A DNA stretch of 64,000 nucleotides, taken from positions 1 through 64,000 of the forward strand of contig CBDDBZ010000025.1 in NCBI GenBank assembly GCA_965225945.1, read 5' to 3'. The stretch is from Alphaproteobacteria bacterium. GTDB lineage: Bacteria; Pseudomonadota; Alphaproteobacteria; GCA-2731375. Each line of letters starts with the position of its first letter. The first letter of the stretch is position 1. Below are positions 1 through 64,000 of this stretch, piece after piece. The position numbers and the translations under genes were made by a program. The notes under the pieces were generated by a model. The model saw only the letters and a list, made by a program, of their open reading frames with translations, was not told where the DNA came from and did no database searches.

Positions 1-27
1 GGGCCGCGTGACTGGACGACGTATTTC

Positions 28-119
28 TGTTGACCGGCGTCGAATGTTGACCCCTCATAGTCACACAATATCAACATATTAGCGCGCCTATCGGCGTCGA
101 ATCGGCGCGCCGATCAACA
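28..119. mobile_element. 92-bp IS21-like MITE, copy A1
   Basis: TGT...ACA ends with imperfect terminal IR (TGTTGACCGGCG / CGCCGATCAACA); near-identical reverse complement at 6567-6658. Confidence 0.85.
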
Positions 120-385
120 GGCAGGGGGCGGATGAGGCCGCCGGGCAGGCGTCCCAGGAGCTCCACCGAGAGCCAGGCGAGCCAAGGGCCGCCGGCCAGT
201 CGAGGTCGATCCATGGGTAGCGCGCGAGGTCTTGCGGCGCCACCTTGGCGTCGAACGGCGGATGATCGTGCCAAGCGACGATGCCGGCGGTCAGGTCGAG
301 GAAGCGTTCGCGCCGGAGAAGCACCGTCGGGGGCTCATCGGCGTCGATGCCGCCGCGATGCAGGTCGCAGTCTCCGTCGGTGATC
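120..385 (-). pseudogene. LysR-type regulator, substrate-binding-domain fragment
   Basis: Translation ...DGDCDLHRGGID...DHP...DLARYPWID resembles a LysR C-terminal domain; no HTH; cut by the MITE. Confidence 0.5.
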
Positions 386-735
386 CACGGGACGATTCGC
401 GATGTTGCGGACAGGTTGTATATCTACCGTCCCCTTTTCGGGGGCGCCGAGTTTTTGCGGCGGGGTACGGTCGAGGGAAGGTCGGGGAAGAGTGTTGCTC
501 GTGACCGAAGATTGCATCACGGCGCACCGCAAGATCGACCTTGCTCACCTGAAATCCAATCTCAGGAACAGCGGGCTCCTCCCCGAGGTGCGGGCCGGGC
601 TGGACCGTCGGCTTGGGGGCGGCTGGGTGACAGCATCGGCGCGGATCTTCCGGGCGGCAAAGCCGGTAACGGCGCCGATCGGTCGAGACTGCTATAACGC
701 CGTCGCATTCCAACCATCCAAGGGAGCAGGTTCAC

Positions 736-1008
736 ATGTCCCCAACCCAGATCGACGAGAACGCACTCACCAAGGGGCAGCGCCGCAAGCTCACCGCGCT
801 GCGCAAGTCTGTCGGCACGGAGATCGGCGAGCAGGCATTCGCCGCATGGCTTGCATCGCAGCCGGCGGCGGCGGCGGACGCGAACGCGGCCCTGATCGTC
901 GACACGCTCTGGCCGCTCGTGCAGCAAGGCGCGCTTGCGATCCCGCGGGGCGGCTATCTGCTCAGACGCGGCCGCGGGCGGATCGTCGTCGAGCCGGCGC
1001 AGCCATAA
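736..1008 (+). CDS. Small basic hypothetical protein (90 aa), paralogue of 12703-13683
   Basis: RBS AGGGAG upstream; shares IDE..LTKG..RKL.ALRKSVG.E..E..FA.WL and GY.LRR with the 13683 ORF. Confidence 0.8.
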
Positions 1009-1018
1009 GGTAGGTCGA

Positions 1019-2962
<1,944 letters not shown>

Positions 2963-2993
2963 AGGCGCCGCGCGCACGGAGGAGGTCACCGGA

Positions 2994-4868
2994 TCAGGTG
3001 CGCGCCCGCGCGCCCGACGCCTGGGCGACGAGATCGTCGGGGATGTCGTCGAACGAGGCGTAGTTGAACGCGTACAGCCTGGCATAGAGGCCCTGGGCCT
3101 CGATCAGCGCCTCGTGGTTGCCGCTCTCGACGATCCGGCCCTCGTTGAGGACGACGATGCGGTCGGCGCCGCGCACGGTGGCGAGGCGGTGGGCGATCAC
3201 GATGCCGGTGCGCCCCTCCAGCAGGCGTGCCAGCGCGATCTGGATCTGGCGCTCGGTGTAGGAATCGATATTCGCGGTCGCTTCGTCGAGGATCAGGATC
3301 GGCGTGTCGGCGACCAGCGCGCGGGCGAAGCTCAGCAACTGCCGCTGGCCGAGCGAGAGGTTGCGCCCCTGCTGGTCGAGGACGGTGTCGTAGCCGTCGG
3401 CGAGCTGGACGATGAAATCATGCGCGCCGACCGCGCGGGCCGCGCGCCCGATGTCCTCGCGGGTCGCCTTGTCGGTGGAGAAGCGGATGTTGTCGAGCAC
3501 CGTGCCGGTGAACAGATAGGGGTCCTGGAGGACCATCGCGATGTGCCGCCCGAGCGCCGCCTTGGCGTATTCCCGGACGTCGTGCCCGTCGATCGAGATA
3601 CGTCCTTCCCAGACATCGTAGAACCGGTGGAGGAGGGCGGTGATGCTGGTCTTGCCGGAGCCCGTCGGACCCACCAGCGCCACCGTCTCGCCCGGCGCCA
3701 CCGAAAAGCTCACCTCGTGCAGCACCGGCTGGCCGGGGGCGTAGCCGAATGTGACGCAATCGAAATCGATCGCGCCCCGCACCCGCTTGGGAAACAGCGC
3801 GTCCGGCTTGTCGGTGATCGCCAACGCCACGTCGAGCACCTCGAAGATGCGCTGCCCCGACGCCATCGCGCGCTGCATGATGCTGTACTGGATGGTGAGC
3901 GAGCGGATCGGGTCGAAGAAGCGCTGGACGTAGAACAGGAAGGCGACCATCACCCCGATTTCGAGCGCGCTGTCGAGCACCAGCGAGCCGCCCAGCACCA
4001 CCACGATGGCGAGCGCCGCCCCGGTCAGGGTGTCGACCACCGGCACCATCGCCTGGGCGTATCTGGCCGCGCGCAGATGGGCGTCGAGGTTCTCGCCCGC
4101 CTTGTCGCCGTAAAGCAGGAAATTGACGTCCTCGCGGCGCATGCCCTGGACGGTGCGCACCGCGTGGATCGCCTCGGCCAGCGCGCCGTTGGCGATCGAG
4201 TTGGTCTCGCGCGCGCGGCGGAAGGCGATCTTCGCCCGCGGCAGCCAGACGATGCGGACCACCGCCAGCGTCGGCACCAGCACCAGGGTGAGCAGCCCGA
4301 GCTCCAGGTTGAGCGTCAGCATGATGACAACGATGCCCACCAGCAGCAGCAGATCGCCGAAGGCGGTGACCGAGTTTTCGAGGAATTCCTGCAGCGAGTT
4401 CACGTCGCCCTGCAGGCGGGACATCATCCGCCCGACCTCGGTCTTGTCCATGAAGGAGAGCGACACCTCCTGGAGATGGGCGAACATGGCGCGGCGGAGA
4501 TCGAAGATCACCCGCTCGCCGATATGGCCGACCAGGCGGTCCTGGAGGTAGCTGGCGGCGTAGCTGACCAGGATGACGACGCCGAACACGGCGGCGGTGA
4601 GCTGCAGATGCACGACGTCGCCGCCATCGGCGAGGATCGCCTCGTCGATCGCGTGGCGGATGACCAGCGGGATCAGGAGCTGGGCCGCGGTATAGACCAG
4701 CACCGCCCCGAGCGCGATCAGGAGCCAGCGCGTATAGGGCCGGACATAGGCCATGAAGCGGCTCGCCACGCGGCGGTCGTAGGCGGCGCCGAATATCTCC
4801 TCGTCGCGGCTGATCTGCGAGCCGACGACGGCGCGTGGCGGCCGGGCCGATCCGACGGCGGCGCTCAT
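2994..4868 (-). CDS. ABC exporter, fused permease/ATPase
   Basis: TM region, Walker A GPTGSGKT, LSLGQRQ, ILILDEAT. Confidence 0.93.
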   Translation of the reverse strand: MSAAVGSARPPRAVVGSQISRDEEIFGAAYDRRVASRFMAYVRPYTRWLLIALGAVLVYTAAQLLIPLVIRHAIDEAILADGGDVVHLQLTAAVFGVVILVSYAASYLQDRLVGHIGERVIFDLRRAMFAHLQEVSLSFMDKTEVGRMMSRLQGDVNSLQEFLENSVTAFGDLLLLVGIVVIMLTLNLELGLLTLVLVPTLAVVRIVWLPRAKIAFRRARETNSIANGALAEAIHAVRTVQGMRREDVNFLLYGDKAGENLDAHLRAARYAQAMVPVVDTLTGAALAIVVVLGGSLVLDSALEIGVMVAFLFYVQRFFDPIRSLTIQYSIMQRAMASGQRIFEVLDVALAITDKPDALFPKRVRGAIDFDCVTFGYAPGQPVLHEVSFSVAPGETVALVGPTGSGKTSITALLHRFYDVWEGRISIDGHDVREYAKAALGRHIAMVLQDPYLFTGTVLDNIRFSTDKATREDIGRAARAVGAHDFIVQLADGYDTVLDQQGRNLSLGQRQLLSFARALVADTPILILDEATANIDSYTERQIQIALARLLEGRTGIVIAHRLATVRGADRIVVLNEGRIVESGNHEALIEAQGLYARLYAFNYASFDDIPDDLVAQASGARART

Positions 4869-6566
4869 TCCGCCGCCCCCTGCAATCCGCCGTCGAGGCT
4901 TTCGCGGGCCTGCAGGACAAAAATCCTGGCGTAGTTACCGCCCCGGGCGATCAGGGTCTCATGCGTGCCGCGCTCGATCACCCGCCCCGCTTCCAGCACC
5001 AGGATCTCGTCGGCGTCGCGGATCGCGGCGAGCCGGTGCGAGACGACGATCCGCGCCGTGTCCTCGGCGCGTTCCGCCAGCGCCTCGCGGATCTGGCTCT
5101 CGGTCGCCGCGTCGATCGCCGCCGTCGAGTCGTCGAACACCAGCACCGCCGGGTGGAGCAGCGCGGTCCGCGCGATCGCCACCCGCTGCTTCTGGCCGCC
5201 CGACAGCGACACGCCGCGCTCGCCGACCAGGGTCTCGTAGCCCTCGGCGAGGCGGCCGATGAAACCGTCGATCTGCGCCAGCCCGGCGGCGTCGCGGATC
5301 GGGGCTTCTTCGGTCCACGGATCGCCATAGGCGATGTTGTTGTCGATCGAGGCGGTGAACAGGAACGGGTCCTGCTGCACCACGCGGACGGCGCGGCGCA
5401 GGCTGTCGAGGGTGACGCCCCTTATGTCCTGCCCGTCGATGGCGATGCGCCCGCCGGTGACGTCGTAATAGCGGGGCAGCAGATGGGTGATGGTGGACTT
5501 GCCGCTGCCCGGCGGGCCGACGATGCCGAGCATCCGCCCGCGCCGGACCTCGAAGGAGACCCCGACGAGGGCGAGCGGGCCGTCCTCGTCATAGGCGAAG
5601 CTGACATTCTCGAAGCGCAGCGTGCCTTCGGTCACCGCGAGCTCGCGCGCGTCCGGGGCATCGCGGATCGTCGGCTCCAGATCGATCACCGCGAACAGCC
5701 GCGCGCCGCAGGACGTGCCCCGCGCGAAGGAATTCACCACCAGCCCGAGCGAGCGCACCGGGAGCTGCAATATGGTGATGAAGGTGAGGAACTCGGTCAG
5801 CGTCCCGAGCGTCATCGTGCCCGCGATCACCCGCTCGCCGCCGACCCAGAGCACCAGCCCCATGGAGACGAAATAGGCAAAGGTCATCTCCGTGGTCGAG
5901 GCGACGCGGACATTGATGCGCCGCGACGACAGAAGCAGCGCCTCGGCCGCCGCCTCGTCGTACTTGCCGAGCTCGAACGGCTCGGCGCCGAAGGCGCGGA
6001 CCACCCTTATGCCGGTCAGGTTCTCGTCCATGATGCGGCCGAGCACCGCCATCCGGTCCTGGAACAGGGTCCACAGATAGCGCAGCCGGAGCCGCGTCGT
6101 CGTCGACCGCCAGGCGATATAGGGGACGAAGCTCAGGCTCAAGAGCCCGAGGACCGTGTCGGTGGTGAGCAGCAGCGCCGCGCCGGCGCTGACCAGCACA
6201 ACCATCTGCACCGCGCGCAGCAGCCCCGCGTTGATCAGCGTGCGCACGCCTTCGAGGTCGAGCATGCCGCGGGTGATCAGCTCGCCGGTGTGGATCCGGT
6301 CGTGGAAGGAGAAGCCGAGGCGCTGGAGCTTCTGGTAGAAGGTGAGGCGGAGGTCGTGGGCGAGGCGGTGGCCGATCGCCTCGCCGCTATAGTTGTGGGC
6401 GAGGGTGAAGACCCCGCGCAGGATCGAGGCGCCGAGCAGCAGGAGCGCCGCGTGGTAGAGCGCCGCGCGTGCGGTCTCCGGCGTCGCCGCTTCGTCGTCG
6501 AGCAGGCTGAGCGCGCCGTCCACCGCATCGCCGACCAGGCCGGGGATCGCGAGCTGGAAGGCCGAC
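4865..6566 (-). pseudogene. Partner ABC exporter permease/ATPase, 5'-truncated by MITE
   Basis: GPPGSGKS, LSGGQKQR, LVFDDS; frame runs upstream into the MITE at 6567 with no native start. Confidence 0.8.
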
Positions 6567-6658
6567 TGTTGATCGGCGCGCCGATTCGACGCCGATCGGC
6601 GCGCTAATGAGTTGATATTGCGTGACTATGAGGGGTCAACATTCGACGCCGGTCAACA
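6567..6658. mobile_element. 92-bp IS21-like MITE, copy A2 (inverted relative to A1)
   Basis: Reverse complement of 28-119 with a few substitutions. Confidence 0.85.
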
Positions 6659-6829
6659 GGGCGCCTTGCAATGGCTCGCCGAAACCGTGCAAACCCTCCC
6701 GCCGCCGGACGAAAAACGGCCCTGAACGGAAAAACACCCTGTATTTTTGTCGCTTCCCGAAAATTTCTATAACTGTTTGTTTACAATAGATAATCAGACT
6801 CCACACTATTCTTCGGTGAGAAATCCGGG
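6659..6829 (+). mobile_element. IS1380-like end remnant
   Basis: Ends in GGTGAGAAATCCGGG, the reverse complement of the CCCGGA.WTCTCAC ends at 6981 and 7557. Confidence 0.5.
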
Positions 6830-6980
6830 TCTGCCGTCCCTGCGGCGCCGGCAGGGCGATCAGGCCGTCCCTGTGCATGGCCAGCATGGCGACCCTGGCC
6901 ATCATGTCCTTGAGGCCGCCGTCGGGCTTGAACCAGCCGATGCGCCGGCAGAACTCCTTCGACAGCATATGGCGGTTCAA
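6830..6980 (-). pseudogene. Fragment resembling the N-terminus of DUF4338 (DruA-like) proteins
   Basis: NRHMLSKEFCRRIGWFKPDGGLKDMMARVAMLAMHRDGLIALPAP, recognised from memory; cut on both sides by IS ends. Confidence 0.5.
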
Positions 6981-7556
6981 CCCGGATATCTCACGAGGCC
7001 ATTTTTATCGTTGGATTTACGATCTATTGGGCGGATCTGAGTGGCGGTGTGTCGAGGTTGTGTTTTCTGTTGGTCCAAAGTGGGCAGGGCCGCGTAGCTG
7101 GGTTCGGAAATGGATTGGCTTCGTAGCTTTTGGGTATGAGGGAAGTTTCGCCTGCTGGGACGTCTTGGCCTTTTTCGGTTGTCGCAGAAGGGTTGGGACT
7201 ATGGGGGTGCCAGAGCGGCGTGAGCCTTGAAGAACAGGGTTTTGCTGGGACAGGCGTCGGGCAGGGAGAGCTTGATGCGCCGCACGGAGTTGACGCCCCT
7301 GGCGCCGATCTTGAGCAGCTTGAGACGGATGGTCGAGGGAACGGCGTTGGCCAGGGCGGTATTTTTCAAGGCGACGCGGCGGATGCCGTCGATGAGGACA
7401 TAGGCGAAGGCGGCGAAGATCAGGCGCACCTGGTTGGCCTTGTAGGCGTGCGCGCTCATGCGGTCGGCGAACAGATCGAGTTGGCAGTCCTTGATACGGT
7501 TTTCCATGTCGCCGCGCGGGCAATAGATGTCCTCGTAGAGTTCCCCGGGCGGTAGA
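6981..7556 (-). mobile_element. IS1380-family 3' remnant (transposase C-terminus 7199-7556 plus right end)
   Basis: YCPRGDMENRIKDCQLDLFADRMS...ANQVRL...TIRLKLLKIGA; end CCCGGATATCTCAC at 6981. Confidence 0.85.
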
Positions 7557-7897
7557 CCCGGACTTCTCACGAGGCGTTTTGAGGCGCTGCATTTGAGAGT
7601 GATCGGGCTGATTTGAGTGTCGGCGTGGTTGGTCGGGCTTTGAGATGGATATTCTGGCCGGGATAGTTGGGCAGGCTTTGCGTATGATTGGTTATTTGGT
7701 GGGTTTCGGGCATGCGGGAGTCATCGCCGCCGTAGCGTTGCCCCCTTTTCCCTGTTGTGGTGGAGAGTTGCGATCATGGGGGCGCCAGGGCGGCGTGGGC
7801 CTTGAAGAAGAGGTCTTTGTAAGGGCAGGCATCGGGCAGGGAGAGCTTGATGCGTCGCACGGAGTTGATGACTTTGGCGCCGACCTTCAGAAGTTTC
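7557..7897 (-). mobile_element. Second IS1380-family 3' remnant
   Basis: End CCCGGACTTCTCAC at 7557; KLLKVGAKVINSVRRIKLSLPDACP...AHAALAPP paralogous to the adjacent remnant; cut by IS3. Confidence 0.8.
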
Positions 7898-7932
7898 TGT
7901 ATCGCACCCGGTTCCTTGGACACAAGTTTGTC

Positions 7933-8844
7933 TCATGCGGCGGGCCTGAGTGACATCGCGGTGTGCCACGCCTGACGAGCTTGAGCGGGGCTCAGGTAGC
8001 CGTTCTTCTCCACGATCCACTGGGCATTGTACTGTTCGACGAACCCGCGGACGGCGTTCCGCAGCTCCGCGATGTTGCGGTAGATGCGGCCATGGATGAT
8101 CTGTTCCTTGAGCGTGCGATTGAACCTCTCGGCGACGCCGTTGGTCTGGGGCTGTTCGACGAAGGCGTAGGACGGCTGGATGCCCCAGAACTTGATCTGG
8201 TTGGTGAAGTGGTCCGACAGATACTGGGAGCCGTGATCCATCCGCAAGGCCAGCCCCCGCGCCGCACCGGCGGAGGTCGAGGCATACAGCCTCGCAAGCC
8301 CCATGGAGATCGGCTGAAGGGCGGCGAAGCGGTCGCCTCGCTTGCACACATGCCAGCCGACGCACTCGGCGTTCCAATGCTCGATGGCGGTGAATATCCA
8401 GCCCCAGCCGTCGTCCACCGTGAACACCCGAACGCCGTCCGTGCCCCACATGAGGTTGGGGGCATGGGTGATGATCTCACCGACATGGGGATTTCCGCCA
8501 CGGCGGCGGCAGCGATGGGGCGAGAGCAGGTTGTTCTCGCGCATCACCCGGAGCACCCGCTTGCGGGAAACACGGATGCCACGACAGACCCGAAGCCGAG
8601 CCCAGACCTTGCGGTGTCCCTCGCCCTCCCAGGGGGATGCCTCCAGGTCGGCCTCGATGGCCACCAGCAGAGCCTCGTCCGAGATCGAGGGCTTCGGTCC
8701 CCGGCGCTTTGCTGGTGGGCGCTCAGCGGTGGCCTGCTGCCGGGATTTCATGGTGTAGAACGAGGAACGGGCAAAACCCCAGGCCGCACAGACCCGCTGG
8801 AGGCCGTAGGCCAAACCCGTGCCGGGAGAGGTGGCGGCACTCAT
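7933..8844 (-). CDS. IS3 transposase OrfB (rve integrase core)
   Basis: WGTDG, MDHGSQY, NGVAERFNRTLKE DDE motifs. Confidence 0.92.
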   Translation of the reverse strand: MSAATSPGTGLAYGLQRVCAAWGFARSSFYTMKSRQQATAERPPAKRRGPKPSISDEALLVAIEADLEASPWEGEGHRKVWARLRVCRGIRVSRKRVLRVMRENNLLSPHRCRRRGGNPHVGEIITHAPNLMWGTDGVRVFTVDDGWGWIFTAIEHWNAECVGWHVCKRGDRFAALQPISMGLARLYASTSAGAARGLALRMDHGSQYLSDHFTNQIKFWGIQPSYAFVEQPQTNGVAERFNRTLKEQIIHGRIYRNIAELRNAVRGFVEQYNAQWIVEKNGYLSPAQARQAWHTAMSLRPAA

Positions 8845-9251
8845 CGCCGCGACCTCCGCCGCCCCAAAGGGCCGGACGTCTCCGTCTTGGCCTCCAGCAG
8901 TTCCACCTGCATGATCAACTCCCCGATCCGCTTCATGGCGATGTCCAGTTCCGCCTTTACCGGATCGCCCTTGCGTTCCTTGAGCGAGGCATCGATCCCG
9001 GCGATCGCCTTCTCACGCCACTGCTCGAGCCGGAAAATCTCCACGCCCAACTGCCGCGACAAAAGTTCCACCGGCTCGCCACGCAAAAGCCGCAGGGCAA
9101 CCTCACGCTTGCGCGTCACCGTCCACCGCTGGCCAAGTCCCAGCGGGCCTGCCGGCGAAACCTGGCCCGGGGAAAACGTGGACGAGCCAAGCTCGCCCTC
9201 GTTTACCACAGGCCCATCAACAGCAACTTTGTTTTCAAAATTGTCGGTCAT
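8841..9251 (-). CDS. IS3 OrfA (HTH)
   Basis: RKREVALRLLRGEPVELLSRQLGV helix-turn-helix; ATGA overlap with orfB. Confidence 0.8.
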   Translation of the reverse strand: MTDNFENKVAVDGPVVNEGELGSSTFSPGQVSPAGPLGLGQRWTVTRKREVALRLLRGEPVELLSRQLGVEIFRLEQWREKAIAGIDASLKERKGDPVKAELDIAMKRIGELIMQVELLEAKTETSGPLGRRRSRR

Positions 9252-9571
9252 GTTCCGGTCCTCCTTGGACACTTCGATTAAGCCAATTCTGTGTCCAAGG
9301 AAATCGGGTCCGACACACCGCCAGCATCGCGGAGGATTTCCTGACGGGCGGTTCGGCAACGGCGAAGCTGGCGGGGCGGCAGGGTACGGACAGTCCAGGG
9401 TGACGAGCTATCGCGGAACTGCCGGAACGGCAAAACGACGGTAAGCCTGTTCATTGTCGCCGGGACAACGCCGGGTGACATTGTCAGACGCCGGAAAGCC
9501 GGGAATCATCGACTTTAGCGAATTTGTCCGATGGCCGGTGGCCGAATGGCCGGTTACCGGGAAAGCAAGTC

Positions 9572-9730
9572 GTGAGCGAATACCGGTACTATGAGGTCCA
9601 GGCGATAGACCGCCCGCTTGGCGAGGCGGACATGGAGGCGCTGCGGACATTGTCGACGCGGGCGCGAATCACGGCCACGAGCTTCACCAATCACTACAAA
9701 TGGGGCGACTTCCAGGGCGCCCCGAATCGG
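9572..9730 (+). pseudogene. N-terminal fragment of a conserved hypothetical protein
   Basis: SEYRYYEVQAIDRPL...LSTRARITATSFTNHYKWGDF resembles a recurrent island protein N-terminus; resemblance ends after about 50 codons. Confidence 0.5.
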
Positions 9731-9817
9731 CTCATCGGCCGCTCCCGGCTCGACCCCTTCCGGCGCGGCTGCGACCTCGCGGAAGTCGTCGAATTGGGCG
9801 AGTACCTGGTCCTCGAC

Positions 9818-9909
9818 TGTTATTCGGCGCGGAAATTTGACCCCCAAGAATCAAGGAATCTCAACAGGTTGGCGCGCCGATCAGCTTCGACCCTGCGTGC
9901 CGAATAACA
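9818..9909. mobile_element. 92-bp IS21-like MITE, divergent type B
   Basis: Perfect 11-bp IR TGTTATTCGGC / GCCGAATAACA; shares TTGACCCC and GCGCGCCGATC with type A. Confidence 0.8.
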
Positions 9910-9975
9910 GATTAGTGGCCGGAAGAGAGAGCAAGCCTGCTGCCTTCATCACCGATATCCGCTTCGCCGAGCCAT

Positions 9976-12150
9976 TCATCCAGTTTCGACCAGCGGCGGC
10001 GCCCCGAAACGTTGCGCACGGCGATGGCCACGGCCTTTTTTTTGTCCGACCAGCACGACCAGCCGCTTGCCGCGCGTCACACCGGTGTAGAGCAGGTTCC
10101 GCTGGAGCATCGCGTAGTGCTGCGTCAGGAGGGGAATGACGACGGCGGGATACTCCGAGCCCTGGCTCTTGTGAATCGTCGCGGCGTATGCCGGAACCAG
10201 GGTGTCGAGTTCGCCGAAACCATAGGTGAGCACGCGCCCGTCGAAACGCGCGGTCAGCTCGTCTTCATCGGGATCGACATCGTCGACATAGCCGATGTCG
10301 CCGTTATAGACCTCCTTGTCGTAGTCGTTTTCGATCTGCATCACCTTGTCGCCGGGCGCGAAGGTCCAACCGAAGCGCTCGACCTTGCGCTCGCCGGCGG
10401 GATTGAGGGCGGCTTGCAACTCGATGTTGAGTGAGCGGGCGCCGACGCCGCCGCGGTTCATCGGGCACAGCACCTGGATGTCGCGCACCGGGTCGAGCCC
10501 GAAGCGCTTCGGGATGCGCGTCTTCACCAACTCGATGATCATGGGGACCGCGGTTTCCGGATCGTCCGCCCGCACGAAGTAGAAGTCGCTGTCGCCCTCG
10601 GGCTTGGAAAGATTGGGAATGGCGCCCCGGTTGATCCCGTGCGCGCTGGTGACGATCCGGCTTCGCGCCGCCTGGCGGAATACCTCGGTCAGCCGCACGA
10701 CGGGAACCGCGCCGGAGGCAATGATATCGGCCAGCACCTGGCCCGGACCGACCGACGGTAGTTGGTCGATGTCGCCGACGATCAACAGAGCAGCTTCGTC
10801 GGGGACCGCCATCAGCAATGCCCGCATCAGCATGACATCCACCATCGAGGTCTCGTCGACGACCAGAAGCCCGCAGTCGAGCGGATTGTCGGCGTTGCGC
10901 TTGAACCCCCCGCCCCTGGGATCGACCTCAAGCAGCCGGTGGATCGTCATGGCCGCGAACCCGGTGGCCTCCGTCATCCGTTTGGCGGCGCGGCCGGTCG
11001 GCGCGCAGAGCAGCAGGGTCACGCCCTTGGCGTCCAGGATGCGCAGGATGGCGTTGACGATGGTCGTCTTGCCCACGCCCGGACCGCCGGTGATGACCAT
11101 GGCCTTGGAGTTCAGGGCCCGGCGAACCGCATCGGCCTGGCTTTCCGCAAGCGACAGGCCGGTCTTGCCCTCGACCCAGGGCAACGCCCTGCCGGCATCG
11201 ATGTTCGGCCAGGGCAGCCTGCCGCCCGCGATCTTCTGAAACCGTTCGCCAATCGCCCGTTCGGCCCGGTACAGGCCACCAAGAAAAATACAGGGGGTTC
11301 CGGCAACCGTGTCCGCAACGACCGTTCCCTCGGTCAGTTCGAAGTCCAGAGCGGTTTGAACCAACTCCTTCGGGACTTCCAGCAATTCGACGGCGAGCGG
11401 CGCAAGCTCTGCGGCGGGAAGGCCGCAATGGCCGTCGTCCATCGCCTCGGTCAGCGCATGGGAAATCCCCGCGCGAACCCGGATCATGGCCGTCTTTTCG
11501 ATGCCGAGTTTCATGGCGATCGCGTCCGCGGTCTTGAACCCGATGCCGCGAATGTCGCGGGCAAGGCGGTACGGGTTCTCGGTCATGACCTGAACGGCAT
11601 CCACGCCGTAGGTCTTGTAGATCCGCACCGCGCGCGCCGTGCCGACGCCATGGCTGTGCAGGAACACCATGACCTCCCGGATGACCTTCTGCCCGGCCCA
11701 GGCGTCGGTGATGCGTTTGGCGCGAACCCGGCCGATGCCGGTTACCTCGCGCAGCCGTTCCGGCTCCGCCTCGATGATGTCGAACACCTTCTCACCGAAC
11801 GCCCTGACCATCTTCCCGGCATAGACCGGCCCGATGCCGCGGATCATGCCGGAGCCGAGGTATTTCTCGATACCCTCGATCGACGAGGGCTCCGAGGTGC
11901 GCATGAAGCGCGCCTTGAACTGCTGACCATGAGTGCGGTCGTTGATCCATTCCCCCGATGCGGTTATCCACTCCCCGGCCGAGACCATGGCGGCGTGGCC
12001 GACGACCGTCACGAGATCGCGATGGCCGCGTGCCTTGATGCGCAGAACGCAAAACCCGTTATCGGCATTGTGGAACGTCACTCGCTCGACGAGGCCAGCC
12101 AGAACCTCCCGGTTCGGCGCTTCCGGTTGCCGCACAGCCGTCCCGCTCAC
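9976..12150 (-). CDS. recD2: ATP-dependent RecD2-like DNA helicase
   Basis: LAGLVERVTFHN N-terminus, HhH region, GGPGVGKTT, VVDETSMVD, YAATIHKSQGSEY; apparent +1 slip in the T8 run at 10036-10043. Confidence 0.93.
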   Translation of the reverse strand: MSGTAVRQPEAPNREVLAGLVERVTFHNADNGFCVLRIKARGHRDLVTVVGHAAMVSAGEWITASGEWINDRTHGQQFKARFMRTSEPSSIEGIEKYLGSGMIRGIGPVYAGKMVRAFGEKVFDIIEAEPERLREVTGIGRVRAKRITDAWAGQKVIREVMVFLHSHGVGTARAVRIYKTYGVDAVQVMTENPYRLARDIRGIGFKTADAIAMKLGIEKTAMIRVRAGISHALTEAMDDGHCGLPAAELAPLAVELLEVPKELVQTALDFELTEGTVVADTVAGTPCIFLGGLYRAERAIGERFQKIAGGRLPWPNIDAGRALPWVEGKTGLSLAESQADAVRRALNSKAMVITGGPGVGKTTIVNAILRILDAKGVTLLLCAPTGRAAKRMTEATGFAAMTIHRLLEVDPRGGGFKRNADNPLDCGLLVVDETSMVDVMLMRALLMAVPDEAALLIVGDIDQLPSVGPGQVLADIIASGAVPVVRLTEVFRQAARSRIVTSAHGINRGAIPNLSKPEGDSDFYFVRADDPETAVPMIIELVKTRIPKRFGLDPVRDIQVLCPMNRGGVGARSLNIELQAALNPAGERKVERFGWTFAPGDKVMQIENDYDKEVYNGDIGYVDDVDPDEDELTARFDGRVLTYGFGELDTLVPAYAATIHKSQGSEYPAVVIPLLTQHYAMLQRNLLYTGVTRGKRLVVLVGQKKGRGHRRAQRFGAPPLVETG

Positions 12151-12581
12151 GACGTGCCGAGCAGATTGGCGGTCAACAACTCCTTGATCAGATCGAATTG
12201 CCGCGTCCGCTCCAAGGCCGCCGCCGGGTTTTCGAAGGGTGCCTCGTCGTCTTCCATGGCGGCCAGGTCGTTTTCGCGGCGCTCACGCTCTATGCGCGCG
12301 AGGTGCACCACGAGCTCTTGCGCCGTAAACATCTGCCTCACCCGAGAAACGAACCGGGGTAGTTCGCAGGCGAATTCGGGATGTTGGGCGGCGGCCTCGG
12401 CGAAGTTCAGAAGCTTCTCGGCAACCGCATAGTCAAAGGCCGCCTTGAGACCGTACCGCAGCTTGATAGTCTCAGCGGCAACGCACTGTTCCACCCAGAT
12501 CTGGTGCAAATTTCCGTTCGTCATCCGAGGCCCCCGCATTGGGTTACATTTCTTGTCGCACCTTTCTCCGGAAGGGCTCAC
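12147..12581 (-). CDS. Hypothetical protein coupled to recD2
   Basis: Stop overlaps the recD2 start; protein-like helical sequence; true start may be the MTNG Met. Confidence 0.7.
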   Translation of the reverse strand: MSPSGERCDKKCNPMRGPRMTNGNLHQIWVEQCVAAETIKLRYGLKAAFDYAVAEKLLNFAEAAAQHPEFACELPRFVSRVRQMFTAQELVVHLARIERERRENDLAAMEDDEAPFENPAAALERTRQFDLIKELLTANLLGTS

Positions 12582-12702
12582 AATTCCGATGCCGCCATCA
12601 TGAGTCCTGACGGCACTTCCCGTAGCCCTTGACCCGCCTTTCAGGCACTCTATCGCCAGTCCGTCTTACGCAGGTTCGTCGTACTTGCTGGTGCGGACCC
12701 GG

Positions 12703-13683
12703 TCATGCCGCCGACGGCTCGGACATAGCTGCCGTCCCCTCTTGGCTAGGCGGGTCCAACTCAATTTCAGAAGACGGGGCCAGCGTTTCTTTCGGCTTCT
12801 CATTTTTGTACCTGATTACGCACTATTTTCAGCTAATTTGGGGGGCTGATGGAGAGGGGGTGAAGTGCGAGGGGTGCTCCGTTGCGACGAGGTGTCGTCC
12901 ATATCATCCTTTTGTCAGGTCCACCTCGTAGTCTGGCTCGCCCTCCGACATCACCTGTACCAGCTTACGCTTCGCTCTCCAAGCTGTGGTCTGAGTGACC
13001 CGAAGTCGCCGGGCCAGCTCGATGCTGGAGACGCGTTTATTCGACTTGATGATCAGATACATTATTCTGAACCAGAAAGTGAGCGGCAGATGGGTAGACT
13101 GGAAGATTGTGCCGGCGGTCAGCGACACTTGGTAGCGGCAGGCAGAGCACTGGTAAAGGCCGCGGTTGGTGATTTCGCTAAAGCGCCAGGCACCGCAGCG
13201 CGGGCAAGCGAAACCCTTTGGCCAGCGCAAAGCAAACAGGGCCGCCCGGCATCGCTTCTCGCTTCCGTACAACTCACGAAACCGCTGCTCACTGAGCCCT
13301 TTCTGAAACTGCACTTTGTTGAGTGGCATGCAGAATCCCCTGAAAAACCTCGGATTTCCACTGATTATACCACGATGAATCAGCTGAGGATCGTGCGTAA
13401 TCAGGTTTTTGTATGCGATGAAGCCCGACGCGCCTTTGCCTTTGGCACGACGCAGTGTGTACCCATGATTGCCGAGTTTGAACTTCGGGTCATTCTCAAA
13501 GCCCGCGAGAGCATTGACGATCTTCATCGCCACGGGATCTGGCTTGCTCGTGGCTTGTGAGGCAGCCCCCCGCTCCAGCCACTTTGCGAAGACCTCTTCG
13601 GCGAGCTCGTCACCGACAGATTTCCGAAGCGCGTTCAATTTTCTCACCAAACCTTTGGTGAGCCCGGATTCATCGATTGCCAT
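12703..13683 (-). pseudogene. Small basic hypothetical protein (paralogue of 736-1008) interrupted by an IS1595 derivative
   Basis: Removing 12811-13413 restores ...GFIAYKNEKPKETLAPSS...EPSAA-stop. Confidence 0.8.
12811..13405 (-). mobile_element. 595-bp internally deleted IS1595-family element
   Basis: IR CCTGATTACGCAC at both ends, 8-bp TSD TTTTTGTA; encodes only the Zn-ribbon/HTH part (12904-13329) of the transposase seen at 32438. Confidence 0.9.
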
Positions 13684-13888
13684 TTCTTAAACCTCTGATT
13701 TTCAGCCTCTTAATACTGTAGCGTGGCGTGGCTTTTGTACAACCGATTGCCATTGTTTATCAGCAGTTTACTGTTCGCTTTTCCCGTTGTCTAATTGTAA
13801 CTACCCAGGTACCCCGCTCTTGACCGCGAGAGGATGATGTAGGTGGTCGCCGGGGCCGGGTTTCCGCCGCCGCGTCGTTGATCGTCTC

Positions 13889-13917
13889 TTGACTCCATAG
13901 AATCGGGCGTCTATGGG
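13889..13917 (+). promoter_or_regulatory. Putative sigma-70 promoter of the MTase-transposase operon
   Basis: TTGACT-N17-TATGGG, overlapped by IR CCATAGA-N8-TCTATGG and two GANTC sites. Confidence 0.55.
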
Positions 13918-13945
13918 TTGCGCTCTCGTGTGACGGGAGCGGCGC

Positions 13946-14611
13946 GTGGAATATTTTGGGTCGAAGGCGACGAGCGGTCTGTGCCAGGCGCTGATTGCGC
14001 TGATGCCGCCGCACAGCGTTTACATCGAGAGCCACCTGGGGGGCGGTGCGCTGATGAAGCGCAAGCCAACGGGCGTGCGCTCGATCGGCATCGACCGCGA
14101 TGCGCAGGCGCTCGAGGCCTTTGCCTGTGACTACCCGGTCGAGTTGGTGCATGGCTGTGCCCATGCCTTTTTGGCCTCGTTCCCGTTTCTGGGCCCGGAG
14201 CTGGTCTACAGCGATCCCCCCTATCTGCACGCGACCCGCCGTTCGGCACGGCGCTATCGCTTCGACTACGAGGAGGTCGACCATGTCGCGCTCCTGGACC
14301 TGCTCAAGGATCTGCCCTGCCAGGTGATGGTCTCGGGCCATCCCTCGGCGCTCTATGACGAGATGCTGGCGGGCTGGCGCAGTCTGGCGCTGCAGGTGAC
14401 GACCCAGGCCCAGGTGCGGACCGAGGTCGTGTGGTTCAACTTCGCGCCCGACCGGGTGCATTGGGCGAGCTACGCAGGCCGGAACTTCACCGACCGCCAG
14501 CGCATCAAGCGTAAGGCGGCCAACTGGGGCCGGCGTTACAAGGCCTTGCCGGCGGGCGAACGCCTCGCGGTGCTGGCCGCCATGATGGCCGTCGATGCCG
14601 AGGACCCGTGA
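13946..14611 (+). CDS. Compact Dam/D12-class N6-adenine DNA methyltransferase
   Basis: YFGSK, IESHLGGGAL (SAM binding), VYSDPPY (catalytic), VMVSG, RTEVVWFNF. Confidence 0.88.
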   Translation: MEYFGSKATSGLCQALIALMPPHSVYIESHLGGGALMKRKPTGVRSIGIDRDAQALEAFACDYPVELVHGCAHAFLASFPFLGPELVYSDPPYLHATRRSARRYRFDYEEVDHVALLDLLKDLPCQVMVSGHPSALYDEMLAGWRSLALQVTTQAQVRTEVVWFNFAPDRVHWASYAGRNFTDRQRIKRKAANWGRRYKALPAGERLAVLAAMMAVDAEDP

Positions 14612-16146
14612 CGCTGTCGCGCTGGCACGAGGACCTCGCCGCCCATGACGAGGCCTTCGCGTGCCTGCAAGATCTTCTTGACCCCTCATCCTTCGCAATC
14701 ACAGTCGTCAAGGCCTTCCGGGAATGGGGCCAGGGGCTGTTGCGCCTGGCCACGGCGCTCGTCCGGGAGAATGCCGCGCTCGAGCGGGAGAACGCGACCC
14801 TGCGGGACCGCATCGCCGAGCTCGAGCGGAGCGCGGCGCTTGACAGCACCACCAGCAGCAAGCCGCCCGCCAGCGACGGCCTGCGCAAGAAGAGCGGAAC
14901 CCAGAGGCGCACCCGAAGCCAGCGCGGCAAGTCCGGCAGGCCAAGCGGCGGCCAGCCGGGCCACAAGGGAACGACGCTGGCGCGGACCGAGAGCCCGGAC
15001 CATGTTGTGGATCATGACCCCTCCGCCTGTTCGGGCTGCGGCGCACCGCTGTCGGACGCCGACCGTCACCGCGCGCCCGTCTGTCGACAGGTCTTCGATG
15101 TGCCCGAGCCACGCCCCCTGGAGGTCACCGAACACCGCGCCCATCGCTGCCTCTGCGGCGCCTGCGCCACCGTGACAGGAGCCGTCTTCCCGGACGGCGT
15201 GACCGCCCCGGTCCAGTACGGGCCACGCATCACCGCCTGGGTGAGCTACCTGCTGTACGCCCAGTTCGTTCCCGAGAAGCGCTTGGCCGAACTCATGAGC
15301 GACCTCTTCGCAGTGTCCATCTCCACAGCCACGATCACCGCCATGGGCCGGCGAATCGCCAGGCGCTTCGAGCCCTTCCTCGCCCATGTCGCAGACGTGA
15401 TCCGCACAGCGGTCCCGGTCAAGCACCTCGACGAAACCGGCCTGCGGATCGCCGCCCGTACCCGCTGGCTCCACGTGCTGTGCACCCCATTCCTGACCGT
15501 CCTGCGCATCGGCGCGGGACGCGGCGATGTCGAAAAGGACCTCGAAGGCATCCTCATCCATGACGATTACGCCGCCTACTTCACCCTCAAGGGCGTGCGC
15601 CACGGCGCCTGCAACGCCCATCACCTGCGCGAACTCCAGGCCCTGATCGACATCGAGAAGGAAGACTGGGCAAAGAGCATGCACCGCCTCCTTGAGCGCG
15701 CACACAGGGCTACCCGCTTCTCCCGTGAGAACGGCCGCGACGTGCCCGCCTCCCTGGTGGCCCGGATCTCGCGGGCCTGGGCCCGCATCCTCGACCACGC
15801 CATCGCCTTCCACGAGGCGCAGCCGCCGCTCCGGACCGGCAAGCGCGGACGAAAGAAACGCCGCATCGGTCATAACCTCGCGCTCCGCCTCCGCAAGCAC
15901 AAGGAGGGATGCCTGCGATTCCTCACCGACCCGCGCACGCCGTTTACGAACAATGAGGCCGAACGTGACCTCCGAATGGCCAAGCTGCGCCAGAAGATCT
16001 CCGGTGGCTTCCGCTCCGAGAGGGGTGCCTACAACTTCGCCAGAATGCGTGCCGTCATCGCCACCGCCCGAAAGCAAGGCTGGAACGTCCTCCAGACCCT
16101 GGTGCATCCCGATCCGATGCAACTAATCCCCCAACTGCGCCTCTGA
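14608..16146 (+). CDS. IS66 transposase (TnpC; single-ORF ISBst12-like organisation)
   Basis: Coiled coil, SSKPPASD, GGQPGHKG, Cys Zn finger, HLDETG, IHDDY, TNNEAERDLR. Confidence 0.93.
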   Translation: MTLSRWHEDLAAHDEAFACLQDLLDPSSFAITVVKAFREWGQGLLRLATALVRENAALERENATLRDRIAELERSAALDSTTSSKPPASDGLRKKSGTQRRTRSQRGKSGRPSGGQPGHKGTTLARTESPDHVVDHDPSACSGCGAPLSDADRHRAPVCRQVFDVPEPRPLEVTEHRAHRCLCGACATVTGAVFPDGVTAPVQYGPRITAWVSYLLYAQFVPEKRLAELMSDLFAVSISTATITAMGRRIARRFEPFLAHVADVIRTAVPVKHLDETGLRIAARTRWLHVLCTPFLTVLRIGAGRGDVEKDLEGILIHDDYAAYFTLKGVRHGACNAHHLRELQALIDIEKEDWAKSMHRLLERAHRATRFSRENGRDVPASLVARISRAWARILDHAIAFHEAQPPLRTGKRGRKKRRIGHNLALRLRKHKEGCLRFLTDPRTPFTNNEAERDLRMAKLRQKISGGFRSERGAYNFARMRAVIATARKQGWNVLQTLVHPDPMQLIPQLRL

Positions 16147-16613
16147 GAACACCGGCACCGCTACCAGCCCGGACCCCCACGATCCCTCACATACAAACGC
16201 TCGGGCCAATCAGACCTGGGTAGTTACCCTGCGACAGCAATCTCTCATTGAAGTCTTGGTCCCCGCCCTGCTCAAGAAACCAGTAGGTACTACGGACTAT
16301 GCATCGCACGGTGGCCACTGCGAGCAACCCCTTTTCAGGGTGGCGGACCCAAGTCAAAGGGCAAAAACCCCATAGATTCGTTCGCCCACTTCCGGTGTAC
16401 CTCCAGCTCTGGGCGTTACATTAGCGGGGCGCTAACATGGTGAGTCATGACCCAGCCCCGACATTCGTCGCGAAATCGGCAAACAGAATGGAGCGAATTT
16501 TTCGCGGATCGAATCAGTCACTCTTAAAATACCAATCACCGGAGAAAGAGCAGTTCTCGATACTTGGGCATCGGCCAAATTTTGTCATCTACCAGCCCTT
16601 CCAGTTTATCGAT

Positions 16614-17691
16614 CGTCCCTATCTGGTTAAAGCAGGATGGGCTCCGAATGTTCTTGATATGTTCTCCATAGAGGTGTAGGCTGATCGCATCGGCTGGAGC
16701 TTTTGGAGGACTATTCGATGAGCGGGATATTGGAGTTCCTCGAACGCCATGGATCGGAGGCGGACTGCATCGAGGCGCTGGCTCGGCTGCGCTGGCCGCA
16801 AGGCTACGTCTGCGCGCGTTGCGGCGAGAGGCGGAACTACCAATTGAAGACGCGGCCGCGGGTCTTCGAATGCGCCGGTTGCGGCCATCAGGAATCGGTG
16901 ACCGCGGGCACGGTCTTCCACCGCACCCGCACACCGTTGCGCAAATGGTTCCTGGCGGCGTGGTGGATGGGGCGCGACAAGCGCGGGGTCTCGGCGCTGT
17001 TTCTGTCGCGAGAGTTGAGCCTGCGCTACGACACCGCCTGGCTGATGGCCCACAAGCTGCGCCATGCCCTGACGGAGCGCCCGGAGTTCCCGCTGGAGGG
17101 CTTGGTCGAGGTCGACGAGAGCTATTACGGCGGGCGGGGCAAGCCGGAGAGCCGGGGGCGCGGGCTTTCCAACCCGAACAAGAGCCTGTTGGTGATGGCG
17201 GTCGAGAAGTGGCCGGTCGGGTCGGGCAAGGGCATCAAGGGGAGCGGCTTCGCCGCCGGCGCCGCGCGGCTCGCCATCCTGCCCGAGGCCACCGCCCGTG
17301 AGTTGGGCGACTTCGTGCGCGCCTCGGTGAAGCCGGGAAGCCGCCTCGACAGCGACGCTTTCAAGAGTTACGCCAAGCTTGGCGATACTTATCGCCACCA
17401 GCCCGTCGTTCAAGGCCAAGGCAAGAACGCCGAGCAGCTCATGCCGGTCGTCCATGTCCTGTTTTCCAACGTGAAGACGTGGCTCAACGGAACCTACCAC
17501 GGGGTGAGCGCCAAGCATTTGCCGCGCTACGTCCGGGAATGGAACTACCGCTTCAACCGGCGCAAACGCATCTTCGACCTTGCCGATTTCGTGTTGCACC
17601 GCGCCATGACCCGACCGACCATCACCTAAAGGGAACTGGTCGACGGTATACAATCGCAGGGAGCGCTGCCTGCCTTAACCGGATAGGGACG
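16614..17691 (+). mobile_element. IS1595-family element (transposase about 16717-17629)
   Basis: IR CGTCCCTATCYGGTTAARGCAGG, 8-bp TSD TTATCGAT; Zn ribbon, VEVDESY, YVREWNYRFNRR. Confidence 0.93.
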
Positions 17692-19363
17692 TTATCGATA
17701 GACGCTCTAACGTCGCCAAAATCGGCTTTACCTGCTCTAACGTCGCCAAAAAGCGGCTTTACCTGCTCCGCATACGCCTCGGCTCTCTGGCCAGCATCGC
17801 CGATGTTGTCGGCGGCGGATTTCGCTTCCATTAATCGCGGCAAGTCCTCACTCAGACTTTGTGTAAAATCTGTAATTGGGGTAACTTTAGCGACCACGCT
17901 TTGCGCCTGATTATTGAGCCCCATGTCACTGAGGTTGCGATAGGTCTCGCCGAGTTCGTTGAGGTGCTCATTGGCGGCAGGCAAGATAAACGTCCTGCTC
18001 ATTTCCTCCAACAGGTCGGCTTCGATACCGACCTTGTTCAAGTAATGTTCGATCAGGACTTCGTAACGGCTATGCAGTTCGTTTTCACTGAAAACGTGCT
18101 GGTTTTCAAATGCTTCTTTAGATTTCTCGGAAATCATAGCCTTAAGAGCGACGGCGGTGGTTTTGTTGTTCGATAGTCCCCGAGCCACAGCTTCCTTTTC
18201 CCATGCCTCCGAATAGCCATCGCCGTTGAAAACGATCCGCTCTATATCTTCCTTATACTCCTGTAGAACAGAGACAATATTGTTTTCTGTATTTGGGTTT
18301 TTTTGATTCCTGCTATCTACTTCTTTTTTGAAAGCCTGCAATTGGTTGGCAACTATCGTGTTCAGCACGGTCATTGGCGCTGCGGAATTTGCCGAGCCGC
18401 CAACAGCACGGAATTCGAACCTATTGTCCACAAATGGAAATGGAAAGGTCCGATTTCTGTCAGTTGGATCTTTTTCGATGGCGGCGATTTTGGTCAATTG
18501 AAGATCGATCATAGTCTTTTCTTGGCCAACACCTGAGGTCAGTCCTTTCGAACAGAACTCGGCTAAAACCTCTTCGAGAGACGATCCGGTGAAAATGGAG
18601 ATTATGGCAGGCGGGGCTTCATTGGCGCCCAGCCGGTGATCATTACCTTCACTGGCAATAGCGGCCCGCAGCAAGTCGTCGTGATCGTGGATCGCTTTGA
18701 TCACATTGATGAAGAAAGTCAGGAATTGCAGGTCCGAACCGGGATCGTTTCCCGGGGAGAACAGATTCTTGCCGTTGCTGGTGGCCAGGGACCAATTGTT
18801 GTGTTTTCCGTTTCCATTGAGTCCACCAAACGGCTTTTCATCAAACAAGATCCTGAATTTATGTTTGATCGCGATTTTTTCCATCAGGTCCATGATCAGC
18901 AGGTTATGATCAACAGCTACATTGGTTTCCTCGAACATCGGGGCACATTCGTACTGACCGGGGGCCACTTCATTGTGGCGGGTCACAATGGGAATGCCTA
19001 GCCTTAGGGCTTCAAACTCGAACTCCTTCATAAAATCCTGGACCCGCACCGGGATGGAACCGAAATAGTGATCGTCCATTTGCTGTCCCCTGGCGGATTC
19101 CCGGCCAAAGATGGTGCGGCCGGTAAGCAACATGTCGGGACGAGCATTAAAAAATTTCTCATCGACCAGGAAATATTCCTGCTCACAGCCGAGAGTGGAA
19201 AACACATGCTCCACCTCTTGATCGAAATAATGGCAGACCGCAGTAGCAGCAATATTCAGAGCATGGTTAGCCTTGAGCAAAGGTAACTACCCAGGTCTGA
19301 TTGGCCCGAGTGTTTGTATGTGAGGGATCGTGGGGGTCCGGGCTGGTAGCGGTGCCGGTGTTC

Positions 19364-20902
19364 TCAGAGGCGCAGTTGGGGGATTAGTTGCATCGGATCG
19401 GGATGCACCAGGGTCTGGAGGACGTTCCAGCCTTGCTTTCGGGCGGTGGCGATGACGGCACGCATTCTGGCGAAGTTGTAGGCACCCCTCTCGGAGCGGA
19501 AGCCACCGGAGATCTTCTGGCGCAGCTTGGCCATTCGGAGGTCACGTTCGGCCTCATTGTTCGTAAACGGCGTGCGCGGGTCGGTGAGGAATCGCAGGCA
19601 TCCCTCCTTGTGCTTGCGGAGGCGGAGCGCGAGGTTATGACCGATGCGGCGTTTCTTTCGTCCGCGCTTGCCGGTCCGGAGCGGCGGCTGCGCCTCGTGG
19701 AAGGCGATGGCGTGGTCGAGGATGCGGGCCCAGGCCCGCGAGATCCGGGCCACCAGGGAGGCGGGCACGTCGCGGCCGTTCTCACGGGAGAAGCGGGTAG
19801 CCCTGTGTGCGCGCTCAAGGAGGCGGTGCATGCTCTTTGCCCAGTCTTCCTTCTCGATGTCGATCAGGGCCTGGAGTTCGCGCAGGTGATGGGCGTTGCA
19901 GGCGCCGTGGCGCACGCCCTTGAGGGTGAAGTAGGCGGCGTAATCGTCATGGATGAGGATGCCTTCGAGGTCCTTTTCGACATCGCCGCGTCCCGCGCCG
20001 ATGCGCAGGACGGTCAGGAATGGGGTGCACAGCACGTGGAGCCAGCGGGTACGGGCGGCGATCCGCAGGCCGGTTTCGTCGAGGTGCTTGACCGGGACCG
20101 CTGTGCGGATCACGTCTGCGACATGGGCGAGGAAGGGCTCGAAGCGCCTGGCGATTCGCCGGCCCATGGCGGTGATCGTGGCTGTGGAGATGGACACTGC
20201 GAAGAGGTCGCTCATGAGTTCGGCCAAGCGCTTCTCGGGAACGAACTGGGCGTACAGCAGGTAGCTCACCCAGGCGGTGATGCGTGGCCCGTACTGGACC
20301 GGGGCGGTCACGCCGTCCGGGAAGACGGCTCCTGTCACGGTGGCGCAGGCGCCGCAGAGGCAGCGATGGGCGCGGTGTTCGGTGACCTCCAGGGGGCGTG
20401 GCTCGGGCACATCGAAGACCTGTCGACAGACGGGCGCGCGGTGACGGTCGGCGTCCGACAGCGGTGCGCCGCAGCCCGAACAGGCGGAGGGGTCATGATC
20501 CACAACATGGTCCGGGCTCTCGGTCCGCGCCAGCGTCGTTCCCTTGTGGCCCGGCTGGCCGCCGCTTGGCCTGCCGGACTTGCCGCGCTGGCTTCGGGTG
20601 CGCCTCTGGGTTCCGCTCTTCTTGCGCAGGCCGTCGCTGGCGGGCGGCTTGCTGCTGGTGGTGCTGTCAAGCGCCGCGCTCCGCTCGAGCTCGGCGATGC
20701 GGTCCCGCAGGGTCGCGTTCTCCCGCTCGAGCGCGGCATTCTCCCGGACGAGCGCCGTGGCCAGGCGCAACAGCCCCTGGCCCCATTCCCGGAAGGCCTT
20801 GACGACTGTGATTGCGAAGGATGAGGGGTCAAGAAGATCTTGCAGGCACGCGAAGGCCTCGTCATGGGCGGCGAGGTCCTCGTGCCAGCGCGACAGCGTC
20901 AC
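19364..20902 (-). CDS. IS66 transposase, copy 2
   Basis: Translation appears identical to 14608-16146. Confidence 0.93.
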   Translation of the reverse strand: MTLSRWHEDLAAHDEAFACLQDLLDPSSFAITVVKAFREWGQGLLRLATALVRENAALERENATLRDRIAELERSAALDSTTSSKPPASDGLRKKSGTQRRTRSQRGKSGRPSGGQPGHKGTTLARTESPDHVVDHDPSACSGCGAPLSDADRHRAPVCRQVFDVPEPRPLEVTEHRAHRCLCGACATVTGAVFPDGVTAPVQYGPRITAWVSYLLYAQFVPEKRLAELMSDLFAVSISTATITAMGRRIARRFEPFLAHVADVIRTAVPVKHLDETGLRIAARTRWLHVLCTPFLTVLRIGAGRGDVEKDLEGILIHDDYAAYFTLKGVRHGACNAHHLRELQALIDIEKEDWAKSMHRLLERAHRATRFSRENGRDVPASLVARISRAWARILDHAIAFHEAQPPLRTGKRGRKKRRIGHNLALRLRKHKEGCLRFLTDPRTPFTNNEAERDLRMAKLRQKISGGFRSERGAYNFARMRAVIATARKQGWNVLQTLVHPDPMQLIPQLRL

Positions 20903-21564
20903 GGGTCCTCGGCATCGACGGCCATCATGGCGGCCAGCACCGCGAGGCGTTCGCCCGCCGGCAAGGCCTTGTAACGCCGGCCCCAGTTGGCCGCCTTACG
21001 CTTGATGCGCTGGCGGTCGGTGAAGTTCCGGCCTGCGTAGCTCGCCCAATGCACCCGGTCGGGCGCGAAGTTGAACCACACGACCTCGGTCCGCACCTGG
21101 GCCTGGGTCGTCACCTGCAGCGCCAGACTGCGCCAGCCCGCCAGCATCTCGTCATAGAGCGCCGAGGGATGGCCCGAGACCATCACCTGGCAGGGCAGAT
21201 CCTTGAGCAGGTCCAGGAGCGCGACATGGTCGACCTCCTCGTAGTCGAAGCGATAGCGCCGTGCCGAACGGCGGGTCGCGTGCAGATAGGGGGGATCGCT
21301 GTAGACCAGCTCCGGGCCCAGAAACGGGAACGAGGCCAAAAAGGCATGGGCACAGCCATGCACCAACTCGACCGGGTAGTCACAGGCAAAGGCCTCGAGC
21401 GCCTGCGCATCGCGGTCGATGCCGATCGAGCGCACGCCCGTTGGCTTGCGCTTCATCAGCGCACCGCCCCCCAGGTGGCTCTCGATGTAAACGCTGTGCG
21501 GCGGCATCAGCGCAATCAGCGCCTGGCACAGACCGCTCGTCGCCTTCGACCCAAAATATTCCAC
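20899..21564 (-). CDS. Dam/D12-class adenine methyltransferase, copy 2
   Basis: Translation appears identical to 13946-14611. Confidence 0.88.
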   Translation of the reverse strand: MEYFGSKATSGLCQALIALMPPHSVYIESHLGGGALMKRKPTGVRSIGIDRDAQALEAFACDYPVELVHGCAHAFLASFPFLGPELVYSDPPYLHATRRSARRYRFDYEEVDHVALLDLLKDLPCQVMVSGHPSALYDEMLAGWRSLALQVTTQAQVRTEVVWFNFAPDRVHWASYAGRNFTDRQRIKRKAANWGRRYKALPAGERLAVLAAMMAVDAEDP

Positions 21565-22575
21565 GCGCCGCTCCCGTCACACGAGAGCGCAACCCATAGA
21601 CGCCCGATTCTATGGAGTCAAGAGACGATCAACGACGCGGCGGCGGAAACCCGGCCCCGGCGACCACCTACATCATCCTCTCGCGGTCAGGAGCGGGGTA
21701 CCTGGGTAGTTACAAGCAAAGGCGTCTTGTAATCCAGCGACTCCCCCGTGTAGGAAACAAAGACAGCCGGAATGTAGAGCGTCTTGCCATTCTCTGTTTC
21801 CAAAATGAAAACAGGCGAAGATGGGTCCCAGATAGAGTAGCTTCTCGCCATATGCGTAGACCGAAGCCCGCCGGATGGAAAACTAGACCCATCCGGTTCC
21901 TGCTTTACGAGTTGCGAAGCTGAAAGTCTTTCGATGCTCTTGGCTTCCAGGTCGATACTCGGCTTGAAAAATGCATCATGCTTTTCGGCAGTCGACCCCG
22001 TAAGCGGATGAAACCAATGTGTATAGTGCGTAACGCCTTTTCTCATCGCCCACATGATCAGGGCTTCGGCAATATTCTCGGCGGTCGAAAAATCCATTTG
22101 CTTTTGTTTCAAAATCACACCTTTAATTTTTCGTAGGTGGATTCTGTGACATATTCTTTGAGGTTGTTCAGGGAGAAGATGTTCTCACCGAATATCTCGG
22201 AAAACTTATGCCCCTCAGGTTTTGCCTGATCGTATCCACTGTTGAGATGGGTCAATTCATCGCCGGTTTGTTGCAGGTCTGACATAAGGTCGAACTCCTC
22301 CCTCGATATGCTTTATCCGAGCGCGCCAGCCTACGAATTACAACCCAGACGCCCGGCGTGATCGATTCGTCTTACCCGAGATTTCCATTGGCTCTCGTTC
22401 TAACCTTGCCTATCCGGTTATCACCCACACCCACTATATGTAGTGTGTCTCCTTGGACTGCAGGCAAGGGCCGGCGCAGGCGCATTGAGGAGGCGATCCG
22501 GCTAATTCTTGATTGTTCTGAAAACCGAACCGGAGTTTAATTCACGTCACGTACTTAACATCGGGGGACGAAACG

Positions 22576-22884
22576 GTGGCGACCAAGGGAAAAACGAAGA
22601 AACCCACGGCCAGACGGGAAGCTGCTGATGAAACGACATCGTCTGAGCGATTGACGGCACTAGTCGAAGAAAGCGACGCGCTGGCACGAATCGTTGCGAA
22701 GAACCCGTCCGCGCCTGTTAGTCTCCTGCGCGTTTTGAGTCGCAGCGAAGACGAAGCGACACGCAAGAACGTGATCCTCAATCCGTTTACTTCATATGAC
22801 GTATTGAGCGAACTTGAAAACCAGTTCACAGAGCTATTTGTGAATAATCCGGCACTCGAATCCTACAATTCAATGAAGCTCTGA
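22576..22884 (+). CDS. Small helical-repeat (leucine-rich-variant-like) protein, possibly truncated
   Basis: Repeated VAKNPSAP / VILNPFTS / VNNPAL units; RBS GGGGGA. Confidence 0.5.
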   Translation: MATKGKTKKPTARREAADETTSSERLTALVEESDALARIVAKNPSAPVSLLRVLSRSEDEATRKNVILNPFTSYDVLSELENQFTELFVNNPALESYNSMKL

Positions 22885-23484
22885 TTTCCTGGAATATTCC
22901 ATCGGTGTCGTTCACCTCCGATTTCAGATAAATTTCAATGAAGTGACGGTCCTTTATGCAACGTGGCGTTTTGCCAAATCCGACTCAATGATTAGGATTT
23001 CCACCACGCTAAAGTGTCGCCTAAAAGGCGCTACAATGCCGTCCGAGTCCCTGCTCGGCATCGCCGGAGATATCTCCGCTTCGACCTGCACCGAGCTTTA
23101 CTCAGGAAAATGGGTGCACACTACATATAGTGGGTGTGGGTGATAACCGGATAGGCAAGGTTCTAACGTCCATACTGTACAGATGACAGTTGGGCGGCAA
23201 TCGCCGGAAGCATTTGACGACATTCTCCGACACGAAAGGCCTGTAAGCCGAAGATCCCCATGTGGAACCCTCCCAGCAGCTTGAATATGACTCGAAACCG
23301 TCCGAGAGGCAAGGGCGTTGGCCTCGCCTCGAACTGAGTTATGAAATTTAACCGACATTCCCCGGATGACCACCGATTCTGGCCATCAGAGTAGCCACTT
23401 TGGCTTTCCATGGCAATTTGGAGGTCGCTGCGCGTAGGTAGAGCACTCCGCCTACCTCCGGGAACGGCACGAAGGGCGCGCGCT

Positions 23485-24414
23485 TCAGACCTCGAATTCG
23501 CCGTGGTGTTCGTGCCACCAGTTGGCGATATCGAGGCGGGTGGCGAACCAGACGCCGCCCTTGGCCTGGGCATAATTCAGGAACTCGGCCAGCGCATGGC
23601 TCCGCGCCGCCTGGCCGACCAGGCGGGGATGCAGCCCGATGCTCATCATCCTCGGGTGCGTCGCGCCCTCCACCCAATACTGATCCAGGCCGTGCTTCAA
23701 CAGATCGAAGAAATCGCTCGGGCCCCCATAGCCCGGCGCCATGACGAAGCGGGCGTCGTTGTAGGTGAAGCTGTAGGGCACCACCAGGTGCCGCTTGCCC
23801 TGGACCTCGACGTAATAGGGCAGGTCGTCGTTGTAGGCGTCGGCGTCGTAGACGAAGCCGCCCTCCTCGACCAGCAACTCGCGGGTATGCACCGAAGGGC
23901 CGTAGCGGCAATACCAGCCGAGCGGTCGGCGCCCGCAAGTCGCCTCGAAGGATCGGATCGCCGCCTGCAGATGCGCCTTCTCCTCCTCCCGGCTCAACAG
24001 CCACATCTCTTCCCAGCGCCAGCCGTGGCTGCAGGCCTCGTGCTCTGTGTCGCGGAGCCAGGCGGCGACCTCGGGGTTGCGTTCGAGGGCGACGGCCGCG
24101 GCGAAAAAGGTCACCGGGATCTTCTTAGCCTCGAACAGGCGTTGCAGCCGCCAGATCCCGGCTCGGCTGCCATATTCGTAAACCGACTCGATGGCGAGAT
24201 CGCGGTAGCGCGGGTCCATCACATAGGGCAATTCGCCGAGCGCGGCCTCGTTGCGGCCGTCGGCGGCGAGATGCACCTCGGAGGCTTCCTCGTAGTTGAT
24301 GACCAGGTTGACGGCGACCCTGGCCTCGTTCGGCCAGACCACCTTGGGCACGTTCCGGCCGTAGCCGACGAAATCCCTGGGCGGGCCCGGAACCGGATCG
24401 GACTTGATCTCCAT
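23485..24414 (-). CDS. PuuE-like allantoinase / polysaccharide deacetylase family
   Basis: PRDFVGYG, WPNEARVAVNLVINYEE, ESVYEYGSRAG, SHGWRW, MMSIGLHPR. Confidence 0.88.
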   Translation of the reverse strand: MEIKSDPVPGPPRDFVGYGRNVPKVVWPNEARVAVNLVINYEEASEVHLAADGRNEAALGELPYVMDPRYRDLAIESVYEYGSRAGIWRLQRLFEAKKIPVTFFAAAVALERNPEVAAWLRDTEHEACSHGWRWEEMWLLSREEEKAHLQAAIRSFEATCGRRPLGWYCRYGPSVHTRELLVEEGGFVYDADAYNDDLPYYVEVQGKRHLVVPYSFTYNDARFVMAPGYGGPSDFFDLLKHGLDQYWVEGATHPRMMSIGLHPRLVGQAARSHALAEFLNYAQAKGGVWFATRLDIANWWHEHHGEFEV

Positions 24415-24429
24415 GACGCTTCTCCCTCT

Positions 24430-24515
24430 CTCCAACGCACGACTCTAGGGGTGCGACGCCCTCGGGCCAAATCGCGGATTCTTACGGACGCTGGAAACTT
24501 CGTGATATATATTCG
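24430..24515 (+). repeat. 86-bp imperfect direct repeat, copy 1 (promoter-like)
   Basis: Aligns without gaps to 25229-25314; shared core TGGAAACTTCGTGATATAT. Confidence 0.8.
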
Positions 24516-24752
24516 GCGTGGAACGACTATCGCCGGCGCGGGTGAATTCCCGCCGGATCCTCTTCCGGTGGGCGCATGGCGCACCGGCACTTCGCGCGGC
24601 CCTTGGATGGCGAAGCGCCCAAATACGAATGATTGGCGTGGGAACGCCACGAGGGCGCGCCGAACCCGACGCGCCCTCGTCAATCCCGCGTCGCCGGCCA
24701 CTTGCGCGAACCGGCGACATGGTGGCGGTTGCCACCAATCAGGCGAAGCGAG

Positions 24753-24971
24753 TTAGCTGTAATTGGAGGCCAGCTTCGTCTGAATCGCCGTGAACAGGTT
24801 GTCCAGCTCGTCACCGATGGCGAACACCGCCGCGATGATGGCGACGGCGATACCGGCGGCGATCAAACCGTACTCGATCGCGGTCGCGCCGGAATCGTCC
24901 GACAGGTACTTGCGAAGCTTGCGCTTCAAGGCATGCGTGCTCGATTGAGCGTTCGTAATGAGCCTCAACAT
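24753..24971 (-). CDS. flp: Flp/Fap type IVb pilin
   Basis: SGATAIEYGLIAA cleavage motif followed by a hydrophobic helix; RBS AAGGAG. Confidence 0.9.
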   Translation of the reverse strand: MLRLITNAQSSTHALKRKLRKYLSDDSGATAIEYGLIAAGIAVAIIAAVFAIGDELDNLFTAIQTKLASNYS

Positions 24972-25228
24972 GAGGATTCTCCTTGGTAACCATACCTGGC
25001 AGCAGTACGATACTCGTTTGGTTTCGCTCAAGAATCGGCCGACACGTGGCAGTCTAACCACAGCCTCGGATCGACCGAATTTAATATAACGACCGGGACC
25101 CGAGAGGACAAGTGCTGCCGATCACTCGGGCAGTGGTGCCGATCTCGCTAGGCTATCGATATTGTTAGGGATAGGGGGACGGAGGAGACGATTTCCACGA
25201 GGTCTCGAGTTCCAGGTCGGCTCTCCCG

Positions 25229-25314
25229 CTCCAACCCACGACTCTGGGCGTGAGACGCCCGACGACCCAATCGCGGCTTCTTACGGCCGTTGGAAACTTC
25301 GTGATATATGTTCG
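25229..25314 (+). repeat. 86-bp imperfect direct repeat, copy 2
   Basis: See 24430-24515; ends 32 bp before the amidohydrolase start. Confidence 0.8.
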
Positions 25315-25346
25315 CCTGAGGACCGCCGTCGCCGGGGAGGGAGCCC

Positions 25347-27062
25347 ATGCACGACCTGATCATCAAAAACGCCCGAATCGCCGACGGGCTGGGCAATCCA
25401 TTGATCGAGGGCGATCTCGCGGTGAAGCACGGTCGGGTCGGGGCCATCGGTGCCGTCGAGGGCCGGGCGGCTCGAGAGATCGACGCCGAGGGCCTGGTGC
25501 TGGCGCCGGGCGTGGTCGATCTCCACACCCACTACGACGCGCAGTTGACCTGGGACCCCACGGCGTCGCCCTCGGCTGCGCTGGGCGTCACCACGGTGGT
25601 GATCGGCAACTGCGGCTTCGGCGTGGCGCCCGCGCCGCCCGACAAGCGCGACCAGATCCTCGCCAACCTGGCCGAGGTCGAGGGCATGGCGCTCGCCTCG
25701 CTTCGCGCCGGCATGGATTGGGGCTTCGAGAGCTTCGCCGAATACCTCGACCTGCTGAAGGCCAAGGGGGTCTATCCCAACGTCGCGGTGCTGGCCTCGC
25801 ACACGGTGATGCGGACGGCGGTGATGGGGGCGGAGGGCTCGACGCGGCCCTCGACAGGCGAAGAGCTCGCTGCGATGCTCGACCACTTCCGCGAGGCGAT
25901 GGACGCGGGCGCGATCGGCCTCGGCTCCTCCTCCAACGAGAACCACCGGGGCGCCGGCGGCATCCCGATCGCCTCCAGGCTGGCCAGCGACGACGAGTTC
26001 CGCGCCCTTGCCGAGGTGCTGGGCGAATACGACCACGGCGTCTTCATGGCCACCTGCGGCGAGAAGCACGGCATCGCATTCCTGGAGGAGCTCGCCCGAA
26101 TCAGCGGCAAGGCGTGCTTCTATGCCCCGCTCTTCTACTATTCCCACCAGCCGGAGCGGGCCATCGGTCTGGTGCGGGCGGCGGAGGCGGCGCGGGCCCG
26201 AGGCGTGCCCGTCTACAACCAGGGCTCGTGCCAGCCCTTGAGCCTCAGCTTCACCCTCGACCGCGCCTATATCCTGAAGGCGATGAAGCCGTGGCCCGCG
26301 AGCGAGGACCACGACGAATTGCGGCAAATCTTCACCGATCCGAGTTTCCGCGACGCCTTCCGCGAGACGCTCCGGAGCCCCGACAGCCAGCACGTCTTCA
26401 AGGGCCGCTGGGACTGGGTGCCGATCGCCACGACGGCGCTGGCGAAGAACGCGGACCTGGCGGGCCGCACCATCGCCGAAATCGCCGAGCAACGCGGGGC
26501 GGATCCACTCGACCTCTTCCTCGACCTCGGCCTGGAGGAGGATTTCCAGACCAAATTCACCTTCTTCATGCTGAACATGGAGGAGGAGGGCGTGGCCGAG
26601 CTGTTGGTCAACGACGGCACGTTGATCAGCCTCTCGGACGCGGGCGCCCACAACGCGCTCCTGTGCGATGCCGGCTACGCCATGTACCTGCTGGGCCATT
26701 GGGTGCGGGAACGCGGCCTGTTCGATCTGGCGACGGCGATCCGCAAGGTCACCAGCGATCCGGCGGAGGCCTATGGGATCTTGGATCGCGGCCGCCTCGC
26801 GCCCGGCGCCTGGGCCGACATGATCCTGTTCGATCCCGAAACCGTCGGAATTACCAAACTGGAACAGCACTTCGACCTGCCGGGGGGCGGCGAGCGGCTG
26901 CTGCGCCGCGCGCCGGGCTTGCGTGGCACCTGGGTCAACGGTGTCCGGGTGTTCGACGGGCGGGACTATCTCGAGGTGGCGGCGCCCGGCCAGGTGCTGA
27001 GGGAATTCGCCCGCCGGCCGCCGAGGCTCGCCATGCCGGGAAGCGCCGAGGCGGCGGAATAG
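25347..27062 (+). CDS. N-acyl-D-amino-acid deacylase family amidohydrolase
   Basis: LAPGVVDLHTHYD, GVTTVVIGNCG, SDAGAH. Confidence 0.9.
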   Translation: MHDLIIKNARIADGLGNPLIEGDLAVKHGRVGAIGAVEGRAAREIDAEGLVLAPGVVDLHTHYDAQLTWDPTASPSAALGVTTVVIGNCGFGVAPAPPDKRDQILANLAEVEGMALASLRAGMDWGFESFAEYLDLLKAKGVYPNVAVLASHTVMRTAVMGAEGSTRPSTGEELAAMLDHFREAMDAGAIGLGSSSNENHRGAGGIPIASRLASDDEFRALAEVLGEYDHGVFMATCGEKHGIAFLEELARISGKACFYAPLFYYSHQPERAIGLVRAAEAARARGVPVYNQGSCQPLSLSFTLDRAYILKAMKPWPASEDHDELRQIFTDPSFRDAFRETLRSPDSQHVFKGRWDWVPIATTALAKNADLAGRTIAEIAEQRGADPLDLFLDLGLEEDFQTKFTFFMLNMEEEGVAELLVNDGTLISLSDAGAHNALLCDAGYAMYLLGHWVRERGLFDLATAIRKVTSDPAEAYGILDRGRLAPGAWADMILFDPETVGITKLEQHFDLPGGGERLLRRAPGLRGTWVNGVRVFDGRDYLEVAAPGQVLREFARRPPRLAMPGSAEAAE

Positions 27063-27087
27063 GGTCAAGCGCGACGGGCGCGCTTGG

Positions 27088-27534
27088 TCAGCCCTTGAAC
27101 TTGCAAACCAGGCGCCAGTCGACGGCGCCGGCGGCGGCCAGCTTGTCGTAGCCGAGCCGCTTGGCCTTGGCCTTGCGGCGGAAGGCGGCTTCCAGGGCGG
27201 CGCGAAGCTCGTCGTCCAAATCGTCGGCCGAGAGCTCGATCGTCACCGGCCCGTTGGCCTGCTTGGCGGCGGACTTGATGCGCGCCGGCCGCTTGGGCTT
27301 GCTCTGGAAGATATTGTCCCAGCCCTCGCGATAATCTTCGGTGGAGACGCTGGAGAAATAGCTGATCGGCCGAGACGGCGCCGAGGATTTGGACGACGCG
27401 CCACCGCTCGTGGTGGAACTCGACTCGCTCTTCGTCTCCGTGCTCGACGAGGAGGAGGTGGACTCGGCCTTCGTCTCGCCGCGCGATTTGCTGTCGGACG
27501 AAGTCTTCTTCGTCGTGGGGGTGTTTTCGCTCAT
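27088..27534 (-). CDS. Hypothetical protein with Ser/Thr/Lys-rich N-terminus
   Basis: Low-complexity N-terminus then RPISYFSSVSTEDYREGWDNIF; RBS GGAG. Confidence 0.7.
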   Translation of the reverse strand: MSENTPTTKKTSSDSKSRGETKAESTSSSSSTETKSESSSTTSGGASSKSSAPSRPISYFSSVSTEDYREGWDNIFQSKPKRPARIKSAAKQANGPVTIELSADDLDDELRAALEAAFRRKAKAKRLGYDKLAAAGAVDWRLVCKFKG

Positions 27535-27758
27535 GGCCCTGAATCGTCTCCGGTACGATATGTCGTGATGGCCCGGGACCGGCGAGCAAGCCCCGGCGGC
27601 GGCAAACTAGCTCCACGCGCGCCTGCCTCGCAAGGAAAATTTGACGCCCACCCAGGGTAATAGCGTGAACGCGATGACCCTGGTTTCTTTGTCGTTCCCT
27701 CACACGCCGGGCGCGCCCATCCGGGCGCTTGGCTTCGCTCGCGCGGGCTCGCGGGACC

Positions 27759-28763
27759 TCAATAGCGATCGAACATCGCCTGGATCCGGGCCGGGTCGTC
27801 GCTCACCGTCAGGGCCAGCAGCAACAGAATTCGCGCCTTCTGCGGGCTCAGCGTGTCGGCGGTGACGCAGTCGTCCACCCGGAGCGTCGCCATCGCCGGC
27901 ACCCGGCCGCTGCCGGCCCGGCTGCCCTCCACGATCACCACGCCCTCGGCCCGGGCCCGCGCCACCGCCTCGAATTGCGCCGGCGTCACATAGCCGGGCG
28001 CGAAGGCGGCCAGCACCAAGCCCCGGGCGCCGGCGGCGACGGCGGCATCGATCAGCGCGCCGTCGGCGCCGGCGTGGGAATAGACGATGTCGACCCGAGG
28101 CAACTCCGCCTCGCCGTCGAACTCGGTCTCCGGCATCGCCCGGCGCTCCGATCGGCGATAGTAGACCACCCGGTCGTTGTCGGCATGGCCGAGGGCGCCG
28201 AAGTCGGGGCTGCGGAAGGTATTGAGCTTCAAGGTCGAGCTCTTGGTCGCCTCCCTGGCGGCATGGATCTCGTCATTGAAGACCACCAGCACGCCCCGCC
28301 CACAGCTGGCCGCCTCGCCCGCGACGCGGGCCGCGGCGACGATGTTGGGCCCGGCATCGGTGCCCAGGCCGCTCGCCGGGCGCTGCGCCCCGGTGACGAC
28401 GACGGGGATCTCGACTTTGAGCGTCAGGTTCAGAAAATACGCGGTTTCCTCCAGCGTCGCGGTGCCGTGGGTGACGACGATGCCGTCGGGCGCCGGGCTC
28501 GCCCGGGCCGCTTCGTGGATTGCGCGGTGGAGCCTTCGCCATTCCTGCGGCCCGACGGCGGGGCTGATCAGCGCCGGGAAGGGCACGATCACGATCTCGG
28601 CGACTTGGTCTACCTCGGGCACGCGGGCGAGCAGCGCCTCCGTCGTCAACATTTCGCCCCGCTCGGCGTAGCGGATCATGTCCAGGCTATCGTGGCCGAC
28701 GGAGGCGATGGTGCCGCCGGTGCCGATGAAGGCGACGCGGGGCCGGCGTTGGCTTTCGGGCAT
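27759..28763 (-). CDS. L-asparaginase family
   Basis: GTGGTIAS and HGTATLEET catalytic motifs. Confidence 0.92.
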   Translation of the reverse strand: MPESQRRPRVAFIGTGGTIASVGHDSLDMIRYAERGEMLTTEALLARVPEVDQVAEIVIVPFPALISPAVGPQEWRRLHRAIHEAARASPAPDGIVVTHGTATLEETAYFLNLTLKVEIPVVVTGAQRPASGLGTDAGPNIVAAARVAGEAASCGRGVLVVFNDEIHAAREATKSSTLKLNTFRSPDFGALGHADNDRVVYYRRSERRAMPETEFDGEAELPRVDIVYSHAGADGALIDAAVAAGARGLVLAAFAPGYVTPAQFEAVARARAEGVVIVEGSRAGSGRVPAMATLRVDDCVTADTLSPQKARILLLLALTVSDDPARIQAMFDRY

Positions 28764-28899
28764 ATCGAACTCTCCTTCTCCTGCCGTGCGAACTCTCCCG
28801 CGAAACCGGCCCGGCGATCAACCGGGCGCTTTGCCCTCCGCCCCGCCATCGGGCATAAGTCCGGGCGAACAGCATCGACCCGAGCAGCGAGGACCCCGC

Positions 28900-29808
28900 A
28901 TGAACGCCGAGACCGACAGCGCCCGGAAGCTCTACCGCTCCTTCCTGTTCGCACCCGGGAACCATGCGCGTAAGGTCGAGAAGGTGTTCGATGCCGGCGC
29001 CGACGCGGTGATCCTGGACCTGGAGGACGCGGTCGCCACCGCCGAGAAGGCGGCGACGCGGGAGCTGATAGTCGCCGCCTTGGCGCGGCCCCGGGGTTGC
29101 CTCGGCTATGTCCGCGTCAACGCGCTTGCGACGCCCTTCGCCTTCGAGGACTTCATGGCCGTGGTCGGCCCGGGGCTCGACGGTATCGTCCTGCCGATGG
29201 TGGAGAGCGCGGCCGACCTCCTGGCCGCCGAGTGGCTGCTGCTCAACCTGGAGCGGCGCCTGGGCTTGGCCGAGGGCCGAATCGACCTGATGCCGATCGT
29301 CGAGACGGCCAAGGGCATGGCGGCGGCGCGCGAGATGGCGGCGGCCGGCACCCGGGTTCGCCGTCTCGCCTTCGGCGCCGGCGACTATAGCAGCGACCTC
29401 GGCCTGGTGTGGACATTCGACGAGGCCGAGCTGGCGCCGGCCCGCGCCGAGGTGGTGCTGGCCTCGCGCCTCGCGGGAATCGAGCCGCCGATCGACACCG
29501 TGTTCATCCATATCCGCGAGGCCGAGCATTTCCGCGCCTCGGCCTCGCGGGCCCAGGGCCTCGGCTTCCAGGGCAAGATGTGCATTCACCCCGACCAGGT
29601 GGTGCCGACCAACGCCGCCTTCTCGCCAACAGAAGAAGCCGTCGCCTGGGCCGGTCGCATCGTCGCGGAATTCGAGAAAGCGGAGGCGGCGGGCAGCGCC
29701 TCGATCCAGGTCGAGGGCACTTTCGTCGACTATCCGATCGTCGAGCAGGCGCTGGCGACCCTCGCCAAGGCGCGCGCCATCGCCGGCGCGGACGAGACCA
29801 CCGCTTGA
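28900..29808 (+). CDS. CitE/HpcH-family CoA ester lyase
   Basis: RSFLFAPG, LDLEDAV, GFQGKMCIHP. Confidence 0.9.
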   Translation: MNAETDSARKLYRSFLFAPGNHARKVEKVFDAGADAVILDLEDAVATAEKAATRELIVAALARPRGCLGYVRVNALATPFAFEDFMAVVGPGLDGIVLPMVESAADLLAAEWLLLNLERRLGLAEGRIDLMPIVETAKGMAAAREMAAAGTRVRRLAFGAGDYSSDLGLVWTFDEAELAPARAEVVLASRLAGIEPPIDTVFIHIREAEHFRASASRAQGLGFQGKMCIHPDQVVPTNAAFSPTEEAVAWAGRIVAEFEKAEAAGSASIQVEGTFVDYPIVEQALATLAKARAIAGADETTA

Positions 29809-29826
29809 GAGTCTGAGGACAGCGCG

Positions 29827-31500
29827 ATGGCGGCGGACGTGATCGTCACCGGCGGCAAGGTCGTCACCCTCGATCCGCAAGACCGCATCGTCGAGGCCGT
29901 GGCCATCGCCGAGGAACGGCTGATCGCCGTCGGAACCAACGCCGAGATTGCAGCACTAGCCGGACCGGCCACGCGTCGAATCGAGGCGGCCGGACGGACG
30001 GTCGTCCCGGGGCTGATCGACGGCCACGCCCACATGGACCGCGAAGGCTTGAAGGAACGCCTTCCCACGCTTGCCGGCTGCCGCTCGATCGACGACATCC
30101 TGCAACGGATCGAGGTCCTGGTGGCGGCGACGCCCGAGGGGACATGGATCGTCACCATGCCGATCGGCGAGCCGCCGTTCTACGAGGGCGTGCCGGCGAA
30201 CCTTCGGGAGAACCGCTTTCCGAGCCGACGCGATCTGGATCGCGTCGCGCCCGACCACCCCGTCTACATCCGGGCGATCTGGGGCCATTGGCGCAATACG
30301 CTGCCGCTGGTCTCCATCGCCAACAGCCGGGCGCTGGCGCTCGCCGGTATCGACCGCGACACGCTGCCGCCCGCGCCCTCGATCCAGATCGACCGGGAAT
30401 TGGAGACCGGCGAGCCCTCGGGCATCCTTTACGAATTCACTTATAAGCCGCTCGCCGAGATGACCCTGCTGGCGTCGATCCCGCGCTTTACGCTCGAGGA
30501 CCGGACCGTCGGCCTGCGCCGCTCGATGCAAGTCTATGCGAGCTTTGGCACCACCAGCGTCTTCGAGGGCCACGGCATCGCCGCCGAGGTGCTGGCCGCC
30601 TACCAGGCCGTGCGGGCGGAAGGGCCGACGCCGGTTCGCGCGGCATTGATGTTCAGCCCCGCCTGGCCGGGAACGGCGGTCGAGGACGTCCGGGAATTAC
30701 TGCTCGATTGGGGACGCTGGCTCTCCGGGCGCGGCATGGGTGATGCCTACCTCCGCATGGCCGGGCTCTACGCCGAGAGCGACACGTCGCAAGAGAACCG
30801 ACTGCGCGCCCTCCAAGGACCCTATACCGGCTGGGCCGGCTTCAACTTCGATGCCGCACTGCCCAAAGAGGTGATGGTGGAAATGATGGTGGAGGCGGCG
30901 CGGAACGGCATCCGCGTCGGCTCCTTCGATTCCGATATCCTCGAGCTCTACGAGAGGGTGGAGGCGCGCGCCGGCATCGGCGGGCAGCGCTGGCTGATCG
31001 AGCACGTGGGTGTGTTCGACGCCGACCAGATCGCCCGCATCCGCGATCTCGGTCTGGTTTTGCAAGCCTACAGCAATCGCTGGATCTGGCAGGACGGGGA
31101 GGTGTTTCGCGCCGATATGGGCGACGCCGCGGGCGAGCGGGTCCTGCCGATGCGTGCTTTGCTGGATGCCGGCATCCACGTCTCGCTAGCCACCGACAAC
31201 GTGCCGCCGACGCTGTTCCCCCCGATCTGGCACGTCGTCGCGCGGCGCCCGCGCGGGAGCGAGCGCCCGCTCGGCCCCGGCCAGGCGATCACCCGCGCCG
31301 AGGCCTTGGCGGCGGCCAGCCGGGAGGGGGCCTGGCTGAGTTTCGAGGAGGATTTCAAGGGCACGCTCGAGGTCGGCAAGGCCGCCGACGTGGCGATCCT
31401 GAGCGCCGATCCGCTGACGGTCGAGGAGGAGGCGCTCCCCGAGATCACCGCCGACGTGACGATCACCGGCGGCCGCGTGGTGCACGAAACCAAGGATTGA
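29827..31500 (+). CDS. YtcJ-like amidohydrolase (Amidohydro_3)
   Basis: PGLIDGHAH, WLIEH, GTLEVGKAAD. Confidence 0.88.
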   Translation: MAADVIVTGGKVVTLDPQDRIVEAVAIAEERLIAVGTNAEIAALAGPATRRIEAAGRTVVPGLIDGHAHMDREGLKERLPTLAGCRSIDDILQRIEVLVAATPEGTWIVTMPIGEPPFYEGVPANLRENRFPSRRDLDRVAPDHPVYIRAIWGHWRNTLPLVSIANSRALALAGIDRDTLPPAPSIQIDRELETGEPSGILYEFTYKPLAEMTLLASIPRFTLEDRTVGLRRSMQVYASFGTTSVFEGHGIAAEVLAAYQAVRAEGPTPVRAALMFSPAWPGTAVEDVRELLLDWGRWLSGRGMGDAYLRMAGLYAESDTSQENRLRALQGPYTGWAGFNFDAALPKEVMVEMMVEAARNGIRVGSFDSDILELYERVEARAGIGGQRWLIEHVGVFDADQIARIRDLGLVLQAYSNRWIWQDGEVFRADMGDAAGERVLPMRALLDAGIHVSLATDNVPPTLFPPIWHVVARRPRGSERPLGPGQAITRAEALAAASREGAWLSFEEDFKGTLEVGKAADVAILSADPLTVEEEALPEITADVTITGGRVVHETKD

Positions 31501-31548
31501 CCAGTGCGTCGCGGGGAACTTCGGATCGCCACTTGCAATCGTTTCTAA

Positions 31549-31569
31549 CTAGTCATACATCTAGTCATA
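31549..31569 (+). promoter_or_regulatory. Probable TA autoregulatory operator
   Basis: CTAGTCATA repeated twice just upstream of the antitoxin. Confidence 0.5.
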
Positions 31570-31591
31570 ACACTTTGAACCGGAGACGACC

Positions 31592-31852
31592 ATGGGTAAG
31601 ACCTGGCAAGTCCAAGAAGCGAAGGCGCGGTTCAGTGAATTCCTCGACGCGAGCCTCACCGAAGGGCCGCAGGTCGTGACCCGGCGCGGCGTGGAGACGG
31701 CGGTGCTCGTGCCGATCGACGAGTGGCGGCGGCTGGAAAAGAAGTCGAAGCCCACCCTGAAGGACCTTCTGCTTGCGCCCGAGCCGCGAACCGAAGCATT
31801 GACGCCGCCACGCGGCTCGTATCGCCTCCGCCCGGCACCGGATCTCGACTAG
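31592..31852 (+). CDS. Phd/YefM antitoxin
   Basis: WQVQEAKARFSE...GPQVVTRRG. Confidence 0.9.
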   Translation: MGKTWQVQEAKARFSEFLDASLTEGPQVVTRRGVETAVLVPIDEWRRLEKKSKPTLKDLLLAPEPRTEALTPPRGSYRLRPAPDLD

Positions 31853-31856
31853 ACGG

Positions 31857-32264
31857 GTGTATCTACTCGACACCAACGTCGTCTCCGAGTTGAGGCGCAC
31901 CAGGCCGCATGGGGCGGTGCTGAGCTGGATCGCCGACATCACGCCGGACCGGCTGTTCATCTCGGCGGTCACGGCGGGAGAAATCCAGGTGGGAATCGAA
32001 ATCACGCGCGCCCAGGATCCGACAAAAGCACGAGAATTCGAACTCTGGCTCGAGAGTGTCATCGAGAGCTACGGCGTCTTGGACATGGACACGACCGTCT
32101 TCCGGGAGTGGGCAAGGCTCCAGTACGGGAAATCCGCTACGCTCATGTTGGACGCCATGATCGCGGCGACCGCCATCGTCCACGGTCTGACGGTGGCGAC
32201 CCGCAACATTCGAGATTTTCAGGTTTTCCAGGTCGCTCTCGTCGATCCCTTTCAGGCGAGCTGA
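31857..32264 (+). CDS. vapC: VapC PIN-domain toxin
   Basis: YLLDTNVVSEL, DAMIAATA, TRNIRDF. Confidence 0.92.
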   Translation: MYLLDTNVVSELRRTRPHGAVLSWIADITPDRLFISAVTAGEIQVGIEITRAQDPTKAREFELWLESVIESYGVLDMDTTVFREWARLQYGKSATLMLDAMIAATAIVHGLTVATRNIRDFQVFQVALVDPFQAS

Positions 32265-32284
32265 GCGACGCGGTCAATCACCCG

Positions 32285-33539
32285 CGGGCGGCGGATCGCC
32301 CAACGTCTCGATCCCGCTCGTCATCGACCTCTCCCAGGAAGAAAAGGGGTCATTCTACTTCCTGATTACGCACTTTACTCAGCCGGATTGATGTGGTACA
32401 AATCGTGAACAAATGGCGGTTTTTCTGGAGGTTCACAATGCCACGCAACAAGGTTCAGTTCCAGAAGGGGCTCAGCGAGCCGCGTTTTCGTGAGTTGTAC
32501 GGTACCGAGGAGCAGTGTCGCGAGGCCCTTTTCCGCTGGCGCTGGCCGGAGGGGTTCGCCTGCCCCCGATGTGGCGCCACGCGCCATTGCGAGATCGCCG
32601 GGCGAAAACTCTACCAATGCGCCGCCTGCCGTCATCAAGTCTCGCTGACCGCCGGCACGCTCTTCCACGCGACCAAGCTGGCGCTGACCCTGTGGTTCTC
32701 GGCGATCTATCACATGACCCAATCGAAGAAAGGGATCTCCTCCCTCGAACTCGGCCGCCGGCTCGGCGTCACCCAGACCACGGCCTGGAAGATCAAGCAG
32801 AAACTGATGCAGTCCATGCTCGAGCGCGATGCCAAATTGCCGCTCACCGGGCGGGTGGAGATGGACGATGCCTACCTCGGCGGCCGGCTTTCCGGGGCCA
32901 AGCGCGGCCGAGGCGCGCCGGGCAAGACGCCGTTCGTCGCCGCCGTCCAGACCACGGCGGAGGGCCAGCCCGTGCGCATCAAGCTCCGCCGCGTCAAGGG
33001 CTTCCGCAAGAGCGAGATCGCCAAGATGGCCAAGCGCGACCTGAGCCCTGGGGCGACCGTTTTCAGCGACGGGCTCAACTGCTTCACCGCCGTCACCACG
33101 CGGGGCTGTGCGCATCATCCGATATCCACCGGCTCCGGACCCGGGGCCGTCGCCGGGCCCGCCTTCAAATGGGTCAACACGACCCTCGGCAACCTCAAAA
33201 ACACCCTGCGCGGTACCTACCATGCGATCCGACCCAAGCATGTGCCGCGCTACCTGGCGGCGTTCCAGTACCGATACAACCGCCGCTACCGGCTCGCCGA
33301 CATGATCCGAAGCCCTCGGCCGCGATGCCCTGCATACGCCGCCCATGCCATATCGGCTCCTGAAGTTGGCTGAGGTTAGTGCGTAATCAGGTTCTACTTT
33401 ATCGGTCGCTGCGGTGGGCCTCTTCGTGGCTCGTGTCGCCAGCGCCAGCGGTGGCGAAAAGTAGAATGACCCCTTTTTCCCCTTTTCGGGCGGCGGATCG
33501 CCCAACGTCTCGATCCCGCTCGTCATCGACCTCTCCCAG
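32285..33539. repeat. 53-bp perfect direct repeats (32285-32337, 33487-33539) flanking a 110-bp palindromic element split by IS1595
   Basis: Direct sequence identity; inner IR AAAAGGGGTCATTCTACTTT / AAAGTAGAATGACCCCTTTT. Confidence 0.88.
32361..33391 (+). mobile_element. IS1595-family element (transposase 32438-33373)
   Basis: IR CCTGATTACGCACT, 8-bp TSD TTCTACTT; VEMDDAY, FSDG, YRYNRR; probable +1 frameshift near the C-terminus. Confidence 0.93.
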
Positions 33540-33563
33540 AACCCCTCGCCAACACGACATGGC

Positions 33564-34118
33564 TCAAAAGAACACCGTCAGGTTCTTCGCCAGCAGGACA
33601 TTCTGGTCCAGATAGACCTCCCGCGCGGCGATCCGGAAGCCGCCATCCTCGGCCCGGCGCAACAGGTCGCTCCGTTTGCCGACGAAGAAGTCGGTCTCGG
33701 TCTCGGTCCGGTTGCGATAGACGATGAAGCGGCAGCGCGACCGCACCATGGCCCCGTCGGTGTCCCAGACCTGCAGGTTGGAGAACATGTGGGCCGTGCG
33801 CGAGATCGGCTCCTCCGCCCAGTGCAGCCCGGTCATGATCTGCTTGACCCGTTGTTCGAGCTCGAACTTGCCCTCGTCGAACCAGTTGAGGTCCTTGCCC
33901 TCCTCGGTCCATTCGCCCGCCCACTCGCCGAACGGGCGATTGCGGGCGAGCGGCATCCAATAGCGGATGTCGTCGGCCAGCAGCTCGAGCCAGGCCTCGA
34001 ATTGACGGCTGTCGAGCAGCTCGTTCTCGGCGTTGAAGAACCGTTCCACCTCATGGTGGAGGAGGAGGTCGTCGAGCCGGGCCTCGCGTCCGCCCGGCCC
34101 CGTCCGGCCGGCCCTCAT
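33564..34118 (-). CDS. Aromatic ring-hydroxylating dioxygenase beta subunit
   Basis: ENELLD..QFEAWLELLADDIRYWMP, WAEEPISRTAH, LLAKNLTVFF. Confidence 0.9.
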   Translation of the reverse strand: MRAGRTGPGGREARLDDLLLHHEVERFFNAENELLDSRQFEAWLELLADDIRYWMPLARNRPFGEWAGEWTEEGKDLNWFDEGKFELEQRVKQIMTGLHWAEEPISRTAHMFSNLQVWDTDGAMVRSRCRFIVYRNRTETETDFFVGKRSDLLRRAEDGGFRIAAREVYLDQNVLLAKNLTVFF

Positions 34119-35470
34119 TCCGCCGCCCGGCGGACCCCGGGGCCGCGCGCATCGTCCATCGCCCGGGCCCAGCGGGCATAGAAGCCGCGCTGGTTCTGCT
34201 CCGAGACGTCCTCGCTCGCCTGGATCTCGCCGCCGAGCCAGGCGACCGGCCAGCCCTTGCGCTCGTGCCCCATGCCCATCGCGTAGTGGAAGTCGTGGCG
34301 GCGCGCGATGGTGCCGCGCGCGCCCTCGTGCGCATAGCCCCAGTTTTCCATGTCGTCCTGCTCGGTCAGGCCCGAGGGGCCTTGATAGCGGATGACGTAG
34401 TGCCTGAGCACGTCCTTGACCTCGTCGGGCGCGGCGGCCGGCACCAGGAAGATGCGCCAGGTCTCGGTCTCGTGCGGGCCGTTCGGATGCCAGGTCCCCA
34501 TCGATTGGACGCCGTTCGCGTAGGAGACGTTGGGGAAGATGGTGCCGCCGTGGCCGAACCAGCGGGCCTTCTCGCCCAGCCTCTCCTGGCGCTGGCGGTA
34601 GCACTCGCGGAAATAGTCCTCGACCACCGCCCTCTCCTGGTAGGTCGGAAGATAGTCGTAATCGTCCTTGAACAGCTCGCCCCGGGCGGCGTGACCCTCG
34701 GGGTGGATGGAGATGTTGAGCTTGTGGACCTCGCGGGCCCGCGACACCGTGTCGTAGGTATGGCGGCCCTTCACGCCCGCGGGCGAGAGCACGACCTGAT
34801 CGACCGAGGCATGACTGGATGCGTGGTAATAGTCGCCGGCGAAATTCTCGGCGGCGAATTTCCAATTGTTGGGCATGCGCCATTTGAAGATGCCGCCGAA
34901 CGCCTCCCAGGGCCCGTGGGTGCCGTCGGGCAGCTCGCAATAGTCGTCGAAGTAGAACCTGAGGTCGCCCAGATAGCTCTCGAATTCCGCTGTCTCCTGG
35001 TCCCAACAGGCGAAGACGTAGCCGTGGTAGCTCGCCACCCGGGCCTCGATCAGGCCCAATTTCTCGACCTCGAGCTCGCCGTGGTAGCCGGACTCGAGCT
35101 TGGGCACGCCGATCAGCGCGCCTTGGTCGGAATAGACCCAGGCGTGATAGGGGCAAGAGAACCGGCGCGCGTTGCCTTCGTCGTAGCGACAGACCCGCAT
35201 GCCCCGGTGCCGGCAGGTGTTGAGGAAGACGTGCAACGTGCCGTGCCGGTCGCGGTTGAGGATCACCGACTCCTCGCCCATGCGGGCGAGCACGAAGTCG
35301 CCGCTCGCCGCGATCTGGCTTTCGTGGCCGACGAAGAGCCACGAGCGCGCGAAGATCCGCTCCAGTTCTTCCTCGTAGATCGCCTGGCTGGTGAAGATGT
35401 CGCGGCTGATCAGGCCGCGCTCCAGATCCACATGGCCGCCCTGATAGGCGCCCCGCTCGCCTGTCCGCAT
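34115..35470 (-). CDS. Rieske ring-hydroxylating dioxygenase alpha subunit
   Basis: CRH...CPYH Rieske motif, NWKFAAENFAGDYYH, EQDD. Confidence 0.93.
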   Translation of the reverse strand: MRTGERGAYQGGHVDLERGLISRDIFTSQAIYEEELERIFARSWLFVGHESQIAASGDFVLARMGEESVILNRDRHGTLHVFLNTCRHRGMRVCRYDEGNARRFSCPYHAWVYSDQGALIGVPKLESGYHGELEVEKLGLIEARVASYHGYVFACWDQETAEFESYLGDLRFYFDDYCELPDGTHGPWEAFGGIFKWRMPNNWKFAAENFAGDYYHASSHASVDQVVLSPAGVKGRHTYDTVSRAREVHKLNISIHPEGHAARGELFKDDYDYLPTYQERAVVEDYFRECYRQRQERLGEKARWFGHGGTIFPNVSYANGVQSMGTWHPNGPHETETWRIFLVPAAAPDEVKDVLRHYVIRYQGPSGLTEQDDMENWGYAHEGARGTIARRHDFHYAMGMGHERKGWPVAWLGGEIQASEDVSEQNQRGFYARWARAMDDARGPGVRRAAE

Positions 35471-35580
35471 CGCGCTGGCCTCCGCCTCGTTGCAACCCGC
35501 CCCGAACTATAGCGAGCCGGCGATCGGAGCGACAACACGGGACGGCGTCGAGGCTCGAGCCACGCGCCGCGCCGCCCCGC

Positions 35581-36267
35581 TCAGCCGGTGAGCCTGAGGT
35601 TCTGCGGGAACATGTAGCGCCGTGCCTCCTCGTCCGTCTCGGTCTTGAAGGCGTGGCTGGCGGCCAGCGCCACCGCCCGCTCCGCGGCGGGCCGGGCGTC
35701 GATCTCAGCCACCAGGCGAGCCACATTGGCCTGTTTGGCCGCGCCCTCCTCGCCCAGAACCCGTGGCATCAGCCGGGCCCAGCCCCAGACCGCCATGTCG
35801 ACGATGGTGTAGCGCTCGCCCAGCATGTAGGGGCGCTCGGCGAGGCGCGCGTCGAGGATGGCGAAGTGGCGCTCGGCCTCGTAGTCGTAACGGTTGACGG
35901 CATAGGGCATCGGCTCGGGCGCAAACACCTTGAAGTGCACCGCCTGGCCGGAATAGGGACCGACGCCCGAGGCGACGAACATCAGCCACGACAGGAGCTG
36001 GCCGCGCATGGCGGGCGTATCCTCCGGCAGGAAGCGGTCCGTCTTCTCCGCCAGGTAGAGCAGGATGGCGTTGCTGTCGAAGATGGGCTGGCCATCCTCG
36101 ACGATCGCCGGCGCCTTGGCGTTGGGATTGATGGCCAAGAATTCGGGCGCGAACTGCTCGCCCTTGCGGGTATCGAGCGGCACCGCCTCGTAGGCCAGCC
36201 CGGATTCCTCCAGGAACAGCGCCACCTTCATCGGGTTGGGCGCGGCGTTGTAGTAAAAGGTCAACAT
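35581..36267 (-). CDS. Glutathione S-transferase (YfcG-like)
   Basis: APNPMKV, INPNAKAPAI, FDSNAILLYLAEK. Confidence 0.9.
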   Translation of the reverse strand: MLTFYYNAAPNPMKVALFLEESGLAYEAVPLDTRKGEQFAPEFLAINPNAKAPAIVEDGQPIFDSNAILLYLAEKTDRFLPEDTPAMRGQLLSWLMFVASGVGPYSGQAVHFKVFAPEPMPYAVNRYDYEAERHFAILDARLAERPYMLGERYTIVDMAVWGWARLMPRVLGEEGAAKQANVARLVAEIDARPAAERAVALAASHAFKTETDEEARRYMFPQNLRLTG

Positions 36268-36479
36268 CTCGGGCCTCTCTCTCTTTCGTTCCGATATCGT
36301 CGAGGCGCAGCCTAGCCGACTTTCACGGGCTTGTACCGGCGGCGAGGGGAGATTCGCTCGATGCGCCAGAGGGCCGGCGGCCAGTCAACGGCGAATATGA
36401 CATGACCGGCGCCAGCCCCCTATCATGGCTCGGCGCCTTGCCGCGCCGCGCGGCCGTCGAGGGACTCAGCGAGCGAACC

Positions 36480-37427
36480 ATGAGCGCCTATCTCATACGT
36501 CGTCTGGTTTCCTTCTGCCTGACGCTCTGGGGCGCCTCGGTGGTGATCTTCCTGATGCTGGAGATCCTGCCCGGCGATCCGGCGCTGACCATGCTGGGAA
36601 TCGACGCGCCGGAAAGCGCGATCATCGCACTGCGCCACGAACTCGGCCTCGATCGCACCGCGCCCACCCGCTATCTCGACTGGATCGCCGGCCTCGCGCG
36701 GGGCGAGATGGGGCTCTCCTTCACCTACCAGGTGCCGGTGGCGGAGCTTTTCGCCGAGCGGCTGGAGCTGACCCTGCCGCTGGCGCTCGGCGCCATGGCG
36801 GTGGCGACGATATTGGCCCTCGGCCTCGGTCTCTATGCCGCCAGCCGGCACAACCGGGCCGGCGACTGGGGGGTGATGGCGGCGAGCCAGCTCGGCCTCG
36901 CGATCCCCAACTTCTGGCTCGCCATCCTGCTGATCATCCTGTTCGCGCTGATCCTGCAATGGACCACCTCGGGCGGCTTCCCCGGCTGGGCGGATGGGGT
37001 GGGCCCGGCGCTCGCCGCGCTGATCCTTCCCGTCACCGCGCTCGGCGTCACCCTGGCGGCGATCCTGGTCCGCATCACCCGGTCCTCGGTGCTGGAGGTG
37101 CTGGGAGAGGATTTCGTCCGCACCGCGCGGGCCAAGGGCCTGGGGCGCGGCGCGACGCTCAGGCGCCACGTGCTCAGGAACGCGATGATCCCGGTGGTGA
37201 CGATGATGGGCTTGCTGTTCGCCGATGCGCTCGCCGGCACCATCGTCATCGAGAACGTGTTCTCGCTGCCCGGCATGGGCAAGCTCATCTTCGGCGCCAT
37301 CTCCAATCGCGATCTGATGGTGGTGAAGAACGCGGTGCTGCTGCTGGCGGCGCTGGTGGTGGTGGTCAATTTCGCGGTCGATCTGCTCTACGCCCTGATC
37401 GACCCCCGCGTCCGGATCCGGGATTAG
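36480..37427 (+). CDS. Peptide/nickel ABC permease (DppB-like)
   Basis: LPGDPA, EDFVRTARAKGL. Confidence 0.92.
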   Translation: MSAYLIRRLVSFCLTLWGASVVIFLMLEILPGDPALTMLGIDAPESAIIALRHELGLDRTAPTRYLDWIAGLARGEMGLSFTYQVPVAELFAERLELTLPLALGAMAVATILALGLGLYAASRHNRAGDWGVMAASQLGLAIPNFWLAILLIILFALILQWTTSGGFPGWADGVGPALAALILPVTALGVTLAAILVRITRSSVLEVLGEDFVRTARAKGLGRGATLRRHVLRNAMIPVVTMMGLLFADALAGTIVIENVFSLPGMGKLIFGAISNRDLMVVKNAVLLLAALVVVVNFAVDLLYALIDPRVRIRD

Positions 37428-37455
37428 TGGATAGAATCCACCAGGGGCGAGCCCG

Positions 37456-38301
37456 ATGAGGGGTGCGAGCGCCATATTGGCCCGCATGGCCCGGCACCGC
37501 GCCTTCCTCTTCGGCGCCGGGCTCACCGGCCTGATGGCCGGCGCCGCCGTGGTCTCGCTCTTCTGGACCCCGCATTCAGCCACCCTCATCGTCGTTCGCG
37601 CCCGATTGCGGCCGCCCAGTTGGGAGCATTGGCTCGGCACCGACCAGTTCGGCCGCGACATCCTCTCGATGATCATGGCCGGGGCCCAGACCTCGATCCT
37701 GGTCGGTCTGATCGCGGTCTCGATGGGCCTGGTTCTGGGCGTCTCGCTCGGCCTGCTGGCGGCGGCCCGGCGCGGCCTCGTCGAGGAAGCGGTGATGCGG
37801 CTGAACGACCTCGCCTTCGCCTTCCCCGTGGTGCTGCTGGCGATCCTGATCACCGCCGGTTGGGGCCCGGGCATCCTCAACGCCATCCTGGCGCTCGCCG
37901 TGATCAACGTGCCGATCTTCGCCCGCCTGGTCCGGGGCGCGGCGCTCGTCGTGTGGGCGCGGGAGTTCGTGCTCGCGGCGCGCGCCGCCGGCAAGGGCGA
38001 CCTCAGGATCACGCTCGAACACGTGCTGCCCAACGTCACCAGCGTGATCGTGGTGCAGGCGACGATCAGCTTCGCCATCGCCATCCTGGCGGAGGCGGCC
38101 CTGAGCTACCTCGGCGTCGGCTCCCAGCCGCCCGACCCGAGTTGGGGGCGGATGCTGGCCGAGAGCCAGAACTTCCTCTTCATGGCGCCGACCTTGGCGG
38201 TTTGGCCGGGGCTCGCCATCGTGCTCTCGGTGCTGGGGCTGAACCTGATGGGCGACGGGCTCCGCGACCTCCTCGATCCGCGCCTCGCCCGGCGGCGGTA
38301 G
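37456..38301 (+). CDS. Peptide/nickel ABC permease (DppC-like)
   Basis: HWLGTDQFGRD, HVLPN, GDGLRDLLDPR. Confidence 0.92.
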   Translation: MRGASAILARMARHRAFLFGAGLTGLMAGAAVVSLFWTPHSATLIVVRARLRPPSWEHWLGTDQFGRDILSMIMAGAQTSILVGLIAVSMGLVLGVSLGLLAAARRGLVEEAVMRLNDLAFAFPVVLLAILITAGWGPGILNAILALAVINVPIFARLVRGAALVVWAREFVLAARAAGKGDLRITLEHVLPNVTSVIVVQATISFAIAILAEAALSYLGVGSQPPDPSWGRMLAESQNFLFMAPTLAVWPGLAIVLSVLGLNLMGDGLRDLLDPRLARRR

Positions 38302-38307
38302 CGGCCC

Positions 38308-39306
38308 ATGGCCCTCCTCGAGGTCAGCGATCTGGTGGTCGAGCTGGAAACGCCACGCGGCCGGGCCCGGGCGCTCCGGGGCGTCGAATTTGTGCTGGAG
38401 GCCGGCCGGACCCTCGGCATTGTCGGTGAATCCGGCTCCGGCAAGTCGATCACCGCGCTCGCGCTGATGGGCCTGGCGCCGGAGGGCGCGCGCCTCGAGG
38501 GCCGGGTGAGGCTGGCGGGCCAAGAGCTGCTGGGCCTCCCCGAGTCTGAGATGCAGCAGGTGCGCGGCCGCCGGATGGCGATGATCTTTCAGGAGCCGAT
38601 GACCTCCCTCAACCCCGTGCACCGGGTCGGCCGGCAGATCGGCGAGGCGCTGGCGCTGCATCGCGCGCTTCGTGGGCCCGAGGCGCGGGCGGAGGCGACG
38701 CGGCTCTTGGCCCGCGTCGGCCTGCCCCGCCCGGAGCGCCTGGTCGACGCCTATCCGCACGAGCTCTCGGGCGGACAGCGCCAGCGGGTGATGATCGCCA
38801 TGGCCTTGAGTTGCGGGCCCGACGTGCTGATCGCCGACGAGCCGACGACGGCCCTCGACGTCACCATCCAGGAGAGGATCCTCGGCCTGATCAACCACCT
38901 GGTGGACGCCGACGGCATGGCGCTGATCATGATCAGCCACGATTTCGGCGTCATCGCCCGGACCTGCGAGGAGGTCCTGATCATGTACGCCGGCTTGGTG
39001 GTCGAGCGGGGCGCGACGCGCCGCATCCTGGAGGCCCCGGCGCATCCCTACAGCCGGGGCTTGATCGCGGCGGTGCCGCGCCTCGGCCAGGGGCGGGAGC
39101 GGGGTCGGGAGGCGCGGCTCAGGACCATTCCCGGCGTGATGGCGGAACTCGACGACCTGCCCGCCGGCTGCCCCTTCGCCGATCGCTGCGACCTCGCCGA
39201 CCAGGGTTGCGTCGAGCGGACGCCTGGGATGCGGGCGGTGGCGGTGGACGGAACCCAGGCCGCCGCCTGCCACAAGCTCGATTCCGTAGAGGCGGCGGCG
39301 CCATGA
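38308..39306 (+). CDS. ABC ATPase (DppD-like)
   Basis: GESGSGKS, YPHELSGGQRQR, CPFADRC. Confidence 0.92.
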   Translation: MALLEVSDLVVELETPRGRARALRGVEFVLEAGRTLGIVGESGSGKSITALALMGLAPEGARLEGRVRLAGQELLGLPESEMQQVRGRRMAMIFQEPMTSLNPVHRVGRQIGEALALHRALRGPEARAEATRLLARVGLPRPERLVDAYPHELSGGQRQRVMIAMALSCGPDVLIADEPTTALDVTIQERILGLINHLVDADGMALIMISHDFGVIARTCEEVLIMYAGLVVERGATRRILEAPAHPYSRGLIAAVPRLGQGRERGREARLRTIPGVMAELDDLPAGCPFADRCDLADQGCVERTPGMRAVAVDGTQAAACHKLDSVEAAAP

Positions 39307-40268
39307 ACGACGCCCCCCTCGTCGCCGCCGAGAATCTGGCCAAGCGCTATCCCCTGCCGCGCGCGAGCCTGTTTCGCGCCGCCGGCGTGGTCGACGCCGT
39401 GGACGGCGTCGACTTCACCGTGACGCGCGGCCGCAGTCTCGGCATCGTCGGCGAATCCGGCTCCGGCAAGAGCACGCTCGCGCGGCTGGTGATGGCGCTC
39501 GAGGCGCCGAGCGGCGGGCGGCTCCGCCTCTTCGGCCAGGACCCGAGCGCGCTTCCGCCCCGAGACCTGAGACGGCTCAGACGCCATCTTCAGATGGTGT
39601 TCCAGGATCCCTTCGGCGCCCTCGACCCGCGCCACAAGGCCGCCCGCATCGTCGCCGAGCCGCTGCAGGTGCTGAGGCCCGAGCTCTCCCGCGCCGAGCG
39701 CCGCGCGGAGGCGCTCGCGGTCATGGCCGCGGTCGGCCTTCACCCGGGCGACGGCGACAAGTACCCGCATGAATTCTCCGGCGGCCAGCGCCAGCGGATC
39801 GCCATCGCCCGGGCGCTGGTGACGCGGCCGGACCTGATCGTCGCCGACGAGCCGGTCTCCGCCCTCGACGTCTCGGTGCAGGCCCAGGTCTTGAACTTGA
39901 TGCGCGACCTGGAGGCGAGCCACGGCCTCACCTACCTGTTGATCAGCCACGACCTGGTGGTGGTGGAATACGTCTGCGTCGAGATCATGGTGATGTATCG
40001 GGGCCGGATCGTGGAGCGGGCGCCGACAGCCACGCTCCTCGCCGCCCCCGCCCATCCCTATACCCGCCTGCTGCTCGACTCGGTCCCCCGGCTGGAGGCG
40101 GGACGCGGCGCCGCGGCGCCGGCGGTCGTCGAGGCGGCGGAGGCCGAGATCGGCGCCGGCTGCCCCTTCGCGCCGCGCTGCCCCCTGGCCGAGACGCGCT
40201 GTCGGGTAGAGGCGCCGGCGCCGCGGCAGCTCGACGCGACGCACGAGGTCGCCTGCCATTTGGCGTAG
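39303..40268 (+). CDS. ABC ATPase (DppF-like)
   Basis: GESGSGKST, YPHEFSGGQRQR, ADEPVSALD. Confidence 0.92.
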   Translation: MNDAPLVAAENLAKRYPLPRASLFRAAGVVDAVDGVDFTVTRGRSLGIVGESGSGKSTLARLVMALEAPSGGRLRLFGQDPSALPPRDLRRLRRHLQMVFQDPFGALDPRHKAARIVAEPLQVLRPELSRAERRAEALAVMAAVGLHPGDGDKYPHEFSGGQRQRIAIARALVTRPDLIVADEPVSALDVSVQAQVLNLMRDLEASHGLTYLLISHDLVVVEYVCVEIMVMYRGRIVERAPTATLLAAPAHPYTRLLLDSVPRLEAGRGAAAPAVVEAAEAEIGAGCPFAPRCPLAETRCRVEAPAPRQLDATHEVACHLA

Positions 40269-40328
40269 GGGAGCGAGGATGCGACATTCCGCGCGTGCGC
40301 CCGTCACCGTTCACTTCGGAGAACCCGA

Positions 40329-42296
40329 ATGACCGTCAAACGCCTGGAGATCATCCGACGAATCCCCTACCTCGACGGCCATGTTTTCGAGGGCGGCGGC
40401 GCTTACGAACGAATCGACGCGATCGCCCACTACGCCGTCGATCCCTCCCACCCGGCCAATCAAGGAATCGTCGATCTCGATCTCGCCGAGCGGTCCGACG
40501 GGCTGGTGCGCTTCGACGGCGACGTGACGCTGCTCGTGCCGCTCGGCGGCGGCAACCGGGCCCTGCTGTTCGAATTACCCAACCGAGGCAATAGACTTCT
40601 CTCGCGTTCGTTCAACCAGGGCTCGACCGTGCTCACGACGAGCGACGCGATCGATCCGGGCGACGGCTTCCTCATGCGCCACGGCTGGACCCTCGCCTGG
40701 TGCGGCTGGCAATGGGACGTGCCGGAGCCAAGCCCCCGGATGGGGCTGCGGGCACCCATCGTACCCCCCTTGGCCTTGTCGCTCGACGCACCCCTACAGC
40801 TCCGCCTCCAGCCGAACGCGGCCACCGTGCATTTCGCGCTGACCGACCATCATACCGGCCCGCCCGGCAACCATCGGCCGATCGCCACGCGCGACGTGGA
40901 CGACCCCGAGGCGCGGTTGCTGGCGCGCGAACACATGTACGCCGAAGCCGAGGAAATCCCGCGCGAGCGCTGGCGTTTCGCCCGCGACGCGGGCGGCCGA
41001 CCCCTCGCCGATCCGGAGCACGTCTGGCTCGAGGGCGGCTTCGAGGCGGGACGGATCTACGACATCGTCTACCATCCCAGCGATTGCCCCCTCGCCGGTG
41101 CCGGGCTCTTGGCGGCGCGCGATCTCGGCGCCTTCCTGTGCCGGGGCGCGGCGTCCCCGATCGCCGGGCGCGTCGAGCACGTGATCGGCCAGGGCGTCTC
41201 GCAATGCGGCCGATATCTGAGGACCTTCCTGGGCCTCGGCCTCAACGCCGACGAGGCGGGGAATCGGGTCTTCGACGGCCTGCTGTTACACGTCGCCGGC
41301 GGGCGACGCGGCGAATTTAATCAGCGCCGGGGCCAGCCCTCGGTGCAGCCGACGCCGGGCTTCGGCCACCTCTTCCCCTTCGCGGACGCGACCCAACACG
41401 ATTCCCGCACCGGCCGCGAGGCGGGCCTGCTCGACCGGCAGCGCGCGGCGGGATGCCTCCCCAAGATCTTCCAAACGGACAGCTCGTGCGAATATTGGCG
41501 CGGCGATGCCTCCCTCGCGCACAGCTCCGTGGCCGACGGCTCGGACGTCGAGCCGCCGCCGGAGGTGCGGCGCTATCTCTTCGCCTCCACCCAGCACGGC
41601 CCGGGGGTCCTGCCGTTCGTGGACACCAATCCCAACGGCGCGCGCGGCGCCAACGACTTCAACCTGGTCGACTACCGCCCCCTCTACCGCTCAGCGCTGG
41701 CCAATCTTCTCGACTGGATCAGAGACGATGTGGCGCCGCCCCCGAGCGTCTTCCCGCGACGCGACGACGGTACGGCCGCGCGCCGCGAGGCGGTGGGATC
41801 GATGCTCGCGACCCTGCCGGGCCTGACCTGCCCGGACCCCGAGCGCCTGCCGCGACTTTATCCGCTGGAACTCGGCGCCGGCGCGGACCGCGGTATCGGC
41901 GCCTTTCCCGCGACCGCGGCCGGTGACGCCTACGCCTGCGTCGTCTCGGCCGTCGACGCGGACGGCAACGAGACCGGCGGCGTACGCATGCCGGACGTGG
42001 CGGTGCCGGTGGCGACCCACGCCGGCTTCAACGTCCGCCACCCCGCGAGCGGGGGAAGCGGCCAAATCCTCGAATACATCGGGCTCACGCTGCCCTTCGC
42101 CAAGGACGAAGCCGCGCGCGGGCAGCGCGGTGACCCGCGCCCGTCGATCGAGGCCCGCTATGGCGGGCGCGACGACTATCTGGAGCGCGTGGGCGCCGCC
42201 GCCCGGGCGCTGGTCGAGGCGCGTCTGCTGCTGGCGGAAGATATCGAGGTCTGTGTGGGAATCGCGGCCGAGCGCTACGACGCCTGCGCCGGATGA
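40329..42296 (+). CDS. Large alpha/beta-hydrolase-domain protein
   Basis: 655-aa ORF; GVSQCG nucleophile-elbow-like motif, DADGNETGG, DPRPSIEARY. Confidence 0.75.
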   Translation: MTVKRLEIIRRIPYLDGHVFEGGGAYERIDAIAHYAVDPSHPANQGIVDLDLAERSDGLVRFDGDVTLLVPLGGGNRALLFELPNRGNRLLSRSFNQGSTVLTTSDAIDPGDGFLMRHGWTLAWCGWQWDVPEPSPRMGLRAPIVPPLALSLDAPLQLRLQPNAATVHFALTDHHTGPPGNHRPIATRDVDDPEARLLAREHMYAEAEEIPRERWRFARDAGGRPLADPEHVWLEGGFEAGRIYDIVYHPSDCPLAGAGLLAARDLGAFLCRGAASPIAGRVEHVIGQGVSQCGRYLRTFLGLGLNADEAGNRVFDGLLLHVAGGRRGEFNQRRGQPSVQPTPGFGHLFPFADATQHDSRTGREAGLLDRQRAAGCLPKIFQTDSSCEYWRGDASLAHSSVADGSDVEPPPEVRRYLFASTQHGPGVLPFVDTNPNGARGANDFNLVDYRPLYRSALANLLDWIRDDVAPPPSVFPRRDDGTAARREAVGSMLATLPGLTCPDPERLPRLYPLELGAGADRGIGAFPATAAGDAYACVVSAVDADGNETGGVRMPDVAVPVATHAGFNVRHPASGGSGQILEYIGLTLPFAKDEAARGQRGDPRPSIEARYGGRDDYLERVGAAARALVEARLLLAEDIEVCVGIAAERYDACAG

Positions 42297-42411
42297 GGAT
42301 CGCCACGCGGTCCGGGCTGGATGGCACTTCACGGGCCATGCTAGCCTGACCCCTGATAGCGACATCGCGGTTCGCGAGGCCGCCGACGGCGCCAATTCGG
42401 GAGGATGCTCG

Positions 42412-43890
42412 GTGAAGAAATGGCTCGCCATCACGGCTCTGCCGCTGCTGCTGCTGCCCGCCGCCGCCGAGGCCGGCAAATCGTCGATCACGCTGGCCAT
42501 GGCGCTGGAGCCGCCGGGGCTCGACCCGACCACCGGCGCCGCCGCCGCGATCGCCCAGATCACCCTCTACAACGTCTACGAGGGGCTGACCCGGATCAAC
42601 CAGGACGCCACCGTGAGCCCGATGCTGGCGGAAAGCTGGACCATCTCCGACGACGGCAAGACCTACACCTTCAAGCTGGTGAAGGGAGTGAAGTTCCACG
42701 ACGGCACGGATTTCGATTCGGGTGACGTCAAGTTCACCTACGAGCGCAACGCCGCCGAGGACTCCAAGAACAAGCGCAAGAAATACTTCACCAACATGGC
42801 CGGAATCGAGACGCCCGACGCCCACACGGTGGTGGTGCGGCTGAAGGAGGCCAGGCCGACTTTCGTCTTCAACATGGGCGAGAGCACCGCCGTCATCGTC
42901 AATTCCGAAGCCGCGGCGAGCAACGCCACCTCGCCCGTCGGCACCGGCCCGTTCAAATTCGTCAAGTGGACCAAGGGCGATTCGGTCGAGCTGGCCAAGG
43001 ATCCGGGCTGGCGCGACGCCGCCTCGATTGCCATCGAGAAGGTCAAGTTCCGCTTCATCAACGATCAGGCGGCGCAGTTGGCGGCGGTGATGGCCGGCGA
43101 CGTCGATCTGATCCCCTTCTCGCGGGCGGCCGAGTCGATCGACGCGGTGAAGGCCAACGATCGCCTCGCCGTCACCATCGGCACCACCGAGGGCGAGACC
43201 GTGCTCTCGACCAACAACAAGCATCCCGCGCTCTCCAAGCTGAAGGTTCGCCAGGCGATCGCCCACGCCATCGACCGGTCCGAGGTCATCGAGGGCGCGA
43301 TGTTCGGCGCCGGCACGCCGATCGGCAGCCATTTCGCGCCGCACAACCCGGACTATGTGGACCTCACGGCACGCTATCCCCACGACCTCGCCAAGGCCAA
43401 GGCGCTGCTCGCCGAGGCGGGCTACGGCGGGGGGCTGGAGCTGAGCCTGAAGCTGCCACCCACGGGCTATGCCCGCGACGGCGGCCAGATCGTCGCGCAA
43501 CAGCTCGAGCGCGCCGGCTTCAGAATCAAAATCGTCAACGTCGAATGGCCGGTCTGGCTGAAGGAGGTCTACAAGCAGAAGAACTACGACCTCTCGATCG
43601 TCAGCCACGTGGAGCCGATGGACATCGGCATCTACGCCCGCAAGAACTACTACTTCCAATACGACAACGCCGACTTCAACGCCATCATGGCCAAGGCCGA
43701 CGGCACCACCGATCCGGCGCTGCGCTCCAAGTATCTGAAACAGGCGCAGCGCAAACTGGCCGACGACGCGGTCAACGGCTATCTCTTCCAGCTCGCCAAG
43801 ATCACGATTCTAGATAAGGCGCTCGTCGGGGTCTGGCGCAATTCGCCGATGTTCGTCAACGACCTGCGCTCGGTCTCCTGGAAGGAGTGA
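42412..43890 (+). CDS. ABC substrate-binding protein, family 5
   Basis: Signal peptide, EPPGLDP, LAESW, GVKFHDG, GTGPFKF. Confidence 0.92.
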   Translation: MKKWLAITALPLLLLPAAAEAGKSSITLAMALEPPGLDPTTGAAAAIAQITLYNVYEGLTRINQDATVSPMLAESWTISDDGKTYTFKLVKGVKFHDGTDFDSGDVKFTYERNAAEDSKNKRKKYFTNMAGIETPDAHTVVVRLKEARPTFVFNMGESTAVIVNSEAAASNATSPVGTGPFKFVKWTKGDSVELAKDPGWRDAASIAIEKVKFRFINDQAAQLAAVMAGDVDLIPFSRAAESIDAVKANDRLAVTIGTTEGETVLSTNNKHPALSKLKVRQAIAHAIDRSEVIEGAMFGAGTPIGSHFAPHNPDYVDLTARYPHDLAKAKALLAEAGYGGGLELSLKLPPTGYARDGGQIVAQQLERAGFRIKIVNVEWPVWLKEVYKQKNYDLSIVSHVEPMDIGIYARKNYYFQYDNADFNAIMAKADGTTDPALRSKYLKQAQRKLADDAVNGYLFQLAKITILDKALVGVWRNSPMFVNDLRSVSWKE

Positions 43891-43929
43891 GCGGGCGCGG
43901 GCGGCGGCTCGCTTCAATCCCGGTGCGCG

Positions 43930-44331
43930 CTACTCCTCGGCTTCCTCCGCGCGCAGCTCGGCGAAGGTTTCCTTGGCGGTGATGAGCCCCTCGCGGACGG
44001 AGGGGACGCCGATGTAGCCGGCGAGATGCAGCAAGACCTCGCTCAACTCGTCCTCGCTCCAGCCCTGGCGCCACGCCATGCGGAGGTGGAGCTTCAATTC
44101 CGGCCAGCGCCCCGTCGCGGTGTCGGAGACGACGCAGATCAGCGTCCGGGTCTTGAGGTCGAGGCCGGGCCGGGACCACAGCAGGCCGAAGATCGCCTCG
44201 CCGGTATAGGCCGCGAACTTCTCCATGATCGGATCGTCGTAGACGGTCCTCGACATCTCCTCGATCTTCTTGTCGCCGATCAGTCGGCGGCGGATCTCCC
44301 GGCCCTTCCTGTAGGTTTCGCTCTCGGCCAT
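43930..44331 (-). CDS. Carboxymuconolactone decarboxylase family
   Basis: FGLLWSRPGLDLKTR, HLAGYIGVP. Confidence 0.85.
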   Translation of the reverse strand: MAESETYRKGREIRRRLIGDKKIEEMSRTVYDDPIMEKFAAYTGEAIFGLLWSRPGLDLKTRTLICVVSDTATGRWPELKLHLRMAWRQGWSEDELSEVLLHLAGYIGVPSVREGLITAKETFAELRAEEAEE

Positions 44332-44444
44332 CGCTCTCTTCCTCCTAGCGTGATGCGCCATCGGGGCGCACTGTAACCGAAATCCGTACGTTCGGAGGCA
44401 TGGCCGCCACCGCCACAACGCCCGACATCTGGACAAATTCGACC

Positions 44445-45914
44445 ATGACCATCCGCTGGACCGACGCCGCCTCGACGCCGATCAACCCGCCCGGCACCGC
44501 CGAACGGCCGCTCGCCGACGCCGCCGCGCGCCTCGCGGCACTCGCCGAGGAGGTCCACGGCGATCTCCACACCTTGCGCCATCCCGAGACCGACTGGATG
44601 CCGCAGCGCCTCGGCCCGGACGGCGCGCCGATGCTCGACGTGCTGATCGCCGGCGCCGGCCAGGGCGGGCTCGCGCTTGCCGGCCAACTGATCCGCGAGC
44701 GGGTGACCAACATCCAGGTCATCGACAAGACACCCGAGGGCAAGGAAGGGGTGTGGAACGATTTCGGGCGGATGCCGGTGATCCGCTCGCCCAAGCAATA
44801 TCCGGGACCCGATCAGGGGGTCGCCAGCCTGACCTACGAGGCCTGGCATCGGGCCAAGTTCGGCGACGCGGACTGGGAGGCGGTGGTCCTGGTGCCGATC
44901 CCGGGCTGGACCGACTATCTCGCCTGGGTGCGCCAGACCCTGGCGCTGCCGGTCCTGAACGAGACCGAGCTGACCCGCATCGAGCCGGCGGAGGACTGCC
45001 TGCGGGTGACGCTGTCGACGAAGACGGGCGAGCAACGCCGCTATGTCCGCCGCCTGGTGCTGGCCACCGGCCACGACGGCACCGGCAAGTGGGATCTGCC
45101 CGACGTTATCGCCGAGCTGCCGGAAGGGTTGCGCGCCCGGGCGAGCGACCCCATCGATTTCGCCCGGCTCCGGGGCAAGCGGGTCGCGGTGCTGGGGGTC
45201 GGCGCCTCGGCCGGCGACAATGCGATCTGCGCCCTGGAGGCGGGCGTCCGCGAACTCCACATGTTCTGCCGCCGTCCCAGCCATCGCCGCCAGCAGGTTT
45301 ACCGCTGGTGCATCTTCGCCGGCTTCCTGCGTCATTTCAACGATTTGGACGACGCCTGGCGCTGGCGCTTCATGCATTACATCTTGAATATCCGCATGGG
45401 GCTGCCGCCCGAGACCTGGAACCGGATGAACGAGTTCGCCGCCTTCAGCCTCCATGCCGGCACCGAGTGGCGGGGCGTCGGCGCGCGCGGGCCCGTGGTC
45501 GAGATCGAGACCAACCGGGGCGCCTTCGAGGTCGACTTCGTGATCGCCGGCACCGGCCACGACCAGGACCTCCACGCCCGCCCGGAACTCCGCGCCTTCG
45601 CGGCCGAGATCGCGCTCTGGGCCGATCGCTACCAGCCGCCGCCGGAGCTGGCCGACGCGCGGCTCGCCCGCTATCCCTATATCGGGCCCAACTTCGAATT
45701 TTTGGAGAAAGTGCCGGGTACCGCGCCTTTCCTCTCCCGCATCCACGACTTCACCTTCGGGCCGACCCTGAGCTTCGGGCCGAGCGGATGTTCGATCAGC
45801 ACGCTCAGGCTCACCGTGGCGATGCTGGTCGCCGGCGTTACCCGGGGCCTCTTCACCGAGGACGTCGAGACCCATTGGCAAGCCGTCCTCGACTACCCCC
45901 ACATGATCCCGTGA
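44445..45914 (+). CDS. FAD/NAD(P)-dependent oxidoreductase (HpyO urate-hydroxylase-like)
   Basis: Two dinucleotide motifs GAGQGG and GVGASA; LVLATG. Confidence 0.75.
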   Translation: MTIRWTDAASTPINPPGTAERPLADAAARLAALAEEVHGDLHTLRHPETDWMPQRLGPDGAPMLDVLIAGAGQGGLALAGQLIRERVTNIQVIDKTPEGKEGVWNDFGRMPVIRSPKQYPGPDQGVASLTYEAWHRAKFGDADWEAVVLVPIPGWTDYLAWVRQTLALPVLNETELTRIEPAEDCLRVTLSTKTGEQRRYVRRLVLATGHDGTGKWDLPDVIAELPEGLRARASDPIDFARLRGKRVAVLGVGASAGDNAICALEAGVRELHMFCRRPSHRRQQVYRWCIFAGFLRHFNDLDDAWRWRFMHYILNIRMGLPPETWNRMNEFAAFSLHAGTEWRGVGARGPVVEIETNRGAFEVDFVIAGTGHDQDLHARPELRAFAAEIALWADRYQPPPELADARLARYPYIGPNFEFLEKVPGTAPFLSRIHDFTFGPTLSFGPSGCSISTLRLTVAMLVAGVTRGLFTEDVETHWQAVLDYPHMIP

Positions 45915-46025
45915 GCGGGCCGGCGGTGCGCGCCATGCCGCCCGTCGGCTTCCCCTGGAAGCGCGGCGTCGTATGATGGCGGGCGCCGTTTCGGCGCCGG
46001 CGGCGAGATGAGGGAAGGGCGCGCC

Positions 46026-46982
46026 ATGGCACGAGTGTTGATCGTGGGGGCCGCGCAGCTCGGGCCCATCCAGCGCGCCGACGACCGCGCCGCCGTGGTC
46101 CGCCGGCTGATTGCCTTGCTGCGCCAGGCGCACGCACGGGGCGCCCGCCTCGTGGTCTTTCCGGAGCTGGCGCTGACCACCTTCTTCCCCCGCTGGTGGA
46201 TGGAGGACAGCAGCGAGATCGACGCCTATTTCGAGACCGAGATGCCGGGCGCCCTGACCCGGCCGCTGTTCGAGGCGGCGGGCGAGCTCGGCCTCGGCTT
46301 CTACCTCGGCTATGCGGAACTGGCGCGCGAGGGCGGGGCCACGCACCGCTACAACACCGCTATCCTGGTCGACGCGGCCGGCGCCATCGTCGGCAAGTAT
46401 CGCAAGGTCCATCTGCCGGGCAGCCTCGAATTCCGCCCCGGCCTCGCCTTCCAGCAGTTGGAGAAGCGCTATTTCGAATACGGCGACCTCGGCTTCCCGG
46501 TCTTCCGCGCCTTCGGCGGGATCATGGGGATGGCGATCTGCAACGACCGGCGCTGGCCGGAGACCTTCCGCATGCTCGGGCTCCAGGGGGCGGAGCTGGT
46601 GATGATCGGCTACAACTCCGCCGCCCACGATCCCAATGGCGGCGCGGACAACTACGAGCGGCGGATCTTCCATTCCAACCTGGCGGTCCAGGCCGGCGCC
46701 TATCAGAACTCGACCTGGGTCGCGAGCGTCGCCAAGGCCGGCGTGGAGGACGGCGCCGGCCTGATCGGCTCCAGCGTCATCTGCAACCCCTCGGGCGAGA
46801 TCGTCGCCAGGGCCGAGACCCTGGAGGACGAGTTGCTGGTGGCGGAGTGCGATCTCGACGCCTGCGCGCCGGGCCGCGAGCTGATGTTCAACTTCGCCGA
46901 ACACCGCCGGATCGAGCACTATGGCCTGATCACCAGCCAGATCGGCGTCGTCGTGCCCGAGCTCGAGACGAGTGGCGAATAG
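46026..46982 (+). CDS. N-carbamoyl-D-amino-acid hydrolase (nitrilase superfamily)
   Basis: FPELALTTFFPRW, YRKVHLPG, ICNDRRWPE triad motifs. Confidence 0.92.
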   Translation: MARVLIVGAAQLGPIQRADDRAAVVRRLIALLRQAHARGARLVVFPELALTTFFPRWWMEDSSEIDAYFETEMPGALTRPLFEAAGELGLGFYLGYAELAREGGATHRYNTAILVDAAGAIVGKYRKVHLPGSLEFRPGLAFQQLEKRYFEYGDLGFPVFRAFGGIMGMAICNDRRWPETFRMLGLQGAELVMIGYNSAAHDPNGGADNYERRIFHSNLAVQAGAYQNSTWVASVAKAGVEDGAGLIGSSVICNPSGEIVARAETLEDELLVAECDLDACAPGRELMFNFAEHRRIEHYGLITSQIGVVVPELETSGE

Positions 46983-47010
46983 CATGATCCACGGCTTCTG
47001 CTCGATGTTG

Positions 47011-47069
47011 GATAAGGGGACACAATACTTATCTTCACGCAGCGAAGATAAGTATTGTGTCCCCTTATC
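47011..47069. repeat. GGGGACAC palindrome (26-bp perfect arms, 7-nt loop)
   Basis: GATAAGGGGACACAATACTTATCTTC and its exact reverse complement. Confidence 0.9.
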
Positions 47070-47149
47070 TATGCGCGGGCATCGCCGCGCGGCCGAGGCC
47101 CGCGCGGTTCCCGCGCTCCGCCGGGCGCTGGCCTGAGGCCCGCGGGCGA

Positions 47150-48766
47150 ATGGCGGAGGGGGCCGAGGAGTACGACTTCATCGTCGTCGGGGCCGGCTCG
47201 GCAGGCTGCGCCGTGGCCGCGCGGCTGAGCGAATCCGGGCGCCACACCGTGCTGCTGCTGGAGGCCGGGCCGCGCGACCGCAACCCCTGGATCCACGTCC
47301 CCCTCGGCTACACCAAGATCTTCACCGACGCTTCCGTCAATTGGAAGTTCGAGAGCGAGCCGGTGGCGGCGCTCGGAGGGCGCACCCTCTACCAGCCGCG
47401 CGGGCGCGTGCTGGGCGGCACCAGCTCGATCAACGGCGCGGTCTACATGCGCGGCCATCCGGCCGACTACGACGGCTGGCGCCAGCGCGATTGCGAGGGC
47501 TGGGACTGGGACTCGGTGCTGCCCTATTTCAAGCGCGCCGAGGACCAGGAGCGTGGGCCGGATGGCTGGCACGGCGTCGGCGGGCCGCTTCGCGTCTCCG
47601 ACGTGGGCCACCCGACGGCGCTCGCCGAGGCGATGATCCGGGCCGCGATGCAGGCCGGATTCCCCGCCAACCCTGATTTCAACGGCCCCACCCAGGACGG
47701 CGTCGGCTATTACCAGTTCACCGCCACGCGGAGCCGGCGCTGGAGCAGTGCCAGGGCCTATCTGCACCCCGCCCGCAGCCGCGCCAACCTGGCCGTCGTC
47801 ACCTCGGCCCTGGCCGCCCGCGTGGTGCTTGAGCAGGGCCGCGCGGCGGCGATCGAATACCGCCTCGGGCGCAACACGCGGACGGCCAGGGCGCGGCGCG
47901 AGATCGTGCTCTCGGGCGGGACTTACGGCTCGGCCCATCTGCTGCAGCTCTCCGGCATCGGCCCGGCAGACGTGCTGCGGCCGGCCGGCGTCGCGGTTCT
48001 GCACGATCTCGCCGGCGTCGGCGCCAATCTGCAGGACCACTTCAACAGCTATGTGATCTTTCGCGCCGCGCGGCCGGTGACGCTCAACGATCTGGCCAAC
48101 AGCCTCCCCCGGCGGCTGCTGGCCGGCGCCCGCTACGCCCTCTTTGGCACCGGGCCGCTCGCCGGCACCGGGATTCCGGCCGGCCTCTTCGCCCGCAGCG
48201 ATCCGAGCCTGGAGCGCCCCGATTTGCAGATCAACCTCCTGGCCTGGAGCACGGCGAAACGCCACCGCGACGGCCTGGTGGTGCATCCGTTCTCGGGTTT
48301 CATGCTGAGCCCGGTGCATTTGCGCCCCGAGGGCCGGGGCACGGTCGGCTTGCGAAGCGCGGAGCCCAGCGAGGCGCCGGCGATCCGTTTCGAATTTCTC
48401 GCGAGCGAGTATGACCGCCGGGCGATTCTGCACGGCCTGCGCCTGGCCCGCGAGATCGCCCGCCAGCCGGCGCTCGTCCCCTTCATCGCCGAGGAGATCG
48501 CGCCGGGCGCCGGCGCGGTGAGCGACGCGGATTTGCTGGCCGACGTCCGCGCCCGGGGCATCGCCAACTACCACCCCGTGGGCACCTGCCGGATGGGGCG
48601 CGGCGCCGACGCGGTGGTGGACGCTCGGTTGCGCGTGCATGGGGTGGGCGGCTTGCGGGTGGCGGACGCCTCGATCATGCCGGCGATTGTCGCCGGCAAC
48701 ACCAACGCGCCGGCGATCATGATCGCCGAGTTGGCGGCGGCCATGATCCTGGAGGACGCGGGGTAG
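47150..48766 (+). CDS. GMC oxidoreductase (choline dehydrogenase-like)
   Basis: [32 protein letters not shown]. Confidence 0.93.
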
Positions 48767-48820
48767 GGGGTGGTGGTGTGTCGTGGTTCGCTTCGACGCC
48801 GAGGTGGGGTGAAAACGGAA

Positions 48821-49845
48821 GGCTCAATTCGTGAATTGTATGCGTCACCTTGTTACGGCGGCGGCGAGGCAGGCTCGGTCATTGGCGCCGGGGGCGAGGC
48901 CGACGAGGTGGAACCAGCTCAGGTAGTTGTCCAGATAGCGGGTGGCGATGCCGCGGCGGGGACGCAGGAAGTCCTTCAACCGGCTGTGGCGGCTGTTCAC
49001 CGTCTGCACATGCAGATCGCCCCGAACCCGTTCCCCCATCGAGCGGTTGAGTGCTTCGTGGCTCACCCCGAGCGCGGCGGCGCACGGTGGGTAGCTCGCG
49101 CCGCCGTCGGAGACCAGCAGGGCGTCCTTCGCGACCACCGGGTCGAGGGCAGCCGTGAGCGCCGCCGCATCGACCCTGGGCAGCACCGCGCTGACCGTCG
49201 TTCCGCTCCGGTCCGCCGCCATGAGAACCGGTACCTGCTCGCGCGAGAGGCCGCGCTTCTTCGCCTTGCCGCCCCGCCGCCGTGCCTTGCGCCCCAGCCC
49301 GCGCGCGCCCTTCCGGCTCTCCAGGACGTAGGTCTCGTCCGCTTCCACGATCCCCTTGAGCACCTCCGAATCGCTCCGCGCCGCCGCCAGAAACCGGTGA
49401 CGCCAGCGGAACGCCGTGCTCACCGCCACGTCGCAGCGCGCCGCCGAGGCCTTCACCGTCTCCCCCTTCGCCAGCGACGCCCCGAACGACAGCCAGCGTT
49501 CCTTGTGGTGCAAGCCCGACAGCGGCGTACCGCTCAGCGCGTTGAAGGTCCTGCCGCAGCCCTTGCACTGGTAGCGCCGCAGACCCCGCGCCATACCGCG
49601 CGAAACCGCCCCTTCGCTCGCGCAGTGCGGACAGCGCCGGGCCTCGTCCACACCAAGCTCGATCGCGGCCTTCGATGCCTCGCCCTCGCTCCGGCCCGAC
49701 AGCACCGCGAGCGCCTCGCGCCGCTGCGCGCGCGTCAGCCCGCGCGCCGCCGAAAGCCACACCTGGAAACCCTTGCCGTCCATAACCCAACCTCCTGACG
49801 TTCCAGGCACTCTATCACTAATGCATACAATTCACGAATTGAGCC
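48821..49845 (-). mobile_element. IS1595-family element (transposase about 48845-49783)
   Basis: IR GGCTCAATTCGTGAATTGTATGC, 8-bp TSD AAACGGAA; CPHC/CKGC, VEADETY, VSDG. Confidence 0.93.
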
Positions 49846-49883
49846 AAACGGAAATCCCTCCCCCTTCGCCGACGGAGCCCCCC

Positions 49884-50075
49884 ATGACCGACCGCTACAC
49901 CAAAACCGTGCTGACCGTGATCGCCGCCGCGCTGGTGTGGCTCGCCGTCGACCTCCCCGCCGCCGGCGCCGCCGGCGCGCAAGACGTCAAGGTCACCGCG
50001 ATCAGCTATACCGCCGCCGACAACCTTGCGCGGCGCATCGCCCGCGAGATCACGAACGCCTGCCGCTGCCGCTAG
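49884..50075 (+). CDS. Small putative exported protein (63 aa)
   Basis: RBS GGAG; DRYTKTVLTVIAAALVWLA signal/TM segment; ends CRCR. Confidence 0.55.
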   Translation: MTDRYTKTVLTVIAAALVWLAVDLPAAGAAGAQDVKVTAISYTAADNLARRIAREITNACRCR

Positions 50076-50648
50076 CGACCCCGCCCGGCCTCGCGGCCCC
50101 GCCCGCGCGCGGCCGGCGCGCGGGTCGGGCACATCGCGCCCGCTCTCGACGTCACCGCGATCAGCCATGCCGCTCCGCTCGGTGCTTCCCGTGTTCATAT
50201 TTTGAACATGGGAATTGCGCGCGCGCGCCGTGGTGGGGATCGTGGACGAGACGCTCGGGGGGGAGACCGAGCCCGGCACCCGAGCTTCGCGACCCGCTCC
50301 CGAGCGAGACGCCCGAGCCCGCGTCCAAACGCCACGGCCACGCCGATCCGCGCCGCGCGGCGAGAAACACGCCGCGGGGGAAGTGATTTTGTAACGGCTC
50401 GATCAAAAGCCTTCATTTTCGCGCGATTTTGAGCGATTTCGAGGCCAAAATGAGGCAACATGAGTACGCTTTTCGACCCCGGAGGGCCCCGAGCCGGACG
50501 GCCGGCGTCCGGCGAGCGCCGGCTCGGCGCCGTATTCGGCGACAAGCTCTTCCGACGAGCCCTCCCGGAGCACGGTTTCGCCGGGCTCGGGCTGCTCGCC
50601 ACCCCAAACGCGGTTCACCACCTTCGGCCCTCCTCGCCTCCCGACCCC

Positions 50649-51851
50649 CTACGCCACCACCCCGGCCGCCTTCAGCGCCTCGATCTCGCCCGCCTCCAAG
50701 GCCAGCCAGTCCGCCAATACCTCGCCCGTGTGCTCGCCCAAGCCCGGCTCGAGCCGGACCTCGGGCGCCGGCGCGCCGTGAAAGCGGAGCGGGCTCGCCG
50801 GCAGCACCACCGGGCCCAGGACGGGATGGTCGACATCGTGCAGCATGGCGCGCGCCCGCATGTGGGCGTCGCCCGCCACCTCCGCCAGATCGCGCACCGG
50901 TGCGGCCGGCACCCGGCGCGCCTTCAACACGGCCGCGATTTCGTCGCGCGGCCGGGCCCGGAACCAGGGCGCGATCAGGGCGTCGACCGCGTCCTCGTGC
51001 TCGGCGCGCAAGGCTTGGGTGGAGAATCGCGGGTCCTCGCCCGCCTCCGGCCGGCCCACCACCGCCAACAGCGCCCGCCAGTGGACCTCCTTGACGCAGA
51101 GCAGCGCGACATGGCCGTCGGCGCAAGGGTAGACGTCGTAGGGCGCCGAGCCCCGCGTCGGGTGGCGGTTGCCGCGCCGCTCCGCCCGCCCGCCCCGGCG
51201 CTGCATGGAGGTCAAGTTGCTGGCGAGCGCGGGGTAGAGCGCTTCCTGCATCGCCACCTCGACGCGGCGGCCCCGCCCGGTCACCGCGCGCTCCACGAGC
51301 GCGGTGACGATGCCGGCGTAGAGGTGGATGCCGCCGAGAAAATCGCAAATCGCGAGCCCGGTCTTCAGCGGCGGGCCGTCGGGCGGGCCGTTGATGCTCA
51401 TGACCCCGCCCCATGCCTGCACCGTCAGGTCCATCGCCAAATTGTCGCGGTCGGGCCCGGAGAGGCCGTAGCCGGTGCCCGAGGCGCAGACCAGCGCTGG
51501 GTTGGCGGCCATCAGGAGCTCGGCGCCGAGGCCGAGCCGCTCGAGCGCGCCGGGGGCGAAATTCTCCACCATCACGTCGGCCCGGGCGGCCAGAGCCAGC
51601 AGCAATTCCTTGCCCCGCGCGGTCTTCAGGTCGACGACGATGCCGCGCTTGTTGGAGTTCAGCATGGCGAAGGAGAGCGGCATCGAGCCGCCGCCGCGGG
51701 CGCGCAACGGTTCGCCCTCCGGCGGCTCCAGCTTGACCACGTCGGCGCCGGCATGGGCCAGGAGGAAGCTGGCATAGGCGCCGTTATAAATCTGCCCGAG
51801 GTCCAGGACCTTGATCTCGGCCAAGGGCCAGCGCGGCGGCGCCGCGCTCAT
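50649..51851 (-). CDS. CaiB/BaiF class III CoA transferase
   Basis: KVLDLG, GADVVKLEPP, NSNKRG, ADVMVENF, PGLGEHT. Confidence 0.92.
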   Translation of the reverse strand: MSAAPPRWPLAEIKVLDLGQIYNGAYASFLLAHAGADVVKLEPPEGEPLRARGGGSMPLSFAMLNSNKRGIVVDLKTARGKELLLALAARADVMVENFAPGALERLGLGAELLMAANPALVCASGTGYGLSGPDRDNLAMDLTVQAWGGVMSINGPPDGPPLKTGLAICDFLGGIHLYAGIVTALVERAVTGRGRRVEVAMQEALYPALASNLTSMQRRGGRAERRGNRHPTRGSAPYDVYPCADGHVALLCVKEVHWRALLAVVGRPEAGEDPRFSTQALRAEHEDAVDALIAPWFRARPRDEIAAVLKARRVPAAPVRDLAEVAGDAHMRARAMLHDVDHPVLGPVVLPASPLRFHGAPAPEVRLEPGLGEHTGEVLADWLALEAGEIEALKAAGVVA

Positions 51852-53011
51852 CGGAGGCCCTGGCCCAGGATGTCGCGGGCGATGACGTGCTTCTGCACCT
51901 CGCTCGGCCCCTCGCCGATGCGGCGGATGCGGATCTCCCGGTACCAGCGCTCCAGCGGCAGGTCCTTGGCGACGCCGAGGCCGCCGTGGATCTGCATCGA
52001 GCGGTCGACCACCCGGCCGCTCGCCTCCGCCGCCACCAGCTTGGCGATCGCGCTTTCGGTGCGGAACGGCTCGCCCCGGTCCGCCTTGGCCGCCGCGTCC
52101 AGCACCAGCAGGCGGGAGGTGCGGATGTCGATCTCGCTCTCCACCAGCATCCACTGGATGCCCTGGCGCGAGGCCAGGGGCGCGCCGAAGGTCTCGCGCA
52201 GCTTGGAATATTCGATCGCCATCTCGTGCGCCTTGACCGCGACGCCGATGCATTCGGCCGCATAGGGCACGCGCTGGCGCGACAGCCGGTCGTTGGCGAT
52301 GGCGAAGCCGCCGCCCTCCTCGCCCAGGATGTTCTCGTCGGGCACGCGCAAGTCGTCCAACTGGATCTCGGTCGCGTATTTGGCGCTCCGGAGCGTGTGG
52401 ACGATGCGCCGCACCTTGAAACCGGGCCAATTCGTCTCGACGATGAAGCAGGTGATGCCGCCGCGCCCGGGCCCGCCGGTGCGGGCGAAGACCAGGCCAT
52501 AGTCGGCCCTATCGGCGCCGCTGATCCACAGCTTGGTGCCGTTCAGCACCCATTCCTCACCCTCGCGCACGGCCCGGGTCTGGATCGCGCGGGCCGGGTC
52601 GCTTCCGCCGGAGGGCTCCGAGAGGGCGAAGAAGGCCCGCTTCTCGCCGGCCAGCATGGGATAGAGGTATTTTTCCTTCTGCGGCTCGGTCGCCTCGAAC
52701 AGTTGCGCCTGGCGGGCCCCGCCGAAGGCGTTGTAGCAGGGCGCGTAGAGCCCGGCGCGATGCTGGCTGCACTCGATGGCGATCAGCGAGCGGGTGACCA
52801 GGTCGATCTCGGGGCCGCCGTATTCGGGCGGCGTATCGAGGCCGTAGAGCCCCATCGCCTTGGTCTTCTCCACCAGCGGCGCGAGTTGTTCCGGCGCCAG
52901 TTCGTCGGCGTCGGGATCGAGATCGCCCTCGAGCGGCACGATCTCCTGGGCGACGAAGCGCCGCACCATGTCGACGATCAATCGCTGTTCATCGCTCAAG
53001 GCGAGGTCCAT
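51848..53011 (-). CDS. Acyl-CoA dehydrogenase
   Basis: ALSEPSGGSD, LNGTKLWIS, QIHGGLG, IGEGPSE. Confidence 0.93.
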   Translation of the reverse strand: MDLALSDEQRLIVDMVRRFVAQEIVPLEGDLDPDADELAPEQLAPLVEKTKAMGLYGLDTPPEYGGPEIDLVTRSLIAIECSQHRAGLYAPCYNAFGGARQAQLFEATEPQKEKYLYPMLAGEKRAFFALSEPSGGSDPARAIQTRAVREGEEWVLNGTKLWISGADRADYGLVFARTGGPGRGGITCFIVETNWPGFKVRRIVHTLRSAKYATEIQLDDLRVPDENILGEEGGGFAIANDRLSRQRVPYAAECIGVAVKAHEMAIEYSKLRETFGAPLASRQGIQWMLVESEIDIRTSRLLVLDAAAKADRGEPFRTESAIAKLVAAEASGRVVDRSMQIHGGLGVAKDLPLERWYREIRIRRIGEGPSEVQKHVIARDILGQGLR

Positions 53012-53234
53012 CGCCCTCTCCTTTCGTCGTCTTCGCGGGGCGCGGCCGCGCCGGGGCGGGAAGTGCCGGGGAGTATGTTTGATCGCGCCCGGCGACGGAA
53101 GGGCGGGGGCGTGGTCCGGCCGGGTCGGGCGAGCCCGGCGATTCCGCGTGAGCGGATCATACTATTCCCCGCGCTTGACTGGGCGGCGCGTCCAGGGCTC
53201 TGATGACCGCCGGAGCGAGGCGAGAGCGCATGCC

Positions 53235-53810
53235 ATGAACACCACCACGACCACCGCGCGGCAGCTGAGCCGCGACGAGTTGGAAGCCGGCCTCGCGGCG
53301 GCCGGAGCCTCGCCCCGGGACCGGGGTCGGCTGGACGCGATCGTCATTCGCCCGCAACACGACTCGCGGCAAAGCTTGCGAAGCTCCGAGATCAGCCTGG
53401 CGCGGGGCGTCCACGGCGACCATTGGGAACAGGGCTGCTGGATGTCGACGGACGACGGCGCGCCGCACCCCGACGTGCAGATCTGCATCATGAATTCCCG
53501 GGTGGCCCAGCTCGTGGCTCGGGACCGGGCGCACTGGCCGCTCGCCGGCGACAACCTCTTCGTCGATCTCGACCTGGGGCCGGAGAACCTGCCGCCGGGC
53601 CAGCGCTTGGGCGTCGGGAGCGCGGTGCTCGAGATCAGCCCGGTGCCACACCTCGGCTGCCAAAAGTTCGCCGCGCGCTTCGGTCGCGACGCCGTGCGCT
53701 TCGTCAACTCCGCCGAGGGCAAGGCGCGGCACCTGCGCGGCATTTACGCGCGCGTGGTCCGCGACGGCACCATCGCGGTCGGCGACGTGGTGAGCAAGAT
53801 CGGTGACTAG
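53235..53810 (+). CDS. MOSC-domain protein
   Basis: GDNLFVDLDL, PHLGCQKF, RGIYARVV. Confidence 0.85.
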   Translation: MNTTTTTARQLSRDELEAGLAAAGASPRDRGRLDAIVIRPQHDSRQSLRSSEISLARGVHGDHWEQGCWMSTDDGAPHPDVQICIMNSRVAQLVARDRAHWPLAGDNLFVDLDLGPENLPPGQRLGVGSAVLEISPVPHLGCQKFAARFGRDAVRFVNSAEGKARHLRGIYARVVRDGTIAVGDVVSKIGD

Positions 53811-53897
53811 AGCCGAATCAATCCGGGAAAAAGCACACCGGGGCGAGGCCGAGGGAGCTATTTCTCGATCAACGATGTAGGTCGCCGGCGCCACCAT

Positions 53898-54121
53898 TCA
53901 GATCGAGAAGCCGCCGGTCCTGGTCTCGAGATATTCGAAGATGCCCTCGCGGCTGAACTCGCGGCCGAGACCGCTGTCCTCCATCCCGCCGCGCGAATCG
54001 CCGCCCGCGCCTCCGCCCGGCCACCGTCGGCGACACACCTGATCACCGCGCCGCTCGCGGGGTTGATCACCTCGAAGCCGGCGTCGGCGGGCGCCGTGGC
54101 CCACTTGCCGTCGATGTACAT
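53898..54121 (-). pseudogene. Aldehyde dehydrogenase (SSADH-like) with a large internal deletion
   Basis: N-terminus MYIDGKW...FEVINPA joined out of frame to C-terminus GGMEDSGLGRE...GIFEYLE. Confidence 0.8.
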
Positions 54122-54154
54122 TCTCGCGTTCGCTCTCGCTGTCGCCCCGCCCGT

Positions 54155-55921
54155 CTATTCCGGCAAGCCGGCGCGGCGCATCGCGTCGAGCAGGCGCGTG
54201 CGCGTCTCCGAGTGCATGCTCGCCATCACATTGTCGAAAAAAGCCACCGATATCTCGGGGTCGAGGCGGACCAGGCGCTCCCGCGCCTCCCCGGCCTCCT
54301 CCAGTCGTCCGAGCATCGCGGCACTGGCGGCGTAGAGGGCGTGAGATGCGAGATATCGGGGGTTGCTCGTGAATGCCCGCGCGCCCCAAGTCATGGCATC
54401 CTCGTAACGGGCGGCGGCGAAATGGGCAAGGCAGAGCCCGGACTGCTGTAGGTAGCCGAAGGGATCGTTCGGGCTGAGGCGCATCGCCCGCTCGATGCAC
54501 GCGACCCCCTCGTCCGCCTCGCCCCGCCAGACGTGGACGCGGCCCCGGAATTGCCAGGCGAAGGCGAGATTGGGGTTCGTCTCCAGGGCACGTGTCATCA
54601 GCGAAAGGCACTCGTCCAGCCTGTTCTCGACCAACATCATCCATGTCGCCAGGATCACCTGCCCGAAGGGATCGGCGTTGTCGAGCGCGACCGCCGCCTC
54701 GCTCAGCGCCAACCCCTTGCCCGAGAGTTCTTTCGAGGCTGCCCTGGGGTCGGTGACGTATTCGAGGAGATAGGACCAAGCGGCGGCGGCGTGGGCGGCG
54801 GCGAACCTCGGGTCCAGACGCGTGGCCTGTTCGAGCAGGGCGCGCCCTCGCGCGAAGCCCTCCGGGGTCAAGCCGTGAATGTGCGAAAGGCCTTGGTAAT
54901 AGCAGTCATGGGCGGGCAGGCTGTCGGTGGGCCTGCGCTCGCCCCGGCGGGCTTCGGAGCGGCGAATCTCCGGCTCGATCCGCCCGACGATCGCCTCGGT
55001 GATTTCGTCCTGCAGATCGAACAGGTCGTCGATGCGGCGATCGTAGCGCTCCGCCCACAGGTGCCCGCCGCTCTCGGCCTCGATGAGCTGGGCGTTGATG
55101 CGGATGCGATCCCGGGACTTCCGGACGCTGCCCTCGAGCACGTATCGAACGCCCAGTTCGCGGCCCACTTGTTTGATGTCGACGTTCCGTCCCCGGAAGA
55201 CGAAGGATGAATTGCGGGCGATGACGAAGAGTTGGTGAAAGCACGAGAGGCTGGTGATGATGTCCTCCGCCGTGCCGTCGGCGAAGTATTCCTGTTCCGC
55301 ATCGTCCGACATGTTGGCGAAGGGCAGCACGGCGATCGAGGGTTTCTCCGGCAACGACAGTGATTCGGAATCCGCCGGTGGTGCCGCCGCCGCTTCCGGG
55401 TCCCAGCGCCAGACCCTGATCGGGGTCACGATGTTCTTCAACTCGCGCGGGCCGGTGTCGGTGAAGACGAGATCGACCCTGCCGCCGAGATGCAGGTGCG
55501 CCGCGTCGGAGACCGCGATCCCGCCGACGGGCGCGATCTCTTGCAGGCGGGCCGCGATGTTGACGCCGTCGCCGAGGAGATCGCGTCCCTCGACCACCAC
55601 GTCGCCGAGATTGACGCCGATCCGGATTCGAATGCGCCGGTCCTCCGGCAGGTCGGCGAAGCGGGCCGGAAGCGCGCGCTGAATCTCGGCGGCCGCGGTG
55701 ACCGCGTCGACCACGCTTTCGAACTCGGCCAGCAGCCCGTCGCCCATCAGCTTGACGACGCGGCCCCGATGACGCTTCAGGGCCGGCTCGACCAGTTCCT
55801 TTCGCAGCGCTCGCAAGGCCGATAGCGTTCCGGCCTCGTCGAGGCCGACGAGGCGCGAATAGCCGACGACGTCGGCGGCCAGGATCGCCGCGAGCCTGCG
55901 CCTCGTCGTCCCCTCCGCCAT
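54155..55921 (-). CDS. Class III adenylate/guanylate cyclase with TolB-like and TPR domains
   Basis: AILAADVVGYS, GDG, GDGVNIAARL, PSIAVLPFANMS, TPR helices. Confidence 0.92.
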   Translation of the reverse strand: MAEGTTRRRLAAILAADVVGYSRLVGLDEAGTLSALRALRKELVEPALKRHRGRVVKLMGDGLLAEFESVVDAVTAAAEIQRALPARFADLPEDRRIRIRIGVNLGDVVVEGRDLLGDGVNIAARLQEIAPVGGIAVSDAAHLHLGGRVDLVFTDTGPRELKNIVTPIRVWRWDPEAAAAPPADSESLSLPEKPSIAVLPFANMSDDAEQEYFADGTAEDIITSLSCFHQLFVIARNSSFVFRGRNVDIKQVGRELGVRYVLEGSVRKSRDRIRINAQLIEAESGGHLWAERYDRRIDDLFDLQDEITEAIVGRIEPEIRRSEARRGERRPTDSLPAHDCYYQGLSHIHGLTPEGFARGRALLEQATRLDPRFAAAHAAAAWSYLLEYVTDPRAASKELSGKGLALSEAAVALDNADPFGQVILATWMMLVENRLDECLSLMTRALETNPNLAFAWQFRGRVHVWRGEADEGVACIERAMRLSPNDPFGYLQQSGLCLAHFAAARYEDAMTWGARAFTSNPRYLASHALYAASAAMLGRLEEAGEARERLVRLDPEISVAFFDNVMASMHSETRTRLLDAMRRAGLPE

Positions 55922-57323
55922 GCGCGCCCGTCTCCCGAGGTTTCGCCCGAGGCAAGTTAGCGCACGGAGCATACTGACTCCACCGACCCCGCGTGAAATG
56001 GGTTCGGTTGACCGCACCATCGCGGAACGGAAAAATGCCTTGCCCCGTACAGGAGAGGGACCAACCCGCCCATGACGTCACGCAGCCTTCGCGGCCAGGT
56101 GGCGATCGCCGGCATCGGCGAGACGACCTATTACAAGCACGGCCGCTCGCCCGACCCGGAGTTCAAGCTGGCCCTCATGGCGATCCTGAGGGCGGCCGAG
56201 GACGCCGGGATCGATGCGCGCGAGATCGACGGCTTCGCCTCTTATAGCAACGACCGGAACGAGCCCTCGCGGATCGCCGCGGCGCTGGGCATCAAGGAGC
56301 TGCGCTTCGCCAACATGCAGTGGGGCGGCGGCGGTGGCGGCGGAGCGGCCGCCGTCGGCAACGCGGCCGCCGCCGTGGCGACGGGGCTGGCAAACTGCGT
56401 CGTGGTCTTCCGCGCGCTGGCCCAAGGCCAGTTCGCCCGCTTCGGCCAGGGCTCGCAAAGCCCCACCATCTCCGGCGACAAGGCATACGAAGCGCCCCAT
56501 GGCATGATGTCGCCGGGCCAGCGCTACGCCATGAAGGTGATGCGGTTTTTCGAGGAGCACGCCATTGCGCCCTCGGCGCTGCGCGGCATCGCGCTCGCCT
56601 CCTACCACCACGCGCAATCGAATCCCCGCGCGGTGATGCACGGCCGGCCGCTGGACGAGGCGAGCTACGATGCCTCGCGCTGGATCGTCGAACCGTTCCG
56701 CCTCTACGACTGCTGCCAGGAAAACGACGGCGCCGCCGCGCTGATCGTGGTGCCGGCGGAGCGCGCCCGCGACCTGGCCCACCCGCCCTGTTATTTGCTA
56801 AGCGTCGCCGCCGGCTCCGAGCATCGCTGCGCCGCGCCGAGCCACAACGCGCCCAGCTACGCCAGCGCCAGCTTTACCACCGTGGCCCCGCACCTATACG
56901 CGATGGCGGGCCTCGGAGCGAATGTCGGTGGCGATGAAAAACCGCGCTTAGATGGTGATTTCAGCGACATCGGGCATCGTGGCGCTGTAGCTGCGTGGTT
57001 TGCAGGCGGGAGTTGGCTCGGCGCAGCGGTGGGTAAGTAGCCCGCCGCAGCGACCGCCAAGAGTCTGGCGGCGGCGGGCTGCTTATCCACCGCGGGCGGG
57101 CGTCTCGATTCCTGTTTTGGCTGGCTGGCGGCGGCGGTTCCGCGGACCTGACAAGGGGAGCCGCGGGAGTACACTCGGGCCGCTGAGAACGATGCGGCGC
57201 CGGCCCCGTTTGCTTGCTGGCAACGACCGGCACCGCACCCCCCGAGCCATGCAAGGCACGACCCATATGCGCAGTATCGTGCGGGTTTGGGCGTGGGTCC
57301 ACCCCGTTCTCATCGGCTGCGCG

Positions 57324-57764
57324 ATGAAGAACACCGCCCGCCTGTTCAACTGCGCCTCGTGCCATCAACAGGTGGTTCTCTGCCGGCACTGCGACCACGG
57401 CAACATCTACTGTTCACGGAGCTGCAGCGATCGGGTGCGCCGGCGATCGCAGCGCCATGCCGGGCAGCGCTACCAGAACAGCCGGCGGGGCCGTCACAAG
57501 CATGCTGAGCGCCAGCGGCGCTATCGCGAACGCCGGCGGCGCCGGACGCCGGTGAATCGGCGCCGCGGGCAGGAAGTGACGCATCACCCTTTGACCGCCG
57601 CGCGGCGGCGTCCTGTTGTGGTGCGGACGCCGGCAGGGCGTCCCGGAACACGGCCCTTCGGGCACGAGCGGCCCGCCAGGGTCTTCCGCTGCGATCGCTG
57701 CGGCCGGTTCTGCGGGCAGGCGGTCTATCCGGGGCTGCGCCCGACGGGAAAGGGGGTGAGATGA
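57324..57764 (+). CDS. Cys-rich, Arg-rich putative Zn-finger protein
   Basis: CASC, CRHC, CSRSC, C-terminal CDRC; ATGA overlap with istA. Confidence 0.7.
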
Positions 57765-59264
57765 CCATCGACAAGGAGACCCGCGCGGAGATCCTGCGCC
57801 TGTATCACGTCGAGAAGTGGACGGTCGGCACGATCACACGCCAGCTCGGCGTGCATCGCTACACCGTCGAGCGCCTCCTCACCGCGGCCGGCGAGCCCCG
57901 GGACGCGAGGTCGCCCAGGCCGTCGATGATCGATCCATACGTGCCGTTCATCGCCGAGACGCTGGCATCCTGGCCGACGCTGCCCGCCAGCCGGCTCTAC
58001 CAGATGGTGCGCGAACGCGGCTATCCGGGCGGCGGCGACCACTTCCGTCATCTGCTCAGCCACTTCAGGCCCAGGCCCGTGGCCGAGGCCTATCTGCGCC
58101 TCAAGACCCTTCCCGGCGAGCAGGCCCAGGTCGACTGGGGACACTTCGGCAAGGTGACGATCGGCCGCGCGGAGCGCCGCCTGATGGGCTTCGTGATGGT
58201 TCTCAGCTACTCGCGGCGGATCTTCCTGCGCTTCTACCTCGACGCCGGGATGAGCAACTTCCTGCGCGGCCATGTCGAAGCCTCGAGGCGTGGCAGGGCG
58301 TGCCCCGCGAGCTCTGGTACGACAACCTGAAGAGCGTCGTGCTGGAGCGCCGCGGCGCCGCCATCCGGTTCAATCCCCGGATCCTCGACCTCGCCGGCCA
58401 CTACCACTTCCTGCCCAAGCCCGTCGCGGTCGCGCGCGGCAACGAGAAGGGGCGCGTGGAGCGGGCGATTCGCTATGTCCGGACCAGCTTCTTCGCCGCC
58501 CGCCGGTGGCGCGATATCGACGATCTCAACGCCCAGGCCCTGGCCTGGTGCCACGGCATCGCCGCCGACCGCCCCTGGCCCGAAGACCGCTCGATCACCG
58601 TGCGCGAGGCCTTCGAGCGGGAACGCGGCTCTCTCATCGCGCTGCCCGGCGATCCCTTCCCCGACCACGACCGGGTCGAGGTCGCCATCGGCAAGACCCC
58701 CTACGCCCGCTTCGATCTCAACGATTACAGCGTGCCGCACACCCATGTGCGGCGCACCCTCGTCGTGGTCGCGACGCTCGACGAGGTGCGCATCCTCGAC
58801 GGTGTGGACGTCATCGCCAGCCATCCGCGCAGCTTCGACAAGGCGGCCCGCATCGAGAACCCCGAGCACATCGCCGAGCTGGTCAGGCGCAAGAGCCATG
58901 CCCGCCGCCTTCGCGGCCAGGACCGCTGGTCCAGGCCGCGCCCAACAGCGAGCGCCTGCTCGCCGAGGCCGCCCAGCGCGGCGGCTATATAGGCGCCACC
59001 GTCGCCGCCCTGTTGCGCCTCCTCGACGCCTACGGCGCCGCCGAGCTCGAGGCGGCCATCGACGAGGCCCTGAAGCGGGACGTTCCCCATCCCAACGCCG
59101 TGCGCCTGAGCCTGACCCGGCGGCGCGAGCTGCGGCACCAACCCCCGCCCATCCCCGTCGAACTGCCCGGCGATCCGAGAGTGCGCGACATCACTGTCCG
59201 CGATCACGACCTCGTCGGATACGACGGGCTGGCCGGCGAACCCGAGGAGGACAGCGAGCAATGA
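57761..59264 (+). pseudogene. istA: IS21 transposase IstA with two single-base frameshifts (about 58283 and 58926)
   Basis: [28 protein letters not shown] spread over three frames. Confidence 0.88.
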
Positions 59265-60049
59265 ACGATACCCTCATGGGCCGTGCCCGGGCGCTCGGCC
59301 TGCACGGCCTCGCCGCCCACTGGGGCGAGGTCGCCGGGCATGACTGGCCCGCTGCGCTGGTCGCCTGGGAAGAGGAGGAACGGCGAAGCCGCAGCCTCAA
59401 GCGCCGCCTCGCCGACGCCCGCCTCGGACAGTTCAAGCCGCTCGCCGACTTCGACTGGGCATGGCCGCGCCGCTGCGACCGCATGGCCGTCGAGGATCTC
59501 ATGAGCCTCGAGTTCCTCAACGAGGCCGCCAACGTCGTCCTGGTCGGCCCAAACGGCGTCGGCAAGTCGACCATCGCCGCCAATATCGCCCACCGCGCCG
59601 TCCTCGAGGGCCACACCGTGCGCTTCGCCACCGCGGCCAGCATGCTCGGCGAGCTCGCCGCCCTCGACAGCGACACCCTGCTTCAGCGCAGGCTGCGCTT
59701 CTACGCCCGCCAGCACCTGCTGGTGATCGACGAGGTCGGATACCTGTCCTACAGCAACCGCCATGCCGATCTGCTGTTCAACATCGTCTCCAGCCGCAGC
59801 CAGCAGAACTCCACCATAATCACCACCAACCGGCCCTTCGCCGAGTGGGGTGAGGCCTTCCCCAACGCCGCCTGCCTCGTCGCCCTGGTCGACCGCCTCG
59901 TCCACAACGCCGAGATCATCGCCATCGACGCCGAGTCCTGGCGCCGCAAGGAGGCCGAGGAACGCCAGAAGCAGCGCAGCGCCGAGCGCCGCCGGCGGCG
60001 AGCCGGCAAGGCCGGCGCGCAGGACCGCGGGGAACCGCCGCCGGCGTAG
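59261..60049 (+). CDS. istB: IS21 AAA+ ATPase IstB
   Basis: GPNGVGKS, LLVIDEVGYL, ITTN, DRLVH. Confidence 0.93.
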   Translation: MNDTLMGRARALGLHGLAAHWGEVAGHDWPAALVAWEEEERRSRSLKRRLADARLGQFKPLADFDWAWPRRCDRMAVEDLMSLEFLNEAANVVLVGPNGVGKSTIAANIAHRAVLEGHTVRFATAASMLGELAALDSDTLLQRRLRFYARQHLLVIDEVGYLSYSNRHADLLFNIVSSRSQQNSTIITTNRPFAEWGEAFPNAACLVALVDRLVHNAEIIAIDAESWRRKEAEERQKQRSAERRRRRAGKAGAQDRGEPPPA

Positions 60050-60051
60050 CC

Positions 60052-60942
60052 ATGGATGGTCCCCGCCTCTGGGACCGGCGGGTGCGGGCCGAGGCCCTGC
60101 GAGGCTATCCCCTCGAAGACGTCGTCCGCCGCCTCGGCTACCGCCGCGATCCCACCGATGCCGCGCGCTGGAGGCGTCCCGGATCCGTCGTCAGCATCAA
60201 CGGCTTTATGTTCTACGAACATCTGCGCGGCGGGGGCGGAGCGATCGACCTGGTAATCCATGCCTGCCGGTGCACCGTGCCCGAGGCCCTCGGCTTCTTC
60301 TCGGAACTGCCGTGCCGTGACCGGTTCCCGGCCGATCGCCACCCGAAGCCGCCGTGCCCGGACCGCCACTGGCCCGCCATCCAGAGCTACCTCGTCGAGC
60401 AGCGCGGCCTCGCGGATGTGCTCGTCGCCCTGTGCCGCGACCTCGGCTTGCTCTACGCCGACCGCCACGGCAACGCCGTGTTCGTCCGCCGAAACGCGGC
60501 CGGCGAGGCTCTCGGCGCCGAGATCGTCCCTGCCGCGGCGCCACGCCGCCTCGCGCCGACCGGCGCCGCCGCGCGCGGCGGCTTCTGGATGTCGTGGGAA
60601 CCCGACTGGCCGAACTCCGTCATCCTCGCCAAGAACGCAATCGACGCCCTGTCGGTCCTCTCCCTCCACCTCGTCCCGGCCGGGCGCAAGGGATGCGCCG
60701 TGGTCTCAACCGGCGGCGCCACCGCAAGCCTCCCCGAATGGATCGAGGCCTGGAACCCCGGCCGGATCTTCTGCGCCTACGACGCCACCCGCCAGGGCGA
60801 TGACGCCGCGGCACGGCTCATCCGAAACGACAGCAGGGTCGTCCGCCTGCGCCCTGCCCTCGACGGCCTGGACTGGAACGACATGCTCATGCGCGACCGC
60901 GCCGGCGAACCGCTCCAGATCGATGACCGGCCCCTCGACTGA
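60052..60942 (+). CDS. DUF3991/TOPRIM primase-like protein with degenerate catalytic motifs
   Basis: GGGAIDLVIH, YLVEQRGL, LYADRHGNAVF, KNAIDALS, AYDAT, DWND. Confidence 0.75.
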   Translation: MDGPRLWDRRVRAEALRGYPLEDVVRRLGYRRDPTDAARWRRPGSVVSINGFMFYEHLRGGGGAIDLVIHACRCTVPEALGFFSELPCRDRFPADRHPKPPCPDRHWPAIQSYLVEQRGLADVLVALCRDLGLLYADRHGNAVFVRRNAAGEALGAEIVPAAAPRRLAPTGAAARGGFWMSWEPDWPNSVILAKNAIDALSVLSLHLVPAGRKGCAVVSTGGATASLPEWIEAWNPGRIFCAYDATRQGDDAAARLIRNDSRVVRLRPALDGLDWNDMLMRDRAGEPLQIDDRPLD

Positions 60943-61388
60943 ATAGCCACAGCGCGAAACAAAATCAGCCAAGCCCAAAAGCATCCCGTCAGCCAACCGC
61001 CACCGACCGCTCAAAAAGAGCACCATATAAGCGCACCCTGGAACCACCGCTAACAAGCGAAAGACGTCGATGTGGTGCAGTCTTACGAGAACTTCACCGG
61101 CGGCGTGCTGGTGAGCCTGGTCGAGCACGGCTTTTTCGCGCCAGAGGAAGCCGCCGAGTTCCTGACCAAGGAGAACCTGATCGCGCCGTCGGGCCGCCTG
61201 CCGCTCAACACCAGCGGCGGCAATCTGGCCGAATGCTACATGCACGGGCTGGAGCTACAGTTGGAGGCGATCCGTCAGGTCCGGGGCTCCTCCACCGCGC
61301 AGGTGCCCGACGCCGAGGTCTCCATGGTCTGTTCCGGCCCCCTGGTGAGCCCGGTCAGCAGCCTGATCCTGGGCGCGGAGGCGACGCT

Positions 61389-61841
61389 GTGAGACCTGCG
61401 CCGAAGCGCTATCTCCCGGCCGGCCTGCCGATCCCGGTGGCCGAGGCCGACGGCCTCTCGGCGCCTTATTGGCAGGGCCTGCGCGAGGAAGTGATCCGGG
61501 TGCAGAAGTGCGGCGGCTGCGGCGTGTTGCAATGGGGCCCGGAATGGATCTGCCATCGTTGCCATTGCTTCGATCTCGGTTGGACCGAGGTCCAGGGGCG
61601 GGGGCGGATCTACAGCTGGGAGCGCTCGTGGCATCCGGTGCACCCCGCGCTGAAGGACCACGGACCCTATATCGTCGTGCTGGTGGAACTGACGGGGACG
61701 GGAGGGCTTCGCATGATCGGCAACCTGCTGGGCGATCCCAGGCAAAATGTGCGCGTCGGCTCGCAAGTCGAGGCCGCCTTCGAGCACCATGGCGACGCCG
61801 AGCCACCCCATAGCCTGCTGCAATGGCGCCATGCCGAGTGA
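61389..61841 (+). CDS. DUF35 Zn-ribbon/OB-fold protein (ChsH2-like)
   Basis: CGGC...CHRC, GRGRIYSW, PYIVVLVEL; overlaps the thiolase stop. Confidence 0.88.
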   Translation: MRPAPKRYLPAGLPIPVAEADGLSAPYWQGLREEVIRVQKCGGCGVLQWGPEWICHRCHCFDLGWTEVQGRGRIYSWERSWHPVHPALKDHGPYIVVLVELTGTGGLRMIGNLLGDPRQNVRVGSQVEAAFEHHGDAEPPHSLLQWRHAE

Positions 61842-61857
61842 TAGCCGGGAGGACGAA

Positions 61858-63057
61858 ATGAGCGAACGGACGATCAACGAGCCGAATCTCTGGCGGCTGG
61901 AGACGCCGGGCGCGGCCGGCTGGGAATGGTCGGCGCGGCCGGACGCGGCGCGGAAATATTTCATGGTCTCGAGCGACTGCCACGCCAACGAGCCGGCCGA
62001 TCTCTGGGCGCTACGGATCGAGCCGGCCTATCGCGACCGCATTCCCCGGGTCGAGGTCGACGAGAACGGCGTCCGGTGGCGGGTGAGCGAAGGCCATCGC
62101 CCCGACCGCATCCGCGATCAGAGCTTCGAGGGCGAAGACAAGCTCCGGGCCGCCGCCGGCGCCCTCATCCCCGAGCGGGCGGGGGACCTGAAGCGGGACG
62201 GTATCGACGTCGAGATCATCTTTCCCAACAAGGGCCTCGCCATGTGGGCGACGCCGGATGCGGTGTTCGCCAACGCCCAGTGCCGAGTCTGGAACGACTG
62301 GGCCGCCGAGACCTATGGCAAGCACGATTCGATGGTCCCCGTCGCGGCGATCGCCACCGGCGACCTCGAGGGCGCGATGGGTGAGATCGAGCGCACGGCG
62401 GCGATGGGCTTTTCCATCCTGACGCTTCCCTGCAAGCCGGTCTGGGGCGGCCACGACGTCGAGCACGTCAACTACAACCTGCCACATTTCGATTCCCTCT
62501 GGGCGCTGGTCGAGGAGGTCGACATGACGCTGACCTTCCACGTCTCGACCGGGCGCGATCCGCGCGCCGCGCGCGGCAACGGGGGTGCCGTGATCAACTA
62601 CGTGACCCACTCGCTCGCGCCGACGATCGAGCCGGTGGCGAACCTCTGCGCCTCCGGCGTGCTGGAGCGGTTTCGCAAGCTCCGCTTCGCCACCGTCGAG
62701 GCCGGGATCGGCTGGGTGCCGTGGCTGCTGGACGCCATGGACGAGGCCTACCGCAAGCACCACATGTGGGCGCGGCCCAAACTTCAAGGCCTGCCGAGCG
62801 ACTATTACCGGGCGCACGGCGGCTCGACCTTCCAGGAGGATCCGGCCGGGCTGGGGCTCGCGGTGGCCCACGACCTGGTCGACAATTTCATGTGGGCCAA
62901 CGACTACCCGCACCACGAAAGCACCTGGCCTCATTCGGCCGAGGCGATCGAGCGGACCATGGGGCATCTCGACGACGGCCAGCGGGCCAAGCTCCTGGGC
63001 CTGAACGCGGCCCGTCTGTTCGGCCTCGAGGTGCCGGAGGGCCAGCGCTTGGTTTGA
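61858..63057 (+). CDS. Amidohydrolase_2 family
   Basis: SSDCH, TFH, VEAGIGW, WANDYPH. Confidence 0.9.
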   Translation: MSERTINEPNLWRLETPGAAGWEWSARPDAARKYFMVSSDCHANEPADLWALRIEPAYRDRIPRVEVDENGVRWRVSEGHRPDRIRDQSFEGEDKLRAAAGALIPERAGDLKRDGIDVEIIFPNKGLAMWATPDAVFANAQCRVWNDWAAETYGKHDSMVPVAAIATGDLEGAMGEIERTAAMGFSILTLPCKPVWGGHDVEHVNYNLPHFDSLWALVEEVDMTLTFHVSTGRDPRAARGNGGAVINYVTHSLAPTIEPVANLCASGVLERFRKLRFATVEAGIGWVPWLLDAMDEAYRKHHMWARPKLQGLPSDYYRAHGGSTFQEDPAGLGLAVAHDLVDNFMWANDYPHHESTWPHSAEAIERTMGHLDDGQRAKLLGLNAARLFGLEVPEGQRLV

Positions 63058-63094
63058 CACGGTTCCGCGCCACCCGCCGTCGCGAGCGCGACGA

Positions 63095-63152
63095 AAGATT
63101 CGGGGACACAATACTTAACTTCATGAAGTTAAGTATTGTGTCCCCGAATCTT
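63095..63152. repeat. 58-bp perfect GGGGACAC palindrome
   Basis: AAGATTCGGGGACACAATACTTAACTTCA followed directly by its reverse complement; lies between convergent genes. Confidence 0.9.
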
Positions 63153-63169
63153 GGAATCTTGGCAGGCGT

Positions 63170-63964
63170 TCAGCGTCCCTCGAGCGAGCCGAGAAACTCG
63201 CCGACCAGGCGGTTGACCGCGTCGGGATATTCCCAGGCAGGGAAGCCGCCCGCGCCGGGGATCACCGCGCGTCGCGCCGCCGGGAGCATGGTTTCCAGCG
63301 AAGCGGCGGCGGCGTGGAAGTCGGCGACATCGTGTTCGCCGTTATAGAACAGAATCGCCAAGTCCGCCTCGGCGAGCCGATCCTCGACCGGTGCCACGGG
63401 CCACGCCGGCCTTTCCTCGAGCCAGTTGGCGCCGGCGAAATCCTCGATCATGGCGCGGTGCGCCGCGGCCCGGCAGGCAAGTGGATCGGCGCGCATCACG
63501 GCGAACCATTCCGGCTCATCGAACCACGCCTTGCGGGCCGCCGCCATCCCGTCCCGCTTGGCGATCTCGCGCACCAGGGCCAGCTCCCCGTCGACGCTCG
63601 CCATCGCGCGGCCGGGTGGCACCGGGCCCTCCAGGATCAGCGAGCGGAAATGCTCCGGCGCGTTGGCCGCCAGCAGCATGGCTGGCGCGGTGCCGGTATG
63701 GGTCCCCCAATAGTGGCAGGGCACGGCGCCGGCCGCCGTGATCGCCGCGCCCACATGGCTTGCCATTTCCAGGCGACCGTACGGCCCGGCGATTTCGGCC
63801 GAGAGCCCGTGGCCCGGCAGGTCGATCAGCAGCAGACGGTAACGCGCGGCGAAGGCCGCCTCCTGGGCCGAGAAGTAGCGCTGGTCCTGCGACATGCCGT
63901 GGACCATGACGAGCCAGGGCGCCCCCGCCCCCGCCGCCTCGACGATGCGCGAGCCCGCGGTCAT
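63170..63964 (-). CDS. Alpha/beta fold hydrolase (atypical elbow)
   Basis: VHG, DLPGHGLS, GTHTG where GxSxG is expected. Confidence 0.8.
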   Translation of the reverse strand: MTAGSRIVEAAGAGAPWLVMVHGMSQDQRYFSAQEAAFAARYRLLLIDLPGHGLSAEIAGPYGRLEMASHVGAAITAAGAVPCHYWGTHTGTAPAMLLAANAPEHFRSLILEGPVPPGRAMASVDGELALVREIAKRDGMAAARKAWFDEPEWFAVMRADPLACRAAAHRAMIEDFAGANWLEERPAWPVAPVEDRLAEADLAILFYNGEHDVADFHAAAASLETMLPAARRAVIPGAGGFPAWEYPDAVNRLVGEFLGSLEGR

Positions 63965-64000
63965 GCCCGCCCGGCCCCCGAGCGGACCATCAGGCAGAGG

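Follow-up and report, generated by a model that had tools for sequence, protein, structure and literature searches.

A portable cassette encoding a predicted DNA adenine methylase precedes the transposase in at least three families of insertion sequences

An insertion sequence (IS) is usually pictured as a transposase between two ends. The window, by which we mean the whole 64,000-nucleotide stretch of DNA analyzed here, contains a unit in which the left end is followed first by a gene for a predicted N6-adenine methylase and then by the transposase gene, and this raises the question of what a DNA methylase does in such an element. A preliminary description of this DNA had drawn the unit as 2431 bp long, bounded by GTAACTACCCAGGT ends and holding only a 221-aa and a 512-aa open reading frame (ORF) that overlap in GTGA. 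Both ORFs and the repeats were found again (Table 1); the GTG start of the transposase gene overlaps the TGA stop of the methylase gene, and the letters GTGA are shared. No tnpA or tnpB gene was found in the element, in which the methylase gene and tnpC are all that lies between the ends, and an Rfam search of the window returned no family at the gathering score.

Table 1. Coordinates of the element and of its parts in the window
Feature	Coordinates	Strand	Description
IS copy 1	13797..16227	+	2431 bp; methylase and IS66 transposase within inverted ends
Left terminal inverted repeat	13797..13810	+	GTAACTACCCAGGT
Portable methylase cassette	13873..14629	+	83% DNA identity to the cassette in the IS701-type element L055:3928-4687
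Promoter-like block	13889..13917	+	TTGACT 13889-13894, 17-nt spacer, TATGGG 13912-13917
5' leader hairpin	13921..13941	+	Predicted, 9 bp, includes GGGAG ribosome-binding site 13935-13939; weakly supported
Methylase ORF	13946..14611	+	221 aa; predicted Dam-fold N6-adenine methylase without target recognition domain
IS66-family transposase ORF	14608..16146	+	512 aa; DUF6444 N-terminal part and DDE_Tnp_IS66
Right terminal inverted repeat	16214..16227	+	Reverse complement of the left repeat GTAACTACCCAGGT
Target duplication of copy 2, first	19275..19282		gagcaaag
IS copy 2	19283..21713	-	Within the gene for a type III glutamine synthetase
Target duplication of copy 2, second	21714..21721		aagcaaag; 7/8 identical to the first

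The second copy, which had been said to differ from the first at two noncoding positions only, was borne out by blastn (2 mismatches, 0 gaps); by eye, the differences are T/C at 13820 and G/A at 16199, both noncoding. The two copies are mutually inverted, with repeat arms at 13795-16228 and 19282-21715, and the ORFs of copy 2 lie at 20899..21564 (methylase) and 19364..20902 (transposase), both on the minus strand. The placement of this copy in the glutamine synthetase (GSIII) gene with a near-perfect 8-bp duplication also held, as the copy splits the GSIII_N domain (21690-22118, minus strand) from Gln-synt_C and its C-terminal domain (17625-19280, minus strand). Comparison of the flanks of copy 1 revealed no target duplication (0/8). 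The preliminary count of two copies is right for the window but not for the genome, which holds 16 copies that are 99.9 to 100% identical. Perfect 8/8 target duplications flank 9 of the 14 full-length copies and also a copy that is split by another insertion (10/15). The methylase gene lies between the inverted repeats and is present in 16/16 copies, in keeping with the earlier proposal that it moves as part of the element. The element was not found in 2/2 congeners or in any of 18 genomes of the same family, and a genome of another family holds four copies with 99 to 100% protein identity. Near-identical copies that disrupt genes such as GSIII point to recent selfish spread and not to a host function.

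The assignment of the transposase to the IS66 family stands: it scores 290.7 bits against NF033517 (cutoff, 180) and 141.8 bits against PF03050 (cutoff, 23.1), so that the DDE models are above cutoff, and the element has inverted ends and 8-bp target duplications. Ends starting with GTAA are typical of the IS66 family. In the classical IS66 group, tnpA and tnpB are located upstream of tnpC, the position that the methylase gene had been said to occupy in this element. The nearest transposase relatives are single-ORF IS66 elements of the ISBst12 type, which lack tnpA/tnpB as well as a methylase, so that the methylase is an addition and did not take the place of tnpA/tnpB. The transposases of the nearest methylase-less relatives overall are just 38 to 55% identical to that of the window. 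Among 300 sampled genomes of the class, which are a sample only, no methylase-less transposase relative of at least 65% identity was found, and the relatives of 47 to 55% identity in the same sample are all without a methylase. In the transposase tree, for which the L062 row was disregarded (out of frame, 21 stops), methylase-less lineages separate the methylase-bearing IS66 lineages. We conclude that this is an IS66-family insertion sequence of the single-transposase (ISBst12-like) kind, which is active and has expanded recently.

The methylase scores below the curated cutoffs of its family models, at 13.1 bits against PF02086 (cutoff, 22) and 24.2 bits against TIGR00571 (cutoff, 114.85). Among the 120 close homologs listed, two have a precomputed PF02086 annotation, and in the nearest Atlas clusters 42 to 82% of the members carry it. 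Residues G5, H23, G32, D90, P91, P92, and H113 are invariant in 45 sequences, in which G32 and G34 of the SAM-binding motif I (HLGGGA) are conserved; the catalytic motif IV, DPPY, was located in the alignment at residues 90 to 93, as originally placed, with Y93 present in at least 90% of the sequences. An AF2 model of the protein (pLDDT, 92.2) resembles Escherichia coli Dam (2g1p_B; Z score of 17.7 over 149 aligned residues, rmsd of 2.3 A), T4 Dam (Z score of 17.6), and DpnM (Z score of 16.8), whereas other, unrelated methyltransferases stay about 3 Z units lower, at 13.9 or below; the same three enzymes are also the best Foldseek matches. A target recognition domain of about 100 residues is missing. 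Profile positions 2 to 68 correspond to DpnM residues 16 to 80 and positions 82 to 159 to residues 184 to 266, so that the profile alignment omits DpnM residues 81 to 183, and model residues 1 to 167 cover Dam residues 8 to 270 with just 149 aligned, which agrees with the earlier remark that the protein has little room for an alpha-class recognition domain. The basic tail noted at that time (RQRIKRKAANW) is present but was not added in this protein, as the C terminus, with its two long basic helices (residues 181 to 199 and 203 to 219), is a helical hairpin seen across the methylase family. A predicted homodimer scored 0.28, against a mark of 0.42, in a single prediction. The methylase is under purifying selection, with dN/dS ratios of 0.11 to 0.29 in all 13 pairs for which the ratio could be computed, some of them spanning IS families, and with invariant SAM-binding and DPPY motifs.

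Homologs of the methylase are numerous: one database returned 3793 similar proteins, and a second returned 5554 cluster representatives. At 80 genome loci, the downstream neighbor was an IS66 (56 loci), IS4/ISAs1-like (13 loci), IS701 (6 loci), IS630 (1 locus), or IS1634 (1 locus) transposase, or there was none (3 loci); 80 metagenome loci yielded IS66 (67 loci), IS701 (2 loci), and unclassified neighbors (6 loci, one with ISKra4), with no downstream room at 5 loci. Close methylase homologs (68 to 90% identity) precede IS701, IS4/ISAs1-like, and ISKra4 transposases, as well as IS66 transposases just 28 to 35% identical to that of the window, which makes a transposase-guided methylase, as once suggested, unlikely. 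The terminal repeats that enclose the cassette belong to three deep IS66 lineages, to IS701 and IS4/ISAs1-like elements, and to a single ISKra4 element. Comparison of copies within genomes delimited an IS4-like type of 2143 bp with 9-bp duplications, an IS701 type of about 2775 bp with CTNAG duplications, and a divergent IS66 type of 2257 bp with 8-bp duplications. The IS701 type (L055) scores 307.4 bits against NF049999 (cutoff, 170), and its inverted repeats and CTNAG duplications enclose the methylase gene in five copies from two genomes. The transposase of the ISAs1/IS4 type (L078) reaches 27.4 bits against PF01609 (cutoff, 23) and lies below cutoff for both PF13808 (30 bits; cutoff, 32.3) and the NCBIfam IS4 model (21.6 bits; cutoff, 152); eleven copies with inverted repeats and 9-bp duplications mark this type as a real IS.

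In the ISKra4 element (L212), a 26-nt inverted repeat pair surrounds the methylase and transposase genes, and an IS66 left end has been kept inside, before the cassette, which argues for capture by nesting. IS630 (L047) and IS1634 (L084) were rejected as carriers, being single loci whose within-genome copies share the cassette alone; these insertions may have come later, beside a truncated element. In the methylase tree (9/80 loci were dropped beforehand; some loci are truncated or frameshifted), the IS-borne enzymes group together in a single clade (100/100), and those borne by IS701 are nested among those borne by IS66a (100/99). At least three IS families have the cassette built in, within their terminal repeats, always upstream of the transposase gene and on the same strand. 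These observations suggest a helper module for jumping genes that has not been described previously; a full-text literature search, with ISfinder and REBASE outside its reach, turned up no account of a methylase cassette carried by an IS.

The cassette measures about 760 bp. A promoter and a 5' leader precede the methylase ORF, and the start of the IS66 transposase gene contributes about 18 nt. Within the promoter-like block, the half-sites CATAG (13896-13900) and CTATG (13911-13915) form an inverted repeat, and the motif of the cassette is TTGAC-N2-CATAG-N10-CTATG. This strict motif was found at fixed spacing in 34 of 45 nonredundant upstream regions, with 11/45 departing from it, and has 65 matches in 1.24 Mb of loci, both strands counted; the promoter repeat is conserved in 65/78 metagenome loci. 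A promoter scan of the window made no call at 13889-13917, where the -10 hexamer, TATGGG, is poor, and a scan of a relative (L068) called TTGACA-17-TATGCT (10/12). The leader hairpin was rejected as a conserved RNA structure: its z score against shuffled sequences, -0.27, is not significant, only 1 of 12 pairs has a compensatory change, and the stems change register among relatives. The cassette reads into the transposase gene at 77/80 genome loci and 69/75 metagenome loci, the GTGA stop/start overlap is found both in IS66a and in an unrelated IS4-like element, and no separate transposase promoter was seen. Contigs from RNA libraries span the methylase-transposase junction; such contigs cannot prove a transcript, and DNA carry-over is possible.

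We favor, at a probability of roughly 45%, a reading in which the methylase and transposase genes would form an operon that serves the element and combines coexpression of the two proteins, promoter control, and protection from restriction. Both proteins would be made from one transcript beginning at the cassette promoter, and CATAG-N10-CTATG would be the cassette's own control site, bound or methylated by the methylase. An element entering a new cell would be unmethylated and unoccupied, which could allow a burst of expression of both genes followed by shutdown. The methylase, presumably of plasmid and phage descent and devoid of the Dam recognition domain, is likely to act on adenines within short or degenerate sites, and such methylation would guard the DNA that carries the element from restriction during passage between hosts. 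The cassette may have spread among IS families by nesting of a methylase-IS66 element in another IS and subsequent loss of the IS66 transposase. It is conceivable, if rather doubtful, that the element is a self-contained epigenetic entry switch, in which the methylase would methylate or occupy its own promoter repeat, including a key -10 adenine, to give a burst on arrival and then self-silencing; such a switch could be adopted by any IS family and would also mask carrier DNA from restriction. A factor other than the methylase could instead bind the repeat, and the -10 hexamer partly accounts for the right half of the repeat. The mode of cassette capture may in itself be enough to account for the fixed position and orientation, and the gain to an IS from guarding its carrier's DNA is indirect only.

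The methylase might, with some but no great likelihood, be pure cargo, an anti-restriction or establishment passenger that exerts no control over the transposase and owes its upstream position to the manner of its capture. Distant relatives (31 to 55% identity, of the same length and with the same C-terminal helices) are stand-alone genes with no adjoining transposase, as would suit such a passenger. Of the 189 plasmids that carry them, 134 are conjugative; there they are neighbors of transfer, partition, and establishment-region genes, and they also occur in P2-like phage contigs. In the methylase tree, they fall outside the IS-borne clade (100/100), except for the long-branch P0144. The missing recognition domain is consistent with low specificity, and the IS66 left end retained in L212 fits capture by nesting. 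In Mu-like prophages, Hia5, Hin1523, and Nme1821 are nonspecific m6A methylases, the Hia5 enzymes being Dam-like with a divergent recognition domain, and these enzymes are proposed to guard element DNA against many restriction enzymes (PMC3299994). Against a mere passenger, the cassette is always taken with its promoter and repeat and reads into the transposase gene, the GTGA overlap occurs in two unrelated IS families, and no separate transposase promoter is seen.

A plasmid homolog is likewise preceded by the CATAG-N10-CTATG repeat (twice), and so is a viral-contig homolog; the repeat is not evident upstream of two other plasmid homologs (L014 and L015) or of the P2-like phage homologs. Relatives that have no transposase to control, some of them with the same repeat, make it improbable that the only relevant target of the methylase is its own promoter, for example, the -10 adenine within CTATG, in a built-in form of the Dam control of IS10 and IS50, with transposase produced only from unmethylated or hemimethylated copies and with genome-wide methylation irrelevant. 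Such a pure switch is favored by the half-sites themselves, which are conserved, contain A, overlap the -10 hexamer and the promoter spacer, and are rare in the rest of the element (one CTATG at 14353), as well as by selection on catalytic motifs that a mere repressor would not need. Yet neither CATAG nor CTATG is present at the IS ends, and the specificity required would be unexpected of an enzyme without a recognition domain; by eye, the ends of the IS66, IS701, and IS4-like types have no motif in common.

That the methylase is kept for the bacterium, for epigenetic gene control or for masking of the chromosome from resident or incoming restriction systems, with the IS as its mere vehicle, is quite improbable. 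Purifying selection, the many copies per genome, and the persistence of solo or truncated cassettes beside ordinary genes (L060, L091, and L203) could be read in this way, whereas a single copy would be enough for a host function, the near-identical copies disrupt genes such as GSIII, and the distribution among close relatives is patchy, with none of the 18 same-family genomes having the element. It is hardly credible that the methylase ORF is a decaying, functionless remnant, as the below-cutoff family scores and the truncated or frameshifted loci might be taken to indicate, because the dN/dS ratios, the invariant catalytic residues, the confidently predicted fold, and the retention of the gene after moves into other IS families already contradict this.

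At least three transposase families have taken up one conserved methylase cassette together with its control region, and the cassette is present in multiple copies in many uncultured bacteria of several phyla. If the methylase is active, these elements would rewrite the methylome of each host that they enter, and they may also explain how some IS cross phylum boundaries in restriction-rich communities. If the promoter repeat is the target of the methylase, this would be a transposon family with its own methylation-based control of transposition; we know of no earlier one. An entry switch of this kind, if real, would be a portable counterpart of the control that host Dam exerts over IS10 and IS50. 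A compact methylase without a recognition domain may also serve as a small, possibly low-specificity m6A tool, a use to which Hia5 and M.EcoGII are already put.

Among known systems, the ISBst12-type IS66 elements (e.g., ISGst1 and ISGka4, names taken from plasmid annotations) share with the window element DDE_Tnp_IS66 and DUF6444, GTAA ends, 8-bp duplications, and the lack of tnpA/tnpB; the window element differs by an additional methylase gene, which has the same orientation and its own promoter and is placed behind the left end, ahead of the transposase gene. Dam, T4 Dam, and DpnM (M1.DpnII) have the same catalytic Rossmann core with motif I and DPPY (Z scores of 16.8 to 17.7), whereas the window methylase, at 221 aa against 259 to 298 aa for their PDB chains, is without the recognition domain of about 100 residues and has the C-terminal basic two-helix hairpin. 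Hia5, Hin1523, and Nme1821 are likewise Dam-like, borne by mobile elements, and aberrant in the recognition region; as described, they are phage gene products of 281 aa that retain a divergent recognition region (about residues 80 to 170), and they are not part of an insertion sequence (PMC3299994). The "DNA adenine methylase" genes of plasmids and P2-like phages belong to the same family as the IS-borne gene, and at least two have the same upstream repeat, but they stand apart from any transposase. In IS10/Tn10 and IS50/Tn5, adenine methylation by Dam at the transposase promoter and the ends governs transposition. Those elements depend on host Dam and GATC sites, whereas the window element brings its own methylase, for which the methylation site is hypothetical. 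In ISfinder usage, "tIS" are insertion sequences with passenger genes beyond the needs of transposition. Unlike an ordinary tIS, the elements described here share one passenger cassette that recurs, with its regulatory region, across IS families and in an operon-like place before the transposase.

A 2431-bp unit occurs twice in the window, in opposite orientations; a repeat search recovered the pair as inverted arms of 2434 nt, and blastn showed 2 mismatches and 0 gaps between them. Both mismatches, read from the sequence at 13820 and 16199, are noncoding. Inverted GTAACTACCCAGGT repeats bound each copy, which carries a methylase gene whose TGA stop is overlapped by the GTG start of an IS66 transposase gene. 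The octamers bordering IS copy 2, gagcaaag and aagcaaag, agree at 7/8 positions, and the copy splits the type III glutamine synthetase gene (GSIII), separating its N-terminal domain from the catalytic and C-terminal domains. The preliminary description had reported this unit, its GTGA overlap and two genes, only two noncoding differences between copies, and a near-perfect 8-bp duplication within GSIII; its coordinates and claims agree with ours on these points. No target duplication was detected at the flanks of IS copy 1, which is situated between IS1595-type fragments.

Features of the window (coordinates of the genes and control sites are those of IS copy 1)
Feature	Position	Strand	Description
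Skewed interval	7001-8000		local GC skew +0.28, AT skew -0.23
ORF beside skewed interval	7933-8844	-	303 aa
IS1595-type piece 1	12904-13683	-	259-aa ORF, IS1595 zinc ribbon only
IS copy 1	13797-16227	+
Promoter-like block	13889-13917		TTGACT, 17-nt spacer, TATGGG
Left half-site	13896		CATAG
Right half-site	13911		CTATG
Methylase ORF	13946..14611		221 aa, in each IS copy
IS66 transposase ORF	14608..16146		512 aa, in each IS copy
IS1595-type piece 2	16614-17691		308-aa ISXO2-like transposase; 32-nt inverted repeats at 16614-16645 and 17660-17691
GSIII catalytic and C-terminal domains	17625-19280
IS copy 2	19283-21713	-
GSIII_N domain	21690-22118
Inverted repeat pair	22396-23168		52 nt, 96% complementary, around 669 nt

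Several other features of the window were recorded. The second IS1595-type piece additionally cuts into the 3' end of GSIII. The interrupted GSIII region (about 18000-19000 and 22000-23000) is 47-49% G+C and the rest of the window 60-72%, which suggests a foreign island struck by several IS. The 52-nt repeat pair may delimit a short, non-autonomous element or an insertion of MITE-like type, and the ORF beside the strongly skewed interval resembles, by eye, an IS3-type integrase-fold transposase.

The earlier count of two copies holds within the window; the whole genome (6.27 Mb, 39 contigs, about 68% G+C) has 16, of which 14 are full-length, one matches from base 5, and one is split by another insertion. 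Both genes are intact or nearly so in 16/16, at 99.9-100% identity, and the search for copies lacking the methylase, proposed earlier as a test, found none in this genome. The 8-bp duplications are perfect at 9 of the 14 full-length copies and at the split copy; imperfect ones match at 7/8 positions (two copies) or 6/8 (one), and two copies have none. Target sites are AT-rich, as against the ~68% G+C of the genome. The element was not found in the 2 congeners or in any of 18 same-family genomes searched, and four copies with 99-100% protein identity were found in a genome of another family of the same class. Near-identical copies with so patchy a distribution indicate a recent horizontal arrival followed by a transposition burst. 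Two copies (C33:300329-302759 and C37:248802-251232, named by contig) share the same 12 nt on either side, which points to a duplicated region or assembly duplicate, not two independent insertions.

The transposase belongs to the IS66 family (NF033517, 290.7 bits versus a cutoff of 180; PF03050 and DUF6444 also match), and the relatives closest to it elsewhere are IS66 elements with a single ORF. Plasmid relatives, including elements annotated ISGst1 and ISGka4, are <=48% identical. A second IS66 family in the same genome comprises ~25 copies of a single ORF (transposase 53% identical) with nothing recognisable upstream (for example G000:C37:87709-89061, L096:2114-3574); this family has no methylase and coexists with the methylase-bearing one. 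The preliminary description held that the methylase occupies the tnpA/tnpB position. Since none of the single-ORF relatives examined carries a methylase or tnpA/tnpB, the methylase is instead an addition to an ISBst12-type element and no replacement of tnpA/B.

Curated models match the methylase below their cutoffs (PF02086, E 0.082; TIGR00571, 2e-5), and a profile of 45 family members aligns to DpnM, E. coli Dam, and T4 Dam in two segments, leaving out DpnM residues 81-183. In the AlphaFold model (pLDDT 92.2, pTM 0.86), residues 1-167 align with E. coli Dam at Z 17.7 (rmsd 2.3 A over 149 residues between Dam 8 and 270), T4 Dam at 17.6, DpnM at 16.8, and other methyltransferases at 13.9 or less. 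Because only 149 residues align across Dam 8-270 and the profile gap falls at DpnM 81-183, the methylase lacks the target recognition domain, as had been proposed from the sequence; its modeled core has the catalytic fold of E. coli Dam, T4 Dam, and DpnM. Residues 181-219 are modeled as two long helices bearing a conserved RxRIKRKAxxW stretch. G5, H23, G32, D90, P91, P92, and H113 are invariant in the 45 sequences, and dN/dS is 0.11-0.29 in 13 pairs, a 14th being saturated; together, these argue that the methylase is a maintained, predicted enzyme and speak against the rival view of an inert remnant. One database protein, P0127, is a fusion of the first two thirds of the methylase with the C-terminal end of an IS66 transposase and is probably a deletion derivative of an element of this kind.

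The methylase recurs beside transposases of several IS families. We took the best 80 methylase loci from species-representative genomes, 34 in number and from several phyla, and the best 80 from metagenomes, 75 of which had room downstream. A transposase lay directly downstream on the same strand at 77/80 genome loci, and downstream at 69/75 metagenome loci with room. In the genome and metagenome samples, respectively, the downstream gene was of the IS66 type at 56/80 and 67/80 loci, IS4/ISAs1-like at 13/80 and 0/80, IS701 at 6/80 and 2/80, IS630 at 1/80 and 0/80, IS1634 at 1/80 and 0/80, and absent or unclassified at 3/80 and 6/80, with no room at 0/80 and 5/80. Two unclassified metagenome loci were examined: one has an ISKra4 transposase, the other an ABC-transporter binding protein. 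The 56 IS66 genome loci form three lineages, a, b, and c (34, 17, and 5 loci); IS66b and IS66c transposases are only 28-35% identical to the window's.

Element limits, fixed by comparing copies within one genome, place the methylase inside the terminal repeats of the IS4-like type (2143 bp, CAGCAGTTCTCATTTTG ends, 9-bp duplications, 11 copies compared), the IS701 type (about 2775 bp, CTCGACTTTGTACATTT ends, CTNAG duplications, 5 copies in 2 genomes), and the IS66b type (2257 bp, GTAACTACTC ends, 8-bp duplications) alike. The methylase-transposase synteny for which a check had been suggested recurs in other genomes and several IS families. In the ~520 bp ahead of the cassette at L055, an IS701-type locus, a divergent ORF (L055:3472-3780, minus strand) matching DUF3024 weakly and below cutoff (E 3e-4) is possibly a second captured gene.

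The IS701-type element matches the window (83% DNA identity) only over 13873-14629, that is, the promoter, leader, methylase ORF, and ~18 nt of the IS66 transposase start. In a methylase tree of 55 rows (nine loci with truncated or interrupted matches dropped, duplicates merged), the IS-borne enzymes form one clade (support 100/100), which also takes in one long-branch outgroup representative, P0144; IS701-borne enzymes are nested among IS66a-borne ones (100/99), and IS4-like-borne enzymes group with IS66b/c. In a transposase FastTree, one faulty row of which was disregarded, IS66a clusters with IS66 elements that have no methylase (support 81), and IS66b/c with ISGst1, likewise methylase-less (98). 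The methylases of IS66a and IS66b are 72% identical, their transposases about 29%. These comparisons are evidence that the cassette has moved between IS families. At metagenome locus L212, 26-nt inverted repeats surround the methylase and an ISKra4 transposase, and an IS66-type left end (GTAACTACTCAC) persists between the ISKra4 end and the cassette. This remnant suggests a route in which a methylase-IS66 element would insert, nested, into another IS and then lose its IS66 transposase. In three genomes (L046/L047, L073/L084/L086/L094, and L058-L060), the loci have only the cassette block in common, about 800-1600 bp at 90-98% identity, followed by IS630, IS1634, truncated IS66, or ordinary genes; L047 retains an IS66a-like left end (TTAACTGCCCAGGT).

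Homologs number 3793 proteins at E 1e-3 or better, the best 120 being 71-99% identical, and 5554 at the same threshold in a representative protein library. More distant members are stand-alone genes on plasmids and viral contigs. The 189 plasmid records are all <60% identical (45-55% among the best 30 rows), and 134/189 carriers are conjugative; in three plasmids inspected, the gene has transfer, partition, or establishment-type genes around it. Identity is 31-51% for the viral-contig members, and in one contig inspected, the gene lies between a P2 gpA-like nickase gene and portal and terminase genes.

Upstream of the methylase, all element types have TTGAC-N2-(C)ATAG-N10-CTATG, with freely variable sequence between the half-sites. 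The strict pattern, always with the same spacing, is present in 34/45 non-redundant upstream regions, the other 11 being off by one or two bases, and in 65/78 metagenome loci with enough upstream sequence; its 65 occurrences in 1.24 Mb of 80 loci (both strands) fall essentially only at this position. A promoter scan called TTGACA-17-TATGCT at locus L068 (10/12); the window's version, whose -10 hexamer has no final T, was not called. Because the left half-site plays no part in a sigma-70 promoter, the repeat is read as a putative control site belonging to the cassette. As the only protein common to all elements, the methylase would be its likeliest ligand. The repeat also occurs upstream of a Xanthomonas plasmid homolog (twice) and one viral-contig homolog (once) and was not observed ahead of two further plasmid homologs or the P2-like group. 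The P2-like phage homologs (L098-L121) have a different conserved upstream block of repeated ..GTGCTGG / ..GTGCTGCAGG units, the TGCTGCAGG tail of which is common to plasmid homolog L013.

Eight RNA-labelled runs, drawn from three studies, contain 81-98% of the sequence words sampled from the element. Among four RNA runs compared, three have contigs that span the whole element and terminate at its ends, where their loose ends differ; individual contigs that start at 14482 or 14503 and reach 16227 cross the gene junction at 14608, and the flanks of IS copy 1 have no depth. Since a contig is no proof of a transcript and RNA libraries may contain DNA, this is only a weak hint that the element is transcribed across the junction.

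The analysis establishes the element's anatomy and mobility, shows that the enzyme is under selection, and finds one cassette in several IS families. We propose that an operon would read from the cassette promoter into the transposase, that the repeat would give the cassette self-control, and that the methylase may serve in establishment or protection, a role inherited from its plasmid and phage relatives. Rival explanations are that the methylase is pure cargo, only a passenger; that it is purely a methylation switch; or that it confers a host-level benefit. Full-text literature searches gave no description of an IS-borne methylase cassette; ISfinder, REBASE, and paper supplements may hold such entries. 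Insertion sequences carrying additional genes are known already, as are orphan methylases borne by mobile DNA, and this element is a variant of both.

What the first reader, a model, noticed from the sequence alone, without database searches (positions are those of the whole stretch)
56923..61055. Four-gene IS21 element: Zn-finger, istA, istB and a degenerate TOPRIM primase-like gene
Seen: TGT...ACA ends and the 6-bp TSD AGCGAA enclose four tightly coupled ORFs (two ATGA overlaps, one 2-bp gap), and excision restores the thiolase frame GLGAKDVDVV. Known: IS21 elements normally encode only IstA and IstB, IstB is DnaA/DnaC-like, and TOPRIM catalysis needs a Glu and a DxD motif. Here the expected ExxIDALS reads KNAIDALS and DxD reads AYDAT. 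Inference: a primase-fold protein repurposed as a DNA-binding or targeting factor, or an aid to replicative transposition; possibly an undescribed IS21 subgroup.
Basis: partly seen in the sequence, partly recalled or inferred. Interest (0 to 1): 0.75.

Follow-up and report, generated by a model that had tools for sequence, protein, structure and literature searches.

The report
IS21 element carrying a dead primase
This is a decayed copy of a widespread, still-jumping four-gene IS21-type insertion sequence that always carries a small zinc-finger gene and a DnaG-like primase gene whose catalytic residues have been lost, which hints that primase-like proteins are built-in helpers of this kind of transposon.

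Summary
The element is real. It is a 4,133-bp IS21-family insertion (56923-61055) with TGT...ACA ends and a 6-bp duplication (AGCGAA), and it splits a thiolase-like gene.

Two 1-nt deletions break it into three frames, so this copy is not autonomous. Intact 501-aa sister copies exist in public data.

The order zn-istA-istB-top is not a one-off capture.
- 33 of 57 related loci carry it, in 11 distinct sequence versions.
- One genome holds 21 copies. Of these, 16 differ by 2 nt or less, and target duplications are visible.

"Top" has a DnaG/T7-primase-like fold (DUF3991 + TOPRIM). Every member of the four-gene clade has lost the TOPRIM Glu and reads DAT instead of DxD. In the wider family, 107 of 129 representatives keep both. 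The gene still evolves under purifying selection (omega 0.53, against about 0.30 for zn, istA and istB).

Motif-intact relatives sit beside other DDE-transposase + ATPase gene pairs, including two other IS21 lineages.

Best reading: a transposon-borne primase turned pseudo-enzyme and kept as a non-catalytic accessory factor. The function is inferred, not shown. I found no description in print.

The parts
56072..56922 (+). 5' part of the interrupted thiolase-like gene; the last 6 bases (56917-56922, AGCGAA) are the left copy of the target-site duplication
   Evidence: Read. The joined frame is open after simulated excision. This part has no Pfam match of its own.
56923..56962 (+). Left terminal inverted repeat (starts TGT)
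   Evidence: 23 of 40 positions match the reverse complement of the right end. The same TGT..GGTG..GCGCTTA pattern lies at the ends of L009, L029, L007 and L025.
57026..57094 (+). Long hairpin in the left non-coding region
   Evidence: 26-nt arms, 88% complementary. 6 of 29 predicted pairs keep pairing through changes on both sides, in 6 versions. Two further versions, L007 and L009, were left out because they do not align there.
57148..57175 (+). Sigma-70-like promoter site, CTGACA-16-TACACT
   Evidence: 1 site found against 0.0 expected in shuffles. The columns are conserved across 8 versions. A consensus match only.
57166..57323 (+). Nearly invariant leader upstream of the zinc-finger ORF
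   Evidence: Alignments. It is more conserved than the coding regions. The upstream reading frame differs between versions, so it is not coding in a conserved frame.
57324..57764 (+). zn: 146-aa Cys-rich, very basic protein (six N-terminal Cys, a basic helical hairpin, and a C-terminal CxxCxxxC)
   Evidence: Conserved in 11 versions. 218 homologues were found. No Pfam or NCBIfam family. AF2 model has pLDDT 70.8. No PDB fold match, best E = 2.9. Omega 0.30.
57761..59264 (+). istA, IS21 DDE transposase; a pseudogene here, with 1-nt deletions near 58283 and 58927
59261..60049 (+). istB, AAA+ helper ATPase; intact, 262 aa
   Evidence: PF01695 at 1e-53. NF038214 scores 205.2 bits against a cut-off of 200.
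60052..60942 (+). top: 296-aa DnaG-like protein (DUF3991 + TOPRIM) that lacks the TOPRIM Glu (Lys instead) and reads DAT in place of DxD
   Evidence: Pfam: DUF3991 at 6.5e-9 and Toprim_2 at 1.1e-4. AF2 model has pLDDT 79.2. Foldseek best hits are DnaG catalytic cores and T7 gp4 primase. Motifs.
61016..61055 (+). Right terminal inverted repeat (ends ACA)
   Evidence: The same ...CGCTAACA end occurs in 21 copies in another genome.
61056..61392 (+). Right copy of the target-site duplication (61056-61061) and the 3' part of the thiolase-like gene
   Evidence: PF22691 Thiolase_C_1 at 1.1e-20..

Best explanation
SHOWN.
- The locus is one copy of a conserved, recently mobile four-gene lineage of the IS21 family: zn, istA, istB, top, inside TGT...ACA inverted repeats, making 5-7 bp target duplications.
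- This copy inserted into a thiolase-like gene. It then lost its transposase to two 1-nt deletions, so it can move only if an intact sister copy supplies IstA.
- Top has the fold of the DnaG/T7-gp4 primase catalytic core. It belongs to a clade of stand-alone primase-like proteins that sit next to DDE-transposase + ATPase gene pairs.
- On the stem of the four-gene clade it lost two of the acidic metal ligands of the TOPRIM site (Glu, and the second Asp of DxD). It has since been kept under purifying selection, roughly 1.8 times weaker than on the other three genes.

INFERRED.
- The ancestral protein was a transposon-borne primase. It would have served the DNA synthesis that IS21-type transposition needs, either the copy-out of a circular intermediate or repair and restart at the strand-transfer joints.
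- In this lineage it no longer makes primers. It survives as a pseudo-enzyme that still binds single-stranded DNA and/or a partner (the IstA-IstB complex or host replication proteins), marking or stabilising the intermediate for the host replisome.
- Zn is a separate, older accessory of this IS21 subgroup. It is most likely a nucleic-acid-binding regulator or end-binding factor.
For: Element and mobility:
- The ends, the duplication and the restored target frame are read.
- The same gene order is found in 33 of 57 related loci, in 11 distinct versions.
- One genome has 21 copies. 16 of them differ by 2 nt or less over 4,049 bp. All 21 have intact IstA (501 aa), IstB (264 aa) and Top (290 aa).
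- Of the 16 copies whose left junction printed in register, 11 show identical 5-bp flanks.
- Target duplications of 6-7 bp are seen for three further copies: L029, L007 and L008.

Defective copy.

Fold:
- AF2 gives pLDDT 79.2 and pTM 0.78.
- Foldseek finds 2au3 and 1dde (DnaG) at E about 2e-5, and T7 gp4 (1nui) with TM 0.40/0.49.

Motif loss:
- All members of the window clade lack Glu and read DAT. L038-L042, L044, L048, L052, L055 and L057 keep E and DAD.
- In the wider family, 107 of 129 scorable representatives keep E+D+D and 14 lack both Glu and the second Asp.
- The window clade is monophyletic (19 leaves, support 1.0). It is nested among motif-intact proteins.

Constraint:
- Pooled omega for Top is 0.53 (0.45-0.64). 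It is 0.30 for Zn, 0.29 for IstA and 0.30 for IstB.
- The upper bound is below 1 in all 4 independent pairs.

Recurrent link to transposons:
- L055 has IstB-Top in the same order.
- L044 and L045 are a 3.5-kb IS21 with its own target duplications and a convergent, motif-intact Top.
- L049 and L051 have an IS481/Mu-like DDE gene, an AAA_22 ATPase gene and Top, with touching stops and starts.
- The L040 group has rve + AAA_25 + Top.

IS21 is listed among families with circular intermediates that presumably use copy-out-paste-in (passages of bioRxiv 10.1101/2023.06.07.543989).
Against: - No experiment and no binding evidence ties Top to transposition.
- Four acidic positions of the TOPRIM site remain (the D of xAxDALS, the first D of DAT, GD, and DWND), so residual catalysis is not excluded.
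- Omega is clearly higher than for the core genes, which would also fit a dispensable cargo gene under weak selection.
- NG86 dS values are low (0.2-0.8) in this 70% G+C DNA, so absolute omega values are probably inflated or distorted. Only the comparison between genes is safe.
- Close IS21 relatives do without Top, so it is not a general requirement of the family.
- Taxon labels of short MAG contigs may be binning artefacts, so the host range is uncertain.
Confidence: 0.5

Rival explanations
1. Top is still an active primase. The remaining acidic residues, or a metal bound differently, suffice, and the element primes its own copy-out or gap-filling synthesis.
For: The fold and the DUF3991 and TOPRIM domains are kept. 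Four acidic positions are conserved. The gene is under purifying selection. The closest motif-intact relatives sit in the same position in other transposons.
Against: The position of the TOPRIM Glu is not merely changed but variable within the clade (K, N, D, G, A, T). That is what an abandoned catalytic site looks like. 107 of 129 family representatives keep E+D+D. From memory, not tested here: substitutions of the matching DnaG residues abolish or cripple primer synthesis. A long stem branch leads to the clade.
Confidence: 0.13
2. Top (and perhaps Zn) is cargo with no role in transposition. For example it could be a decoy or dominant-negative primase-like protein that interferes with replication or conjugative priming of competing plasmids or phages. 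It would be kept because it benefits the host or the element indirectly.
For: The wider family consists mostly of primase domains of MobV relaxases and of large plasmid proteins, at about 30% identity. Catalytically dead copies of enzymes can act as inhibitors (general knowledge). Omega is higher than for the core genes. IS21 relatives lack the gene.
Against: The gene has kept the same place and strand, directly after istB, through roughly 20% nucleotide divergence of the whole element. Relatives occur next to at least three other kinds of DDE + ATPase pairs. That pattern is hard to explain for a random cargo gene. No defence family was tested; PADLOC was not run.
Confidence: 0.2
3. Top is a negative regulator. 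The inactive primase competes with the host primase or replisome at the intermediate, or with IstB, and so limits copy number.
For: It would explain retention of the fold without catalysis, and the tight linkage to istB.
Against: One genome holds at least 21 near-identical copies, all with intact top, so any brake is weak. There is no direct evidence.
Confidence: 0.12
4. A one-off capture of a plasmid primase gene that is decaying neutrally.
For: This particular copy is decaying, since istA is frameshifted.
Against: 33 of 57 loci, in 11 versions, share the order. Top is open in 10 of 10 complete diverged versions at dN up to 0.32. Omega has an upper bound below 1 in 4 of 4 independent pairs. 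The copies are recent and multiple.
Confidence: 0.02

Closest known systems
IS21 family insertion sequences (IS21 and relatives; IstA DDE transposase + IstB AAA+ helper)
   Same: IstA matches the NCBIfam IS21 transposase model over positions 1-293, across two pieces. IstB passes the IS21 helper ATPase cut-off. The ends are TGT...ACA inverted repeats with a short target duplication, and the starts and stops overlap.
   Different: The element is 4.1 kb with four genes. From memory of ISfinder descriptions, which were not consulted here, typical members are about 2-2.6 kb with istA and istB only. The IS21 members tabulated in the Paracoccus mobilome paper are 2,469 and 2,503 bp (PMC3281130, passages seen).
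IS21 copies on Aromatoleum aromaticum EbN1 plasmid 1 (NC_006823) and Methylotuvimicrobium alcaliphilum plasmid (NC_016108)
   Same: IstA and IstB are 60-67% identical in the Aromatoleum copy. A Zn-like ORF lies directly upstream of istA: 47% identity over 60 aa at E = 5e-11 in Aromatoleum, and a tblastn match at 4e-5 in Methylotuvimicrobium.
   Different: A 63-70 aa hypothetical ORF follows istB instead of Top. Top has no match there (best E = 1.6). The Zn-like ORF is not in the gene tables shown.
DnaG-type primase catalytic core (E. coli, Aquifex, M. tuberculosis DnaG; T7 gp4 primase; Twinkle N-terminal part)
   Same: The predicted fold matches: 20 PDB chains at E <= 1e-3, all of the listed ones being primases of this type. 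Top has an N-terminal beta-rich domain, the DUF3991 subdomain and TOPRIM.
   Different: There is no sequence-level match to any PDB chain (0 hits at E <= 1). There is no invariant Cys in the first 240 residues, so no CHC2 zinc site. There is no C-terminal helicase-binding domain, since the protein ends after TOPRIM. The Glu and the second Asp of DxD are lost.
DUF3991-TOPRIM domains fused to MobV relaxases or large conjugative-plasmid proteins, and stand-alone 'DUF3991 and TOPRIM domain-containing proteins' of Pseudomonas and Xanthomonas plasmids
   Same: The domain pair is the same, at 27-32% identity over about 90% of Top. They belong to the same HMM family, which has 3,419 representatives at E <= 1e-3.
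   Different: They keep ESxIDAxS and DxD. They are plasmid-transfer or replication proteins, not parts of an insertion sequence.
IEE, the IS-excision enhancer (a PrimPol-helicase)
   Same: It is a primase-type protein whose action is tied to the replicative copy-out step of IS families that make circles, a list that includes IS21 (bioRxiv 10.1101/2023.06.07.543989, passages seen).
   Different: It has the AEP/PrimPol fold, not TOPRIM. It is catalytically active. It is not encoded inside the IS. It promotes excision.

Membership tests
IS21 family (insertion sequence) | IstA: DDE transposase with an N-terminal HTH, an rve-type core and a Mu-transposase-C-like domain | tested here: met
   NF033546 covers positions 1-170 (120.9 bits) and 174-293 (108.2 bits) on two pieces. 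HTH_23 and Mu-transpos_C_2 match in Pfam. The gene is frameshifted in this copy but whole in the relatives.
IS21 family (insertion sequence) | IstB: AAA+ helper ATPase encoded directly downstream of istA | tested here: met
   PF01695 at 1e-53. NF038214 scores 205.2 bits against a cut-off of 200. ATGA overlap with istA.
IS21 family (insertion sequence) | Terminal inverted repeats ending 5'-TG...CA-3', and a short direct target duplication | tested here: met
   TGT...ACA ends, 23 of 40 matching positions, 6-bp AGCGAA on both sides. Duplications of 5-7 bp in related copies. The expected range of 4-8 bp is recalled, not checked.
IS21 family (insertion sequence) | Only two genes (istA, istB) in about 2-2.6 kb | tested here: not met
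   4,133 bp with four genes. This is why I call it a variant rather than a plain member. The typical size is recalled, plus two examples in PMC3281130.
TOPRIM / DnaG-type primase | TOPRIM fold together with the primase N-terminal subdomain | tested here: met
   Toprim_2 scores 22.9 bits against a cut-off of 22.1. DUF3991 scores 36.5 bits against 24.5. Foldseek finds DnaG cores at E about 2e-5.
TOPRIM / DnaG-type primase | Conserved catalytic Glu (ExxxD motif) | tested here: not met
   Lys in the window. K, N, D, G, A or T across the clade. Glu is present in the motif-intact relatives.
TOPRIM / DnaG-type primase | DxD metal-binding motif | tested here: not met
   DAT in every member of the clade, with NAT, QAT, EAT or GAT in a few. 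DAD or DxD in 107 of 129 representatives.
TOPRIM / DnaG-type primase | Zinc-binding domain with CHC2 ligands | tested here: not met
   No invariant Cys before residue 241 in the 28-sequence alignment. The model shows a beta-rich N-terminal domain.
TOPRIM / DnaG-type primase | Primer synthesis on ssDNA | not testable with these tools
   Needs a biochemical assay.
MYND / zinc-ribbon type zinc fingers (for Zn) | Match to a curated zinc-finger family | tested here: not met
   No Pfam or NCBIfam hit for the window protein. zf-MYND appears in 10 of 30 homologues, with a best E of only 0.051. No PDB sequence or fold match. The conserved Cys pattern is seen in the alignment; metal binding is untested.

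The most novel reading that the evidence does not exclude
A clade of stand-alone DnaG-like (DUF3991-TOPRIM) proteins is a built-in third component of several families of two-protein transposons (a DDE transposase plus an ATPase). These include at least three IS21 lineages, IS481/Mu-like DDE + AAA_22 elements and rve + AAA_25 elements. Such elements would then bring their own priming function for the replicative step of transposition. In the four-gene IS21 lineage the primase has become a pseudo-enzyme that is still needed, which would separate a structural or recruiting role from primer synthesis.
Probability: 0.3. Interest if true: 0.8.

Novelty: new variant of a known kind. Interest (0 to 1): 0.62.

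Why it matters
IS21-type elements are textbook two-gene insertion sequences. How the DNA synthesis step of their transposition is started has not been worked out. A lineage that always carries a primase-fold gene, with relatives that carry catalytically intact versions beside other transposase + ATPase pairs, gives a direct handle on that question.

Three experiments follow:
- delete the gene;
- compare active and dead versions;
- look for partners.

It is also a clean natural example of an enzyme turned pseudo-enzyme inside a selfish element. In addition, it means that annotation pipelines which expect two genes will misdraw the borders of these 4-kb elements. They appear to be abundant in some genomes, with 21 copies in one.

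Tried and rejected
- Co-fold of IstB with Top (alignments A3 and A1): no verdict, score 0.00 against a mark of 0.32. It says nothing either way. Only this pair was tried; Top with IstA or Zn was not.
- Profile search of Top against PDB sequences: 0 hits at E <= 1.
- Zn: no Pfam or NCBIfam family. PDB profile hits are chance level only, at E = 0.15-0.21. There is no fold match, best E = 2.9. The Atlas neighbours are all unnamed clusters.
- Rfam on 56800-61200: one sub-threshold hairpin match (mir-B6, 33.5 bits against a gathering score of 89), taken as chance.
- Megablast of the whole element against plasmids found only two istA/istB matches at 73-76% identity.
- Programmed frameshifting in istA was considered and rejected. 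Relatives read one continuous frame, and I see no slippery heptamer at either break (reading).
- An upstream ATG (a 190-aa form of Zn, as in P0121) was rejected as the conserved start, because the upstream frame differs between versions.
- Literature: searches for IS21 + toprim + istB (0 papers), DUF3991 (2, unrelated), 'IS21 family' + passenger (6, unrelated), IS21 + primase + 'insertion sequence' + 'additional ORF' (33 papers held at least 3 of the 4 terms; 15 were listed, and I opened two), istA + istB + 'zinc finger' (2, unrelated), toprim + TniB (1, unrelated) and 'transposon-encoded primase' (0). None of the papers I opened or saw listed describes this arrangement.
- ISfinder and TnCentral could not be consulted.

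Full report
**1. The observation**

The sequence at 56917-56925 reads AGCGAA|TGT. At 61053-61061 it reads ACA|AGCGAA. Removing 56923-61061 leaves one open frame of 393 codons with a single terminal stop, reading GLGAKDVDVV across the joint. The 3' part of that frame matches Thiolase_C_1 at 1.1e-20.

The two ends are imperfect inverted repeats. 23 of 40 positions match ungapped, in the blocks TGT and GCGCTTAnATGGTG.

The identities also hold:
- IstB matches PF01695 at 1e-53 and passes the NCBIfam helper-ATPase cut-off.
- The last ORF matches DUF3991 (6.5e-9) and Toprim_2 (1.1e-4).
- The first ORF matches no family.

istA is not one ORF. It runs in frame 2 to about 58282, in frame 1 from 58285 to 58926, and in frame 0 from 58929 to 59264. 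The IS21 transposase model is split between the pieces at model positions 170/174.

In 10 of 10 complete relatives IstA is a single frame of 501-502 aa. A 501-aa database protein, P0385 (a cluster of 79 sequences on 11 contigs), matches the three pieces at residues 1-174, 176-389 and 391-501 with one mismatch. Another protein, P0384 (405 aa), reads the first two pieces in one frame and then diverges, so it carries only the second shift.

The breaks are therefore two successive 1-nt deletions. The first separates the first catalytic Asp region from the rest of the DDE core. 30 of 32 other long frames submitted from the window (RpoD, RecD2, ABC transporters and others) gave Pfam matches, and none looked split across frames, so the assembly is not generally error-ridden. 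A read-level check was not possible. This copy is a non-autonomous, decaying copy. It is the only copy in the window.

**2. What it is**

Top has 498 homologues in the word-indexed protein search, many at 60-99% identity. A scan of one genome per species found 57 loci (146 pattern matches, 57 confirmed).

tblastn with the window's proteins shows the order Zn, IstA, IstB, Top on one strand in 33 of the 57 loci. These fall into 11 distinct sequence versions: L001-L004, L007/L008, the L009 group, L017, L025, L029, L032 and L046. The count includes three copies hit by secondary insertions in zn or top (L027, L037, L047) and one cut by a contig end (L046). Three more loci (L006, L031, L035) are cut inside istA by a contig end but continue IstB-Top.

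The whole element aligns at 79-83% nucleotide identity, non-coding leader included.

One genome (OZ219785-OZ219788) gave 21 loci with the standard layout:
- 16 differ by 2 nt or less over the 4,049-bp element.
- All 21 have IstA of 501 aa, IstB of 264 aa and Top of 290 aa.
- Zn is whole in 18 of 21.

Similarity between those copies stops exactly at TGTAGGTGACGG... on the left and ...CGTCGCTAACA on the right. Of the 16 copies whose left junction printed in register, 11 have identical 5-bp flanks on both sides. The other 5 do not in that register.

Other versions show duplications of 6 bp (L029, CCTGAG), 7 bp (L007, ATCATGC) and 6 bp (L008, AGGCCG). L025 shows none.

The four genes therefore move as one unit, and recently. 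The taxon labels of the contigs are varied (Alphaproteobacteria, Pseudomonadales, Dehalococcoidia, Gemmatimonadota, Defluviicoccus). Several are contigs of 4-6 kb, whose binning I would not trust.

**3. The primase-like gene**

The AlphaFold model (28-sequence alignment, pLDDT 79.2, pTM 0.78) finds DnaG catalytic cores first in the PDB (2au3, 1dde, 5w33, 1eqn; E from 2e-5 to 1e-4). T7 gp4 primase and Twinkle follow. No PDB chain is found by sequence profile.

The protein ends right after TOPRIM, so it has no helicase-binding domain. The 28-sequence alignment has no invariant Cys before residue 241, so there is no CHC2 zinc site.

Motifs. Every member of the window's clade has K, N, D, G, A or T where TOPRIM has its Glu. 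Every member has T where DxD has its second Asp. Relatives at 40-50% identity read ESA[IV]DA[LI]S and DAD.

A full HMM search of 1.84 billion representatives found 3,419 family members at E <= 1e-3. Of the best 150, 129 could be scored at all three positions:
- 107 have E+D+D.
- 14 lack both the Glu and the second Asp.
- 8 lack one position.

Many family members are C-terminal domains of proteins of 440-2,400 aa. In plasmids these are annotated as MobV relaxases or plasmid recombination enzymes, at about 30% identity.

In a FastTree of 131 sequences, the motif-less proteins other than the divergent P0277 form one clade (19 leaves, support 1.0) on a long stem. That clade is nested in a 48-leaf clade (support 0.996) of stand-alone proteins that otherwise keep the motifs, most of them 260-310 aa. 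The tree was midpoint-rooted and includes only sequences with at least 240 aligned positions or at least 260 residues. In the printed tree, the context label of L005, L006, L030, L031 and L035 is a default. Their loci are partial or rearranged.

Selection. NG86 omega was pooled over four phylogenetically separate pairs (three for IstA, since the window's copy is broken), with bootstrap intervals:

| Gene | Omega | 95% interval |
|---|---|---|
| Top | 0.53 | 0.45-0.64 |
| Zn | 0.30 | 0.22-0.41 |
| IstA | 0.29 | 0.25-0.34 |
| IstB | 0.30 | 0.24-0.38 |

Every Top pair has an upper bound below 1. dS is low (0.2-0.8) for the amount of amino-acid change, as expected with strong G+C bias at third positions. 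I therefore rely on the comparison between genes of the same element. Top is constrained, but about 1.8 times less than its neighbours.

**4. Where the relatives sit**

All loci with motif-intact Top whose surroundings could be read lie beside transposase genes.
- L055: IstB (NF038214, 200.9 bits) then Top, in the same order as here. The contig ends inside istA.
- L044 and L045: a 3,520-bp repeat unit, 99.9% identical between two sites of one genome. It has TGT...ACA ends and its own duplications (CGCTG; CCAGGTC). It holds an IS21 IstA (316.8 bits) and IstB on one strand and Top on the other. L039 has the same layout in another genome.
- L049 and L051: a DDE transposase (rve, rve_3, Mu-transpos_C; nearest NCBIfam model IS481, below its cut-off), then an AAA_22 ATPase, then Top, with touching stops and starts.
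- L040, with L038, L041 and L048 sharing its upstream DNA and L042 nearly identical to L041: an rve protein, an AAA_25 + GntR-like protein, then Top. The conserved block ends right after Top.
- L057 lies between IS66-like and IS1595-like genes. L052 and L054 are too short to say.

The ends of the L049, L051 and L040 units were not defined, so I have not shown that those are mobile units.

**5. The zinc-finger gene**

Zn is conserved in all 11 versions. It has 218 homologues down to about 40% identity, none with a Pfam domain.

The alignment shows six N-terminal Cys (C-x2-C-x6-C-x2-C-x6-C-x3-C in the window copy). A basic stretch [20 protein letters not shown] follows, then KVTHH, then a C-terminal C-x2-C-x3-C. 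The model has two small beta hairpins, a confident helical hairpin (residues 32-73, pLDDT 91-95), a disordered linker and a small C-terminal sheet. It has no PDB neighbour.

Zn is older than Top in this lineage. The nearest plasmid-borne IS21, on Aromatoleum EbN1 plasmid 1 (IstA/IstB 60-67% identical), has a Zn-like ORF ending at the istA start. A 70-aa ORF follows istB and there is no Top. A Methylotuvimicrobium plasmid shows the same layout.

**6. How it most likely works**

Shown: the element, its mobility as a four-gene unit, the defect of this copy, the primase fold, the clade-wide loss of two catalytic ligands, the constraint, and the repeated neighbourhood with DDE + ATPase pairs.

Inferred: IS21 is listed among IS families that make circular intermediates and presumably use copy-out-paste-in (bioRxiv 10.1101/2023.06.07.543989, passages seen). 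That pathway needs DNA synthesis started at the transposon. A transposon-borne primase would serve that step, or the repair and restart at the strand-transfer joints.

In the four-gene lineage the Glu position is free to vary, which is the mark of an abandoned active site. Yet the element has multiplied to 21 near-identical copies with that state. Primer synthesis by Top is therefore probably not needed. I think it is kept for binding, either to single-stranded DNA at the intermediate or to a partner among IstA, IstB and the host replication proteins.

I put about 0.5 on this package. The rivals are residual catalysis (0.13), unrelated cargo such as a decoy against plasmid primases (0.2), a brake on transposition (0.12) and neutral decay (0.02).

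Four acidic positions of the site remain, which keeps the first rival alive. That substitutions of the matching DnaG residues abolish activity is recalled from the literature and was not checked here.

**7. Novelty**

The seven literature searches turned up no paper, among those listed or opened, that links IS21, or any transposon of the DDE + ATPase kind, with a TOPRIM or DUF3991 protein or with this zinc-finger ORF. The Paracoccus mobilome paper only notes that multi-ORF structures are typical of IS21 and IS66 and that the roles of the extra ORFs are unknown (PMC3281130, passages seen). ISfinder could not be consulted, so an entry there cannot be excluded.

I file the element as a new variant of a known kind. 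It is an IS21-family member by its transposition genes and its ends, and it fails the family's usual two-gene, 2-2.6 kb format.

**8. Verdict**

Interest 0.62.

Noticed in passing
window 57166-57323 (and the matching stretch of L001, L002, L004, L007, L009, L025, L029, L032, L046): The roughly 160 nt before the zn start codon are nearly invariant across versions whose coding regions differ by about 20%. They follow a conserved promoter-like site (57148-57175). The consensus fold pairs TCATCG with CGATGA, which includes the zn start codon. No covariation was seen (0 of 40 pairs), because the sequence hardly varies.
   Followed up: partly
window 57026-57094: A stem of about 23 bp lies about 100 nt inside the left end, upstream of the promoter-like site. 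In 6 versions, 6 of 29 pairs are kept through changes on both sides. L007 and L009 have different sequences there that also look self-complementary by eye. It may act as a barrier to read-through transcription or as a binding structure.
   Followed up: partly
window 13934-16143 (+) and 19367-21576 (-), with 16685-17626 between them: Two copies of an IS66-family element lie in inverted orientation. Both transposase frames gave the same Pfam scores, and the paired 225-aa and 543-aa frames have identical lengths and composition. They flank an IS1595-type transposase gene, which may form a composite unit. Further IS1595-like transposase genes lie at 32366-33370 and 48848-49831. The region is IS-rich.
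   Followed up: no
L040:2333-6588 (also L038, L041, L042, L048): A conserved three-gene block: an rve-type DDE protein, an AAA_25 (RepA/DnaB-like) + GntR-like protein, and a motif-intact Top. The block ends right after Top. In L040 it is followed by a 1,100-aa helicase-nuclease gene. It could be a small integrating element with its own helicase-primase pair. Its ends were not defined.
   Followed up: partly
L049:3728-6840 and L051:3934-6828: An IS481/Mu-like DDE transposase gene, an AAA_22 ATPase gene and Top with touching stops and starts, preceded by a 221-243 aa ORF of no family. L049 has Gly at the TOPRIM Glu position but keeps DAD.
   Followed up: partly
L027, L047, L024, L037 (copies in OZ219785-OZ219788): Several copies of the four-gene element in the 21-copy genome are themselves interrupted by 1.7-1.9 kb insertions, in zn (L027, L047) or in top (L037), or carry a rearranged left part (L024). 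The inserted DNA was not examined.
   Followed up: no
proteins P0001, P0004: Near-identical Top sequences (99%) occur in public data fused to an IstB domain (387 aa) and to a reverse-transcriptase domain (PF00078, 515 aa). This suggests other damaged or intron-invaded copies of the same element. No genomic context was available.
   Followed up: no
window 61233-61841: The ORF downstream of the interrupted thiolase-like gene overlaps its end and carries a CxxC...CxxC stretch. By eye it looks like the OB-fold/zinc-ribbon partner often paired with such thiolase-like genes. Not tested.
   Followed up: no
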